Assembly (NCBI GenBank): GCA_039586365.1
Contig: JBDHKN010000044.1
Location: 1 to 50,739 of the forward strand
Reading direction: 5' to 3'
Length of the DNA stretch: 50,739 nt
Source of the DNA: Gemmatimonadota bacterium
GTDB lineage: Bacteria > Gemmatimonadota > Gemmatimonadetes > Gemmatimonadales > GWC2-71-9
The translations under genes were made by a program, and so were the position numbers. The notes under the pieces were generated by a model that was not told where the DNA came from, did not search any database, and worked only from the letters and a program-made list of their open reading frames with translations. Below are positions 1 through 50,739 of this stretch, piece after piece (the first letter of the stretch is position 1; each line of letters opens with the position of its first letter).

Positions 1-28
1 ATAGTGGGTGGGCTGGGCGGACACCGCA

Positions 29-210
29 ACCTCCTCCCGACCTCCCAAGGGTGCAAAACAGCACCCTAGAGCGCCCAAGACGGCCGTATACCACAGCAAA
101 AGCAAACGGCTCAGTCGCTCAGGCCAACCCGTTCGTCAATCGTCAATCGTCAATCGTCAATCCCTAGCTCCGGAGGAGGGACTCGAACCCCCGACCCGAC
201 GGTTAACAGC
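29..210 (-). repeat. 182-bp direct repeat of 7676-7857: tRNA-Asn 3' half (168-210) plus ~140 bp of downstream arm; att-type junction
   Basis: Ungapped match to 7676-7857 with 7 mismatches by manual alignment, all outside the tRNA part. Identity stops just past the anticodon loop (GGTTAACAGC|GGCT vs GGTTAACAGC|CGTC). Confidence 0.95.
133..160. repeat. Heptamer tandem repeat (TCGTCAA)x4
   Basis: Four perfect units seen directly. The copy at 7780-7807 has three perfect units and one degenerate unit. Confidence 0.95.
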
Positions 211-291
211 GGCTCTTTCCGACTGCTAAGTCATTGAGACGCTGGTTGCTACGGACGTGGCAAAGGTCGCGGACCTCGGTACGACCTCCTG
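203..291. other. Putative att P-arm, Asn type: core TTAACAGCGGCT, IHF-like TAAGTCATTGAGA (227-239), GACCTC repeats at 272 and 283
   Basis: Same motif order and near-identical spacing as 4752-4841. The IHF-like site matches the consensus YAAnnnnTTGATW with one mismatch. Confidence 0.65.
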
Positions 292-294
292 ATT

Positions 295-328
295 CCTGCT
301 TTCGGTCGTGGAGCCTTGGTTCCGGAGG
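295..328 (-). pseudogene. Decayed tRNA-Arg(CCG) 3'-half copy (att remnant)
   Basis: GAGCCTTGGTTCCGGAGG (311-328) matches GACCTTTGGCTCCGGAGG (2563-2580) at 15/18. Weaker gapped similarity extends to CCTGC...TTCG. Followed by TGTTACAA, as is the 2538-2581 copy. Confidence 0.6.
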
Positions 329-403
329 AAGACGCTTGTTACAACACCGCTGTCAATTCGGGAGAAGAAACGGAATCCGAAAAATGCCGGTCGCACAAGA
401 AGG

Positions 404-431
404 TTGCACGCGCGCAGCCAAGTGACATCTT
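404..431 (+). promoter_or_regulatory. Putative sigma70 promoter TTGCAC-N16-CATCTT with extended -10 TG
   Basis: Motif seen directly. The GACATCTTAGCTG block recurs at 2655-2667, upstream of the next cargo gene. Confidence 0.5.
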
Positions 432-536
432 AGCTGGAAGCAGATTTCCGCCGGTGGACTTCCGGCTGCCGCCGCCGCAGTAGACGCCGCAGTAGGACGC
501 CCGCCCGACGACGAGACCGCGAGGCTGCTGACGCGG
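424..536 (+). repeat. Conserved promoter/5'-leader module, copy 1 (candidate cis-regulatory RNA)
   Basis: Roughly 80% identical to 2655-2770, including the exact blocks GACATCTTAGCTG, AGACGCCGCAG, GACGCCCGCCCGACGACGA and GACCGCGAG. Confidence 0.85.
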
Positions 537-587
537 CCGAAGTCGTAGCTTCGGTTATTGCACCGCAACTGAATTGCCGGAGGGGCC

Positions 588-2486
588 ATGCGCTTCCGCG
601 TTGATGCCAGGCTTGCCTGTCGTCACGTCACATTGATGATTGGCTCGCTGCTGCCATGGGCCATCAGTGTCCCGCCCCAGGCACTCGCCCAGCAGGCCGG
701 GGGCTCCCAACCGCAGTATGAAGTCCGCCTCGAGAAGAGCGTATTGATCCACACGCGGGACGGCACGCGCCTCTCGACCGATCTCTACTTCCCGATCGGT
801 GCACCACAGCCGCTGCCGGCGGTGGTTATCAGGACACCGTACGACAAGAACGGGTCGCGCGACCCTCCGTCGGTACCGTTCGAGCTCGCCAAGCTCGGGT
901 ACGTGGCGGCCGTCCAGGACATGCGGGGCCGCTTCGAGTCCGAGGGCCATTATGTCGTGGGGCGCGCCAACCGGGACGACGGGTACGACTTCCTCAGCTG
1001 GATCGCCGATCAACCGTGGTCCAATGGGAAGGTCGCCACCTACGGCTGTTCTTACCTGGGCGAAAGCCAGCTGCAGCTTGCGGCGACGCGCCATCCGAAC
1101 CATACGGCTGTCACCGCTGATGCAGCTGGTGGCGGGTACGATGGCACGTACCGCCCCTTCGTGCTGAGGTTTGGAGGGGCAATCGAGCTCGCTGCTGCAC
1201 TCGACTGGTTCTACCGCTTCGGACTCAAGACCTTCCACCGTCCTCCGTCCGATGTGCCCGACTCGGTATACCGTACGATGCTTCAAAGCGTAGAAACCCG
1301 ACCGCCACGCCCCGAGCTAGACCTAGACGAGGCGTTCTGGAAGCTCCCCGTCATCGGAATCCTCCAGGAGAACGGGATCACGCCCACCGACTATGAGGAC
1401 TTCGTTTCGCACATCCCAGGCGACCGGTATTTCAAGGGCCTCAACTACGTCGATGACAACGACCGGTTCGACGTCCCGGCGCTGCACGTGAACTCCTGGT
1501 ACGACAGTGGAGTGAAGGAGACCCTGACCGTATTCAACCTCATGAGCCAAAACGCGGTATCGGCACGCGGTGGGAACAATCAATTCGCGATCATCTCACC
1601 CACACTACACTGCCACACGGGGCTTGCGACGGAACACACCGTCGTCGGTGACCGGGACATGGGTGACGCACGGTTCCCCATCTACGGCATATACGTTCGA
1701 TGGTTCGACTATTGGCTCAAAGGGGTCGAAAACGGCGTCACGGAGATGCCGAAGGTGCAGTACTATCTGATGGGTGCCGGCGAGTGGCGTTCAGCGGATG
1801 CCTGGCCGCTACCCGGGACCGAGTTCACCGCATTCTATTTGCATAGCCGCGGCCGTGCGAACACGAGACGCGGCGACGGCGTTCTGAACACGAAGCCGCC
1901 TGGCGAGGAACCACCCGATCGGTTCACCTACGATCCCGCGCACCCAGTGCCGTCGGTCGGCGGGTCCATGTGGAACGTCCGTGCCGATGCCGTTCAAGGT
2001 GGCTCATTTGACCAATCAGCGGTCGAGTTGCGGCAAGACGTTCTGGTATATACATCGGCCCCGCTTGAGGATGGTGTCGAGGTCACTGGGCCGCTGGAGG
2101 CAATCCTCTACGTCTCGTCGGATGCCAAGGACACCGACTTCACGGTGAAGCTCTTGGACGTCCTTCCCGATGGAACGGCCTACAACGTCCAAGAAGGAAT
2201 CTTTCGCGCCCGGTTCCGAGAGGGTTTCGATCGAGTCGTCCTCATGGAGGAAGGGGAAGTGTATCGGCTACGGATCGACCTGCAGGCAACCGGCATGTGG
2301 TTCGGCACTGGGCACCGAATCCGGCTTGAGGTGTCGAGTAGCAGTTTCCCGCGGTTTGATCGCAATCTGAACACTGGGGGCAACAACTACGACGAGAGTG
2401 AGTGGGTGGTGGCCTACAATGCCGTGTATCACACTGAGGAGTATCCCTCGCACGTGATGCTGCCGGTCGTGAGGCAAACGCGGTAA
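588..2486 (+). CDS. Secreted CocE/NonD family hydrolase (peptidase S15-like alpha/beta hydrolase with PepX_C domain)
   Basis: RDGTRLSTDLY, IRTPY, QDMRGRFESEG, nucleophile GCSYLG and C-terminal FPRFDRNLNTGG. Signal peptide ending ALA-Q. GGAGG RBS. Confidence 0.93.
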   Translation: MRFRVDARLACRHVTLMIGSLLPWAISVPPQALAQQAGGSQPQYEVRLEKSVLIHTRDGTRLSTDLYFPIGAPQPLPAVVIRTPYDKNGSRDPPSVPFELAKLGYVAAVQDMRGRFESEGHYVVGRANRDDGYDFLSWIADQPWSNGKVATYGCSYLGESQLQLAATRHPNHTAVTADAAGGGYDGTYRPFVLRFGGAIELAAALDWFYRFGLKTFHRPPSDVPDSVYRTMLQSVETRPPRPELDLDEAFWKLPVIGILQENGITPTDYEDFVSHIPGDRYFKGLNYVDDNDRFDVPALHVNSWYDSGVKETLTVFNLMSQNAVSARGGNNQFAIISPTLHCHTGLATEHTVVGDRDMGDARFPIYGIYVRWFDYWLKGVENGVTEMPKVQYYLMGAGEWRSADAWPLPGTEFTAFYLHSRGRANTRRGDGVLNTKPPGEEPPDRFTYDPAHPVPSVGGSMWNVRADAVQGGSFDQSAVELRQDVLVYTSAPLEDGVEVTGPLEAILYVSSDAKDTDFTVKLLDVLPDGTAYNVQEGIFRARFREGFDRVVLMEEGEVYRLRIDLQATGMWFGTGHRIRLEVSSSSFPRFDRNLNTGGNNYDESEWVVAYNAVYHTEEYPSHVMLPVVRQTR

Positions 2487-2537
2487 CTCTTCGTCGTATG
2501 CCCCACTGGTTGGCAGGACTGGAGCTGCAGCTCTCGA

Positions 2538-2581
2538 TGCGCCTGCCGCGATTCGAACGCGGGACCTTTGGCTCCGGAGGC
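2538..2581 (-). pseudogene. tRNA-Arg(CCG) 3' half (att-site fragment)
   Basis: Minus strand GCCTCCGGAGCCAAAGGTCCCGCGTTCGAATCGCGGCAGGCGCA: anticodon loop CTCCGGA, perfect T-arm CCGCG-TTCGAAT-CGCGG, acceptor strand CAGGCGC plus A. No D-arm or 5' half. Confidence 0.85.
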
Positions 2582-2603
2582 TAATTGAGACGTCCGTGGG
2601 CGT

Positions 2604-2623
2604 TGTGACAAAGTCTGTTACAA
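2604..2623. other. Direct repeats TGTGACAA/TGTTACAA at 12-bp period (putative arm-type or regulator sites)
   Basis: Seen directly. TGTTACAA also occurs at 337-344 after the other Arg-type core. Confidence 0.5.
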
Positions 2624-2654
2624 TCGGACGAAGACACAGAACCCGTCCCAAAGC

Positions 2655-2770
2655 GACATCTTAGCTGCAGTCAGAATACCGTCGGTGGCCTCCCGGCCTC
2701 CGCCGCCCGACAGACGCCGCAGGATGACGCCCGCCCGACGACGAAGACCGCGAGACCGCCTTCATCGCGG
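2655..2770 (+). repeat. Conserved promoter/5'-leader module, copy 2
   Basis: Paralog of 424-536, at the equivalent position between the tRNA-Arg fragment and the cargo gene. Confidence 0.85.
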
Positions 2771-2803
2771 CTGAGTCACAGGCCGACTGGCGAAGGGCTG
2801 ACT

Positions 2804-4660
2804 GTGGGTACAAGACAAGACTCGTGGCGGCTGCGTCGTCATCCACGCATCCTAGCGACTGTCCTATCCGTCCTTGCGGCAGTTCCTGCAGTAAGATCGC
2901 AGGAGTTCCCGCAGGAAGCTCTGCAGCATCGCAGGGTTGCCGGTCTTCGAGACCTGACTGGTTCGGTCTCCCGAGACGGGCGCTACTACGCCTTCACCAA
3001 TTGGCAGAGCAGTCAACTCGGCATCAAGGACCTCGGCTCTGGGGAAGACCGCTACATCGTGAGCCCGGTGTCAGAGCAGGAGTACCCCTACGCACCGAAG
3101 TTTGCGCCCGACGGGAGACGGATCGCCTACGTGTGGAGCAACGCGGACGGATCCAGCGAGCTGCGTGTGGTCAATGTGGACGGCTCTGGAGTTCGCACCA
3201 TCTATCGCGAATGGGTTCAGCCTCACGACTGGTCCCCAGATGGCTCCCACATCCTCACGAACGTCACTGGATCGGCGGCTTTGATCTCAGTCTCGGACGG
3301 ATCCGTCACTGAGCTGAAGGTCCTCGACTGGCGCTCTCCACTGGAGATGCGGTTCTCGCCTGACGGGCGCTACATCGCCTATGACGCGCTAGTTGAGGAG
3401 GACTCACCGCGCCGAGACATCTTCTTGCTCGCCGTCGAGACGAGGAAAGAAACCGCGCTCGTCGGGGATCCGGCGATCGATCGCGTCCTGGACTGGACGC
3501 CCGATGGTACGCGGCTCCTGTTCGACAGCGACCGAGGCATGGAACCGGGATCCGGTCGACGCGCCTGGTTGGTAGAAGCGGCTGATGGGGTGGCAGCCGG
3601 AGCGCCCACGTTGGTGACGCCAGAGCTCCGGGTGACGCGGGGATTGGGTTTCGACAGGGACGGATCCTACTACTACTGTTGCGGTCCGGCACCGGACCAG
3701 CCGAGGGGCGGGCTCTACCTCGCGGACTTCGACCCGACAACGGGTGAGCTTGAGGCCCCTCGGCTAACTGCAGGTGGCATTGGAGGGGCCGTAGACTGGT
3801 CACCAGACGGACGCTACTTGGCGTACGCGTACCACTCCTACCCGTTTCCGTCAACGCTTGGAATCCGCGCTGTGGAAAGTGGCGAGGAGCATCGAGTGCC
3901 CCTGACCCTCCGCCCGAATCAGCCGTTCGCGCTGCAGTGGTCACCGGACGGTGGGTGGCTGTTGGCACAAGCTCGTGATCACAGGGACCAGTGGGGTGTC
4001 TATCGGATCGATGCGAAGACGGGTCGGGCCGCTGCAGTCCTGCAGGAGCCCGGAGTGCGCTGGCCAGCCTGGCTGCACGATGGTCGAGTCGCCTACGTCT
4101 TGCCGGATGATAGCGATGACTCTCAGCGGATTTTCGTACGCGATCTCGGCACCAGTGAGGACCGCGATCTGTGCCGAGTGCCGGCACCTGCGCATCTCTC
4201 TCAATTGGCGGTTTCACCAGATGATCGGTGGTTGGCATTTCTCTGGTCGAATGTGCGCTCAGAGTGGGAAGAGCGAGGGGAGTGGGCGTTGAAGGTCGTC
4301 CCCATCGCAGGTGGTGCACCGCGCGACTTAGCCCGACTCTCCGTCCAGGGCCGGGACAGTCTGTCCTGGTATTTGAGACCCAGTGTGGCCTGGACGTCTG
4401 ATGCTCGGTATGTCCTCCACACGATCACTACGGTGGGGGAGGGTGGAGCCAAGACGGTGCTCTGGCGCATTCCTGCCGCAGGCGGAGAAGCGCACCCTGT
4501 TGACATTTCCTTGTCTGGGTTCGCCGTGTCCGGCATGAGCATGCATCCCAGCGGCCGTCAGATTGCCTTCACTGGGGTGTATCAGCGCGAGGTGTGGGAA
4601 ATCGCCGAGAGAGGTGAGGATATGTGGGTGCTGGAGAACTTCTTGCCGCCGCCGAAATGA
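2804..4660 (+). CDS. Secreted TolB-like beta-propeller protein (PD40 repeats)
   Basis: Many (W/F)SPDG-x-x-(I/L)AY repeats and an N-terminal signal peptide. Start codon (GTG) uncertain. Confidence 0.88.
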   Translation: MGTRQDSWRLRRHPRILATVLSVLAAVPAVRSQEFPQEALQHRRVAGLRDLTGSVSRDGRYYAFTNWQSSQLGIKDLGSGEDRYIVSPVSEQEYPYAPKFAPDGRRIAYVWSNADGSSELRVVNVDGSGVRTIYREWVQPHDWSPDGSHILTNVTGSAALISVSDGSVTELKVLDWRSPLEMRFSPDGRYIAYDALVEEDSPRRDIFLLAVETRKETALVGDPAIDRVLDWTPDGTRLLFDSDRGMEPGSGRRAWLVEAADGVAAGAPTLVTPELRVTRGLGFDRDGSYYYCCGPAPDQPRGGLYLADFDPTTGELEAPRLTAGGIGGAVDWSPDGRYLAYAYHSYPFPSTLGIRAVESGEEHRVPLTLRPNQPFALQWSPDGGWLLAQARDHRDQWGVYRIDAKTGRAAAVLQEPGVRWPAWLHDGRVAYVLPDDSDDSQRIFVRDLGTSEDRDLCRVPAPAHLSQLAVSPDDRWLAFLWSNVRSEWEERGEWALKVVPIAGGAPRDLARLSVQGRDSLSWYLRPSVAWTSDARYVLHTITTVGEGGAKTVLWRIPAAGGEAHPVDISLSGFAVSGMSMHPSGRQIAFTGVYQREVWEIAERGEDMWVLENFLPPPK

Positions 4661-4751
4661 CCAACAGCTGAGAGGAGTCTCTCCGTACCGAGCTTCAACC
4701 TCCGACCCGGTTTGAAGGACCAATCCGCTCACCCGTCGTGAGACGCGGTCA

Positions 4752-4841
4752 TTAACAGCGGCTATCTCTGCCTCGTCAACCTATTGCCGTGCCATCGGTT
4801 ATTAACCCCAGCGGTATCCCGGACCACCGGAAGACCTCCTG
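4752..4841. other. Second Asn-type att P-arm: TTAACAGCGGCT core, CAACCTATTG IHF-like site, GACCAC/GACCTC repeats
   Basis: Core to final GACCTCCTG spans 89 bp vs 88 bp in 203-291. IHF-like site offset is 25 vs 24. The 11-bp repeat period is kept. Confidence 0.6.
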
Positions 4842-4842
4842 T

Positions 4843-4935
4843 TCAGCACTTGGCCAAAGATGTTGCGCCGGGTGGTGAAACTGGGTAGAAGCGGTGGGCC
4901 AGGGCGATCTTGAGGCGGTCCAGGGCGTCAATCAT
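4843..4935 (-). pseudogene. Truncated N-terminus of a second Ser/Thr kinase paralog (MIDALDRLKIALAHRF..., 30 codons)
   Basis: Its ATG overlaps the end of the upstream kinase (ATGATTGA). The first 16 aa mirror MADILDRLKAALADRY, and TTGAGGCGGTCCAG is shared at the DNA level. Confidence 0.7.
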
Positions 4936-7582
4936 TCCCTTGCCCCACCCTCTCCTTCAACTCCTCGAACCAGTTGAGAACGACCCTGATCTGGTGTGGG
5001 GCTGCGTGCTCAACACTCTGGGTCATGACGAATCGCTGACCATCAGGCGCCACGTCGTAGGTCTGACTCCCGCTGGATGTGTACTCCACACCGTAGTCAC
5101 CCGATACCATCACTCGTGGTTCACCAGCAACGATCTCTCCGTCTGTCTGGACTCGGACTGACATGATGCTGGTACCTTGTCGGTAGAACAGCTCGGTTCC
5201 GTCAGCGGACCATGCCGGCTCACGTCCGCCGCTGCGGGAGATCGGCCATTTGCCTCCCGGACCCGGATAGGGCCGCACGTAGATCTCGTCCCGGCCACTC
5301 TCGTCGGACGTATAGGCGATCCAGCGACCGTCCGGTGAGAAGATAGGAGACCTCTCGTTGGCGCTGGTGGTAAGGAAGGGCTCAGCCTCAAAGGCCATAT
5401 CTTTCCTCTTCAGCATCCAGATGTCGCGCGCCGAGTCAGGTGTGATCTGGTAGAAAGCCAGCACCGAGCCATCCGGCGACCACGAGTGGGCAGAAACGGT
5501 ACGTGTGGAGTGAAACAAGAACTCCGGCTCGCCGCTCCCGTCGGCCGGCGTCCAATAGATACCGCGACCACCGGTGGCGAAAGCCACGCGCCGTCCGTCC
5601 GGGGCCCAGACAGGATCCGTCCCTCCAGCTGACGTGAGCCTGTTTCTGGTGCCCCGCTCGGAATCGTAGACCCAGATCTCGTTTGCCTCTTGAACGGCAA
5701 TGAACCGTCCATCTTGAGCGACGCGAGGATAGAAGTGACTGCCACGGTGGGCGGTCACCTGGCTTGTATGCCCTGCCCGATCCACCCACACCAGGGTGTT
5801 CTCGGTGGTCTCAGTCCCGCCCGGCATGTATACCATCGTGCCGGTGTTCGAAACTGCGGCGTAAGGGGTCGTGCCGAATGTGCCTGACCGGGTCCTGTGC
5901 ACGCCCCGCACCAGCGCGGTTGGAGATCCGAGGGCCTGCAATCTCCCCAAGTCGAAGCCCACGGCAGACAGCTCATTTCCCAGTGAGAACAACAGGTGCC
6001 CCGTGGGCAAATAGCGAGCGCCTGCCGCGCCCTCGATGCCGTCAACCCACTGTCGCACTCCCGTCTCGAGCGACACAACCGCAACGCGGAAGCCGCGAGA
6101 AGACCCGACCGTGAACAGCACGTTCTTGCCATCGGGCAACACTTGAGGCAATCCGTGACTCACCTCTCCACTATCGGCGGGCAGAGCGGTCAATGGCTCG
6201 GCGCTGCCGCCGTCTTCCGGCAATGTGTGGAGGCCCGTGCCGAGACCGCCAAAGACGATCGTGCCCGGCCCCCAAGACGCGCCGAGACTCACGTGCGGTG
6301 CATCTCCGATCGTAATTGGAGATCCTCCGGAGACGGCCACCTTCGCGATCGTCCGTGTAGCAGCGTACCCGATCCAGCGGCTGTCCGGCGAGATGAACGG
6401 CGTATGAGCACCTTCGGTACCGGGGAGTGGATGACTCTCGACCTCGTCGATCCGGCGTAGCAATAGCTGACTCACGTTACCGCGGCGAGCCGTATAAACG
6501 ATGAATGAGCCGTCCGGCGATATTGCGACTGGAGGAAAGCCTGCAACGGGCTCGAATTCCTCCGGAAAGTCGATATCGAAGCGAACGGGAAGTGACGGCG
6601 CGGTCGGTGCCGATCGCATGGCGGTCGCCATCACTGCGGCTGTTGCCAGCGCGGCGAGCGCAGGCCATAACAGCTTGGCGCCGAGTTGTCGCAGGGAGGT
6701 CTTTGCCGTGGCAGGTGCGATTGTTTCGGTGGTGGCGCCAACCGCTTGTTCGCACCGTACCAGTGCATCCACGACCTCAGCCGCGGTGGAGAAGCGGTCG
6801 GCTGGTAGTCGCGCCAGCGCCTTGTGAATGACACGAGCTAGTAGCGGCGGTGCCGTATCCCTGAGAGTCCTGACGTCAGGAGGTCGTTCGGTCAGTACCT
6901 TCGCCATGATGGCTTGCACAGTCGGGCCCGTGTGAGGCGTCACGCCTGCCAGCATCTCGAACATGACGCAGCCGAGCGAGTAGATGTCGCTCCTACCGTC
7001 GATCTCCGACTCACCGGATGCTTGTTCCGGACTCATGTACTGCGGAGTGCCCAACGACAGGCCGGTCTCGGTCAGGCGCTCGGAGCCAGCAGCTGTCACC
7101 GCTCGAGCGATTCCGAAATCCGCCACCACAGCCTCGTCACCCGAGAGGAGTATGTTCTCGGGCTTGATGTCGCGGTGCACGACACCGTGTTCGTGGGCGT
7201 AGCTCAGAGCCAGCGCCACCTCGCGTGCTATGCGCACTGCACTCTCAACGGGGAGTTGTTTCTCGCGGCGCAGCCGGTCCCGCAGGGACTCTCCTTCCAC
7301 GAACGGCATCACGTAGTAGAGGAACTGGTCTACTTTGCCGGAATCGTGTAGGGGGAGTATGTGCGGGTTCGTGAGACCGGCCGCGATCTCTATCTCTCTC
7401 AGAAACCGATCGGCACCGATTACCGCTGCGAGCTCGGGACGGAGCAGTTTGAGCGCTACCCTGCGATGGTGTTTGAGGTCCTCGGCGAGATACACCGTGG
7501 CCATCCCACCGGAACCAAGCTCTCGCTCGATAATGTAGCGGTCAGCCAGTGCAGCTTTGAGGCGGTCCAGAATGTCGGCCAT
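4928..7582 (-). CDS. Hanks-type Ser/Thr protein kinase with TM helix and C-terminal TolB-like (PD40) propeller
   Basis: GSGGMATV, VALK, HRDIKPEN, DFG, GTPQYMSPE; hydrophobic segment around aa 303-320; SPDG repeats. Confidence 0.95.
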   Translation of the reverse strand: MADILDRLKAALADRYIIERELGSGGMATVYLAEDLKHHRRVALKLLRPELAAVIGADRFLREIEIAAGLTNPHILPLHDSGKVDQFLYYVMPFVEGESLRDRLRREKQLPVESAVRIAREVALALSYAHEHGVVHRDIKPENILLSGDEAVVADFGIARAVTAAGSERLTETGLSLGTPQYMSPEQASGESEIDGRSDIYSLGCVMFEMLAGVTPHTGPTVQAIMAKVLTERPPDVRTLRDTAPPLLARVIHKALARLPADRFSTAAEVVDALVRCEQAVGATTETIAPATAKTSLRQLGAKLLWPALAALATAAVMATAMRSAPTAPSLPVRFDIDFPEEFEPVAGFPPVAISPDGSFIVYTARRGNVSQLLLRRIDEVESHPLPGTEGAHTPFISPDSRWIGYAATRTIAKVAVSGGSPITIGDAPHVSLGASWGPGTIVFGGLGTGLHTLPEDGGSAEPLTALPADSGEVSHGLPQVLPDGKNVLFTVGSSRGFRVAVVSLETGVRQWVDGIEGAAGARYLPTGHLLFSLGNELSAVGFDLGRLQALGSPTALVRGVHRTRSGTFGTTPYAAVSNTGTMVYMPGGTETTENTLVWVDRAGHTSQVTAHRGSHFYPRVAQDGRFIAVQEANEIWVYDSERGTRNRLTSAGGTDPVWAPDGRRVAFATGGRGIYWTPADGSGEPEFLFHSTRTVSAHSWSPDGSVLAFYQITPDSARDIWMLKRKDMAFEAEPFLTTSANERSPIFSPDGRWIAYTSDESGRDEIYVRPYPGPGGKWPISRSGGREPAWSADGTELFYRQGTSIMSVRVQTDGEIVAGEPRVMVSGDYGVEYTSSGSQTYDVAPDGQRFVMTQSVEHAAPHQIRVVLNWFEELKERVGQGND

Positions 7583-7663
7583 ACGGCGACTCCTCTGGGT
7601 CCCGCTCTAAGCTACGACCTGCGCCTGGAGAGGGCCAGATAGCAATGGGAGCGGGTTCGACGC

Positions 7664-7691
7664 GACCTCTCCAAGACCTCCTCCCGACCTC
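7664..7691. other. Three GACCTC direct repeats at 11-bp period (putative P' arm integrase-binding sites)
   Basis: GACCTC at 7664, 7675 and 7686. The same hexamer and period occur at 272/283, 28/39 and 4822/4833. Confidence 0.6.
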
Positions 7692-7744
7692 CCAAGGGTG
7701 CAAAACAGCACCCTAGAGCGCCCAAGACGGCCGCATAGCACAGT

Positions 7745-7781
7745 AAAAGCAAACGGGTCAGCCGCTCAGGCCAACCCGTTT
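7745..7781 (-). terminator. Rho-independent terminator of tRNA-Asn
   Basis: Minus strand AAACGGGTTGGCC-TGAGC-GGCTGACCCGTTT forms a 13-bp stem (two G-U pairs), followed by GCTTTT. Confidence 0.7.
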
Positions 7782-7814
7782 GTCGATCGTCAATCGTCAA
7801 TCGTCAATCCCTAG

Positions 7815-7887
7815 CTCCGGAGGAGGGACTCGAACCCCCGACCCGACGGTTAACAGCCGTCTGCTCTACCAACTGAGCTACTCCGGA
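7815..7887 (-). tRNA. tRNA-Asn(GTT), 73 nt, CCA not encoded
   Basis: TCCGGAG acceptor stem, D-arm AGCTCAGTTGGTAGAGC, anticodon loop CTGTTAA, T-loop TTCGAGT, discriminator G followed by CTA. Confidence 0.97.
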
Positions 7888-8015
7888 TCGATCTCGTCGG
7901 CTGTTCCTTCAAAGCCGCTTATAATGCTACTGTGCTCTCCCCGTAACCACGGGAGCCCGTGAATAGCGGGAAAGGCAGTCTAATTTGTACTCTACCGCCA
8001 CGCAAGCGACCCAAG

Positions 8016-8648
8016 TCACATGGTGTTGATGAAGATGGCCAGCGACAGGGCTAGCTGAGCGATCTGGACTATGAGGAACCACTCCGTCGTGGTGATTGCT
8101 TTGCGGGGGACGAACACCTGATCGCCCGAGCGAATACCTATCTCCGCCAGAGTGCGGCCCCGCATGGCATCCTCCACACTCATTTCTTCCTGCTCAGCCA
8201 GGCGCAGAAGCCTAATCCGACTGGTGTTGCCGTCCTGGTTGGCTCCGCCGGCCATGGCCACTACGTCGATTGCAGTGAGTGTAGGGTCGACCGTGTAGAG
8301 GCCCGGCGACCGCACCTCTCCCAAGACAGCGACTCGGAACAGGGGGGTCACCGTCACAAACGGCGCGTTGAATAGCGTTTCGAGTCCGGCCCTGACGCTG
8401 TCCCGTACTTGAGCCACACTGAGGTTTCTCGTGTCGATGTCGCCCAGCAGCGGGTAGTGGAACTTGCCGTTCTCGTCGATCTGGAACTGCCCCGAGAACT
8501 GCTCCTGCCCCCAAACCTCGACACGCAGAACGTCACCAGGCTGCAGCGTGTACGTCGAGATGCTGGGAGTGACTATTGGACGCTGTTCCTGTGCTGGGCT
8601 AGGTGCGGCTAGAATGGTCGCTACTGCTAAGGAATAGAGGATTCGCAT
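8016..8648 (-). CDS. Polysaccharide biosynthesis/export family protein (Poly_export + SLBB, Wza-like)
   Basis: YTLQPGDVLRVEVWG, YPLLGDI, VAVLGEVRSPGLY, IRSGDQVFVP; signal peptide from MRILY. Confidence 0.88.
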   Translation of the reverse strand: MRILYSLAVATILAAPSPAQEQRPIVTPSISTYTLQPGDVLRVEVWGQEQFSGQFQIDENGKFHYPLLGDIDTRNLSVAQVRDSVRAGLETLFNAPFVTVTPLFRVAVLGEVRSPGLYTVDPTLTAIDVVAMAGGANQDGNTSRIRLLRLAEQEEMSVEDAMRGRTLAEIGIRSGDQVFVPRKAITTTEWFLIVQIAQLALSLAIFINTM

Positions 8649-8755
8649 GGCCCTAAGATTGTGACCTGCAGAGAATGGGTCAACAGTAGTCGTCACCTTC
8701 GGACCAATGTCCTCCTATTGGGGCGAGGGACGAGGCAGGGGGATGGCGCTGCAGC

Positions 8756-11565
8756 TCAGCCGGCACGGGCCTCAGCAGCCAGGCGGTCTAGGTTCAGTAC
8801 ATCTTGCAGATACGAGGCTGTGTGTGTCTCCGTCGCAGCAACCTCTTCTGGCGTTCCTTGCGCCACTACTTCACCCCCTTGGGAGCCGCCTTCGGGGCCC
8901 ATATCGATGATCCAATCGGCGCGTTTGATGATGTCGAGGTGGTGTTCGATAACCAACACTGTGTGCCCCGCATCCACCAGTCGATCGAGCACTTTGATGA
9001 GCGTCCGTACGTCGTCAAGGTGGAGTCCTGTGGTTGGCTCGTCCATGACGTAGAGACGGCGTTCCCCCTTGCGGCGGGCCCCCGCTAGCTGCCGCGCTAT
9101 CTTGAGTCGCTGCGCTTCGCCGCCTGACAACGTCGTGGCTGGCTGCCCCAGCCGGAGATAACCGAGTCCCACCTGCTGCAGGTGCCAGAGCATTTTCCCC
9201 AGTCGTTCTTGGTGCCGGAATCGGACCATTGCGTCATCCACGGTGAGGTTGAGCACGTCGTGTATCGACAGGCCCTTGATGCCAACGTCCAACACCAGCG
9301 AGAACCTTCACAGCTCTCGCAGGGAATGAACACGTCGGCCATGAAGACCATCTCGATCTGGATAAATCCGGCTCCGCCGCAGGCCTTGCACCGCCCACCC
9401 TCGACGGCGTTGAAACTGAAAGTTGCAGGCGTGTACCCCCTGGCTCGGGCCAGTGGTTGGCTGGCAAACAGCGAACGGATTTCATCGAACCCGCGCACAT
9501 AGGTCACTGGATTGGAACGGGGGGTCCGTCCTATCGGCGATTGGTCGATGAGGACGACGTCATGCAACTGCTCCCAACCGACTAGGTTCCCGACGTGGCC
9601 GACCGGTTCTCCTAGATGTTCCTTCGCTCCGTGTGATCCCTTGATTCTGGCCGCGAGCTGACGGTAGAGGATGTCATGCACCAGCGTCGATTTGCCGGAC
9701 CCGGACACGCCTGTGACCACCGTCAGCGTACCCAGTGGGATCGCAACGTCGACATTTGTGACATTGTGAAGTCGAGCGCCCTCGACTTTGAGCCAACCGG
9801 AAGCCGGGGTGCGCCTGAAGCTGGGAACGGCAATACGCTTCACCCCGGCCAGGTACTTCCCAGTCAGGGTGTCGGCGGCGCGTTCGGCTCCTGCCACCGA
9901 TCCGCAGTAGACCTGCTCCCCACCGTGCTCACCACTCCCGGGGCCCAACTCGATCATGTGATCTGCGGCGCGGATCGCTGCCGGATCGTGCTCTACCACG
10001 ACGACGGTGTTGCCACCATCACGTAGCCGCTTCAGGAGCCCCAGGAGGCGGGAGATGTCTCGTGGATGTAGCCCGATCGAGGGTTCGTCGAGTACGTACA
10101 GTGTATCCACTAGACCCGCGCCGAGAGCGTTGGCCAGTGCTATGCGCTGTGCTTCACCGCCGGACAGAGTGCGAGTCAGCCTGTCCAGTGACAGGTAGCC
10201 GACACCAACGTCACACAGGAACTGTACCCGATCTGCCAGCTCCTTCAAAACCGTCTGAGCGACCGCAGTCTCGAATTCGGACAAGTCGAGGTTGTCGAGC
10301 CACGTCCTGAGTCTGTCGGCCGTGAGTGCGCTCACCTCGCCGATCGACACGGAATTGACGCGCACGGCCAACGCCTCGGATCTCAGTCGCGCACCACCGC
10401 ATTCCGGACAGGGATAGGCTTTTTGATACTGCCGGAGGAATACGCGGATGTACTGCTTGTAACGTTTCCTCTCGAGGCTCCGTAGGAACGGGAAGATGCC
10501 GACGAAGCGCCCAACTTTACCGTGAAGTAGCAACCGTCGGTGTGTCGCGCGGAGACTCTGCCACGGCGCATCGAACGGTATGCCTTCGTGCTGTGCCGCG
10601 TCTCTGAGCATGCGACGTCGGTTGGTGTAGCGAGGTTTTGTCCAGGGGTCGAGTGCTCCCTGGGCAAGAGTGCGCTGCGGGTCCGGCACTACCAGTGCTT
10701 CGTCGTACTCCAGCACGGCCCCGAACCCGTTGCATGCAGGGCAGGCACCGCGCGGGTTATTGAAGGAGAACAGGGTCGGACTCAGTGCAATGGCTGCGGT
10801 GCCACAGTCGGTGCAACGCGGGTGTTGCGAGAAGCGGTACGTTCGGTCCGGAGTGAGCACGTTGCTCTGACCGTCTCCTTCGGCGAAGGCGAGTGCCAGT
10901 GAGTCGGCAACTCGACCGCGGTTGGAGGGATCCAATTTCAGTCTGTCTACTGCAACCTGAACGTCATCGCCTTCCAACTTGGCTGTTGGCGGTAGGTCGT
11001 CGATTCGATACACCGTGCTCTCGACGACCACGCGTACGAATCCCATGGCCTGGAGGTTCTCGAGAATGAGCAGGTGACTCACTCGAGTGGACCGAGGAAT
11101 GACGAACGTGATCACGGCCGTCTGTCCCAGCGCCAGGTCCAGCAAACGACTGGCGGCTGTGGTGGGAGAGTCGACAATCACCGGAGAGCCGCATACGTGA
11201 CAGAACTGCCTGCCAACCTTCGACCACAGCAGCCGTAGGTGGTCAAAGATCTCGGTTGCGGTCCCGACAGTTGACCGGCTCGATGTGCTGGGGTTCTTCT
11301 GCTCGATGGCTACGGCTGGGGAAATCCCAGAGAGGCCGTCGATGTCCGGTCGCGATAACCGTTCGAGGAACTGCCTGGCATAGCTCGATAGCGACTCCAC
11401 GTACCGGCGCTGACCCTCGGCGTAGAGCGTGTCGAAGGCAAGAGAACTCTTGCCCGATCCGGAAGGGCCGGTAATGACAGTCAGCGCATGGCGGGGAATA
11501 TGAACAGTGATTCCCTTGAGATTGTGCTGTCTGGCTCCGCGGACTGTGATGGAGTCGGCCGGCAT
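8756..11565 (-). pseudogene. uvrA: Excinuclease ABC subunit A, split by a frameshift near 9297 (ORFs 9097-11577 and 8756-9295); pseudogene or assembly error
   Basis: GARQHNLK, GPSGSGKSS, zinc-finger CxxC pairs and two LSGGEAQR signatures. The second signature and DEPTTGLH lie in a different frame. Confidence 0.9.
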
Positions 11566-11651
11566 GGAGTGAAGCATAGCCGAGCCGCTCCGGCACCAAC
11601 AGGGCTCGAAGTTGACGGGGTCGTATCTGAAGCCGTAGCTTGGCCTGCGAC

Positions 11652-12737
11652 ATGGCGGCCATAATCACCCCGCGCATCCTACGCAGGGGCCTCGAACTCT
11701 TTGCGTTGATATCCCTGATAGGATTCGGGGCTATGCTGTTGTACGGCAACAACCTCGAGCGGTTTCTTCAGGCGATGGTTTCGCTCAAATGGGGTTGGGT
11801 CTTTGTGGGAATAGTCCTTGCGTCGCATGACTGGTGGGGAGGGGGATTACGCGCCTGGGTCATGGCGCGCCACGTATACCGTCCGGCCTCGCTCAAAGGT
11901 TGTGTGTTAGCAGGTGGGATGGCCACCTGGGGAGGCTATCTCACGCCGTCGCAGACGGGTGCCGGACCGATGTTGATCTACGCCATGAAGCGCAGTGGGA
12001 TCCCGCTCCCGGAGGCGATGATATCTGCGCTGATGACATTTGTCACAACTGTGCTCTTCTTCTCTGTGGCCGGTCCGGTGGCGGTCTTCTTTGGGGCCGG
12101 GCAGTCTCTTGAGGAGTATGGTGTACTCGGCCAGGCCATCACTCTGAACGATCTGTTCCGGATTAGTCTGGGCGGCTTCATCGTCGTGGGGGTGGTGATC
12201 CTGCTGGTGATCATGTTCCCCGGAATCGCTAGCCGCGTTGCGCGCAGCCTAACGCGGCGTCTGACTAAGCGAGGAAGCGCGAGGCTAGTAACGCGCTTGG
12301 CTACCATTGAGGAGGGTATCGATCGGGCACACCAGGCACTGGTGGCCTTCTTCCACGGACGGGGATGGTTCGCAATGCTGCTGGGTGTGCTCTTGACCGG
12401 GGCAGCCCAGGCCAACCGGCTCCTTGCGGGCTACGTAGTACTGCGAATGCTGAATATTCATGCGCCGTTCGTTGATGTATTGCTGTTGCAGACGTTCATA
12501 GTCTTTCTGCTCTACTTTGCACCGACCCCAGGTGGATCTGGCCTGGCCGAGCTCCTGTCGGCAGCCGTGATGTCCATATACGTGCCGCGGGAGTTGACGC
12601 CCTCGTACATCCTGTTGTGGCGTATAGTGGTTAGCTATCTGACGGTTGGCGTCGGTTCGTTTGTCTTTTGGAACTGGCTGAAGGGAGCCGAGGATAATAA
12701 GTCCAACTCATTGCAGGAACAAAAGATACCGCTGTGA
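11652..12737 (+). CDS. Flippase-like / lysylphosphatidylglycerol synthase TM-domain protein (YbhN/UPF0104 family)
   Basis: Multiple TM helices with LTPSQTGAGP, APTPGGSGLAE and LLWR motifs. Confidence 0.85.
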   Translation: MAAIITPRILRRGLELFALISLIGFGAMLLYGNNLERFLQAMVSLKWGWVFVGIVLASHDWWGGGLRAWVMARHVYRPASLKGCVLAGGMATWGGYLTPSQTGAGPMLIYAMKRSGIPLPEAMISALMTFVTTVLFFSVAGPVAVFFGAGQSLEEYGVLGQAITLNDLFRISLGGFIVVGVVILLVIMFPGIASRVARSLTRRLTKRGSARLVTRLATIEEGIDRAHQALVAFFHGRGWFAMLLGVLLTGAAQANRLLAGYVVLRMLNIHAPFVDVLLLQTFIVFLLYFAPTPGGSGLAELLSAAVMSIYVPRELTPSYILLWRIVVSYLTVGVGSFVFWNWLKGAEDNKSNSLQEQKIPL

Positions 12738-12818
12738 CCCTGGGCGAGCGTCGAGTTGCACGCCCCTGGGCGCCGCGGTAACTTTTCGATCTGGTACTAC
12801 GACTGAAGGACAGACTGG

Positions 12819-14621
12819 ATGTCATATCTCGAGATCGATGGGCGGCGACACCCAATACCCTTGGGAGATGTTGCCCTAGGATGTGACTCCGAGAACCGGG
12901 TCACGATCGGCGAAGAGAGTATCCAGTTGCGGGGTGCTATTCTGCAAGGTACTCCGGATGGACAGGTTGTGATTCGTAGGGCCACACCGGAAGCGGAGAT
13001 CCTGATCAACGGTGTGCGACTTGGACCGCAGCCGACCCCGCTGCTACACGGTGATAAGATTGAGCTAGCCGGGCAAGAACTGCTGTTCGTGGAGGACCGG
13101 CGTGGTGGGAGCACTAATTTCATGCAGGCCTTGGACCCGGCGATGATGCAGGCAGCACTGAACAGGTCTGCATCCAAGGTAGCGACTGCCGGAACTGGCG
13201 GTAGGCTTGTCTCGCTGACCGACGGAAGAGAATACTCGATCTCAGGCGGGTCTCTTCTGCTGGGACGCGATGCCGGCTGTGACGTCGTGGTGGCGAACAA
13301 GAACGTGTCGCGGAGACACGCGGAAATCGTCGCAACACCAAAGGGCTATATCCTGATCGATAGCAGCACCAACGGCACCTGGGTGAACAACGAGCGGGTT
13401 CAGGGGCAGCGAGTACTCGCTCGAGCTGACATCGTGAAGTGTGGCGACGATGAATTCCGGTTCTATGCTGATGCGTTGAGCGAGCCGGCTGAGAGGCAAC
13501 CTGTCCAGCAGATCCAAGAACCTGGTTCGCCGTTGCCATCTGAACCACTGCGGCCGGACCGGATGGATCCGCCCGTGCCGGCCCCGGACCCCGAGCTGGC
13601 AACGCCAGCAACACTTGAACCGTCGTTGCCGCCAGCGGTGCAGCCACGGGCCTCTGTGGAACCGCCCGAGCCTCCACCGGGAGCTATGCATCGGTTGGCC
13701 GACACAATGCATGGGATACCGGTGGTTCCGCGACCACGACCCAAGCAGGCACCCCCGGCTGCTCCCGGGGCTGAACATCGGCTCTCTGACACGATGGACG
13801 GCGCGGTGCCGGAGCAGGGCAAGCAGGGTGCTGCGGCAGCAGATCCACCCTCTCCGACTCCTGCCCGGGGTGCGCAGCGGAGACTTGCTGACACGCTAAT
13901 GGGGATTCCCACGGAGCCAAGGAAACAGCCACCTGATGTACCGCGGGTGGTTCCTCCAGCGGATCCATCTGCAGGATCCGCCCGGCCATCAGCAACCCGG
14001 AAGGAAACCGTTCCGCACATTGCGCGACCGGCGCGTCCAGCCCAACCGGGGGTGACGCGGGAACCGCTGCGCGATGCTGTGCCTCGCACAACCGACACAG
14101 CTCGGGACTCGGTGGAGCGATTCCACCCGCGACGGGGCGAGAAAGAAGGACCGAAGTTCGAGGGTTCGTTTGCACAAAGGGTGCCCGAGCCACGGGATTC
14201 CAAACCGAGCGCCCCGCCGGCGCTGGCGTGGCTCACGGTCCGGTCCGAGCCGCTCAGGGGCACACGATTCGAAATTCGGGTTCCAGTCGCAAACGTGGGC
14301 AGAGCCAACTACAACGATGTCGTCATACCGGACGAGAGTGTGTCGACTGTTCACGCCAAGATCCAGAGGAGGGAAGGGATTTGGGTGCTTGTCGATGAGG
14401 GATCGACAAACGGTACGGTGGTGGACGGGGAGCGGGTGACTGGCGAGACCGTGTTGGCCCCCGGCGCCATCATTGGGTTTGGAACAGTGCTGACTATTTT
14501 CCAGCCAACCGATGACGCGGCGGATGTGCAGTTGGGCGGTGCGACCAAGGTGATCGGGACAATCGATTCACCACCGCGGATAGACGAGCGGCAGACCGGT
14601 TCATCCTCAGCGGATTCATAG
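12819..14621 (+). CDS. Protein with three FHA domains and a long Pro-rich linker
   Basis: GR...VSRRHA...STNGT and GR...VSTVHA...STNGT motifs, plus a degenerate N-terminal FHA (INGV...LLHGDKIEL). Confidence 0.9.
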   Translation: MSYLEIDGRRHPIPLGDVALGCDSENRVTIGEESIQLRGAILQGTPDGQVVIRRATPEAEILINGVRLGPQPTPLLHGDKIELAGQELLFVEDRRGGSTNFMQALDPAMMQAALNRSASKVATAGTGGRLVSLTDGREYSISGGSLLLGRDAGCDVVVANKNVSRRHAEIVATPKGYILIDSSTNGTWVNNERVQGQRVLARADIVKCGDDEFRFYADALSEPAERQPVQQIQEPGSPLPSEPLRPDRMDPPVPAPDPELATPATLEPSLPPAVQPRASVEPPEPPPGAMHRLADTMHGIPVVPRPRPKQAPPAAPGAEHRLSDTMDGAVPEQGKQGAAAADPPSPTPARGAQRRLADTLMGIPTEPRKQPPDVPRVVPPADPSAGSARPSATRKETVPHIARPARPAQPGVTREPLRDAVPRTTDTARDSVERFHPRRGEKEGPKFEGSFAQRVPEPRDSKPSAPPALAWLTVRSEPLRGTRFEIRVPVANVGRANYNDVVIPDESVSTVHAKIQRREGIWVLVDEGSTNGTVVDGERVTGETVLAPGAIIGFGTVLTIFQPTDDAADVQLGGATKVIGTIDSPPRIDERQTGSSSADS

Positions 14622-14622
14622 T

Positions 14623-15378
14623 TTGCCTCACAACGTTCATTACACGTGCGCTGGTCGCACAGACGTCGGGATCATCCGATCCGGGAACGAAGACAGTTAT
14701 CTCGTACTTCCGGAACAGGGTGTGTTCATCGTTGCCGATGGGATGGGGGGACATGCTGCCGGAGAGGTCGCCAGCGAGATGGCTGTGCAAATTGTTGCGC
14801 GCGGACTGGATGGGATCATAGGGCGGGATGATCAGGTAGCAGCGCAGATGATGAGGTCGGCGATTATCCGGGCCAACACCGACATCTACCAGCGAACGAT
14901 GAACGAGCCTGAGAAGAGAGGGATGGGAACGACGGCCACCGCCATGGTCATCAATGGGAATCGCTACCTGGTCGGACAGGTGGGTGACAGCCGAGCCTAC
15001 CTGTATCGGAGTGGGCAGCTCGAACAAGTGACCAAGGATCACTCCTATGTGCAAGAGCAAGTCGATGCTGGCAATCTGACACCGGAGCAGGCTCGCACAC
15101 ACCCTTACAGCAACGTCATAACTCGGTGCGTTGGTGCCAATAGCGAAGTACTGCCGGACATCTACATGGGCACGCTCGAGGCCCAGGACGTCTACTTGCT
15201 CGCCTCGGATGGCTTGACCGGAATGCTGGAGGATGACGAGTTGCTCACGATCCTGAACACCGAAGATACTCCAGCCGCAATGGTGGACAACCTGGTGTCT
15301 GAGGCCAATCGGCGCGGTGGATTGGACAATATCACGGTGATCATCGTGCGGATCGACAAGTTGGAGGAAATCGTCTAG
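14623..15378 (+). CDS. PP2C-family Ser/Thr phosphatase (Stp1/PrpC type)
   Basis: TDVG..RSGNED, VADGMGGHAAGEVAS, GMGTT, VGDSRAY, ASDGL, GGLDNIT. Confidence 0.95.
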   Translation: MPHNVHYTCAGRTDVGIIRSGNEDSYLVLPEQGVFIVADGMGGHAAGEVASEMAVQIVARGLDGIIGRDDQVAAQMMRSAIIRANTDIYQRTMNEPEKRGMGTTATAMVINGNRYLVGQVGDSRAYLYRSGQLEQVTKDHSYVQEQVDAGNLTPEQARTHPYSNVITRCVGANSEVLPDIYMGTLEAQDVYLLASDGLTGMLEDDELLTILNTEDTPAAMVDNLVSEANRRGGLDNITVIIVRIDKLEEIV

Positions 15379-15404
15379 GCTGGACGGTCGCTAGCTTCCA
15401 TCCA

Positions 15405-15599
15405 ATGCGGTATAACCCTGAAGGTCCCAATCAGGAAGCCGTGGGCGAGGTCGCGGCTGAACATCTGGGGCCGTTGTTGTATGCGTTAGAAGTGTGTGCC
15501 CTGTCCATGGAAGAGGCCGGCCGTGGGGATGATGCGCGGTACTACCGCGCGCTGGCCAGGAAGTTGGCGGAAGCCGGCGGCTCAGCCAGGCCAATCTAG
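15405..15599 (+). CDS. Small hypothetical helical protein (64 aa)
   Basis: Fills the gap after PP2C, has an ATG start and protein-like composition, and its stop overlaps the convergent gene. Confidence 0.6.
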   Translation: MRYNPEGPNQEAVGEVAAEHLGPLLYALEVCALSMEEAGRGDDARYYRALARKLAEAGGSARPI

Positions 15600-16900
15600 C
15601 CTGTATTGCTCCCATCGGATGCTGCCGCATCGACCGGCTGCAAACCGTCCCTGAGGTCACCTACAGTCAGATCAATCAGTCCAAGCACCTTCTCTTGGGT
15701 CAAAGTGATTGGCCGGGCGGAAAACACACGAAGCCGTCTGGCGCTCGTGTGTAGCTCATCACCGACCCGCTGAATCCCGAGCCAGTCTATGCCGTTCTGT
15801 TTGGTGACTTGCTCGACCTCTCCGGAGCGAGTGCGAACCGATAACTCCACCGACAACATCTCCGGTTTCTTGGGGAAGTCCACCAACAGTTCGCCTGGGA
15901 GCATGCCCTGTTCCCGCGCTAATCGGTCTTCGACTGGTCCAACCAGGTTGAAGCGTTCGGCTATCCAATCCCCTGCACCAGGAGTGATGTGCGATGCTGG
16001 AATGTCGAGCACTCGCTTGTACAGACGACGGTGCCGCAACCGGGCCGCAATCGGTGTATCCGGTAGACGGCGAAGTGCCTCCATCAAATCCTCATCTGTG
16101 CTTCTGGCTAGCGAGTTGATATCGACTGACTTGCGCTCTATCGCCTCCCTCACCAGGCGCTTGAACATCGCCGTCGCGCTTCGCACTGCATGATGCCAGT
16201 ATACATTCCGGTACATCTGGTACTTGGCAAATAGCAGGGACTCGAGGGCGCTGATACCCTTCTCGTGCACCGCCACGGTGAGACTTCCGTTTGGAAGCTC
16301 GACCAGCGTTATCGAGTGTAGCAGTCGGTCGACATCGACGGTCCCGTAGGGCACACCACACATCCTCGCGTCACGTGTCAGGTACTCGATCTTGTCGAGG
16401 TCGAGCGATCCTGAGACAAGCCCTTGGAGCGAACTCTTGCTTTGGCCGGTGATGAGGCGGGCCAAGCGGGATTCCGCGTTTGGGATGCCGGTCTTGTCGA
16501 GGATTTCTCGCAGCGCATCATGATGGAGATGCGTGAGCGCCAGAGTCTCATGAGATGGTAAGCCAGCTTCTTCGAGAGCATGGGAGAAGGGGTAATGGCC
16601 GATGTCATGCAGCAATGCCGCGAGGCGGATCAGTACTACTTCATCAGAATCAACGCGATCCAGTTCGCCGCGTTCCCTCAGCAACGCAAGCGTGCGGCGC
16701 GCGAGGTGATAGGTGCCCAGCGCGTGCTCGAAGCGGGAGTGTGTGGCTCCAGGGTACACGAGGAACGCATGACCTAGCTGCCGTACGTAGCGCAATCGTT
16801 GGAAAGGCTCGCTGTCCAACACTGCCAATGACTCAGCGTCAATCCGGATGTTGTTCCAGAGAGGGTCTCGAATTACTTCGAAGTCAGAGTAGGGAAGCAT
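15596..16900 (-). CDS. HD-domain phosphohydrolase (SAMHD1/YdhJ-like dNTPase family)
   Basis: FQRLRYVRQLG, YPGATHSRFEH, LLHDIGHYPFSH, DLDKIEYL.RD, MYRNVYWH. Confidence 0.92.
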   Translation of the reverse strand: MLPYSDFEVIRDPLWNNIRIDAESLAVLDSEPFQRLRYVRQLGHAFLVYPGATHSRFEHALGTYHLARRTLALLRERGELDRVDSDEVVLIRLAALLHDIGHYPFSHALEEAGLPSHETLALTHLHHDALREILDKTGIPNAESRLARLITGQSKSSLQGLVSGSLDLDKIEYLTRDARMCGVPYGTVDVDRLLHSITLVELPNGSLTVAVHEKGISALESLLFAKYQMYRNVYWHHAVRSATAMFKRLVREAIERKSVDINSLARSTDEDLMEALRRLPDTPIAARLRHRRLYKRVLDIPASHITPGAGDWIAERFNLVGPVEDRLAREQGMLPGELLVDFPKKPEMLSVELSVRTRSGEVEQVTKQNGIDWLGIQRVGDELHTSARRLRVFSARPITLTQEKVLGLIDLTVGDLRDGLQPVDAAASDGSNTG

Positions 16901-16903
16901 GTC

Positions 16904-17539
16904 CTACGATCCGTCGAGCGCATCGATCATGCTCACTCGTCGCTGATGGCGGCCTCCTGCGAACGGTGTGGTCAGGAAGGTGCGCACGATTTCCCGAGCG
17001 AGCCGCATGCCGATGAGCGTTCCCCCAAGTGTTAGGACGTTGGCATTGTTGTGCTCTCTTGCGTTCGCCGCCGTGGTCACATCATAGCATAGAGCTGCAC
17101 GCACGCCAGCGATCTTGTTCGCAACCATTGCACTGCCGATTCCAGCGCCATCGATCATGATACCGAACTCGGCCTCACCCGCTGCCACCGCGTGCGCCAC
17201 AAGAGCCGCAAACACAGGGTAATCAGCGACCTCCTTGTCGCGGCAACCCACATCATGCACCGAGCAGCCCAGTTCCTCGAGGAAGTCGGTGAGACTCTGC
17301 TTGAGCGCGTATCCGCCGTGGTCTGCACCAAGGGCGACGGTCGTATCAACGGTCGTCGGATCAACGGCACGGCCGTTTGCAGCGTCTTGGTCAGCGGCTG
17401 CGGGTATTACCAGGAGCGCAACACCAAGGCGACGGGCCAAATCGCGGGCCGCCGGCGTGATAATGGTGTCACGAGTGACGGCGATCTTCCCCGCGTGGCG
17501 ATCGGCTCTTACGTCGGCCTCCGTAATCAAACGTCTCAT
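16904..17539 (-). CDS. rpiB: Ribose-5-phosphate isomerase B with ~60-aa N-terminal extension
   Basis: LGADHGGYALK, DYP, ANKIAGVRAA, AREHNNANVL, FAGGRHQRRV. Confidence 0.9.
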   Translation of the reverse strand: MRRLITEADVRADRHAGKIAVTRDTIITPAARDLARRLGVALLVIPAAADQDAANGRAVDPTTVDTTVALGADHGGYALKQSLTDFLEELGCSVHDVGCRDKEVADYPVFAALVAHAVAAGEAEFGIMIDGAGIGSAMVANKIAGVRAALCYDVTTAANAREHNNANVLTLGGTLIGMRLAREIVRTFLTTPFAGGRHQRRVSMIDALDGS

Positions 17540-17629
17540 TGGAGACCATTGAGGCTGAGCGCTAACGGTGGCATGGTCGCGTTCCCGACACCATTGCGTT
17601 CCCGCAACTGTTGGGGAGCCCGTTTCTCG

Positions 17630-18487
17630 TCAAGCTTCAGAGGACTGTTCATCATGTGGACCCAGTACGCGCCGTACTATGAATGCAATGATCAATGCAA
17701 TGGCGAAAGCGCACACGACAACTGGACCGGTAGGCCAATCGGTAATGTATGAAACGTAGAGCCCGAGGACGGTTGCCAGCGTACCCGATGTCCAGGCAAG
17801 ACCCACCAGCTTGCCGGTGCTCGAAGTGAATAGGAACGCGATTACCGCAGGTATCACGAGGAAACTGAACACCACCAACACTCCGGCGACGGCCACTGAA
17901 GACGTGACCACCACACCAAATAGAGCGTAGAACAGGAAATCCCATCCTGCGATGGACCACCCCCGTTGTCTGGCCTCTTCCGGCCTTAGGGAGATGGTGA
18001 AGAACCGATCTCGCAAGAACCAATGCGCCGAGCCTATCGCACCGTAGACGATGGCTGTCTTGAAGATCTGAGGCCACGTCACCCAGAGGAGACTCCCGGT
18101 CAACAGATGCTCCACGTGCTCCGCGCCGCGCGGAGCCTGCGCAGCGAGCAAGATAGTCCCGGCGGAGGCCACCACGTACACGATACCGATGATGGCCTCC
18201 TGGGGAATCCACTTGTGCCTGATGCGGGTGGCGCTGAAAAGAGCGGCCGCGATCAGGGTGGCTCCCAGCCCGACTGCGTAGCTGGCTTCAGCTTCTGGGA
18301 GTCCGGTCAGCGCGCTGGTGCGTTCGCCGAGGCCCAGACTGGCCGCTGCCCAGCCCAGGGCCGCTACTTGGGCCAGGGCGAGGTCCACGAAGATCACTCC
18401 GCGGGCTATGATGTGGACGCCTAGGTAGCCGTGGATTCCGACTAGTATTAGTGAGGCCACCAGGGCCGGTAGCATTAGTTGTAGCAT
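17630..18487 (-). CDS. Metal (Zn/Mn) ABC transporter permease (ABC-3 family)
   Basis: GVIFVDLALAQVAALG, QEAIIGIVY, GVLVVFSFLVIPA; multiple TM helices. Confidence 0.9.
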   Translation of the reverse strand: MLQLMLPALVASLILVGIHGYLGVHIIARGVIFVDLALAQVAALGWAAASLGLGERTSALTGLPEAEASYAVGLGATLIAAALFSATRIRHKWIPQEAIIGIVYVVASAGTILLAAQAPRGAEHVEHLLTGSLLWVTWPQIFKTAIVYGAIGSAHWFLRDRFFTISLRPEEARQRGWSIAGWDFLFYALFGVVVTSSVAVAGVLVVFSFLVIPAVIAFLFTSSTGKLVGLAWTSGTLATVLGLYVSYITDWPTGPVVVCAFAIALIIAFIVRRVLGPHDEQSSEA

Positions 18488-18522
18488 TTCAGAGACTCAC
18501 AGGTGACCGGGACGACAAATCA

Positions 18523-19596
18523 TCAAAATGCAGAAGCGAGTCGGGATACCCAGGTGTCGACGAGCGTTATATAGTCGTCCACACCGTCCTCCCCGGCCAC
18601 ATGCTCAGGTACCATCACGTGCTTGATGCCGGTTCGGGACGCCACCCGCTCGACTTGGCCGCGGCTGAAGTAGTTGGCTGCAAACAGCACTTCTATGTTC
18701 TCGGTCTCGATGAAGTCGATCACTTTCCGAACATGGCTAGGTGAAGGCTCGATGCCCGGTTTGGGCTCTACGTATATAGCGCATTCGATCTTGAAACGCG
18801 CGCTGAAGTAAACCCAGTTCTTGTGGTAGCACACCATACGCTGGTTCCGGAACTTGGCGCCTTCAGCCAGCCAACCGCCGAGATACTCGGTGAGGGGCCT
18901 GCCCTCGTACGTCTGCTGCTCTGCGAAAGCCCAGAACTCGTAGTTGCGGGCCAGGTTGAAGAGCGTCTCGCCACCCAGGAGTTCGACCAGCCGGTCACCG
19001 AATAACCTGACCATCACTCGCCTCTCAAATGCTGCTAGGTTTGCGTCGTATGCGCGTGCATTTCCGCCGTCCACGCGCTTCAGCCCCGTAGCAATGTTCC
19101 TGGCGATGAGAATCCCGTTGATTGGATCTGTATGAATGTGTGGATTACCAAACACGTGGACATCTCCCCCTGACCGGGAGACATTCTCGGGAACCTCGAG
19201 GAGCCTGATTCCCGAGTACGCGACCAAGTGGCCAGGTCCACCTTCATCGACCGTCGCATTGTTCGCACGATCCAGGATCGCAGGGACCCAAAGCTCGAGA
19301 TCTAGCCCGGTGACAACGAAGAGATCGGCGCGCTGGACCTTGACGGCGAAACTTGGTCGTGGGTTGACGAAGTGCGGATCCTCATCGCCGCGTGCAATGG
19401 ACTCCACCTCAGCGAGGTCACCGGCGACCTCCGCTGTGATGGCGGCATAGGTGGGAAGCGTGGTCACCACTCTCAACTTCCTCTGGCCCAGGGCTGTCGT
19501 CGCCATCAGCGACAGCGCGGTAACGGTACTGAATGAGAGCCTTATCATGCTCATGGCAAATCGTCTTGGCTTCAGTCTGTTGTTTGTTGTCGGCAT
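18523..19596 (-). CDS. Metal ABC transporter substrate-binding protein (ZnuA/TroA family)
   Basis: DPH, GLDLELW, GNPH, YH and VEPKPGIEPSPSH motifs. Start may be 19554. Confidence 0.92.
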   Translation of the reverse strand: MPTTNNRLKPRRFAMSMIRLSFSTVTALSLMATTALGQRKLRVVTTLPTYAAITAEVAGDLAEVESIARGDEDPHFVNPRPSFAVKVQRADLFVVTGLDLELWVPAILDRANNATVDEGGPGHLVAYSGIRLLEVPENVSRSGGDVHVFGNPHIHTDPINGILIARNIATGLKRVDGGNARAYDANLAAFERRVMVRLFGDRLVELLGGETLFNLARNYEFWAFAEQQTYEGRPLTEYLGGWLAEGAKFRNQRMVCYHKNWVYFSARFKIECAIYVEPKPGIEPSPSHVRKVIDFIETENIEVLFAANYFSRGQVERVASRTGIKHVMVPEHVAGEDGVDDYITLVDTWVSRLASAF

Positions 19597-19609
19597 TGCT
19601 GTCTCTCAA

Positions 19610-20923
19610 TCAGTATGACTCGTGTTTGTGCGGTCCCATGGCCCATACTAGTTGCAGGAGCGCCGTGTGATTCGCGCTCTCTCCTGCGTGTCTCAGGTAG
19701 TCGTATTGTAGGCGCAAATAGAGCCACTCGCTCTGCCACCACGTGATGCTCGGCACGATCTGGTGGATGGCTGGCTCGTCCTCCGTGCTGTGTAGATAAT
19801 CCCCCCGGGCGCCCAACGTCAGCCTACGATTAACTCGGTAGTTCAACTGCGCATAGCCCCCACTGCCTGTCGCTTGAGCACCGGCTTCGTCCTTCTTCGA
19901 GAAATACCACTCTCCCTTGAAATGAAATGCCCGGTACAGCGCGCGGTTGGGGGGCGCCCACCTGAAGGCGAAGTCCAATCCGAGGAGGCCTGACTGCAGT
20001 GATGCATCCTTGTTCTCTCCGTACACTCCCGTGGTACCGAACTGCACATATGCACTCGGGCTCAGATCCCAGAAGCTCTGGAAGCGGCCCAGGAAGCTCA
20101 TGTCTCCACCGTCCTCGAACATCGCTTCGTTACTTGCCGCTGTGGCCTCCAACGTGATTGTCTGAGTAGCAGGTCCGGTGGAAAAGCTGGGTAGCGTGAG
20201 TCCGATACCGGGCTGAATCAGCCCGTCTTCCCCCAGAAAGATCACCGTTGGGAGGGGTCGGTCCACTTCCCACAATGCGTGAGTGTGCCAACGGTTGTAG
20301 AGACCAATCTCCTGGCGGAACTTCCCCGCCTTGAGCCCGATCGATCCCGGCAGACCGACCCAGTACGCGTAGGCTTCTTCGACGTGGAAGCCGCCGTGAC
20401 CGTGTCCAGTCTCTGCCTCAACGCCTTCGTCTCCGGCCTCGGGGAAGCCTGCGATGGGGAATTCCTCCTCATAAGCTGCGAAGATCTTGGTTCGAGTATA
20501 CGGATCCAGCGCAGACTGAAATGAGAACTCGAACTCCCGCGGAGTAACGCCTAGACGGTTTCGCTCGTCGGCCGGGCCCGTGAAACTGCCGACCACGTCA
20601 CCGGTGACCGAGATCTCTGGGTTTAGCCCACTCAGGTTGCGGGTGCGGCTCACCTGCGCTGCTGTGGTGTCCACATCGGCCTGAGCTTGCTGCGCCGCGG
20701 CTTGCGCGGCCGCTCGGAGGGCTGCCAATTCGTCTGTGGCGCGAGTGGTATCCTGCCCTTGGCGGATCAGCTGCTGAAGGACCCGTTCAAGTGAGTCGAG
20801 TCGGGTCCTGAGAGCTCGGACGATCTGCTCGAGCGAGTCGGCTCTTGTCGCTTCCTGGGCCAGAGATGTTGCGGGAGCGAAGGAGACCGCAAACAACGTA
20901 AGCGCGCAGATCCTGGTACGCAT
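19610..20923 (-). CDS. Outer-membrane beta-barrel protein associated with metal uptake; N-terminal coiled coil and His-containing C-terminus
   Basis: Signal peptide, LNPEISVTGD, DPY, EEAY, G.YNRWHTH, alternating beta strands, ends GPHKHESY. Confidence 0.8.
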   Translation of the reverse strand: MRTRICALTLFAVSFAPATSLAQEATRADSLEQIVRALRTRLDSLERVLQQLIRQGQDTTRATDELAALRAAAQAAAQQAQADVDTTAAQVSRTRNLSGLNPEISVTGDVVGSFTGPADERNRLGVTPREFEFSFQSALDPYTRTKIFAAYEEEFPIAGFPEAGDEGVEAETGHGHGGFHVEEAYAYWVGLPGSIGLKAGKFRQEIGLYNRWHTHALWEVDRPLPTVIFLGEDGLIQPGIGLTLPSFSTGPATQTITLEATAASNEAMFEDGGDMSFLGRFQSFWDLSPSAYVQFGTTGVYGENKDASLQSGLLGLDFAFRWAPPNRALYRAFHFKGEWYFSKKDEAGAQATGSGGYAQLNYRVNRRLTLGARGDYLHSTEDEPAIHQIVPSITWWQSEWLYLRLQYDYLRHAGESANHTALLQLVWAMGPHKHESY

Positions 20924-21008
20924 GGTTCCCGCTTGTCCTCATCAGGGTTTGAGGTGGATGGGAGTGGGACATGATGCTCAGGAAGTCCCACTGCAGCAAC
21001 TCAGCGAC

Positions 21009-21353
21009 CTAGGATGAGGGTGGGGCCCGAGCTGATTGGACTCGTCGTGCAGCAGTGTGAGCGGTTTGACGTTGCTTGCCGGTTCGGCCAGTTGCATGTG
21101 CACTGGGGGTGCCGTCACCCACCGTATTCCCGGTTAGCCCAAGCTCCGCCGGGCTTGTGCAAAGCAGGCAGCCGTCTGTTGCGTGAGCGTTGGCGCATGC
21201 TGGTGTATGTCCGCTCTCGACGGTGGCAGCCTGAGTTGGCTCCAGCGTGCTGTCGTGAGCTACTGACACTGCTAGCACGGTCATCTGCAGCAGGAGGGCT
21301 GCTTGGGCCAGGGCGTAGCGAATTGGCCCGGGCTGCGAGATCATGCGCCACAT
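21009..21353 (-). CDS. DUF2946/CutF/CruR-like leader protein (signal-like N-terminus, H...CxxC, C-terminal RAPP)
   Basis: Hydrophobic N-terminus ending VAH, HTPAC..H...CLLC, ends ARAPPSS*; lies directly upstream of the metal-uptake operon. Confidence 0.8.
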   Translation of the reverse strand: MWRMISQPGPIRYALAQAALLLQMTVLAVSVAHDSTLEPTQAATVESGHTPACANAHATDGCLLCTSPAELGLTGNTVGDGTPSAHATGRTGKQRQTAHTAARRVQSARAPPSS

Positions 21354-21392
21354 GGAGCGCAATATAGCCCCCGTCCAGGGTTTTTGTTCCGC

Positions 21393-22649
21393 CTATCGCC
21401 TGACCGTCTCCAGTAATAACTGGCCGATTTGCGAGTTCTCCTTGATACCGCCGAACCGTTCAGCGCCGGGACCTGATGCGAAAAGCGGGAGCATGGAGGC
21501 TGTGTGTTCGTCGGTTGTGTATCGAGCTACCAGCGTGCTCGAGCTTATCTGTGACCGCGCCTCGCGCCGAAGCCGGCTTGAGAGCCGAGCCATGAATACC
21601 CGTGTGCTGTCCAGTAGGGCTAGATCGGCGAGGTTCAGAACCGGCCCCGCCTCGATGAGCTGACTCCTCGTAGTGTCCATGTGTGCTGCGGCACCTCGCA
21701 ACAAGTCAGCGACCCCCGCCAGTTGGACGGCGAGCCCCCCGGTCTCGTGGTCGCCCACCACTACGATCAGAGTCTCGGGATTCCTGGACTGGTATTCCAG
21801 GCCCACAGCGATGGCCCGGTCGAAATCGAGCACCTCGGCGGTTACTGCCTCGAGCACGGCATTGTCGTGGCCGCGCCAGTCGGGCTGCGATCCCTCAACC
21901 ATGAGGAAAAAGCCGTTGGGTGCCTTGCTCAGGATCTCTATTGCCGTGGTGGCCATCTCGGGCAGACTCGGCGCGCGCCGGGGCGCCGACGGCAGATGTT
22001 CGCGTGCAAAGAAGCCGATGAGTCGCTGAACACCGCCAGTGTCGAGGGAACGGAACTCCTGTGCCGTCTCAACATATGTGTGCTGCTCCTGGAGCCTGCT
22101 GAGCAGGTCAACTGAGTCCGGTCGCGTAGAACCGTCGAAGTACCTGCGTCCACCACCCAGAATGACATCCACCTCATGTTCTGCGATCTGTTGCGCGATC
22201 GCGTACTCCATGTCGCGGTCTGGCACGTGGGCGGCGAACGCTGCAGGTGTCGCGTGCGTGATACTGGAAGTGGCCACCAGCCCAGTCGCCATTCCCCGTT
22301 GCTGCGCGATTTCCAGAACCGTTGTCACTGTATTGCTGTCTGGATCCACACCAATCGCTCCGTTGTACGTTTTGACACCGGCTGCATAGGCAGTGGCGGC
22401 CGCAGCACTGTCGGTGATCCTGCTACTGGAACTCCTCGTGTCGACCAGGCCCACCACGGAGAATTGCTTTACCGCCAGGTCGTCTGCAGCGAATGCCGCG
22501 GCGGTCCAATAGCTGGTGCCCATACCATCACCGATGAACAGAATCACCCGTTTCGCAGCGACCTGTGCTTCAAGACGTGGGGTTGAGGGGAGGTAACCTG
22601 CTGCCGGAGCGACGCATATGAGAATCAGTACGGAAGGAAGCCGCATCAT
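21393..22649 (-). CDS. phoA: Alkaline phosphatase
   Basis: ILFIGDGMG, TDSAAAATA, THATPAAF, FFLMVEG..PDWRGH, DHETGG, HT. Confidence 0.93.
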   Translation of the reverse strand: MMRLPSVLILICVAPAAGYLPSTPRLEAQVAAKRVILFIGDGMGTSYWTAAAFAADDLAVKQFSVVGLVDTRSSSSRITDSAAAATAYAAGVKTYNGAIGVDPDSNTVTTVLEIAQQRGMATGLVATSSITHATPAAFAAHVPDRDMEYAIAQQIAEHEVDVILGGGRRYFDGSTRPDSVDLLSRLQEQHTYVETAQEFRSLDTGGVQRLIGFFAREHLPSAPRRAPSLPEMATTAIEILSKAPNGFFLMVEGSQPDWRGHDNAVLEAVTAEVLDFDRAIAVGLEYQSRNPETLIVVVGDHETGGLAVQLAGVADLLRGAAAHMDTTRSQLIEAGPVLNLADLALLDSTRVFMARLSSRLRREARSQISSSTLVARYTTDEHTASMLPLFASGPGAERFGGIKENSQIGQLLLETVRR

Positions 22650-23521
22650 TGCTGTCTCCTTGGGGAAGTCCTTCGTGCATACGCCCTCAACCGCCGCAAC
22701 ATGCGCCGGTCGTGACGTGTCGCGTCATCACCCTTAGGTGTTTCGATGATCTTGATGATATTCCGGAAGCGGGTATCCTGCATCACCATGCGAAACGGTC
22801 CTGGCCCGATTGTCCCCTCTCCAATCCACTCGTGGCGATCGCGGTGTGAGCCGAACGGGAACTTGGAGTCGTTGAGGTGGATGCAGCGGAGGTACCGCAA
22901 TCCTATCTGCTTGTCCCACTCATGCCATACACCCTCCCAATCGTTGACCAAGTCGTACCCGGCGGAGTAGAGATGGCATGTGTCCGCGCAGAACGCAATC
23001 CGCTCTTGCAGCGAAGCGGGAACGAGGTGGAGCAACTGCGCCAATTCCTCAAATGTAGCACCTAGGGCTGTCCCTGCCCCGGCTGTTGTCTCGATCAGCA
23101 ACACCGGCCCTTCGATTGTCTCTAGACACTCCTCGTAGGCTGCAGCGTTGCGTCGCAATCCAGCTGCTCGGTCATTCTTGTAGTTGCCGGGGTGTGTAAC
23201 GAGGAATTCTACGCCAAGCTGCTTGCAGCGCCTCAGTTCTGCCTTGAAGGAGGCCGTCGATGCCGCTCGCATGCGTGAGTCGGGTGAGGCGAGATTGATT
23301 AGGTAGGAATCATGTGCGACAACGGCACGCATCCTAGTTCGGCCGAGTTCAGTCGTAAACTTGGCAATCTCAGCCGGCGTGAGTGCCGGCTCACGCCACT
23401 GGTTCGGGGTCTTGGTGAATATCTGGATCGCTGTGGCGCCGATCTTCGCACCGCGGCCTGGTGCGTTGCCCACGCCGCCCGCTGTGGAGACGTGTGCGCC
23501 CAGGAGGTCCAGCTCCGTCAT
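22646..23521 (-). CDS. nfo: Endonuclease IV (AP endonuclease)
   Basis: GAHVS, QIFTK, HDSYLINL, HPG, ETTAG, DTCH, HLNDSK, DRH, ETPK. Confidence 0.96.
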   Translation of the reverse strand: MTELDLLGAHVSTAGGVGNAPGRGAKIGATAIQIFTKTPNQWREPALTPAEIAKFTTELGRTRMRAVVAHDSYLINLASPDSRMRAASTASFKAELRRCKQLGVEFLVTHPGNYKNDRAAGLRRNAAAYEECLETIEGPVLLIETTAGAGTALGATFEELAQLLHLVPASLQERIAFCADTCHLYSAGYDLVNDWEGVWHEWDKQIGLRYLRCIHLNDSKFPFGSHRDRHEWIGEGTIGPGPFRMVMQDTRFRNIIKIIETPKGDDATRHDRRMLRRLRAYARRTSPRRQQ

Positions 23522-23522
23522 C

Positions 23523-24173
23523 TCATTCCGAGAAGGCCTCTGGTGATACCAGTGGTACGAAGCGGCACGATCCGGAGGTGCGGTCGCGATATCCGTCGGC
23601 CGTGCGCTCGACGCTGTATAACACCTGGAGGGCTCGGTCCCCCAGCGGTATTACGAGATGACCACCGACGGCCAGCTGGTCCAACAGAGGCTGAGGCGAG
23701 TGAGGCGCTGCGGCCGCGACTATGATGGCGTCATAGGGAGCTGCCTCCACATGGCCGGCAGCACCATCGCCCACGATCATCGTGACGTTCCGGATGCCAA
23801 GATCCCTGAGCCGACGCTCAGCCTGGTACGAGAGTTCGGCGATGCGTTCCACACTCCAGACGTGGTGTGCAATCTTGGCGATCACGGCTGTGTGATAGCC
23901 GGTACCGGTTCCTACTTCCAGCACTTTCGATCGGCGGGTCAGCCGTGCCTGCTCGGTCATCAGGGCCACGATGTAAGGCTGTGAGATCGTCTGATCGTAA
24001 CCGATAGGCAGTGGTTGGTCGGCGTAGGCTAAATGGTGCAAATCTTGGGGTACGAACCGCTCTCGTGCGACGGAGGCCATCGCCGCCAATACCCTGCGGT
24101 TAGACAACCCGCGATCTCGGATTTGCCTGCGGACCATCGTTGTTCGCTCGAGTTGGGTGCCGCGTGGTAGCAC
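23523..24173 (-). CDS. pcm: Protein-L-isoaspartate O-methyltransferase
   Basis: QTISQPYIVALM, VLEVGTGTGY, APYDAI, RFVPL. Confidence 0.96.
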   Translation of the reverse strand: MLPRGTQLERTTMVRRQIRDRGLSNRRVLAAMASVARERFVPQDLHHLAYADQPLPIGYDQTISQPYIVALMTEQARLTRRSKVLEVGTGTGYHTAVIAKIAHHVWSVERIAELSYQAERRLRDLGIRNVTMIVGDGAAGHVEAAPYDAIIVAAAAPHSPQPLLDQLAVGGHLVIPLGDRALQVLYSVERTADGYRDRTSGSCRFVPLVSPEAFSE

Positions 24174-24180
24174 TGTCTCC

Positions 24181-24915
24181 CTAGATCTCCCTGTCGTTCC
24201 CGAAGATCCTCTCCCAGATACCGCGTTGCTTCAATCGCAGTTCTTCGAGTTCCGCTTCCGCGCTCGCGGTCCGGCGCTCGAGCTCGAGCTTCGATCGCCT
24301 GAGCCGCTCGACCAGTTCCTGCTCGTTTGCCAGAGCACGCCGTAGTTCGTCGTCCCCACGGAGTTGGGCGAACTCCTGGCGGCTGCCTGTTGCGGGGATG
24401 CTACTTGTGGCAGTGGTGTGTCCGGTCTCAGCAGTTGCGCCACGTGGGTTCACCGCTGCCAGCTGCCGATCGGCGCGCTGGACTAGCTGCTCGACAAGCT
24501 CACTCAGTACAAAGTGCTGTTGCTCGAGCGCCTGACCAAACCGGGATACCTCGCGCACCATTTGCCACAGCAGCTCCCGTCTCTCGACCTCACCTTCGAG
24601 CAGTGCCGCCACCAGTTCACGGTAATCTTGGGGGATACCGCTCGGGGGGCCGTCTACGTTTGTGCCGGTTGATTGTGGTCGGCCCTCCTCTGCGGACAGT
24701 TCCTGCTCGATCTGTTCTCGCTTGAGGCCGGCAGCGTACGATCGAGTGATGTGGCGAAGTACGGCAAGAGCTTGCGGAGGATAGAGCCGCCGGCGACCGG
24801 TTCCCACACTCGGAATATGCTGCCCGTACACATCACGGTAATATCTAACGGTCGATTCTGGGACACCGAGCTGCCGAGCCATGTCGGAGACGGAGTAGAG
24901 ACTCTGCTCGATCAT
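24181..24915 (-). CDS. MerR-type HTH protein with long C-terminal coiled coil
   Basis: YSVSDMARQLGVPESTVRYY...GRRRLY; heptad-rich C-terminus ending GIWERIFG. Confidence 0.8.
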   Translation of the reverse strand: MIEQSLYSVSDMARQLGVPESTVRYYRDVYGQHIPSVGTGRRRLYPPQALAVLRHITRSYAAGLKREQIEQELSAEEGRPQSTGTNVDGPPSGIPQDYRELVAALLEGEVERRELLWQMVREVSRFGQALEQQHFVLSELVEQLVQRADRQLAAVNPRGATAETGHTTATSSIPATGSRQEFAQLRGDDELRRALANEQELVERLRRSKLELERRTASAEAELEELRLKQRGIWERIFGNDREI

Positions 24916-24988
24916 GCTGCAAAATAGTCCATCTGCGAACGTCCGACCAACGATAGACGCTAATTCCTCTGCTACGTCTGAAGCAGGA

Positions 24989-26113
24989 TCATGCCACTGA
25001 AGTATTCATGAAACGCCTCATTGCCACTGTAAGAGCCACTCCTGCGATCATTGCCAGAGCGACGTATTGGCGCCACAACCCTACGACTCCCTCCCCCTTG
25101 AGGAAGACGGCGCGTACTATTTCGATGAAGTGCCGCATCGGGTTGAGGATGGTTAGCCACTGGAATACCCGGGGCATGCTGCTCACGGGAAAGAAGAATC
25201 CAGATAGAATGACTAGCGGCATGAACAGCAGGAACATCGACATGAAGGCCTCCTGCTGCGTCTTGGAGATCGTCGATATGATGAGGCCGAATGACAGGCC
25301 AGCCAGTATATAGGTAAGGCCCGCAAGGAGCAGCGCGAAGATGCTGCCGCGCATTGGTATACCGAACCAGAGTATGGCCACGCTTGAAATCAGCGTGATT
25401 TGTATCAATCCCACCAGCATGACAGGAACCGTCTTACCGAGAATGAGTTCCTGTGGCCTCAACGGACTGACCATCAGTTGATCCAGCGTTCCCATCTCGC
25501 GTTCACGGACCACTGCGAGGGAAGTCAATAACAAACACATTAGCATGACGAGAGCACCGACGACCGCAGGTACGTTGTATACGCGACTTTCCAACTGAGG
25601 GTTGTACCAGGCGCGTGTGCGTAACTCGACACCACCTGATGGGACTCCTCCCACAGCTGCTGCATGTCGGAGCGCGTAACGGGAGACTATTCGTCCAGCG
25701 TACCCTTGTGCCACGACTCCAGTGTTGGAGTTTGTCCCGTCGACTATCACCTGGACTGAAGCTCGTCCCCGTGCAAGTTCCCGACTGAAATCGGTGGGAA
25801 TTTCGATCCCGACGATCGCCTTGCCGCGGTCCAAGACGTTCACCAGGTCTGAGGGGCGGTCAGATATACCTGCAATTCGGAAGTAGCCGGTCGATGCGAA
25901 GGCCTCGATCAGTGCCCGGGATGCATAGCTCCGGTCCAGATCGACTACGTAGGTTGCCGTGTTCTTGATGTCTGTGTTCACGGCATATCCAAAAGCTATC
26001 AGCTGAATGACCGGCGCCACGAAAATCACGACTCGCATCCGTGGATCACGCAGCATCTGGCGCAATTCCTTCTTGAGCAGTTCGCGGATGCGCTGGCCCG
26101 GCAGATGAGTCAT
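24989..26113 (-). CDS. ABC-2 transporter permease (YbhR-like)
   Basis: KELRQMLRDPR, DGTNSN, WYNPQL, REREMGTLDQL; ATGA overlap with the upstream gene. Confidence 0.92.
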   Translation of the reverse strand: MTHLPGQRIRELLKKELRQMLRDPRMRVVIFVAPVIQLIAFGYAVNTDIKNTATYVVDLDRSYASRALIEAFASTGYFRIAGISDRPSDLVNVLDRGKAIVGIEIPTDFSRELARGRASVQVIVDGTNSNTGVVAQGYAGRIVSRYALRHAAAVGGVPSGGVELRTRAWYNPQLESRVYNVPAVVGALVMLMCLLLTSLAVVREREMGTLDQLMVSPLRPQELILGKTVPVMLVGLIQITLISSVAILWFGIPMRGSIFALLLAGLTYILAGLSFGLIISTISKTQQEAFMSMFLLFMPLVILSGFFFPVSSMPRVFQWLTILNPMRHFIEIVRAVFLKGEGVVGLWRQYVALAMIAGVALTVAMRRFMNTSVA

Positions 26114-27225
26114 GCAATCTCCTTCTTGAAGATGTTGGTGGCCAAGAGGAGACCGACTGACGCGAAGACGATCATCGCGAGGGCCTCTGCCCACAGGGTC
26201 TCGGTGCCGACACCCTTGAGGAAGATCCCTCTAGTAACGGTGACGAAGTAGCGTGCAGGTATCACATGTGTGATCGCGCGAAGCACGAGAGGCATTGTGG
26301 CGATCTCGAAGATGAACCCCGACAGTATGAGAGCAGGCAGGAAGGTGACGAGAATGGAGACTTGGGTGGCCAGTACCTGTGTCTTCAGTGCAGCCGAGAT
26401 GAAGATCCCGAGGCCCAGGGCGCCTAGCAGGAACAGAAACGTCATGGCGAATAGGAGACCGATGCTCCCGCGGAATGGCACGCCGAGGATGATGACACCA
26501 GCCAATCCTGCCAGTGCCACGTCCACCAACCCAATTCCGATGTAGGGAAGTAACTTGCCCAAAGTCACTTCGATTCGGTGCACCGGTGTTGCTGCAAGCT
26601 GTTCCATCGTGCCCCGTTCCCATTCACGGGCGATCGTGAGTGCAGTCAGCATGGCGGAGATGATCGACATTATTACCGCAATGAGCCCTGGCACCACCAT
26701 GTTTCTGCTTTCGAGAGTCTCGTTGTACCACACTCGCGATTGTGTTGTGACTGCTGCTATGATGGGCCTGTCCCCGCTCAACACAGCGGCGGAGTAGCGC
26801 GCGACGATGGCCTCTGCATAATTCTTGGCGATGGTGGCCGTATTTGCGTCGCTGCCATCTAGCAATAGCTGTAGGTGCGCCCGACGTCCTGCCGCAACGT
26901 CGCGTCTGAAATCAGGTGGGATGACTAGTGCAGCGCGAGCGATGCCGCGGCCGAGTACGCGGTCGACTTGTGAGTAGTGTGACAGATAACGCACGATAGT
27001 GAAGTAACCGGATCGCTCGAATGACTCGATCAGCCCTCTGCTCTGCGGCGAGTTGCTTTGATCAAGCACGGCCGTGCTGATGTTCTTCACGTCGTATGCG
27101 ATTGCGTAGCCAAAGAAGAGCAGCAAGACCATCGGCAGTGCGAAGGCCAGCAGAAGACTACGGGGGTCCCGCTTCAGCTGGATGACTTCCTTGCGGGAGA
27201 TCGCCAGAAGGCGTGCCAAGTTCAT
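26110..27225 (-). CDS. ABC-2 transporter permease (YbhS-like)
   Basis: KEVIQLKRDPR, DGSDANTA, AREWERGTMEQL. Confidence 0.92.
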   Translation of the reverse strand: MNLARLLAISRKEVIQLKRDPRSLLLAFALPMVLLLFFGYAIAYDVKNISTAVLDQSNSPQSRGLIESFERSGYFTIVRYLSHYSQVDRVLGRGIARAALVIPPDFRRDVAAGRRAHLQLLLDGSDANTATIAKNYAEAIVARYSAAVLSGDRPIIAAVTTQSRVWYNETLESRNMVVPGLIAVIMSIISAMLTALTIAREWERGTMEQLAATPVHRIEVTLGKLLPYIGIGLVDVALAGLAGVIILGVPFRGSIGLLFAMTFLFLLGALGLGIFISAALKTQVLATQVSILVTFLPALILSGFIFEIATMPLVLRAITHVIPARYFVTVTRGIFLKGVGTETLWAEALAMIVFASVGLLLATNIFKKEIA

Positions 27226-28160
27226 CCCACCACCACCCCTCCGCCACGCATGACCAGAGAGACAAACACATCTTCTAGGGAAGGTTCGATCCGCTCCAAA
27301 GCTGCACACGTGAGTCCGGCCGTGCTGAGAACTCGAGGAATCATGCTCAACGCCTCAGATTCGTCGGCCACGGTTACGTGCACCACGCGACCGAACATAG
27401 CTGCAGCGACGACTCCTGGCGTCTCACGCAGCACTGTGACTGCAGCTGGCGCGTTGTCGGTATTCAGTTGCAGCAATGGTTCAACCATTGTCTGCTTGAA
27501 TCCTGAAGGTCGGTCGAGCGCGATCAGTCGACCCCGGTTCATCAGCGCGAGACGCGTACAGTACTCCGCCTCTTCCATGTAGTGGGTGCTCACAAACACG
27601 GTGGTGCCGGCTGCGGCGAACTGGTAGATGAGATCCCAGAATGAGCGGCGGGCTACCGGGTCCACGCCAGAGGTAGGTTCGTCAAGAAAGAGTATTGGGG
27701 GCTCGTGGAGTACGGCACAGCCCAATGCCAACCTTTGCTTGAAGCCGAGTGACAGTTCTGCTGTCATCCGGTGGCGGTGGTCGGTGAGTCCGGCCATAGC
27801 CAATACCCAATCACGACGTTCATTGAACCGGGCTCCAGTCACACCGTAGAGCCCGGCGAACAGCTGGATGTTCTCTGCTACTGTGAGGTCGGCGTAGAGG
27901 GAGAACAGCTGAGACATGTAGCCGATACGCTGCTTGATCTGCCAGATCTGCTTCGCTACGTCGAAGCCGGATACCAGCGCGCTGCCGGAAGAGGGGCGGA
28001 GCAACCCGGTGAGCATCTTGATCGTGGTGGTCTTTCCGGCACCGTTGGGGCCGAGGAAGCCGAATATCTCACCTTGGGAAACGTCGAATGTGACGCCATC
28101 GACCGCGATGAAGCTGCCGAAGTGGCGGGTCAGATCACGAACTTGGACGGCGTTACTCAT
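27222..28160 (-). CDS. ABC transporter ATP-binding protein (YbhF C-half-like)
   Basis: GPNGAGKTT, LSLGFKQRLAL, LDEPTSGVDP, STHYMEEAE. Confidence 0.94.
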   Translation of the reverse strand: MSNAVQVRDLTRHFGSFIAVDGVTFDVSQGEIFGFLGPNGAGKTTTIKMLTGLLRPSSGSALVSGFDVAKQIWQIKQRIGYMSQLFSLYADLTVAENIQLFAGLYGVTGARFNERRDWVLAMAGLTDHRHRMTAELSLGFKQRLALGCAVLHEPPILFLDEPTSGVDPVARRSFWDLIYQFAAAGTTVFVSTHYMEEAEYCTRLALMNRGRLIALDRPSGFKQTMVEPLLQLNTDNAPAAVTVLRETPGVVAAAMFGRVVHVTVADESEALSMIPRVLSTAGLTCAALERIEPSLEDVFVSLVMRGGGVVVG

Positions 28161-29094
28161 TGCTGTCTGCCGCAGTGCGTACCAGTTCGATAAAGACGTC
28201 CTCCAATGAGGGATCTGCGGGACCATGCTCGATTACCTGGACTCCATGGGCGTCTAGAATTGCATGCGCGGGGGGCCAATCCCGCGTCCAGTTGTCCAGT
28301 GTGAGGTGGATGGTCTCGCCGAATAGGGTTGCGTGTGTCACGCTGGACTCACGGCGCAGCAAATCGCTTGCCCGCCTAGGATCGCTGGTCCGAACCGTGT
28401 AGATCTTGCCGGCGAGGTGCGCTCGCAGTGCCTCCGGCGTGTCGAGCGCTACGACGCGTCCTCGGTGGAGTAGAGCAACTCGATCGCAACGTTCCGCTTC
28501 ATCCAGATATGCGGTCGACACGACTGCGGTCATCCCTTCGGCGACCATTTCATGTACTATCAACCAGAGGTCACGCCGTGAGATGGGATCGACCCCGAAG
28601 GTCGGTTCATCCAGTAGCATGACTTCGGGGTGATGTATCAGGGCGCAACACAGCGATAGTTTCTGTTTCATCCCACCGGATAGCTGTCCTGCCAGTCGGT
28701 TCTCGAACTCTCCCAGTGCTGAGAACTCGTATAGTCGATTGATTCGTGCCGGCCGGTCTTGTTTCGGTACCTGGTACAGGTCGGCATAGAAGTCGATGTT
28801 CTCCCGTACCGTGAGGTCGGTGTACAGTCCGAAACGCTGAGACATGTATGCGATGTGGGGCTTCACCCCTTCCGGATCCTGAGCCACGCTTACACCTGTC
28901 ATCAGTGCGTCGCCGTAGGTGGGGCGGAGTACACCTGCCAGCATTCTTAGCGTTGTGGTCTTTCCGGCACCGTCAGGCCCGACGATACCGAAGAGCTCGC
29001 CGCGAGACACATCAAAGGAGAGGCGGTCCACCGCGTTGAGCTCTCCAAAACGACGGGTCAGCTCTGAGAGAGAAACGGCCGCATCGGAAGTCAA
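28153..29094 (-). CDS. ABC transporter ATP-binding protein (YbhF N-half-like)
   Basis: GPDGAGKTT, LSGGMKQKL, LDEPTFGVDP. Confidence 0.94.
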   Translation of the reverse strand: MTSDAAVSLSELTRRFGELNAVDRLSFDVSRGELFGIVGPDGAGKTTTLRMLAGVLRPTYGDALMTGVSVAQDPEGVKPHIAYMSQRFGLYTDLTVRENIDFYADLYQVPKQDRPARINRLYEFSALGEFENRLAGQLSGGMKQKLSLCCALIHHPEVMLLDEPTFGVDPISRRDLWLIVHEMVAEGMTAVVSTAYLDEAERCDRVALLHRGRVVALDTPEALRAHLAGKIYTVRTSDPRRASDLLRRESSVTHATLFGETIHLTLDNWTRDWPPAHAILDAHGVQVIEHGPADPSLEDVFIELVRTAADSNE

Positions 29095-30095
29095 GGTGAC
29101 GGCTGTCCCGTGTCGAGCTGGACGTCTGCAGCTATGCCCGGCTTGAGATCGTAGGACGGATCACCTGTGATCTGTATCTTCACTCGATATACCAGCTTCA
29201 CTCGTTCCGCGGTCGTCTGGACGTTGCGCGGAGTGAACTCGGCCTCGTCCGCAATGAATGTCACCCGGCCCTGGTATACTCTGTCGGGGTATGTATCAGC
29301 AGTTATTCTAGCCGCCTGGCCTATTTGTAGACTGCCCACCTCGTCCTCGCGGACGTATATGCGGACCCAGCGATCGGCGAGATTGACTAGCGTGAGCACA
29401 GGTGCGCCAGCAGGAACGGTCTCTCCCGGCTCGCGATGCCGTGAGGAGATCGAACCTGGAAACGGGGACCGGATGACGGTGTTGTCCAACACTGCGTCGA
29501 CTTGAGCCAGGCCGGCTTCAGCTTGAGCCACCGCTGCACGCTGTGCGGCGATTCGCTCTTGGCGCGGCCCGGTCTCGAGTATGCCGAGTTGTTCCTGTGC
29601 GCCTTCGTATTCGGCTGTGGCTAGCTCGAGGGCAGTCTCTTGGTGGTCCAGCGCCTGACGGCTCACTGCTCCCCCGTCATACAGACGTTTGGTGCGTTCG
29701 TAATCTCGCCGGACGTTGTTGAGGCGCTGCTCGGCCGCCCGCAGACCTGCTCGTCCCTGAGCGACTTCCTCAGTGCGGAAACCGCTGCGGAGTTCAGCTA
29801 GGACTGCTCGCGCCGCTGCTACCTGGGCACTGGCAGCGTCCCTTCTGGCCAGCATTTCGGTCCGATCCAACCACGCCAGTTCCATCAAGCTGTCGGTCGT
29901 GTCGCCCTCCCGTACCGCTATCTGTTCGATGCGTCCCGGAATCTGGAATCCGAGGTCGGCTTCGGTAGCTTCCACCGTGCCAGAGGCGAGGATGGCCCCC
30001 GACCGGTTCTCCGGGCTGAACACGGTGAGGCGAAGTAGGATCACCAGCACCAGCACGGCTGCAGCGAGGATTACGATTCGTCGTCTCTTCGTCAT
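29091..30095 (-). CDS. HlyD-family periplasmic adaptor (YbhG-like)
   Basis: N-terminal TM helix, ASGTVEA, helical hairpin, AEFTPRNVQT, LKPG. Confidence 0.93.
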   Translation of the reverse strand: MTKRRRIVILAAAVLVLVILLRLTVFSPENRSGAILASGTVEATEADLGFQIPGRIEQIAVREGDTTDSLMELAWLDRTEMLARRDAASAQVAAARAVLAELRSGFRTEEVAQGRAGLRAAEQRLNNVRRDYERTKRLYDGGAVSRQALDHQETALELATAEYEGAQEQLGILETGPRQERIAAQRAAVAQAEAGLAQVDAVLDNTVIRSPFPGSISSRHREPGETVPAGAPVLTLVNLADRWVRIYVREDEVGSLQIGQAARITADTYPDRVYQGRVTFIADEAEFTPRNVQTTAERVKLVYRVKIQITGDPSYDLKPGIAADVQLDTGQPSP

Positions 30096-31468
30096 GTTCC
30101 TACCTCCACAATGCGCTCGAGCCACTTCAGATCGAGTTCACCCACGACTCTCGCCAGTTCGACACGTGCTGCAATCTCACGGTGCCGTGCCCCTACCAGT
30201 GCAGCTCTGGCGGTGAACAACTCCGCCTCGGCGCGCAGATAGTCAGTCTGAGTACCGGCTCCCTCCTGGAGTGCCAGCTGCTCGATGCGAGCAACCTCGG
30301 AGTTGTGAGCTACAGCCCGTACCATGGCGGCCACTCTGGCGTGGGATTCATTAACCGCGCTGATCGCAATGTCGAGGTTCTCCTGTGATTCGATCTCTGA
30401 GAGCCGGACCGCTTCCCTGGCGGCTTTGGTCAGGGCTGTGGATCGTGCGATGGCACTTGCACGAGCCCCGCCTGTGAATACTGGATACTTGAGGCGAGCG
30501 CCGACCTGCCACTCGGATGTGAAACCGCTCGGGTAGCCGTACCCCACGAGGCCACCGAAGAGATCGATCGAGGGAAACCAGGTTCCGACGACGGCTTTGC
30601 GGCCGGCCTCAGCAGCCACCAACTGCTCTCTGGCACGTCGCAGAGCCGGGCTGACTGCCTGGGTCTGCGTCAGCAGAGTCTCCCGATCCTCCGTCTGCGG
30701 CTCATCCCTGAGCACGACCGGGATTAGCATGGACGCCTGGGTCTCATCCGGCGAAGCGCCAATCAGCAGAGCAAGTCCATGCTGCACGACGTCCAGTGCG
30801 GCAGCTGCAGCCACTCTGTCTGCCTCAGCACTGGCCAATGCCGCATCTACCCGCAGCAGATCGACCTGGGGGGCTGTTCCCTCGCTCAGGAATCGGTCAA
30901 CTCGGTCGCGCTCGGCTGTGAGAGCTGCGATCCTGCGGTCGTGCGCGTCGAGGAGCCCTGCGGTCGAGAGAACGCCGAGGTAGGTGTTAGTCACTTGGGC
31001 TATGATCGCCATCTGCGCCTGCTCCCACTGGGCATCGGCAGCGGCAGCCTCAGCCCGCGCGCCCCGCACCTTGGCATTCCTGCTCCCGCCGTCAAAGAGC
31101 TTGTACTCGAACACCGCGCTGCCGCCGTACAGAGTCCGGTTGAAATCCGGAAACGCGGCGGGATTGAACTCGTGAATAGGTGCCGTGAGCATGGGTTCCT
31201 CGAAGCGCGTGGCGGAGGCCTCGAACGCGATCTGCGGGAACCAGGGAGCCCTTGCAGCGCCAACTGCTGAGGTCGCGGCGTCCATTGCGGCGTCAGCTGC
31301 CAGAACTGCAGGATGGTACTCGAGTGCCCGTGCAACTGCTGTGGGCAGCGAAAGTTGGAGGCCAGGAGCAGAGTCCTGGGCAGCTATTGCCTGACTCAGA
31401 GCAGTCGTGAGCAACGCGACTACTCCGGTTGCCAGTAATACGTTTCGCTTGGCTGTCATAGTCGTCAT
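30092..31468 (-). CDS. TolC-family outer membrane efflux protein
   Basis: Signal peptide and two OEP repeats (WFPQI/WFPSI, LFDGG/VFTGG). Confidence 0.92.
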   Translation of the reverse strand: MTTMTAKRNVLLATGVVALLTTALSQAIAAQDSAPGLQLSLPTAVARALEYHPAVLAADAAMDAATSAVGAARAPWFPQIAFEASATRFEEPMLTAPIHEFNPAAFPDFNRTLYGGSAVFEYKLFDGGSRNAKVRGARAEAAAADAQWEQAQMAIIAQVTNTYLGVLSTAGLLDAHDRRIAALTAERDRVDRFLSEGTAPQVDLLRVDAALASAEADRVAAAAALDVVQHGLALLIGASPDETQASMLIPVVLRDEPQTEDRETLLTQTQAVSPALRRAREQLVAAEAGRKAVVGTWFPSIDLFGGLVGYGYPSGFTSEWQVGARLKYPVFTGGARASAIARSTALTKAAREAVRLSEIESQENLDIAISAVNESHARVAAMVRAVAHNSEVARIEQLALQEGAGTQTDYLRAEAELFTARAALVGARHREIAARVELARVVGELDLKWLERIVEVGT

Positions 31469-32079
31469 TCGGCACCAGACTGGTTCGTGAGGCCAGCTCG
31501 CACGAAGTGGGCGACGCTGTCGACCACCTCTTTTCCCGTAGTTGGATCATCCTGATCGATCTCGATGCCTTCGCGGAGGGCCTGGCGGACAAAGTTCAGG
31601 AAGATCGGCTGCGACCCGATGCTCAGTGCCATGAGTGTCGGGTTGCCTGGCCGAATCGAGCCGTCCTGCTGTCCCTCGGCGATCAAAGAAGCCATCAACC
31701 CGATATTCGCTCGCAGCGTGTTACGCACGGGGCTTGGCAAGGGTCGTGTACTGGCGAGTTGTTGCGTGAGCAAGCGGGCAACGGCGGGATTCTCCTGGAG
31801 GTACAGGAACATCGCGCGCACCACTCGATCGATACGGTCCAGGGGTGTACCAGCGGAGCCGGCCGCGTCCCGAAGGTGGCTGCGCATTGGCTCAGCGAAC
31901 GACTCCAACGCCGCCTCGTATAAGGCATCCTTTGAGCCAAAATGGTAGGTGATGGCGCCCAGGTTGGCGCCCGCACGCTGCGTAATTGCGCGAATGGACG
32001 CACCGTCGTAGCCGTGTTCGGCAAATAGCTCCCTGGCGGCAGCGACCAAGTCGGCGGCCGTTCCCTTGGATTGATTCAT
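31465..32079 (-). CDS. TetR-family regulator (CecR/YbiH-like)
   Basis: AARELFAEHGYDGASIRAITQRAGANLGAITYHFGSKDALY. Start is 32079 or 32097. Confidence 0.92.
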   Translation of the reverse strand: MNQSKGTAADLVAAARELFAEHGYDGASIRAITQRAGANLGAITYHFGSKDALYEAALESFAEPMRSHLRDAAGSAGTPLDRIDRVVRAMFLYLQENPAVARLLTQQLASTRPLPSPVRNTLRANIGLMASLIAEGQQDGSIRPGNPTLMALSIGSQPIFLNFVRQALREGIEIDQDDPTTGKEVVDSVAHFVRAGLTNQSGAE

Positions 32080-32107
32080 ACGTATGACTTCATTCATACG
32101 AGTGAAT
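32074..32107. promoter_or_regulatory. Tandem palindromic operators, probably for TetR autoregulation
   Basis: Perfect palindrome TCATACGTATGA (32076-32087) and imperfect ATTCATACGAGTGAAT (32092-32107), 18-bp period, overlapping the TetR start. Confidence 0.7.
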
Positions 32108-32253
32108 TAATCACTTTTGCGGGGGACTGCAAGGGGTACCAAGGGCGGTAGGCGTGGTCGCGGTTTGGGGGCGAATTCAGCTCCGACTTACCCGTGCTGG
32201 GTTAGCTGGGGGATGGCCGGGCGTATAGCTGGTGGGTTGGAAGCGTAGGTGGG

Positions 32254-33447
32254 CTACCGCCTTGCCTCCAGCCAGATCCGTGGGTCCAGTGCTATCATTC
32301 CTTCGCCCCGGATCTGGAATTCTATGTGCGGACCCGCATCGGATGCGCGGCCTCCTGAGCGGCCGACCACGTCGCCGGCGCGAAGGACTTGCAGGGGCCG
32401 GACCGAAATCGCTGAAAGATAGAGGTACAGTGTGTAGTATCCGCCGCCGTGGTCGACGATTACGGATGGGCCGTAGGTGTTCAGGGCCGATGCATCAATG
32501 ACTTGTCCGCCTGCCACCACGCGCACGGGTGTGTCCTCGGGCACGGCGATTCCGATTCCATGTCTGCGGATCCGCGTGCCGTTGGGCAGCACTTCAGGTC
32601 CGTACTCATAAACGACATTGCCTTGTACGGGCCAGGGGAGCAGCCCGACGTCGCTGTGACTTATCGTTCCCGCCGCGTCGGTCCGCTCACCCCGCGCTAT
32701 CGCTCTGCGGCGCTCGTCCTCCAACCGGGTGACGAGTGCGGTAAGTGCCTGTTCGGCCAGCTGCAGCGAATCGACCCGTGAGGCGGTAGTTTGCTGCGAC
32801 GCCCGAGTCTGGCGCAGCGTGTTTTGCCGGCGCTGCTCGAGCCGCGCGTAGCGCTGCAGCTCATCTCCCCGCTCCGCTCTTTGGAGCGCCAGGGTGTTGC
32901 GTGCACTCAGTTGCTGCTGCCGCTGCACAGTGATCCGGTCTCGCAGGGCCTCCATCTCGATGGCCAGGGCGCGATCCTGGCGGCTCACCAAATGGAGGTA
33001 CTTGTAGCGACTGAGCAGGTCGCCGAATGACTCCGCCGCAAGCAGCACCTGGAAGGCCCATAGCGGGCCCCGCTTGTATATCTGCGACAACCGCCGCTCC
33101 AACACCGCATTCGTCTCTGCTAGCGCGTCCTGGGCCAGCATCAGATCCATGGTTATCGTGTCGAGCTGGTTTGTCATGGCAGCCGTTTGGCGATCCAACT
33201 CATTTACCACCCTACTGGTGATGGTTTTCTGACGTTCGAGGAGGCTGATCTCACTGGTGATATCGCGGGCCCGTCCTCTGAGGCGCGAGAGCTCTTCCTC
33301 CAGCCTCTCCCGCTCACGGCGAATCGAATCGAGCCGCGCCTGGTTGTCACGGATGCGTTGATTGAGATCGGCTTGGGCAAATCCCTGTCCAGCACCGGTC
33401 AGTATTCCGACAAGGAGTAGCGGCACGGCCGCCCTTGCCGCGTTCAT
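32254..33447 (-). CDS. envC: Murein hydrolase activator EnvC-like (coiled coil + degenerate M23/LytM)
   Basis: Signal peptide, long coiled coil, LPWPVQG, IVDHGGGYYTLY, HIEFQIR. Zn ligands degenerate. Follows ftsEX. Confidence 0.85.
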   Translation of the reverse strand: MNAARAAVPLLLVGILTGAGQGFAQADLNQRIRDNQARLDSIRRERERLEEELSRLRGRARDITSEISLLERQKTITSRVVNELDRQTAAMTNQLDTITMDLMLAQDALAETNAVLERRLSQIYKRGPLWAFQVLLAAESFGDLLSRYKYLHLVSRQDRALAIEMEALRDRITVQRQQQLSARNTLALQRAERGDELQRYARLEQRRQNTLRQTRASQQTTASRVDSLQLAEQALTALVTRLEDERRRAIARGERTDAAGTISHSDVGLLPWPVQGNVVYEYGPEVLPNGTRIRRHGIGIAVPEDTPVRVVAGGQVIDASALNTYGPSVIVDHGGGYYTLYLYLSAISVRPLQVLRAGDVVGRSGGRASDAGPHIEFQIRGEGMIALDPRIWLEARR

Positions 33448-34307
33448 TCGGCCTTGACGTGGCGGAGGTGACGACCTACGCTCAAAGCGCTGGCCAAGAG
33501 TCCAAGCGCAGTGCCGAATCCGACTAGCAGTAGAGCCTGTCGCGTGCTGAAGAAGGACGACCGCAGCATCTGATTGATGGCGGCGTATGCGGCGTAGTTG
33601 AGGAGCAGCGCGGTGAGGCCCCCCAGCGCACCCTTGACGAGCCCATCCAGCAGGAACGGAAGCCGAATGAAACCGTCCGTGGCTCCCACCAACCTCATGA
33701 TTGCGATCTCCTGACTCCGCTGCAATACGGTCATACGGACCGTGGTTCCAATGATGATGATTGAGGCGACCGCGAATGCGCCGCCCACAACCAGCCCGAC
33801 GATGCCGGCTATGTACCGCAGCCGGTCCAGTTTCTCCACCCACTCGCGGCCGAATCGGATGTCTTCTGCAAAGCGGAAACCGCGCAGCCAATCCGCGATG
33901 CGTGCGACGTTCTCGCTATCGCGGAAGCCGGGCTCGAGTCGCACTTCGAGTGACGCGGGCAGCGGATTGGTTGCCGGGTCGTCGAACACGTCCTGGAACT
34001 CTGCCAATTCCTGGCGGGCTCGTTCGAGCGCATCTTGCTCCGAAACGTAGGTCACCGCTTCCACCCCGGGGAAAGCTTCGATGTCACCGATGGCCACCGT
34101 GACGACTTCGACCGGAGTGCCGCGGACGAGGTAAGCCACAACCTCGACACGTTCTTCAACTTGGTCTAGCGCATGCTGCAGGTTCAGTGCAACTAGTCCC
34201 ACCAGACCGACCACAAACAAGGCAAATGCAATGGTCGTCACGGCCAGAGCAGAGAGCACTGGAGCGCGTCGAAACGAGAGTCGTGTTTCTCTGAGCACCA
34301 ACCTCAC
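33444..34307 (-). CDS. ftsX: Cell division permease FtsX
   Basis: NPLPASLEV, EIAIMRLVGATDGFIRLPF; four TM helices. Confidence 0.93.
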   Translation of the reverse strand: MRLVLRETRLSFRRAPVLSALAVTTIAFALFVVGLVGLVALNLQHALDQVEERVEVVAYLVRGTPVEVVTVAIGDIEAFPGVEAVTYVSEQDALERARQELAEFQDVFDDPATNPLPASLEVRLEPGFRDSENVARIADWLRGFRFAEDIRFGREWVEKLDRLRYIAGIVGLVVGGAFAVASIIIIGTTVRMTVLQRSQEIAIMRLVGATDGFIRLPFLLDGLVKGALGGLTALLLNYAAYAAINQMLRSSFFSTRQALLLVGFGTALGLLASALSVGRHLRHVKAE

Positions 34308-34999
34308 TGCGACGCGGCTCCCGACTCCAGGTCATCCACAGCCGAGTCGTAAACCAGCTCCCCGGCGTGCAACTCGAGGGTGCGGCGTGACATCCCACGC
34401 ACTATGCCGAGGTCGTGGGTGGCCATGATCACCGCCGTCCCGTTGGCATTGATGTCACGCAGCAGTTGGACCACCCCGCGTGTTGCTCGTTCGTCGAGGT
34501 TGCCGGTAGGCTCATCCGCCAGGAGAACCAGCGGATCGTTCACCAACGCCCGGGCAATTGCCACCCGCTGTTGCTCACCACCGGATAACTGGCGCGGATA
34601 AGCAGCAGCCTTTGCTGCCAGGCCGACTTGCGTGAGGACTCGCATGACTTTGGGTGCAATGATGCTCCGTCGCGACCCCGTCACCTCGAGTGCGAAAGCC
34701 ACGTTCTCCTCGGCAGTTCGGTCTTCTAGGAGACGGAAGTTCTGGAAGACGATTCCCAGGCGACGGCGCAACTTTGGCACATCGCGCCGCTTGAGTTGCC
34801 GAGTCCCGAATCCGGAGACCCGCACCTCTCCGGAAGTGGGGAGTTCGTCTGCATAGATCAGCTGCAAAATCGTGGACTTACCTGCTCCCGAATGGCCGGT
34901 CAGGAATGCAAACTCACCTTTTGCGATGTGGAATGAGACGTCCTTGAGGGCCAACGAGCCCACATTGAAGGATTTGAAGACTCTATTGAATCGAATCAC
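34304..34999 (-). CDS. ftsE: Cell division ATP-binding protein FtsE
   Basis: [47 protein letters not shown]. Confidence 0.95.
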
Positions 35000-35038
35000 G
35001 GGTTTAAGGCACCAGCACAAGCCAGCAGTGATGGAATC

Positions 35039-35569
35039 TCACGTCTTGATGACCCTGTACTCATCATCCTCTTGTCTCACCAGCCGTCGTGCGAGCAGTT
35101 CCTCGAGCACCTGCCGCGTAGCGTCAGTTGATAGGTCCAGCCGAGCCGCCACCTCTTCTGCCGCAGTTCGACCGGTTTCTGCAACAAAACCAAAGGCCCG
35201 GCGGGCAGTCTCGCGGAGAGGGCCAAGCAACTCGAGTTGCCCGTCTCTGTCCTCGGTGACTACCGCCAAGCCGTGGCGCTCGAGCACCAAGTTGATCGCG
35301 TCGCAGTGGGCTTCGGTCAGTCCTCTGAGCAGGAAGTAGCGGGCGTGTCCGTGCCCTAGCAATAGTTTGCCGACTATCTCGTCGGCACAGGAGATGTCGA
35401 GGCAACCAACCTCGCTGAAATCCATGACCGCCACCTGTTGACCATCGAGCTGGGTCAGCATCGCTTCGATTCCGTTCCTAACGGCGCGACCAGTGTGGCG
35501 CGTTACCAAGTTGCCGTATCCGGTTGATACGGTACTCTCGAGGATTGTCTTCAAGTCGATGCTTTGCAC
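35039..35569 (-). CDS. STAS-like domain (DUF4325-like) plus C-terminal winged HTH protein
   Basis: VMDFSEVGCLDISCADEIVGKL resembles the STAS phospho-Ser loop. TAAEEVAARLDLSTDATRQVLEELLARRLV looks like a wHTH. Confidence 0.65.
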   Translation of the reverse strand: MQSIDLKTILESTVSTGYGNLVTRHTGRAVRNGIEAMLTQLDGQQVAVMDFSEVGCLDISCADEIVGKLLLGHGHARYFLLRGLTEAHCDAINLVLERHGLAVVTEDRDGQLELLGPLRETARRAFGFVAETGRTAAEEVAARLDLSTDATRQVLEELLARRLVRQEDDEYRVIKT

Positions 35570-36468
35570 GTTGTCGCTTCTGCCTGATGAGCAGGTATGA
35601 TCTGTAGCATTTGACTACCTGGGAATTGCGGCAGCCCGTCGGCCAACGGAATATCGTCATCCCAAGCGGGAACCATAGCTATTCGTGCTGTCCCGCTGCG
35701 CAGACTGATTTTTCCATCCCAGCGATTGAGGTACCGGCGGATACCTCCGAGGCCTTGTCCCCGTCCCGGATCGCGGAATCGGCTGACCCCGTGTATCAGT
35801 GCGGCCTCCAAGGCCGCCGCGTCACCCCACCTGTCACCGTACCTGCTCGTCTGAGTCGCCTCTAGTGAGCGGCGGAACCCCATCCCCGCATCAGCTACTG
35901 CGATTACGACAACTCGGCGCCCCAAGCGCCGGCGCCAATGGTACGTCTGGACGGCCACCCAGCCGGAAGTGCCGGCGTGCTCTACAATATTTTGACACGC
36001 CTCCGAAAGCGCCATACCAAAGCCCATTGTGGCCTTGGCTTCCAATCCCAGCTCTCCCGACAGGATGGCCGCTGCCCGCTCCTGTATGATGCTCACCACC
36101 CCATGTACGTCGTCCGCACCTTGTACTTGGGTGATCTCGAGTAGGACGTCGGATGATCGGCTGACGGCAACCCGTGGTGGCCTGCCATGGATCTCGAACC
36201 ACTCCCCTGCGAGCTCGAAGAACCCGGTGCGGCCCCAGTAGTGTACCACGTCCCGGTCTGTGGGAATCGTCAGCTGTGGTCTCTGGTCGCCACGTTCCAC
36301 GGTGGCCTGTCCAGCTACGAGCAACCCCACGAGGCCGTACGGTGACGCCCATTGGACCGCATGAGCGTCGAACAGGAGTCGCTCACCGTTGGGCTCCCCG
36401 AGCGCACGGGCGAATTGATCGAAGGACCTATCGTCGAAATGCGTGGGAACTTCGACCACTCTGGTCAT
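35551..36468 (-). CDS. STAS-like + HATPase_c (anti-sigma/serine kinase-like) protein
   Basis: N-box SEACQNIVEHA, G1 VADAGMGF, G2 GRGQGLG; no His-phosphoacceptor domain. Confidence 0.8.
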   Translation of the reverse strand: MTRVVEVPTHFDDRSFDQFARALGEPNGERLLFDAHAVQWASPYGLVGLLVAGQATVERGDQRPQLTIPTDRDVVHYWGRTGFFELAGEWFEIHGRPPRVAVSRSSDVLLEITQVQGADDVHGVVSIIQERAAAILSGELGLEAKATMGFGMALSEACQNIVEHAGTSGWVAVQTYHWRRRLGRRVVVIAVADAGMGFRRSLEATQTSRYGDRWGDAAALEAALIHGVSRFRDPGRGQGLGGIRRYLNRWDGKISLRSGTARIAMVPAWDDDIPLADGLPQFPGSQMLQIIPAHQAEATTCKAST

Positions 36469-37421
36469 TTGCCCAATATCTCTCCCCTTAATCGGTGATG
36501 CAGGTCGGTCGCGCCACGATGCGCCAAGTTCCGGGTGGCGTTCTCATTGCCGCAGCGGATGGCCTCGACTACGTCCAAACCCTGAGCGAGGAACGACACT
36601 ACTGTTGCGCCAAAAACGTCGCCGCAGCCCGTCGGATCGAGGGCATCCGGGGCTTCGCTCACCGGGATCCTGGCCGTGCGGATTGGGCCCATCACTCGTC
36701 CATTGGTGTCGTCCACTCGTGCGAAGGTAAAAGACGGGACGGAGAAGTAGACCGCTCCCAACGGTCCCAATGTAACTATGAGCAGTCGTACGCCAGATGC
36801 CAGCACGCGTGCCGCCACCTCCAGGGCATCGTCACCAAGCAATCCCATCTCACTCTCGTTGAGCTGAACGACGTCGAAACACGCAAACCACGTCGCAACC
36901 TCCGAGGGTACCGCTGGGACCCTGAGACCGTCAGCCATGACACCAAGAAACAAGCTGTGCAGATCGGCGTAGATGGGCCCTGTGAATCCCTGCCTGAGAT
37001 GTAACGCGGTGTCCAGACCCATCTCGAATCCTGAAATGAAATTGACGTAAAGAGCGTCGACGTCCTGCACCATTGGCCCCAACTGCTCCCAGTTCCACGG
37101 TGGCACACCCCCGCTCATCTTCTCTGCGCTCCGCACGAGTTCTTGATACCGTAGCGTCACACGATTGTTGGGCTCGGGTACCTCAACGAATCGTGCTGCG
37201 CCGGCTCTATGGGTGAGGTTCATGAGAAACTCGTTTGCCTCTGCCGCTAGATCGCGACCTACCTTGATCAATGGGACGATTTGCCAATCCCGAGGGAGCG
37301 TTGCTTCCAGGGCTGCCAGAGCGTAGCCTATGCCTCCCCATTCTTCCACCGGGTCGTCGCCAGTTCCTCTGCCGTAGATGGTATCCCAGACCATGGTGCC
37401 GACAACTCCGAGTCTCTTCAC
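36465..37421 (-). CDS. PfkB-family carbohydrate kinase
   Basis: WGG, QLNESE, VTLGPLGA, DPTGCGDVFGA. Confidence 0.88.
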   Translation of the reverse strand: MKRLGVVGTMVWDTIYGRGTGDDPVEEWGGIGYALAALEATLPRDWQIVPLIKVGRDLAAEANEFLMNLTHRAGAARFVEVPEPNNRVTLRYQELVRSAEKMSGGVPPWNWEQLGPMVQDVDALYVNFISGFEMGLDTALHLRQGFTGPIYADLHSLFLGVMADGLRVPAVPSEVATWFACFDVVQLNESEMGLLGDDALEVAARVLASGVRLLIVTLGPLGAVYFSVPSFTFARVDDTNGRVMGPIRTARIPVSEAPDALDPTGCGDVFGATVVSFLAQGLDVVEAIRCGNENATRNLAHRGATDLHHRLRGEILGK

Positions 37422-38401
37422 TTCGTTCCTCTGGTCTGGGCCAAGAAAGACGCGACTGCACCGTAGACACCGGCAGTACCCGGCAGGCTCCCTGGGACGA
37501 TTCTGCATGCCTCCACCGCCGGGCGAAAGGCGCGGCGCCTGACCTGGCTCCAGAGCGGCTGGAACAGGTGGTCGCCGGCGAGGGTCACGCCGCCGCAGAT
37601 GACCACGACGTCTGGATTGAAGATGTTCACCAAGCCAGCTACCACACCACCAAGGAAATGGGCGGTCTCATTGATTACCTCGAGGCAGAATGCGTCACCG
37701 TCGTTTGCGGCCTGAGATACCGTCTCAGCCGTCACGGCTGTAAGGTCACCGCCCACATAGTCTGACAGCGTGGATTGTGTCCCGGTCTCGATGCCCTCGA
37801 CCGCGCGACGTGCTATCGCAGGTCCGGCTGTGTAGGCCTCAAGGCAGCCGTAGTTGCCGCACTTGCAGCGCCGGCCCGTGGGATCGATGCTGGCGTGTCC
37901 GATCTCGCCTGCTGCATCGCTGACGCCGTGGAACACCTGTCCATCGATGACGATCCCTCCACCCACGCCAGTGCCAATCGTGAGTCCAACCACGACCCGG
38001 CCACCCTGTGCCGCTCCGCGCCACCACTCACCCAACACGGCGCAGTTGGCGTCGTTATCCAGAGTCGCAGGTAGTTCAGCTTCCTCGCTAACGAGATTCC
38101 GCAAAGGCACATTGGTCCAGCCGAGATTGGGTGTCAGGAGTACCGTGCCGCTCTTCGTGTCGAGTGGGCCCGGGCAGCCAATCCCAACTCCAATCACCTC
38201 GACCTCAGAGGAGCCCAGTTCATCTCGCGCAGCAGCCAGCGATTGCCTGATCATGCACACAACCCGATCGACTGCACCATCCGGCCCAGCCCACACCGGG
38301 GTCTTCTCCATCAGATAGCCGTGCAGCGAGCTACCGTCCTCCGGAACGGTACCCACCCGGACATTAGTGCCACCGAGGTCGACACCTACTATGTAACGCA
38401 T
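37418..38401 (-). CDS. ROK-family sugar kinase (glucokinase-like)
   Basis: GVDLGGT, GIGCPGP, NDANCA, GTGVGGG, GEIGH...CKCGNYGCLE. Confidence 0.94.
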   Translation of the reverse strand: MRYIVGVDLGGTNVRVGTVPEDGSSLHGYLMEKTPVWAGPDGAVDRVVCMIRQSLAAARDELGSSEVEVIGVGIGCPGPLDTKSGTVLLTPNLGWTNVPLRNLVSEEAELPATLDNDANCAVLGEWWRGAAQGGRVVVGLTIGTGVGGGIVIDGQVFHGVSDAAGEIGHASIDPTGRRCKCGNYGCLEAYTAGPAIARRAVEGIETGTQSTLSDYVGGDLTAVTAETVSQAANDGDAFCLEVINETAHFLGGVVAGLVNIFNPDVVVICGGVTLAGDHLFQPLWSQVRRRAFRPAVEACRIVPGSLPGTAGVYGAVASFLAQTRGTK

Positions 38402-38465
38402 CGTGACTGCGGATCGGTGTGGTAACGGGTCTGCCGTTGGGTTGCCTGAATCATGGCGCGCCTGT

Positions 38466-40262
38466 CTAGTCGACCTGCAGCACGGCAAGGAATGCTTCCT
38501 GAGGGATCTCCACGGTGCCGACCTGTTTCATGCGCTTCTTTCCTTCCCTCTGTTTCTCGAGGAGTTTACGCTTGCGAGTAACGTCGCCCCCGTAGCACTT
38601 GGCGGTAACGTTCTTCCGCAGCGGTTGGATAGTCGTGCGAGCGATCACCTTGGATCCTATCGACGCCTGAATTACTACTTCGAATAGTTGTTTGGGTATC
38701 AGTTCCTTCAGCTTCGATGCGATCTTGCGACCCCAATCGAAAGCCTTGCCTCGGTGGATTATCACACTGAAGGCATCAATCGGATCCCCATTGATGAGCA
38801 TGTCCAGCTTGACCAAATCGCTCTGGCGGTAGTCAGCGAACTCGTAATCCATAGCGGCGAATCCGCGAGATACAGTTTTCAGTCGGTCGTAGAAGTCCAG
38901 AATGATCTCTGCCAACGGGAAATCCCACTCGAGTTGCACGCGGGTAGTATCGAGGTAGTGCATTCCGAGATACTCGCCGCGCCGCTCCTGCCCCAACTGC
39001 ATTATCGCGCCGATGTACTCCGATGGTCCGGTGATGCGGACTCTGACGTACGGCTCCTCAACGCGATCGACAGCAGACCCAGTTGGCACCTTTGAAGGAT
39101 TCTCGATTACCGCGCGTGAGCCATCGGTCAAGTAGACGTGGTATTCCACGTTGGGAACCGTGGTAATCAGGTCCAGATCGAACTCCCGCTCGAGCCTTTC
39201 CCGGACGATGTCCAGGTGGAGCAGACCCAGAAAACCACACCGGAAGCCAAATCCAAGTGCCACCGAGGACTCGGGCTCGTAGTGCAAGGAAGCGTCGTTG
39301 AGCTGAAGTCTCTCGAGTGCGTCGCGCAGTTCCTCGTACTGATTGGCGTCAGTTGGGTAGAGTCCCGCGAACACCATCGAATGCACTTCCCGATAGCCAG
39401 GGAGTTTCTCCGCAGCCAGATTGTCGGCGTCGAGCACCGTGTCCCCTACCCTGGTCTCCTGTACGCCCCGCACGTTAGCAACGAAATAGCCAACCTCTCC
39501 CGCCTCGAGGATATCGGTGCGCCGCTGATCGAGCTGGAGGTATCCCACCTCGGTGACTTCGTAGCGATCCTCTTGGTGCGAACCGAAGGCGATCTCCATC
39601 CCCGCCTTGATGTGTCCGTCCACCACCCGGATGCTGGGGATCGCCCCGCGATAGCGGTCGTAGTAGGTGTCGAAGATCAGTGCGCGAAGGGGGGCACTAC
39701 GATCACCTTGGGGTGATGGTACGCGCCGGACTACTGCGTCCAGCAACTCGACCATCCCGACGCCGGCCTTGGCCGAGACCTGTAGTATCTCGGCCCCGCT
39801 GACTCCCAAAAGCTCCTGCAGTTCTTGCGATCTCCGCTCCGGCTCGGCAGCAGGCAGATCGATCTTGTTGAGAACAGGGATGATCTCCAGCCCTGCATCC
39901 AGCGCTAGGAACAAATTGCTGATCGTCTGGGCTTCTATCCCTTGACTGGCGTCAACTACCAGGACAGCGCCCTCGCAGGCGTTCAGCGAGCGCGATACTT
40001 CATAGGTGAAGTCTACGTGACCGGGGGTGTCAATGAGGTTGAGCTCGTAGGTCTGGTCATTCAAGGTGTAATGCATGCGAACTGCGTTGAGCTTGATCGT
40101 GATGCCACGCTCGCGCTCCAGATCCATGGTGTCGAGAACCTGTGCCCGCATACGGCGCTTCTCGAGCGTACCGGTGTGCTCGATGAGCCGGTCAGCGACG
40201 GTCGACTTGCCGTGGTCTATGTGGGCGACAATGCAGAAGTTGCGAACTAGCTCTTGACGCAT
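38466..40262 (-). CDS. lepA: Translation elongation factor 4
   Basis: [55 protein letters not shown]. Confidence 0.98.
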
Positions 40263-40371
40263 GGGGAGAATATACGAAGGCGGTACCCAAACACCCCACC
40301 GCCCGAGCCCGGCGGTAACCCGGCCCCCCCTTTCGACCGTGCGGCACCGCCCCTTCCCTCCACCTCCCAGA

Positions 40372-40398
40372 GCGGTAAAAGGTGCTGCCTTTTACCGC
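40372..40398. terminator. Hairpin downstream of the M28 peptidase gene (possible terminator)
   Basis: Perfect 11-bp stem GCGGTAAAAGG-TGCTG-CCTTTTACCGC; no clear U-tract on the minus strand. Confidence 0.5.
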
Positions 40399-40433
40399 CC
40401 TTTACCGCCCTTTACCGCCTTCTACCGCCCTTT
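40391..40433. repeat. Decamer tandem repeat (TTTACCGCCC)x4
   Basis: TTTACCGCCC TTTACCGCCC TTTACCGCCT TCTACCGCCC seen directly. Confidence 0.92.
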
Positions 40434-40434
40434 C

Positions 40435-41946
40435 TTACGGCACCAGCTCGACTATCTGGTTGTAGCTCGCCGGATCCCATTGAGGTCGCTGGGGGTTGTT
40501 CGCCACCTCGAGGCCCACGTAGAACATGAGCTGCACGATCCGTGCTGCCTTCTCTGCATTGATCCTGTCGACTTCGTCGGTCACTTGGTGGTAGTCCTCG
40601 TGAGTGCCGGTGAAAAAGAACAGGATGGGTACTCCCTTGCGGGCGAAGTTGTAGTGATCCGAGCGGAAATAGAAGCGTTCTTCGGGCCAGAGATCATCGA
40701 TTGCGTCCATGTTGAGCTCGGGATGCTCGCCGTTCACGCGGTTCATCGTGCTACCCAAGTCCGAATGCTCTTTGCCAATTACAACAACCGTGTCCGTCCA
40801 GTTTCGGCTGATCATGTCAGCGTTCAGGTCGGCTACGATCTGCGTCAGCGGCACACTGGGATTCTCTGCGAAGTACTCGCTGCCCCAGAGTCCCTTTTCT
40901 TCGCCACTCACCGCAAGGAAGATCAGCGACCGTTTCGGCCTTGGATTCAGCATCGCATAGGCCTCGGCCATCTCGATGATCGCGACCGTCCCGGAGGCAT
41001 CGTCATCGGCACCGTTGGCAATGCTGTCACCTTGTACCGGAGGGCGGATGCCGATGTGATCCATATGCGCGCTGAATAGCACATACTCGTTCCTCAGATC
41101 GGGATCGCTACCTTCCAGAATGCCAACCACATTCGGTGCAGAGCCCGTCCCAGAGCCTGCATACTGCAAGTCGACTGTTAGCTCAAGGTCTCTGAGGTCA
41201 CGTACACTGACGGGTCGGGCGGCCCGCTCTTCCGCGGTCCCCAGCTCGTAGCCGTGGGCCGCCAACACTGGAGCCACCGCGGTTTCTCGTACCTCCAACC
41301 ACGCCATCCCCTCTCTCGACTCTCCCCAAGCCTTGCTAACCACGCTCCGCCCTAGGCGTTGCTGAGCGCGGCTCCAAGAGCCTTCGGACCGCTGCGCCAG
41401 CGAGATGACGGCCGCCGGGCCCTGGCTGAACAAAGCCTGCATCAACTGGCTGGACAATCGTGTTATGGGTGATGCCAGGATGACGATTCGGCCGGCCAGA
41501 TCGGCGGCCTCCATGGCCTCGAGGCCGCCCGTTGACCCGTCCACGACGACTGCCGACCCAGATACCGGCGCTGGCAAGGACCCGAACCGCACTAGAACAT
41601 CGGGTCCCACCTGCCAGGTCGTTGTGCGATCGATCGTGATGTTCGATGCCACCAGGTTCAACTGCGTCTGTCTCAGGGGGTACCTCTGAATGAATGTCCC
41701 GTTGTCCCCCCCTGGCTTGAGTCCAAGCTGCCCGAATTGGCCTGCTATGTACGTAGCGGTTTGGTCCAATCCGGGACTCGGCGTATCGCGCCCCAGCATG
41801 GAGTCGTGTGCAATCACAGCTATGCGATTGTGCACATCTTCCGGTGTGATCGACTCAACTGCCCGCTCCACGGTGGTCGCACTCTGGGCAAGAGCGGCGA
41901 TCGGGAAGCCGAGGCTTGTAACGGCCAGTGCCAAGACACGCATCAT
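40435..41946 (-). CDS. Secreted M28-family metallopeptidase with PA-like insert
   Basis: GRDTPSPG, SAHMDH, NGADDDASG, GEEKGLWGS, NADMI, RSDH, DYHQVTD. Confidence 0.93.
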   Translation of the reverse strand: MMRVLALAVTSLGFPIAALAQSATTVERAVESITPEDVHNRIAVIAHDSMLGRDTPSPGLDQTATYIAGQFGQLGLKPGGDNGTFIQRYPLRQTQLNLVASNITIDRTTTWQVGPDVLVRFGSLPAPVSGSAVVVDGSTGGLEAMEAADLAGRIVILASPITRLSSQLMQALFSQGPAAVISLAQRSEGSWSRAQQRLGRSVVSKAWGESREGMAWLEVRETAVAPVLAAHGYELGTAEERAARPVSVRDLRDLELTVDLQYAGSGTGSAPNVVGILEGSDPDLRNEYVLFSAHMDHIGIRPPVQGDSIANGADDDASGTVAIIEMAEAYAMLNPRPKRSLIFLAVSGEEKGLWGSEYFAENPSVPLTQIVADLNADMISRNWTDTVVVIGKEHSDLGSTMNRVNGEHPELNMDAIDDLWPEERFYFRSDHYNFARKGVPILFFFTGTHEDYHQVTDEVDRINAEKAARIVQLMFYVGLEVANNPQRPQWDPASYNQIVELVP

Positions 41947-42069
41947 TGGGGGTACTCCGCTGAATAGTTGGGGCGTAAGATAGCACTTGGTGCTGCGGTG
42001 CTGGAACGAGTGACGCTTACCTGCTGGGGTAAAACCTCCTGAGCAAGAAGAGGAGTTGCGGAATTCGCA

Positions 42070-43299
42070 TTATCCGCTGTCAGCAGTGGGGCTTCCCGTT
42101 CCTCCGGTATCAGGCTTCACCTTGCGGGGCCTTACCTTGGGCACGACCGTCGTGGGCGTTCCTGGTGGTGCACTTGGTCTCTCAACCGGAACCCGCGCCG
42201 CGGAAGGAATCTGGCGGATGGGAATGGAGTCCCTGCTCCTTCGGTCGACCTTGTTGGGATCACGTCGCTCCAGCCGGGGGATGAGACGAGTAACCGGATC
42301 AGCGCTCTTCTGCCGGGAACTAGGCATCAATCGCAGGAGATTGGCGGTGGTGGGTCGGGCTTCTACCTGCCGCCGTGTGGCTGGCTGGTCTGACACCGTT
42401 GATCGGCGACCCGGCGTCGGAACTCTGCCAATACCACCCACGTCGTCGGCAGTGGCGCCGGTCCGAGCACGTCGGCTTGCCGGGTCGGTGGGGTGCTGTT
42501 CGACGCGTGTGACGGCTGGCTCGTCTGGCCCGCGATCCTTGAATACGAAGCGGGGGTCTACGGTCCGCGTCCTGGCGTATACCACCCGTGTTTCTGCGTA
42601 TACCCGCGCAGGGTAGTAGTGCGGCGCTTCGTATATCACAATTCGGAACTTGACGCAGCCATGCTGGTACGGGTTCCAGGATCGGTACGGCCTGTAGGCG
42701 TGGCAATCGTAACAGAGGAACCGGGGATAGTCGTACCTCTGCCCAACATGATAGGGGAAAACATCATACGAATAGGCGTCGTATGCTGGGTCGGGAACCA
42801 TCTGGTCGACCAGGCGCGTGATAGCCACATATGGATCCCCGGTTACGCGTCCGTAGTAGGCGATGTGACGATAGTCCCAGTGGTCGCCTAGAGCGAAGGC
42901 AGCAAAATCGAATGGAACACGGCTCGCCACAGCGAACAGGTAGCCTGTTCCGGGATCGTCATCAACGACAAAGGCGTAGGACTCGTCATCGTCACTGGGA
43001 TTCCCAACCTCGGCTCGCTCGCCAGCAGCTACGAAGCTGTCGTGCCACGGATATCGGGGGTAGAGCACTCGCACCCGTCCATCGGTGTCGACCCGGAACA
43101 CCATAGCGTAGGCGTCCTCTGCAGGTCGGAACCAAACGTGCACTCGGTCACCGGGGCGGAATAGCTCACCGGAGGTCCACAATTCGACGTAGGGCCCTTC
43201 CTGCGCTGGATGCATGACAGGTGCGGCTCTCAACCCTGGACTCGCTGCCGCTGCCAAGCCGACCAGCGAGATCGTCGCCGAGAGTGTCGCTTTGATCAT
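42070..43299 (-). CDS. Secreted DUF4384-domain protein with CxxCH motif and basic Pro/Arg-rich tail
   Basis: Signal peptide, FRPGDRVHVWFR..EDAY...RVDTDGRVRVLYP, FLCYDCH; strong RBS AGGAGGTG. Confidence 0.8.
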   Translation of the reverse strand: MIKATLSATISLVGLAAAASPGLRAAPVMHPAQEGPYVELWTSGELFRPGDRVHVWFRPAEDAYAMVFRVDTDGRVRVLYPRYPWHDSFVAAGERAEVGNPSDDDESYAFVVDDDPGTGYLFAVASRVPFDFAAFALGDHWDYRHIAYYGRVTGDPYVAITRLVDQMVPDPAYDAYSYDVFPYHVGQRYDYPRFLCYDCHAYRPYRSWNPYQHGCVKFRIVIYEAPHYYPARVYAETRVVYARTRTVDPRFVFKDRGPDEPAVTRVEQHPTDPASRRARTGATADDVGGIGRVPTPGRRSTVSDQPATRRQVEARPTTANLLRLMPSSRQKSADPVTRLIPRLERRDPNKVDRRSRDSIPIRQIPSAARVPVERPSAPPGTPTTVVPKVRPRKVKPDTGGTGSPTADSG

Positions 43300-43350
43300 G
43301 CATCACCTCCTACAGATTCCGCTCGCACCCAAAGTATCCCGCAGCGATAA

Positions 43351-43367
43351 TTGCAGACAATGTGCCA
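43351..43367 (-). promoter_or_regulatory. Sigma54 (-24/-12) promoter
   Basis: Minus strand TGGCACATTGTCTGCAA gives GG-N10-GC, ~50 nt upstream of the DUF4384 start. Confidence 0.75.
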
Positions 43368-43381
43368 CCTGCCTCAGGTGA

Positions 43382-43408
43382 TTATGTTATTGTAATACAA
43401 TAACTTAC
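43382..43408. promoter_or_regulatory. AT-rich palindrome containing IHF-like sites
   Basis: GTTATTGTA-A-TACAATAAC perfect inverted repeat with a CAAnnnnTTA core, just upstream of the sigma54 motif. Confidence 0.6.
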
Positions 43409-43604
43409 ATTGTGTGATGACGGTCACGATACGACCCCGATGTCCCTGGGAGGTGACACAGCTAGGTAGCCTTCGGGACACCCGTTGGACAGTGACGCCA
43501 GGCGCACTCCAAGGATCGCAATCGCCTGGCTGGATTTCCGGGCGGTCGAGTGCTCCAGCTATCTTCATGTGAACGGCAGATGAGCAGGCAGGTGGCCGAC
43601 TCTG

Positions 43605-44504
43605 ATGATACAGCGTCCTGATCTACTTGATCCCTACGAGGTCTCCCAACTCGGTGGGATCGAATTGGTCGCCCGGGCAGTGGTCGAGGGCTTCCTGGCC
43701 GGCCTGCATCGATCGCCCTTCCGTGGCTTCTCGGTGGAGTTTGCGGAGCATCGTCCCTATCAGCCGGGAGACGAACTACGCTATCTGGACTGGAAGATGT
43801 TAGCTCGGTCCGATCGTCTCTTTGTCAAACAGTATGAAGAGGAGACGAACCTGCGAGCGATGCTAGTGCTCGACGTAAGCGCGTCGATGGACTGGGTGGG
43901 AGAGTCAGGAAGGCTGAGCAAGCTTGAGTATGCCAAACGTCTCGTCGCGGCACTCAGCCTGATAATGCTGCGCCAGCGGGATGCAACCGGTTTGATTGCA
44001 TATGACGAAGCGGTGCGGGAAGTGGTTCGGGCACGGGCTCGGTCACGCCACTGGTGGACGCTGCTGAGCAAGGTGAACGCGCTCACAGCCGGCGGCGGCA
44101 CAGCTGCTGAGCCGGCGCTCCGCAAGGTGACAGATCTTCTGCGCCGCCGGGGTCTCGCGATCCTCGTCTCGGACCTGCTATTCGACCGACACTTAGTGCT
44201 TAGAACGCTGCAGTACCTGAGGCACCGGGGGCATCAGGTCATGGTGTTTCACATCATGGACCCCGGTGAGCTTGATCTCCAGGGGCCAGCGGAGGCGCGG
44301 TTCCAGGACCCTGAGACCGGGGTTAGCATGGTCGCCCGACCCCGAGAGCTACGCGCGGCATACGGTTCGACTGTTAGGCGCACCATCGAGACCTGGCGCT
44401 CGGCTTGCCGGCGGCGGGGAATCGACTATCACCACGTGTTGACAACAACTCCCTTTGGCTACGTGCTGCGTCGTGCAGCTGCCCGGCGGTCGCGGCTAGG
44501 GTGA
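43605..44504 (+). CDS. DUF58 (vWA-like, MoxR-associated) protein
   Basis: GLHRSPFRGFSVEFAEHRPYQPGD, VKQYEEETN, LDVSASM, VSD. Confidence 0.94.
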   Translation: MIQRPDLLDPYEVSQLGGIELVARAVVEGFLAGLHRSPFRGFSVEFAEHRPYQPGDELRYLDWKMLARSDRLFVKQYEEETNLRAMLVLDVSASMDWVGESGRLSKLEYAKRLVAALSLIMLRQRDATGLIAYDEAVREVVRARARSRHWWTLLSKVNALTAGGGTAAEPALRKVTDLLRRRGLAILVSDLLFDRHLVLRTLQYLRHRGHQVMVFHIMDPGELDLQGPAEARFQDPETGVSMVARPRELRAAYGSTVRRTIETWRSACRRRGIDYHHVLTTTPFGYVLRRAAARRSRLG

Positions 44505-46300
44505 TATCCTTTCTTCACCCGCTGGCGCTCATTGCTTTGGCTGCAGGTGCGATTCCGGCGTTACTTCACCTCAGGAGTCGGCGACTGCCGCCCGTGGTGG
44601 TTTTCCCGGCCATTCGGTACTTGACAGCGACCGAACGCGAACACAGTCGGCGGATCAAGCTGCGGAACCTACTGCTCCTGATGCTGCGAACCTTGGTGAT
44701 AGTTTTCCTGGTGCTCGCAGCGGCGCGTCCCATCCTCCGGCTCGCGTCAGGCCGGTCTCACCCACCCTCGGCAATCGTATTCGTCGTTGACAACTCGCTT
44801 TCTTCGGGCACAGTCGTGCGGGGGCGGCTGATGCTGCAACTGATCCGCGACGCTGCCCGCGAGGCGCTGTCTCAGACTAACTCGGGAGATCACATCTGGG
44901 TGGCTTTGGCTGACGGTATTCCTCAGCGAGTTACTCGACTGGAGGCTGCCGCCATTCTGGACAGCCTCGTACCGCTGCCGATTCGTCTCGATCTGGGGAG
45001 GGTGGTGCGGATCGCAGCTCGCACGGTCGGGGACGATCCCCTGGACGGCAAACGCATCGTTGTATTCAGCGATCTGCAGCGTAGCGCACTGACACGGGGA
45101 GAGGTGATCGATGTCCCGGTACTGATTCCGAGAATCGCCGAGCTGCCGGTCAATCGCTGGATCGACTCCACGTTCTCCGATCCTCCTTTATGGTCGCCGG
45201 ATGGAACTGTAGCGACTGCTGTCGGAGGTACGGATGGCAGGACCACAACAGTTCGCCTGTCTGTTGCCGGTCAGGTGCTGGATCGCGCGGTCGCAGGATC
45301 GGGTGACCAGGTTGTGCTGGCGGGACAGCTGGATGGACTGGGTTGGGCGGTGGCGTCGGTAGAACTCGATCCGGATGAATTGAGAGCCGACGACGTCCGA
45401 TTCATTGCGCTGTTCTCTGCTCATCCGGCGGCTGCCACGGCCCTGTCGGGAGCCGGTGAATTCGTGAGTGAAGCTCTTCAGGTTCTGCAGGACGGAGGCC
45501 GGGCTACCAGCGGCACTGAGGTGGTGATAGGTGACCGGCCTATGCAAGGGATGGCGGTGCTCTTCCCTCCAGCAGATCCGGCATTACTCGGTGCGATCAA
45601 CCGCGCGCTGGCTGATCTTGGTGTGCAAATACAGTACGGCGAACTGCTTGACGGTGAGTGGCGGGTAGCTGGTGATCTCGGTACAGCAACGGGATCCACC
45701 GTTTTCAGACGGCATCGCATCGTCGGCTCTGGAACGGTGTTCGCGGAAGTTGCCAACGAACCCTGGCTCGCGCGGGATGGCGAGGTCGTGCTGGTGGGCA
45801 GCCGGATGGAGCCGGCATGGACCGAGCTGCCGGTGTCCGCAGGGTTCGTTCCGTTCCTGGATCAACTCATCAATCAAGTTGCCGCACGCCAGACGTGGAT
45901 TGTCGCCGCGGCTCCGGGCGACGTTGTAACAGCTCCCCCCAGTGCCAGCGAACTACTGGGATCCAATGGCGCGAGCCCTATTCCTGGTGACCACAGGTTG
46001 GTCGCTCCGTTTGTCCCCGGTGTCTACTTCCTGCGCGACGCTGCCGGTGATACGGTCGGTGCTTTGGAACTGAACCCGGATGTACGGGAGTCAGACCTGG
46101 AGCCGGCGGACGACCGAACATTGCGCACTCATCTGGGGCAGGGAACCAGGATCACCAGCAGGCAAGACCTGAGTCGGTTGATGTTTGTCGACGACAAGCG
46201 GGCCGACCTGACATGGCTGTTTCTCTGGGCGGCGCTGCTGACTGCGGTCGCTGAGTTTGCCATCGCCAATTCCGGTCGTTCAGCCAGGCGGAGGCCATAG
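44501..46300 (+). CDS. BatA N-terminal domain + vWA membrane protein
   Basis: FLHPLAL...P.LLHL...FP...LLMLR...AARP, VDNSLS, VFSDLQ; C-terminal TM helix. Confidence 0.88.
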   Translation: MISFLHPLALIALAAGAIPALLHLRSRRLPPVVVFPAIRYLTATEREHSRRIKLRNLLLLMLRTLVIVFLVLAAARPILRLASGRSHPPSAIVFVVDNSLSSGTVVRGRLMLQLIRDAAREALSQTNSGDHIWVALADGIPQRVTRLEAAAILDSLVPLPIRLDLGRVVRIAARTVGDDPLDGKRIVVFSDLQRSALTRGEVIDVPVLIPRIAELPVNRWIDSTFSDPPLWSPDGTVATAVGGTDGRTTTVRLSVAGQVLDRAVAGSGDQVVLAGQLDGLGWAVASVELDPDELRADDVRFIALFSAHPAAATALSGAGEFVSEALQVLQDGGRATSGTEVVIGDRPMQGMAVLFPPADPALLGAINRALADLGVQIQYGELLDGEWRVAGDLGTATGSTVFRRHRIVGSGTVFAEVANEPWLARDGEVVLVGSRMEPAWTELPVSAGFVPFLDQLINQVAARQTWIVAAAPGDVVTAPPSASELLGSNGASPIPGDHRLVAPFVPGVYFLRDAAGDTVGALELNPDVRESDLEPADDRTLRTHLGQGTRITSRQDLSRLMFVDDKRADLTWLFLWAALLTAVAEFAIANSGRSARRRP

Positions 46301-49300
46301 TGCTGCCGGGGCTGGTCCGTCGAGTTGGGGATCTCCCCTCTCTGAAAGGGCTCATTCGCGCCCTGCCCGACCGCGGAAAGTGTCTGACGGTAGGGGGCCT
46401 ACCCGGTTCGAGCGCTGCGGTGATGACCGCCTCGCTGAGTGAGGCTCACCCGCAGCGGTCATTTCTCGTAGTCTGTGCCACTCCTACCGAGGCCGAGACG
46501 TGGTACGGAGATCTGGCTGTACTGACCGGGGCAACGACTCAGCTGTACCCGCAGCGGGAAGCTCTGGGTGAAGAGGAACCCCACTTCGAGATTGCAGGCG
46601 AGCGGGTGGAGACCATTGAGGCGATACTGAGTGGTCGGGCCAGGGTGTTGGTGACGACTCTCCGGGCGACCGCCGAGCTGAGCCGCATGGCACGCACAGT
46701 GGTGGTGCAGCGACTCGAACTGGAAAAGGGCGCGGCGCTGCTACTCAGTGCGGTGGTAGACAGACTCCTTGACATGGGGTACGAACGTCGCTCGTCAGTC
46801 TTGGATGTCGCGCAGTTCGCGGTCCGAGGCGGGATAGTGGATGTATATGGTTTCGGGATGGCGGCACACTCGTTGCGCAGTTTCGATCTCGATACCCAAC
46901 TGTCCCGCAACGAAATCGCTCAGGTATCGGTGTTGCCGGTCGCGCCGCTTGGCGGCGCACGAGAAGAGCGAGAGGCGACTGGTGGAGCAGAGCAGCAGGA
47001 GCCAGCAGATGAGCGGCAGTCGCTGTTGGATCTGCTGCCGCCTGATACCCTAGTCATCAGCACCGCTGACTTCGATCCGGACGTCGTTACCCGTGTCTGG
47101 GAAGAGGCAGAGCATCATCTCGCAATAGCCAGGCGGCGGGGAGAAGACGCTCCCGGCCGCGACGCAGTGTTTCTTTCGCCTGATCGGTGGCAGGGCAAGT
47201 GGAACGCGTTTGCCAGGTTGGCCCTTGTCGAATCCGGTCCAGCGCTCGATTTCAGACTACGAGCTGCTCCTGAGGTTGGGCGAGACATGAAGCAACTCGT
47301 GCGAGTGATTGCCGGGGGACCGAGCCTAATCCTGTGCGACAACGAAGGGCAGTTGGAACGGCTGGAGGAGCTGCTTTCCGAATCAGACTGGCCGGGCGAG
47401 CGGCTGCCTAGCAACCTGACGTTGGCACTTGGCTCATTGAGCGGCGGTTTCACGCTGCCCGATCTCGCTGTACTGACGGATCACGAGATCTTCCGGCGGG
47501 CCCGGCGCATCCGTCGGCCGCGGCGCTACCGTCAGGCCACGGTCACCAAGGCGGTTGGGTCGCTCACTCCTGGCGACTATGTCGTGCATCTGGAACACGG
47601 GATAGGCATATACCGAGGGATGCAGACAATTGAGGTGGGTCAGGGTGGTACGATGGAAGTGGCCGTGCTCGAATATCACGCTGGCGATCGTTTGAATGTG
47701 CCCCTGTACCGGCTGGATCAGATCGAACCGTACAGGACTGTAGCCGATGACGAGACCCGACCTGCACCAAGAATCGACCGGTTGGGCGGTACGAGGTGGA
47801 AGCGGCAGCGTGCCAAGACGGAGGCAGCCATAAAGCGGCTAGCATCGGAACTGCTGGAGCTATACGCCAAGCGCTCCATCGTCAAGGGATTTGCCTTTCC
47901 ACCGGACACCCGCTGGCAAAGGGAACTAGAGTCTTCATTCTTGTATGAGGACACGCCTGATCAGCGTATTGCAGCGGAAGCTACCAAGCGGGACATGGAA
48001 CGGCCGCAGCCGGCGGACCGGTTGATCGTGGGCGACGTGGGATACGGCAAGACGGAAATAGCCGTGCGCGCCGCGTTCAAGGCAGTCCAGGCCGGAAAGC
48101 AGGTCGCAGTGATAGTTCCCACTACCATTCTGGCGGAACAGCATGGACGGACGTTCAGGGAGCGACTCGCCGAGTTTCCGGTGCGTATCGAAGTGCTCTC
48201 CCGATTCAGGACGACTGCCGAACAGAAGGCCGTTCTGGAGGGGCTGACCTCGGAGTCGGTTGATGTCGTGATCGGTACGCATCGCTTGTTCTCCAAGGAC
48301 GTGCTGTTCCACAGCCTCGGTCTGCTGATAGTCGATGAGGAACACCGCTTCGGAGTGAAGCACAAAGAGCGGCTCAAAGCTTTGCGTCTCGAGGTCGACG
48401 TCATCACGCTCACCGCCACTCCGATTCCCCGCACTCTGCATCTGGCTCTCTCGGGGTTGCGCGACCTCACGATCATGGAAACCCCGCCCCGCGACCGGTC
48501 GCCAGTCCTGACTTTCGTAGAACCGTGGGACGACGAACTGCTTGAGGAAGCGCTGGCTCGGGAACTAGATCGGGGTGGCCAGGTGTACTTCGTTCATAAC
48601 AGAATCGAGACGATCGAGACCATCGCCGCACGCGTGAGGCGTATTGTGCCGCAGGGGCGTGCTGTGGTTGAGGTGGCACACGGCAGCATGCGGGAACGGG
48701 ATCTGGATGGGGTAATGCGACGGTTCGTGGCCGGTGAGATAGACGTACTCGTTTCCACCATGATCGTCGAGTCTGGGCTGGACGTGCCCAACGCCAATAC
48801 CATGATTGTGAATCAAGCACACCAGTTCGGCCTGGCACAACTATATCAGCTGCGCGGACGGGTGGGGCGAGGACACCGCCGGGCCTATTGTTACCTGATA
48901 GTCCCCGACGCCGTGCATCCTGACGCTGAGCGCAGGCTGAAGGTGCTGGAGCATCATACTGAGCTGGGTTCGGGGTACCGGATAGCCTTGAGGGATCTCG
49001 AGCTCAGAGGTGCGGGTAATCTCCTTGGCGCAGAACAGTCGGGGCACACGCATGCGGTGGGATTCGACTTGTTCATGCGCTGGTTGAATGACGCTGTGCG
49101 GGCGCTCAAGGGAGATGCAAAGCATGGGGAGATGGCTCCCCCGGAGGTGATACTGGATGCACCAGCCTATCTACCGGACGAGTACGTGCCGGACACCGAC
49201 GCAAAGCTGGACTTCTATCGACGCCTGGCATCTGTGGGAGAGCTTGACGAGATTGCCGTGTTGCGAGCTGAGTTGCGGGATCGATTCGGGCCAGTCCCGG

Positions 49301-49596
49301 AAGACGCTGAGCGGCTGCTCATTGTGTCAGAGCTGCGAGCCCTCGGAGCGAGCCTCGGGTTGGAGATGGTGATCGTGCGTGGTGACGAAGCGCGCCTCAA
49401 GTTCCGAGCCGGCACAGCACCCAAGTTGATGAAGCTAGCCGCTGCCATGGAAGATGTGCAGTTTGCCGCCGATGTGCGAAGGACCGTGCCGCTGTACTTG
49501 CGTCTGACCCGACTGGGTGGGATAGCGATTGGTCCTGGACTCGTGCAGGCGCTATCAAGTGCACTGGACCAGAGCGGGGAACTGGTGGAAGCGTGA
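46300..49596 (+). CDS. mfd: Transcription-repair coupling factor
   Basis: GDYVVHLEHGIG, GDVGYGKTE, DEEHRFGV, TATPIPRTL, QLRGRVGR, DLELRGAGNLLG, TRCF C-terminal domain. Confidence 0.96.
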   Translation: MLPGLVRRVGDLPSLKGLIRALPDRGKCLTVGGLPGSSAAVMTASLSEAHPQRSFLVVCATPTEAETWYGDLAVLTGATTQLYPQREALGEEEPHFEIAGERVETIEAILSGRARVLVTTLRATAELSRMARTVVVQRLELEKGAALLLSAVVDRLLDMGYERRSSVLDVAQFAVRGGIVDVYGFGMAAHSLRSFDLDTQLSRNEIAQVSVLPVAPLGGAREEREATGGAEQQEPADERQSLLDLLPPDTLVISTADFDPDVVTRVWEEAEHHLAIARRRGEDAPGRDAVFLSPDRWQGKWNAFARLALVESGPALDFRLRAAPEVGRDMKQLVRVIAGGPSLILCDNEGQLERLEELLSESDWPGERLPSNLTLALGSLSGGFTLPDLAVLTDHEIFRRARRIRRPRRYRQATVTKAVGSLTPGDYVVHLEHGIGIYRGMQTIEVGQGGTMEVAVLEYHAGDRLNVPLYRLDQIEPYRTVADDETRPAPRIDRLGGTRWKRQRAKTEAAIKRLASELLELYAKRSIVKGFAFPPDTRWQRELESSFLYEDTPDQRIAAEATKRDMERPQPADRLIVGDVGYGKTEIAVRAAFKAVQAGKQVAVIVPTTILAEQHGRTFRERLAEFPVRIEVLSRFRTTAEQKAVLEGLTSESVDVVIGTHRLFSKDVLFHSLGLLIVDEEHRFGVKHKERLKALRLEVDVITLTATPIPRTLHLALSGLRDLTIMETPPRDRSPVLTFVEPWDDELLEEALARELDRGGQVYFVHNRIETIETIAARVRRIVPQGRAVVEVAHGSMRERDLDGVMRRFVAGEIDVLVSTMIVESGLDVPNANTMIVNQAHQFGLAQLYQLRGRVGRGHRRAYCYLIVPDAVHPDAERRLKVLEHHTELGSGYRIALRDLELRGAGNLLGAEQSGHTHAVGFDLFMRWLNDAVRALKGDAKHGEMAPPEVILDAPAYLPDEYVPDTDAKLDFYRRLASVGELDEIAVLRAELRDRFGPVPEDAERLLIVSELRALGASLGLEMVIVRGDEARLKFRAGTAPKLMKLAAAMEDVQFAADVRRTVPLYLRLTRLGGIAIGPGLVQALSSALDQSGELVEA

Positions 49597-50739
49597 ACTG
49601 CCACAAACGGTCCGGAACCACCCTGCGTAGCGTGTTGTTCGTCGTGTCGGCCGTGGCGTTTGTCGGCTGCGGTGACCTGTTTCGACGCAATGTGGTTGCG
49701 CGAGCCAACGACCATATCCTGACGGAGGATTGGTTTGCCGAGATTCTGGTGGAGGGAGATGTCCAGCTCGACCGCACAGTTGTGGAGCAGTGGGCCTGGA
49801 TGTGGCTGCAGTATTCCCTATTTCTCCAAGGCATAGCTCGCGGTGATTCATTCACAGATACCGCGACCGTAATGGAGGCCATGTGGCCGGCGGTTCTGAC
49901 GAGTACTGTTGAGGCCTACTTCCAGCGGTTGCTCTCGGAACAGGTGTTTGTCGATTCGGCCATCTTGGACAGCGTCTACAAGGCGGGCGATCATCGAATC
50001 ATTGACCACATCATGATTCGGGCCGACGAGCGACACTCGGCCGGTGAGAAGGCAACCCGGCGGCGGCGCGCCGAGATCATGCGTGACCGGTTGGTAGCCG
50101 GGAGATCCTGGGTGAGCGAGGCCCAGACCAGTGATGATCATGCCACTCGAGCGTCCCAGGGCAGGCTCGGCCTGATCGCCCGGGGAGAGGTGATGCCGGA
50201 ATTCGAGGAAGCAGCTTTCATGCTGGAGCCGGGCGAGTTGTCTGATGTGGTGGAGACTGCAGACGGCTACCACATCGTTCGACGTCCCCCGCTGGAAGAA
50301 GTCCGTGAGGAGTATGCTGACCAGATCAGAGCACTGCTGACGGACCGGTGGAGGCGCGATTTCACCGACGCCTTGGCGCAGCGATACCATATCCAGGTAG
50401 TCGACAACGGCCCGGAGATCATTCGCGACGCGGCGGAACGTCCCATCAGGGCTATGGCGTTGGAGCGGGGTCGCTTGATTGGGTCCTATGACGGGGGAGA
50501 TCTGACGGATGTCGACTACGTTGGCTGGCTGCAAGCCCTTCCTGTGCTGGAACTGCGGAGTGTCGGGGGAGCCAAGGACGAGCAGTTGAAGCAAATGGCC
50601 GGCAACGCCATGCGGTGGGAGGTGCTGTTCCTGGAAGCGAAGAGCGTGGGCACCACTCTCAGTGACAGCACCTACACAGTGATGAGGGAGGAATTCGACG
50701 GACGTCTAGCCGGAGTGCGAATCGCAATGAAGGTTGACT
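49593..50739 (+). CDS. Parvulin/PpiC-type peptidyl-prolyl isomerase lipoprotein, truncated by the window end (absent from the ORF track)
   Basis: Manual translation from GTG 49593: lipobox-like FVGC, HIMI, SDD...GRLGLIARGEVMPEFEEAAFMLEPGELSDVVETADGYHIV. Confidence 0.88.
   Translation, partial: MNCHKRSGTTLRSVLFVVSAVAFVGCGDLFRRNVVARANDHILTEDWFAEILVEGDVQLDRTVVEQWAWMWLQYSLFLQGIARGDSFTDTATVMEAMWPAVLTSTVEAYFQRLLSEQVFVDSAILDSVYKAGDHRIIDHIMIRADERHSAGEKATRRRRAEIMRDRLVAGRSWVSEAQTSDDHATRASQGRLGLIARGEVMPEFEEAAFMLEPGELSDVVETADGYHIVRRPPLEEVREEYADQIRALLTDRWRRDFTDALAQRYHIQVVDNGPEIIRDAAERPIRAMALERGRLIGSYDGGDLTDVDYVGWLQALPVLELRSVGGAKDEQLKQMAGNAMRWEVLFLEAKSVGTTLSDSTYTVMREEFDGRLAGVRIAMKVD

Follow-up and report, generated by a model that had tools for sequence, protein, structure and literature searches.

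Single genes among tRNA-derived att modules beside tRNA-Asn in a Gemmatimonadota sediment bacterium

An integron is composed of IntI, attI and attC, and its array of mostly single, exchangeable genes is what it shares with the locus described here. Other arrays arise by accretion of CIMEs, which has been described for the ICESt1/ICESt3 family (PMC5704250, PMC7563491). As far as these descriptions go, CIMEs keep attL and attR, have lost the integrase and the transfer genes, stack in tandem at one target and form chimeric att junctions, all of which is also seen here. Their size is given as 1.2–13 kb, with microCIMEs of 130–220 bp, in the relevant part of PMC7563491. The one-gene scale, which a preliminary description of this DNA had presented as new, is therefore known, and what is unusual with respect to CIMEs of like size is the presence of tRNA-proximal units without an integrase. 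The array probably represents an accretion hotspot at tRNA-Asn, in which CIME-like, integrase-less elements have had their ends and cargo reshuffled.

The array and its Asn-type ends

The window, by which we mean the whole stretch of 50,739 nucleotides analyzed, starts at the end of a contig (C75), which truncates the array on its left side. The host is a sediment bacterium in which three foreign genes are stacked beside tRNA-Asn, with att-derived DNA between the genes. The target gene, an intact tRNA-Asn(GTT) (7814–7887, minus strand), lies at its usual site next to wza/uvrA, as indicated by synteny in relatives. These genes are absent at tRNA-Asn in the relatives compared.

The first gene encodes a 632-residue hydrolase of the CocE/NonD family (588..2486, plus strand; PF02129 and PF08530, TIGR00976 with 392 bits), and the second a TolB-like, 618-residue PD40 beta-propeller protein (2804..4660, plus strand; PF07676); by eye, both begin with what resembles a signal peptide. 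Assignment of the propeller protein as TolB itself was rejected, its TIGR02800 score being under the cut-off. Genome G002 holds copies of this gene with 85–86% nucleotide identity. The third gene (4928..7582, minus strand) encodes an 884-residue Ser/Thr kinase fused to a PD40 beta-propeller; the genome encodes about 68 kinase paralogs, this one included. The kinase remnant reported earlier is indeed the beginning of a second kinase gene (4842..4934, minus strand), recognized by its translation and by the repeat match, and is cut off at the arm of R2.

The sole intact cognate att pair is of the Asn type. It delimits a unit of 7.6 kb (211–7857) that holds all three genes and neither an integrase nor transfer genes. 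The left arm L1 (7664–7813, in the element 7583..7813, minus strand) is fused directly to the kinase upstream region. This junction recurs before a different kinase on contig C37, where positions 489–627 are identical at 127 of 139, and related junctions occur in contigs of runs X1 and X3. The right arm R1 (203..291, minus strand) consists of the core TTAACAGC, an IHF-like site (226–239) and two GACCTC arm words (272–289). It is 82% identical over 98 bp to a right arm in G487, where contig C296 has four tandem homologs, and it aligns with arms of L084 and G064. L1 and R1 are both conserved with respect to other genera, where Asn arms recur around other cargo. Near the Asn arms in L084 and G551, IntI genes or their remnants were observed.

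Inside this unit, a diverged Asn-type right end, R2 (4697..4841, minus strand), comprises an arm, the core (4752–4759), an insert of ~42 nt and tRNA positions ~41–55. Its arm (4752–4841), proposed previously, stands up well: it is in register with R1, and its score was reached by 0 of 20,000 windows drawn at random from the genome. The extension to 4697 is collinear with two right ends in G487. The genes are parted by att-derived DNA, yet none is individually bracketed by a cognate attL/attR pair. Because every inner end is either damaged or a right end that lacks its left arm, the array does not consist of three complete one-gene cassettes, and the idea of self-contained cassettes of 2–3 kb gives way to the single 7.6-kb unit.

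Outside the unit, the segment 29–210 repeats 7676–7857 with 96% identity. It contains a second copy of the left arm (29..167, minus strand), with a hairpin, heptamer repeats and distal GACCTC words, and the tRNA-Asn 3' half (168..210, minus strand; positions 31–74), with an anticodon-loop crossover and the core TTAACAGC at 203–210. A second, older Asn-type unit starts at 167 and runs off the contig end. A misjoin could create such a 182-bp duplication at a contig end, the more so as one copy is placed right where the contig begins and no contig in the sets examined spans the region. Such an artefact is nevertheless highly improbable, since the arm copies are identical at only 131 of 138 positions (29..167 against 7676–7813), which excludes an exact assembly duplicate, and since the same right-arm/tRNA-half/left-arm junction is present on an independent metagenome contig, with a similar one in G064. 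The left arm of 29..167 is also conserved in G003, G064, G551, G487 and one metagenome contig.

Arg-type ends, integrases and signs of decay

The nesting of two tRNA specificities noted earlier is borne out, as Arg ends are mixed with Asn ends, and in a congener the TolB-like gene has a counterpart of 85% identity that adjoins a tRNA-Phe-type end. The tRNA-Arg(CCG) 3' half (2538..2581, minus strand; positions 31–74) is secure, being identical to a relative's tRNA at 43 of 44 positions. It adjoins a short-form right arm (2581..2623, minus strand) with two TGT(C/A)ACA words (2604–2611 and 2616–2623 on the plus strand), which matches a model built without the window's copies with E 3e-15; the short form is likewise present in G006. 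No Arg left arm is visible, a mere 51 bp separating the half from the CocE stop codon, and this assembly (86% complete) contains no intact tRNA-Arg(CCG). A weaker match at 295..345 (minus strand), with a truncated half and one TGTTACAA word (337–344), is probably a decayed right end of the same type. Its half (295–328), already suspected, agrees with the intact one at 20 of 34 positions and gives E 0.03 with an independent model, although its pairwise score is not significant, being reached by 2,792 of 20,000 random windows.

The arms are conserved between genera with different cargo behind them, and the proposal that the modules are att ends of tyrosine-integrase elements is supported. Of 401 genomes, 16 contain the Arg arm word as an exact 15-mer, at 24 sites altogether and with no integrase nearby; the reversed control gave 0. 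An integrase family carrying this arm word can now be named as a candidate for the Arg-type arms. It is intact in G082, where the enzyme faces tRNA-Arg(CCG) and is accompanied by TGTCAC-type arms. Among the 120 homologs listed, the reading frame of at least 34 runs on across the arm into antisense tRNA-Arg(CCG); in at least 8 others it enters a tRNA for Gly, Ile, Val or Pro. The host genome encodes a 53%-identical member, and its contig C105 carries an intact member of the family; the integrase on C74 lacks the first catalytic Arg.

The search for an integrase with matching arm repeats thus succeeded for the Arg type; for the Asn type, repeated searches found none, so that the origin of the outer unit is drawn by analogy. 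As to the absence of an integrase, PF00589 has no match on C75, which holds no tyrosine recombinase, nor, in 10 relatives, on the contigs or ranges that contain their arrays, and a custom integrase HMM was negative for positions 1–9000. Other tRNA elements in the genome do carry integrases (at least six). In the Rfam search the tRNA was the only match, the spacers being accounted for by tRNA att modules. Mobilization in trans, as first suggested, did not gain support, since four contig sets of low coverage yielded no circle junctions and the searches for an Asn-arm integrase were negative; it is plausible, if rather tentative.

Decay is evident at many loci, where C-terminal remnants of integrases adjoin arms or tRNA halves. 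The cut kinase start, the insert-split and core-only tRNA halves, an IS-truncated copy on C37 and the defect of the C74 integrase are further signs of it. Loss in place would be easy for an integrase adjoining the left arm, and tycheposon islands, as partly described in bioRxiv 10.1101/2020.12.28.424599, likewise hold partial tRNAs and fragmented integrases. It might then be supposed that each unit brought an integrase with it, lost this enzyme after insertion and stayed put, the att DNA being scars and the repeated junctions old duplications. This is unlikely, as right arms remain 82–90% alike between and within genera, a shared integrase-free arm-cargo junction stands before different kinases, and 9 of 10 tRNA-Arg(CCG) loci examined, a selected sample, have an integrase-less proximal unit. 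At tRNA-Arg(TCT), two tandem units without integrase are 84–87% alike, and tRNA-abutting units without integrase are also present in G064 and G487. The sample of arrays is biased, favouring small units that fit one contig.

The leader element and the movement of single genes

Two of the genes are preceded by a leader. Leader 1 (404..530, plus strand) has -35- and -10-like hexamers (404–409 and 426–431), a CGGTGG-GCCGCC block, one AGACGCC repeat and an end motif (496–514). Leader 2 (2657..2760, plus strand) lies directly inside the Arg arm and keeps the -10-like CATCTT, while the TTGCAC -35 is missing. The leader is a promoter/5' element dispersed in Gemmatimonadota, with about 30 copies per genome (31–32 sites here), a conserved transcribed part of 60–140 nt and 0–5 GACGCC repeats; in the search made, its matches were confined to this phylum. 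Upstream regions passed a promoter score in 56 of 82 cases against 4–13 in shuffles, a score tuned post hoc on related copies, and a strict promoter scan did not call the leader copies of the window. Neither an Rfam match nor evidence of a structured RNA was obtained, none of six predicted pairs showing compensatory change in 31 sequences, and literature searches found no description of the element. As a conserved, lineage-restricted element before dozens of unrelated genes, it forms a separate lead. It is proposed that cargo is expressed from the leader as a second module independent of the att ends, which would make single genes portable.

The earlier view of a leader built into the cassettes did not gain support. 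Seven of 24 Arg arms, in three genera, do have a leader directly on their inner side, but a tRNA piece within 400 bp upstream of a leader was found for only 2 of 31 sites in this genome, for none of the 21 sites in G006 and for 4 of 27 species-collection matches.

These figures bear on a purpose-built capture system, in which minimal non-autonomous cassettes with arms under selection and an inward promoter-leader at the right end would routinely be excised and integrated in trans by integrases of one shared family, so that an integron-like array builds up at tRNAs. Many genera have proximal units without an integrase, as small as 0.18 kb, and these agree with it, as do cargo that starts immediately inside right arms, arm-cargo junctions shared by the array and C37, and a single family of integrases that has the arm word in common, several tRNA targets and an intact member on C105. 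Against it stand the damaged or left-armless state of most inner ends, the leaders mostly unlinked to tRNA pieces, the integrase-bearing elements at tRNAs in this genome and the missing Asn-arm integrase, and on balance such a system is possible, though it falls short of being probable. Its broader form, a Gemmatimonadales-wide, integron-like capture from tRNA att sites, is doubtful. In this form a small number of integrases, dispersed but belonging to one family with a shared arm word and several tRNA targets, would move integrase-free cassettes whose right end often has a GACGCC leader. If true, it would feed the large repertoire of kinases and exported proteins and escape island finders that need an integrase.

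The abundance of leaders also raises homologous recombination, with arms, leaders, terminator hairpins and kinase starts as the repeated modules, which would shuffle genes while integrases merely seeded the ends. G002 has tandem leader-gene arrays without tRNA pieces, and for the main leader type 12 of 55 leader-led genes are followed by a conserved hairpin, compared with 11 among all 2,525 long ORFs; in 13 of 55 cases the hairpin stands before the next promoter. PeSL cassettes of T4-type phages (PMC2839356, PMC4122927) and the CUP repeats of IncN plasmids (PMC5027574), as far as their descriptions go, are precedents and share a repeated promoter module before unrelated single accessory genes. 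This module is often preceded by a stem-loop, whereas the hairpin is found in 0 of 7 cases of the window's leader subtype; the leader differs further in being chromosomal, in its conserved transcribed part and in its confinement to Gemmatimonadota. Since the unit borders lie at anticodon-loop cores, matching site-specific recombination, shuffling by homology is quite improbable.

Accretion at tRNA-Asn and comparison with known systems

Accretion with reshuffling could proceed as follows. Small tyrosine-integrase elements would integrate at tRNA anticodon loops, with the integrase of the Arg family sitting at the left end and facing the tRNA. Deletions would strip the integrase, often together with the left arm, leaving a right arm and a cargo gene that faces inward and has a promoter of its own. 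Further integration and deletion, together with recombination of related arms, may then join pieces of different tRNA hotspots, and such fusion would account for Arg ends inside the Asn unit and for one cargo gene with Arg, Asn or Phe ends. Now and then, two-armed units could perhaps be excised or integrated by a related integrase encoded elsewhere. The inner one-gene segments are probably fixed scars, and the 7.6-kb Asn unit is a candidate mobile piece. If intact units are moved in trans, they would constitute a natural tool for inserting single genes, with short arms and a choice of tRNA targets, and would help to explain why kinases and exported proteins have expanded in these genomes; if they are scars, they are a readable record of islands pared to one useful gene.

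CIMEs as described in the available part of PMC7563491 are derived from ICEs or IMEs, lie farthest from the target gene and are moved in cis with a functional neighbour. Here the cognate attL/attR pair is present in the 211–7857 unit and absent from the inner Arg-type segments; a cognate integrase is found for the Arg ends and none for the Asn ends; and tRNA specificities are mixed. The integrase-less unit abuts the intact tRNA, with no functional neighbour on the contig, and this proximal position speaks against the CIME-like reading.

The anticodon-centred tDNA islands of Islander, in the portion of PMC4383910 concerned, share the intact tRNA with a displaced 3' fragment in the same orientation, the anticodon-loop crossover and tandem arrays. 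Those islands peak at 13.6 and 39.9 kb and need an integrase ORF inside or overlapping, while the units here are mostly 0.2–7 kb and have none. As Islander drops integrase-less candidates, this layer of traffic in accessory genes goes uncounted in a phylum that is abundant yet barely cultured. Tycheposons and cryptic elements of Prochlorococcus, from what is described in bioRxiv 10.1101/2020.12.28.424599, are similarly small tRNA cargo elements with successive integration, partial tRNAs and integrase fragments, but tycheposons carry their own integrase and often replication genes, and the units here carry neither.

Compared with integrons and CALINs, the array has tRNA-derived att ends with arm sites, its genes have their own promoters, and no IntI or other tyrosine recombinase accompanies it on the contig, so that “integron-like” is apt merely as an analogy. 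Many relatives have this gene-collecting habit, which resembles known stripped-down islands; integrases encoded at other loci may drive it.

The tRNA-Asn array and its ends

The source assembly comprises 5.44 Mb in 132 contigs and is 86% complete; the window covers all of contig C75 and so begins at a contig end. Nothing stated here depends on genomes G021 and G090, which are unpublished. The intact tRNA-Asn(GTT) gene lies at 7814–7887 on the minus strand, adjoined by wza and uvrA as in relatives. The uvrA gene (8756–11577) is read in two overlapping frames of 826 and 179 amino acids, reflecting a frameshift or a sequencing error, and forms one long frame in relatives. Segments 29–210 and 7676–7857 form a 96% repeat, which comprises the 43-bp 3′ half of the tRNA and an arm with 131 of 138 positions matching. 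The core TTAACAGC is found at 203–210, and on the side of it opposite the tRNA half is the right arm R1 (203–291), containing two GACCTC words and, at 226–239, what we take to be an IHF-like site; the genome has two IHF/HU-family genes.

A second Asn right arm (4752–4841) aligns in register with the first, with a score reached by none of 20,000 random windows. This diverged end, R2, extends to 4697 and contains the core, an insert of ~42 nt and tRNA positions ~41–55, collinear with two right ends of the relative G487. R2 was missed by an arm-only right-arm HMM at E 0.01; its identification relies on pairwise scoring and on the collinearity with G487. The ~42-nt insert is placed at the anticodon loop in R2 and in both G487 ends. 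Other tRNA 3′ halves are split at the T-loop by inserts of 40–55 nt, both in this genome (C37:16022–16112, C37:19565–19651, C94:24146) and at other loci (L089:8457–8541, L088:1445, L136:6848–6947, L178:6058–6147).

The segment 2538–2581 is the 3′ half of a tRNA-Arg(CCG), from which a short arm runs on to 2623. A second Arg half at 295–328 is weak, with 20 of 34 positions matching, a pairwise comparison that is not significant and an E-value of 0.03 against a model from other genomes. A left arm was not seen for the Arg ends of the window, and a tRNA-Arg(CCG) gene was not found in the 86% complete assembly. The cargo consists of a CocE/NonD hydrolase (588–2486, plus strand), a PD40 propeller protein (2804–4660, plus strand), a kinase-propeller fusion (4928–7582, minus strand) and the truncated start of a second kinase (4842–4934). 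The search of the contig returned no tyrosine recombinase.

The preliminary description, which read the array as minimal one-gene cassettes, recognized the parts correctly and overstated their completeness: the left arm L1 (7664–7813) and R1 are the sole intact cognate pair, enclosing 7.6 kb, and the kinase gene by itself has L1 at one border and the damaged R2 at the other. Tandem heptamers, (TCAATCG)n, are present at 133–162 and 7790–7809 and are common on many contigs; related runs flank tRNAs in relatives. They were rejected as arm sites, being a simple repeat genome-wide and missing from homologous arms.

Eight tRNA-Asn loci from seven close relatives were compared. The left arm is present at two (G003:C604 and, in part, G015), the DNA downstream is unrelated at five, and the remaining locus is masked; none of the eight carries the window cargo genes. 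One metagenome contig shares the right-arm/half/left-arm junction, which there lies between a kinase and a C-terminal integrase remnant. G064 has an integrase-less Asn unit of 6.7 kb with a kinase inside. A set of 40 more tRNA-Asn loci, many of them short, includes G487, in which the proximal Asn unit is 2.5 kb and four right arms lie within 15 kb, two of them with a kinase gene beginning just inside. In the same set, a diverged Asn right arm is present in G567, and in G551 an Asn left arm is followed by an integron-integrase remnant. Integron-integrase genes or remnants near Asn-type arms occur at two independent loci (L084:1045–2067 and 9232–9678; L175:3272–3514), and in several relatives recombinases are few apart from two XerC/D-like genes and one of IntI size. 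The Asn right-arm array on contig C296 of G487 (L215 with L178) adjoins wza/uvrA in the orientation opposite to that of the tRNA-Asn in the window; the intact tRNA-Asn of G487 is on another contig, a possible inversion.

An integrase with Asn-type arms was not found in any search, which does not amount to its absence. L-arm DNA gave three non-self matches in 401 genomes, one of them a simple repeat, and R-arm DNA was compared with 401 genomes with two candidates per genome scored. The L084 remnant protein identified 16 loci in 301 genomes, none with Asn-type arms, and the same is true of the 71 integrase loci checked. Two patterns had zero matches in viral contigs, and comparison of the read-through ORF 8–226 with longer proteins was equally negative. 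The negative result from 40 tRNA-Asn loci is weak, as many of these end within 1.5 kb.

Related elements elsewhere in the genome

tRNA halves are present on at least ten other contigs of this genome. At tRNA-Arg(TCT) (C3:17043–19679), two tandem integrase-less units of 962 and 1,601 bp are 84–87% alike; small lipoprotein-like genes are inside, and the corresponding 5′ half is found at C87:91111. Behind tRNA-Phe, at C125:154–3420, lie one kinase gene and a Phe right end. More halves (Phe, Trp, Pro-like, Lys and Ala) occur on C125, C37, C51, C94 and C8, and elements at C74:1214–2590 (L007), C30:1092–1132, C116:3970–3994 and C50:85880 seemingly supply the 5′ side of tRNAs (Leu TAA, Met, Pro). Integrase genes stand beside tRNAs in at least six cases, and autonomous elements are therefore common too. 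There are about 68 kinase paralogs, which makes the kinase cargo less special than it appears.

The left-arm/kinase-upstream junction of the window is repeated on C37 (127 of 139 positions), where a different kinase follows and is cut by an IS-like transposase, and recurs at ~92% in contigs of two sequencing runs. The propeller gene, which in the window lies between Arg and Asn ends, has two copies in the congener G002 with 85–86% nucleotide identity, both with a leader, the promoter-like 5′ element found in the window at 404–530 and 2657–2760. One copy has no upstream tRNA piece or Arg arm, and the other has behind it a tRNA-Phe-type right end (score 183 versus a top null score of 97). To judge from these sequences, cargo appears to move between end types.

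Arg(CCG) ends and a candidate integrase family

A search of 401 family genomes for a 15-mer of the Arg arm gave 24 sites, spread over 16 genomes, and zero matches for the reversed control. The Arg core lies within 130 bp of the arm word at 16 of the 24 sites, is damaged or missing at seven, and one site looks like chance. With a custom profile, no integrase was detected within 1.5 kb of any of the 24 sites or in 18 longer regions, and the PF00589 matches of 10 relatives are located beyond the limits of the arrays. The cargo usually begins just inside the arm, is directed inward and consists mostly of kinases and proteins that look exported by eye.

Ten intact tRNA-Arg(CCG) loci have a downstream half or an integrase, and in nine of these the proximal unit lacks an integrase, a count that favours small units contained on one contig. 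The nine units measure 0.18, 0.7, 1.3, 1.6, 1.8, 2.1, 3.3, 7.3 and 15 kb. The remaining one, in G082, has an intact integrase, oriented toward the tRNA and followed by TGTCAC-type words. The search for its homologs yielded 184, and 120 of these (P0001–P0120) were listed. In this family the integrase frame can continue across the arm sites of the element and enter the target tRNA in antisense, and the tail of the protein thus shows the target. Among the 120 listed, 34 read through TGTCAC-type words into antisense tRNA-Arg(CCG), and another eight into a tRNA for Gly, Ile, Val or Pro.

Two members of the family are encoded in this genome. That on C105, at tRNA-Ala(TGC), is 53% identical and has intact catalytic residues. 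That on C74, at tRNA-Leu(TAA), is missing the first catalytic Arg and so is unlikely as a trans-acting enzyme; viral relatives of it were not found. Near the start of contig C44 (488–591), which also has two leaders, there is an Arg(CCG) right arm of the long form with the core only.

An integrase with the same arms, as sought for the mobilisation in trans that the preliminary description proposed, was thus located for the Arg ends, in the G082-type family, and for the Asn ends in none of the searches. At the predicted places of circle junctions, four runs gave neither a joint nor a spanning piece, from contigs too short or of too low depth to show one.

The leader, the probable origin of the arrays and known systems

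The leader belongs to a dispersed family with 31–32 sites in this genome (in the window and on C9, C10, C18, C29, C37, C44, C54, C59, C63, C74, C80, C102, C107, C111, C128 and C131). It has matches in six of seven congeners, 56 of them in G002, where tandem leader arrays with a spacing of 0.5–2.7 kb are without tRNA pieces. The exact pattern has 26 matches among 185,579 species genomes, all in Gemmatimonadota, and the assignment of the host to this phylum is based in part on that result. It is built of a promoter-like hexamer pair, a CGGTGGCC...GCCGCC block and zero to five GACGCC repeats spaced 9–13 nt, and its fixed end motif is 30–100 nt ahead of single, unrelated genes. A promoter-like score, tuned after the fact, is passed by 56 of 82 copies versus 4–13 in shuffles.

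The leader was previously taken for a built-in part of the cassettes, which is not borne out: two of 31 leaders in this genome, both in the window, have a tRNA piece in the 400 bp ahead of them, compared with 0/21 in G006, 0/14 in the G002 arrays, 4/27 of the species-collection matches and 0.4% of random positions. A leader is directly inside the Arg arm at seven of the 24 sites, in three genera. A terminator-like hairpin follows 12 of 55 genes of the main leader subtype versus 11 of 2,525 long ORFs, and none of seven with the subtype of the window. This conserved hairpin includes GGCGTCT, which is the leader repeat in inverse form, and behind leader-led genes it is often immediately ahead of the next promoter (among others at C10:9347, C10:10880, C18:10757, C44:11003, C44:13410, C54:18693 and C59:70181).

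A structured RNA was rejected as no covariation was detected, and a known RNA family as Rfam gave no match. The 9–13-nt repeat periods break the frame of a leader peptide, and a viral origin was dismissed since three exact end-motif matches in viral contigs are without the rest of the module. We give an even chance to the leader being a portable promoter with a putative binding array for a DNA- or RNA-binding protein, spreading by recombination between copies in a PeSL-like manner.

Arrays of tRNA-linked integrase-less units are a real, family-wide feature. Their att ends are conserved, their cargo varies and they lack an integrase; the Arg ends have a cognate family of integrases, traces of decay are seen, and elements share junctions and cargo. 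Small tyrosine-integrase elements would enter tRNA anticodon loops, and the integrase, located beside the left arm, would be deleted, often together with that arm. Pieces of different tRNA hotspots could be fused by successive integrations, by deletions and by recombination of one arm with a related one, and two-armed units may be moved in trans by a related integrase. Accretion, deletion and arm recombination of integrase-less att-ended units is probably the right description. Routine capture of genes mobilised in trans is a doubtful reading, pure decay is rather unlikely as the whole explanation, and homologous shuffling as the main driver is improbable; these readings overlap in part.

Literature searches of openly accessible papers returned no description of these Gemmatimonadota cassettes or of the leader. 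One report lists uncharacterised repeats of 90 and 150 bp in two Gemmatimonadota strains (PMC11237797), and integrases are not mentioned in the passages of PMC11316326. Islander (PMC4383910) demands an integrase, and Tycheposon islands are described as containing partial tRNAs and integrase fragments. PeSL and CUP are analogues of the leader. The one-gene scale, regarded earlier as novel, is not new, since CIMEs, att-bearing elements without an integrase, are described together with accretion at sizes of 1.2–13 kb and 130–220 bp in two papers (PMC5704250, PMC7563491). In that work the CIME invariably takes the place most distant from the target gene, which differs from the proximal integrase-less units seen here. 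By analogy, the element in the window appears to work like a CIME stack; it is not classed outright as a CIME because descent from an ICE or IME and mobilisation in cis are putative. New are the candidate integrase family, the apparent exchange of cargo between end types, and the leader.
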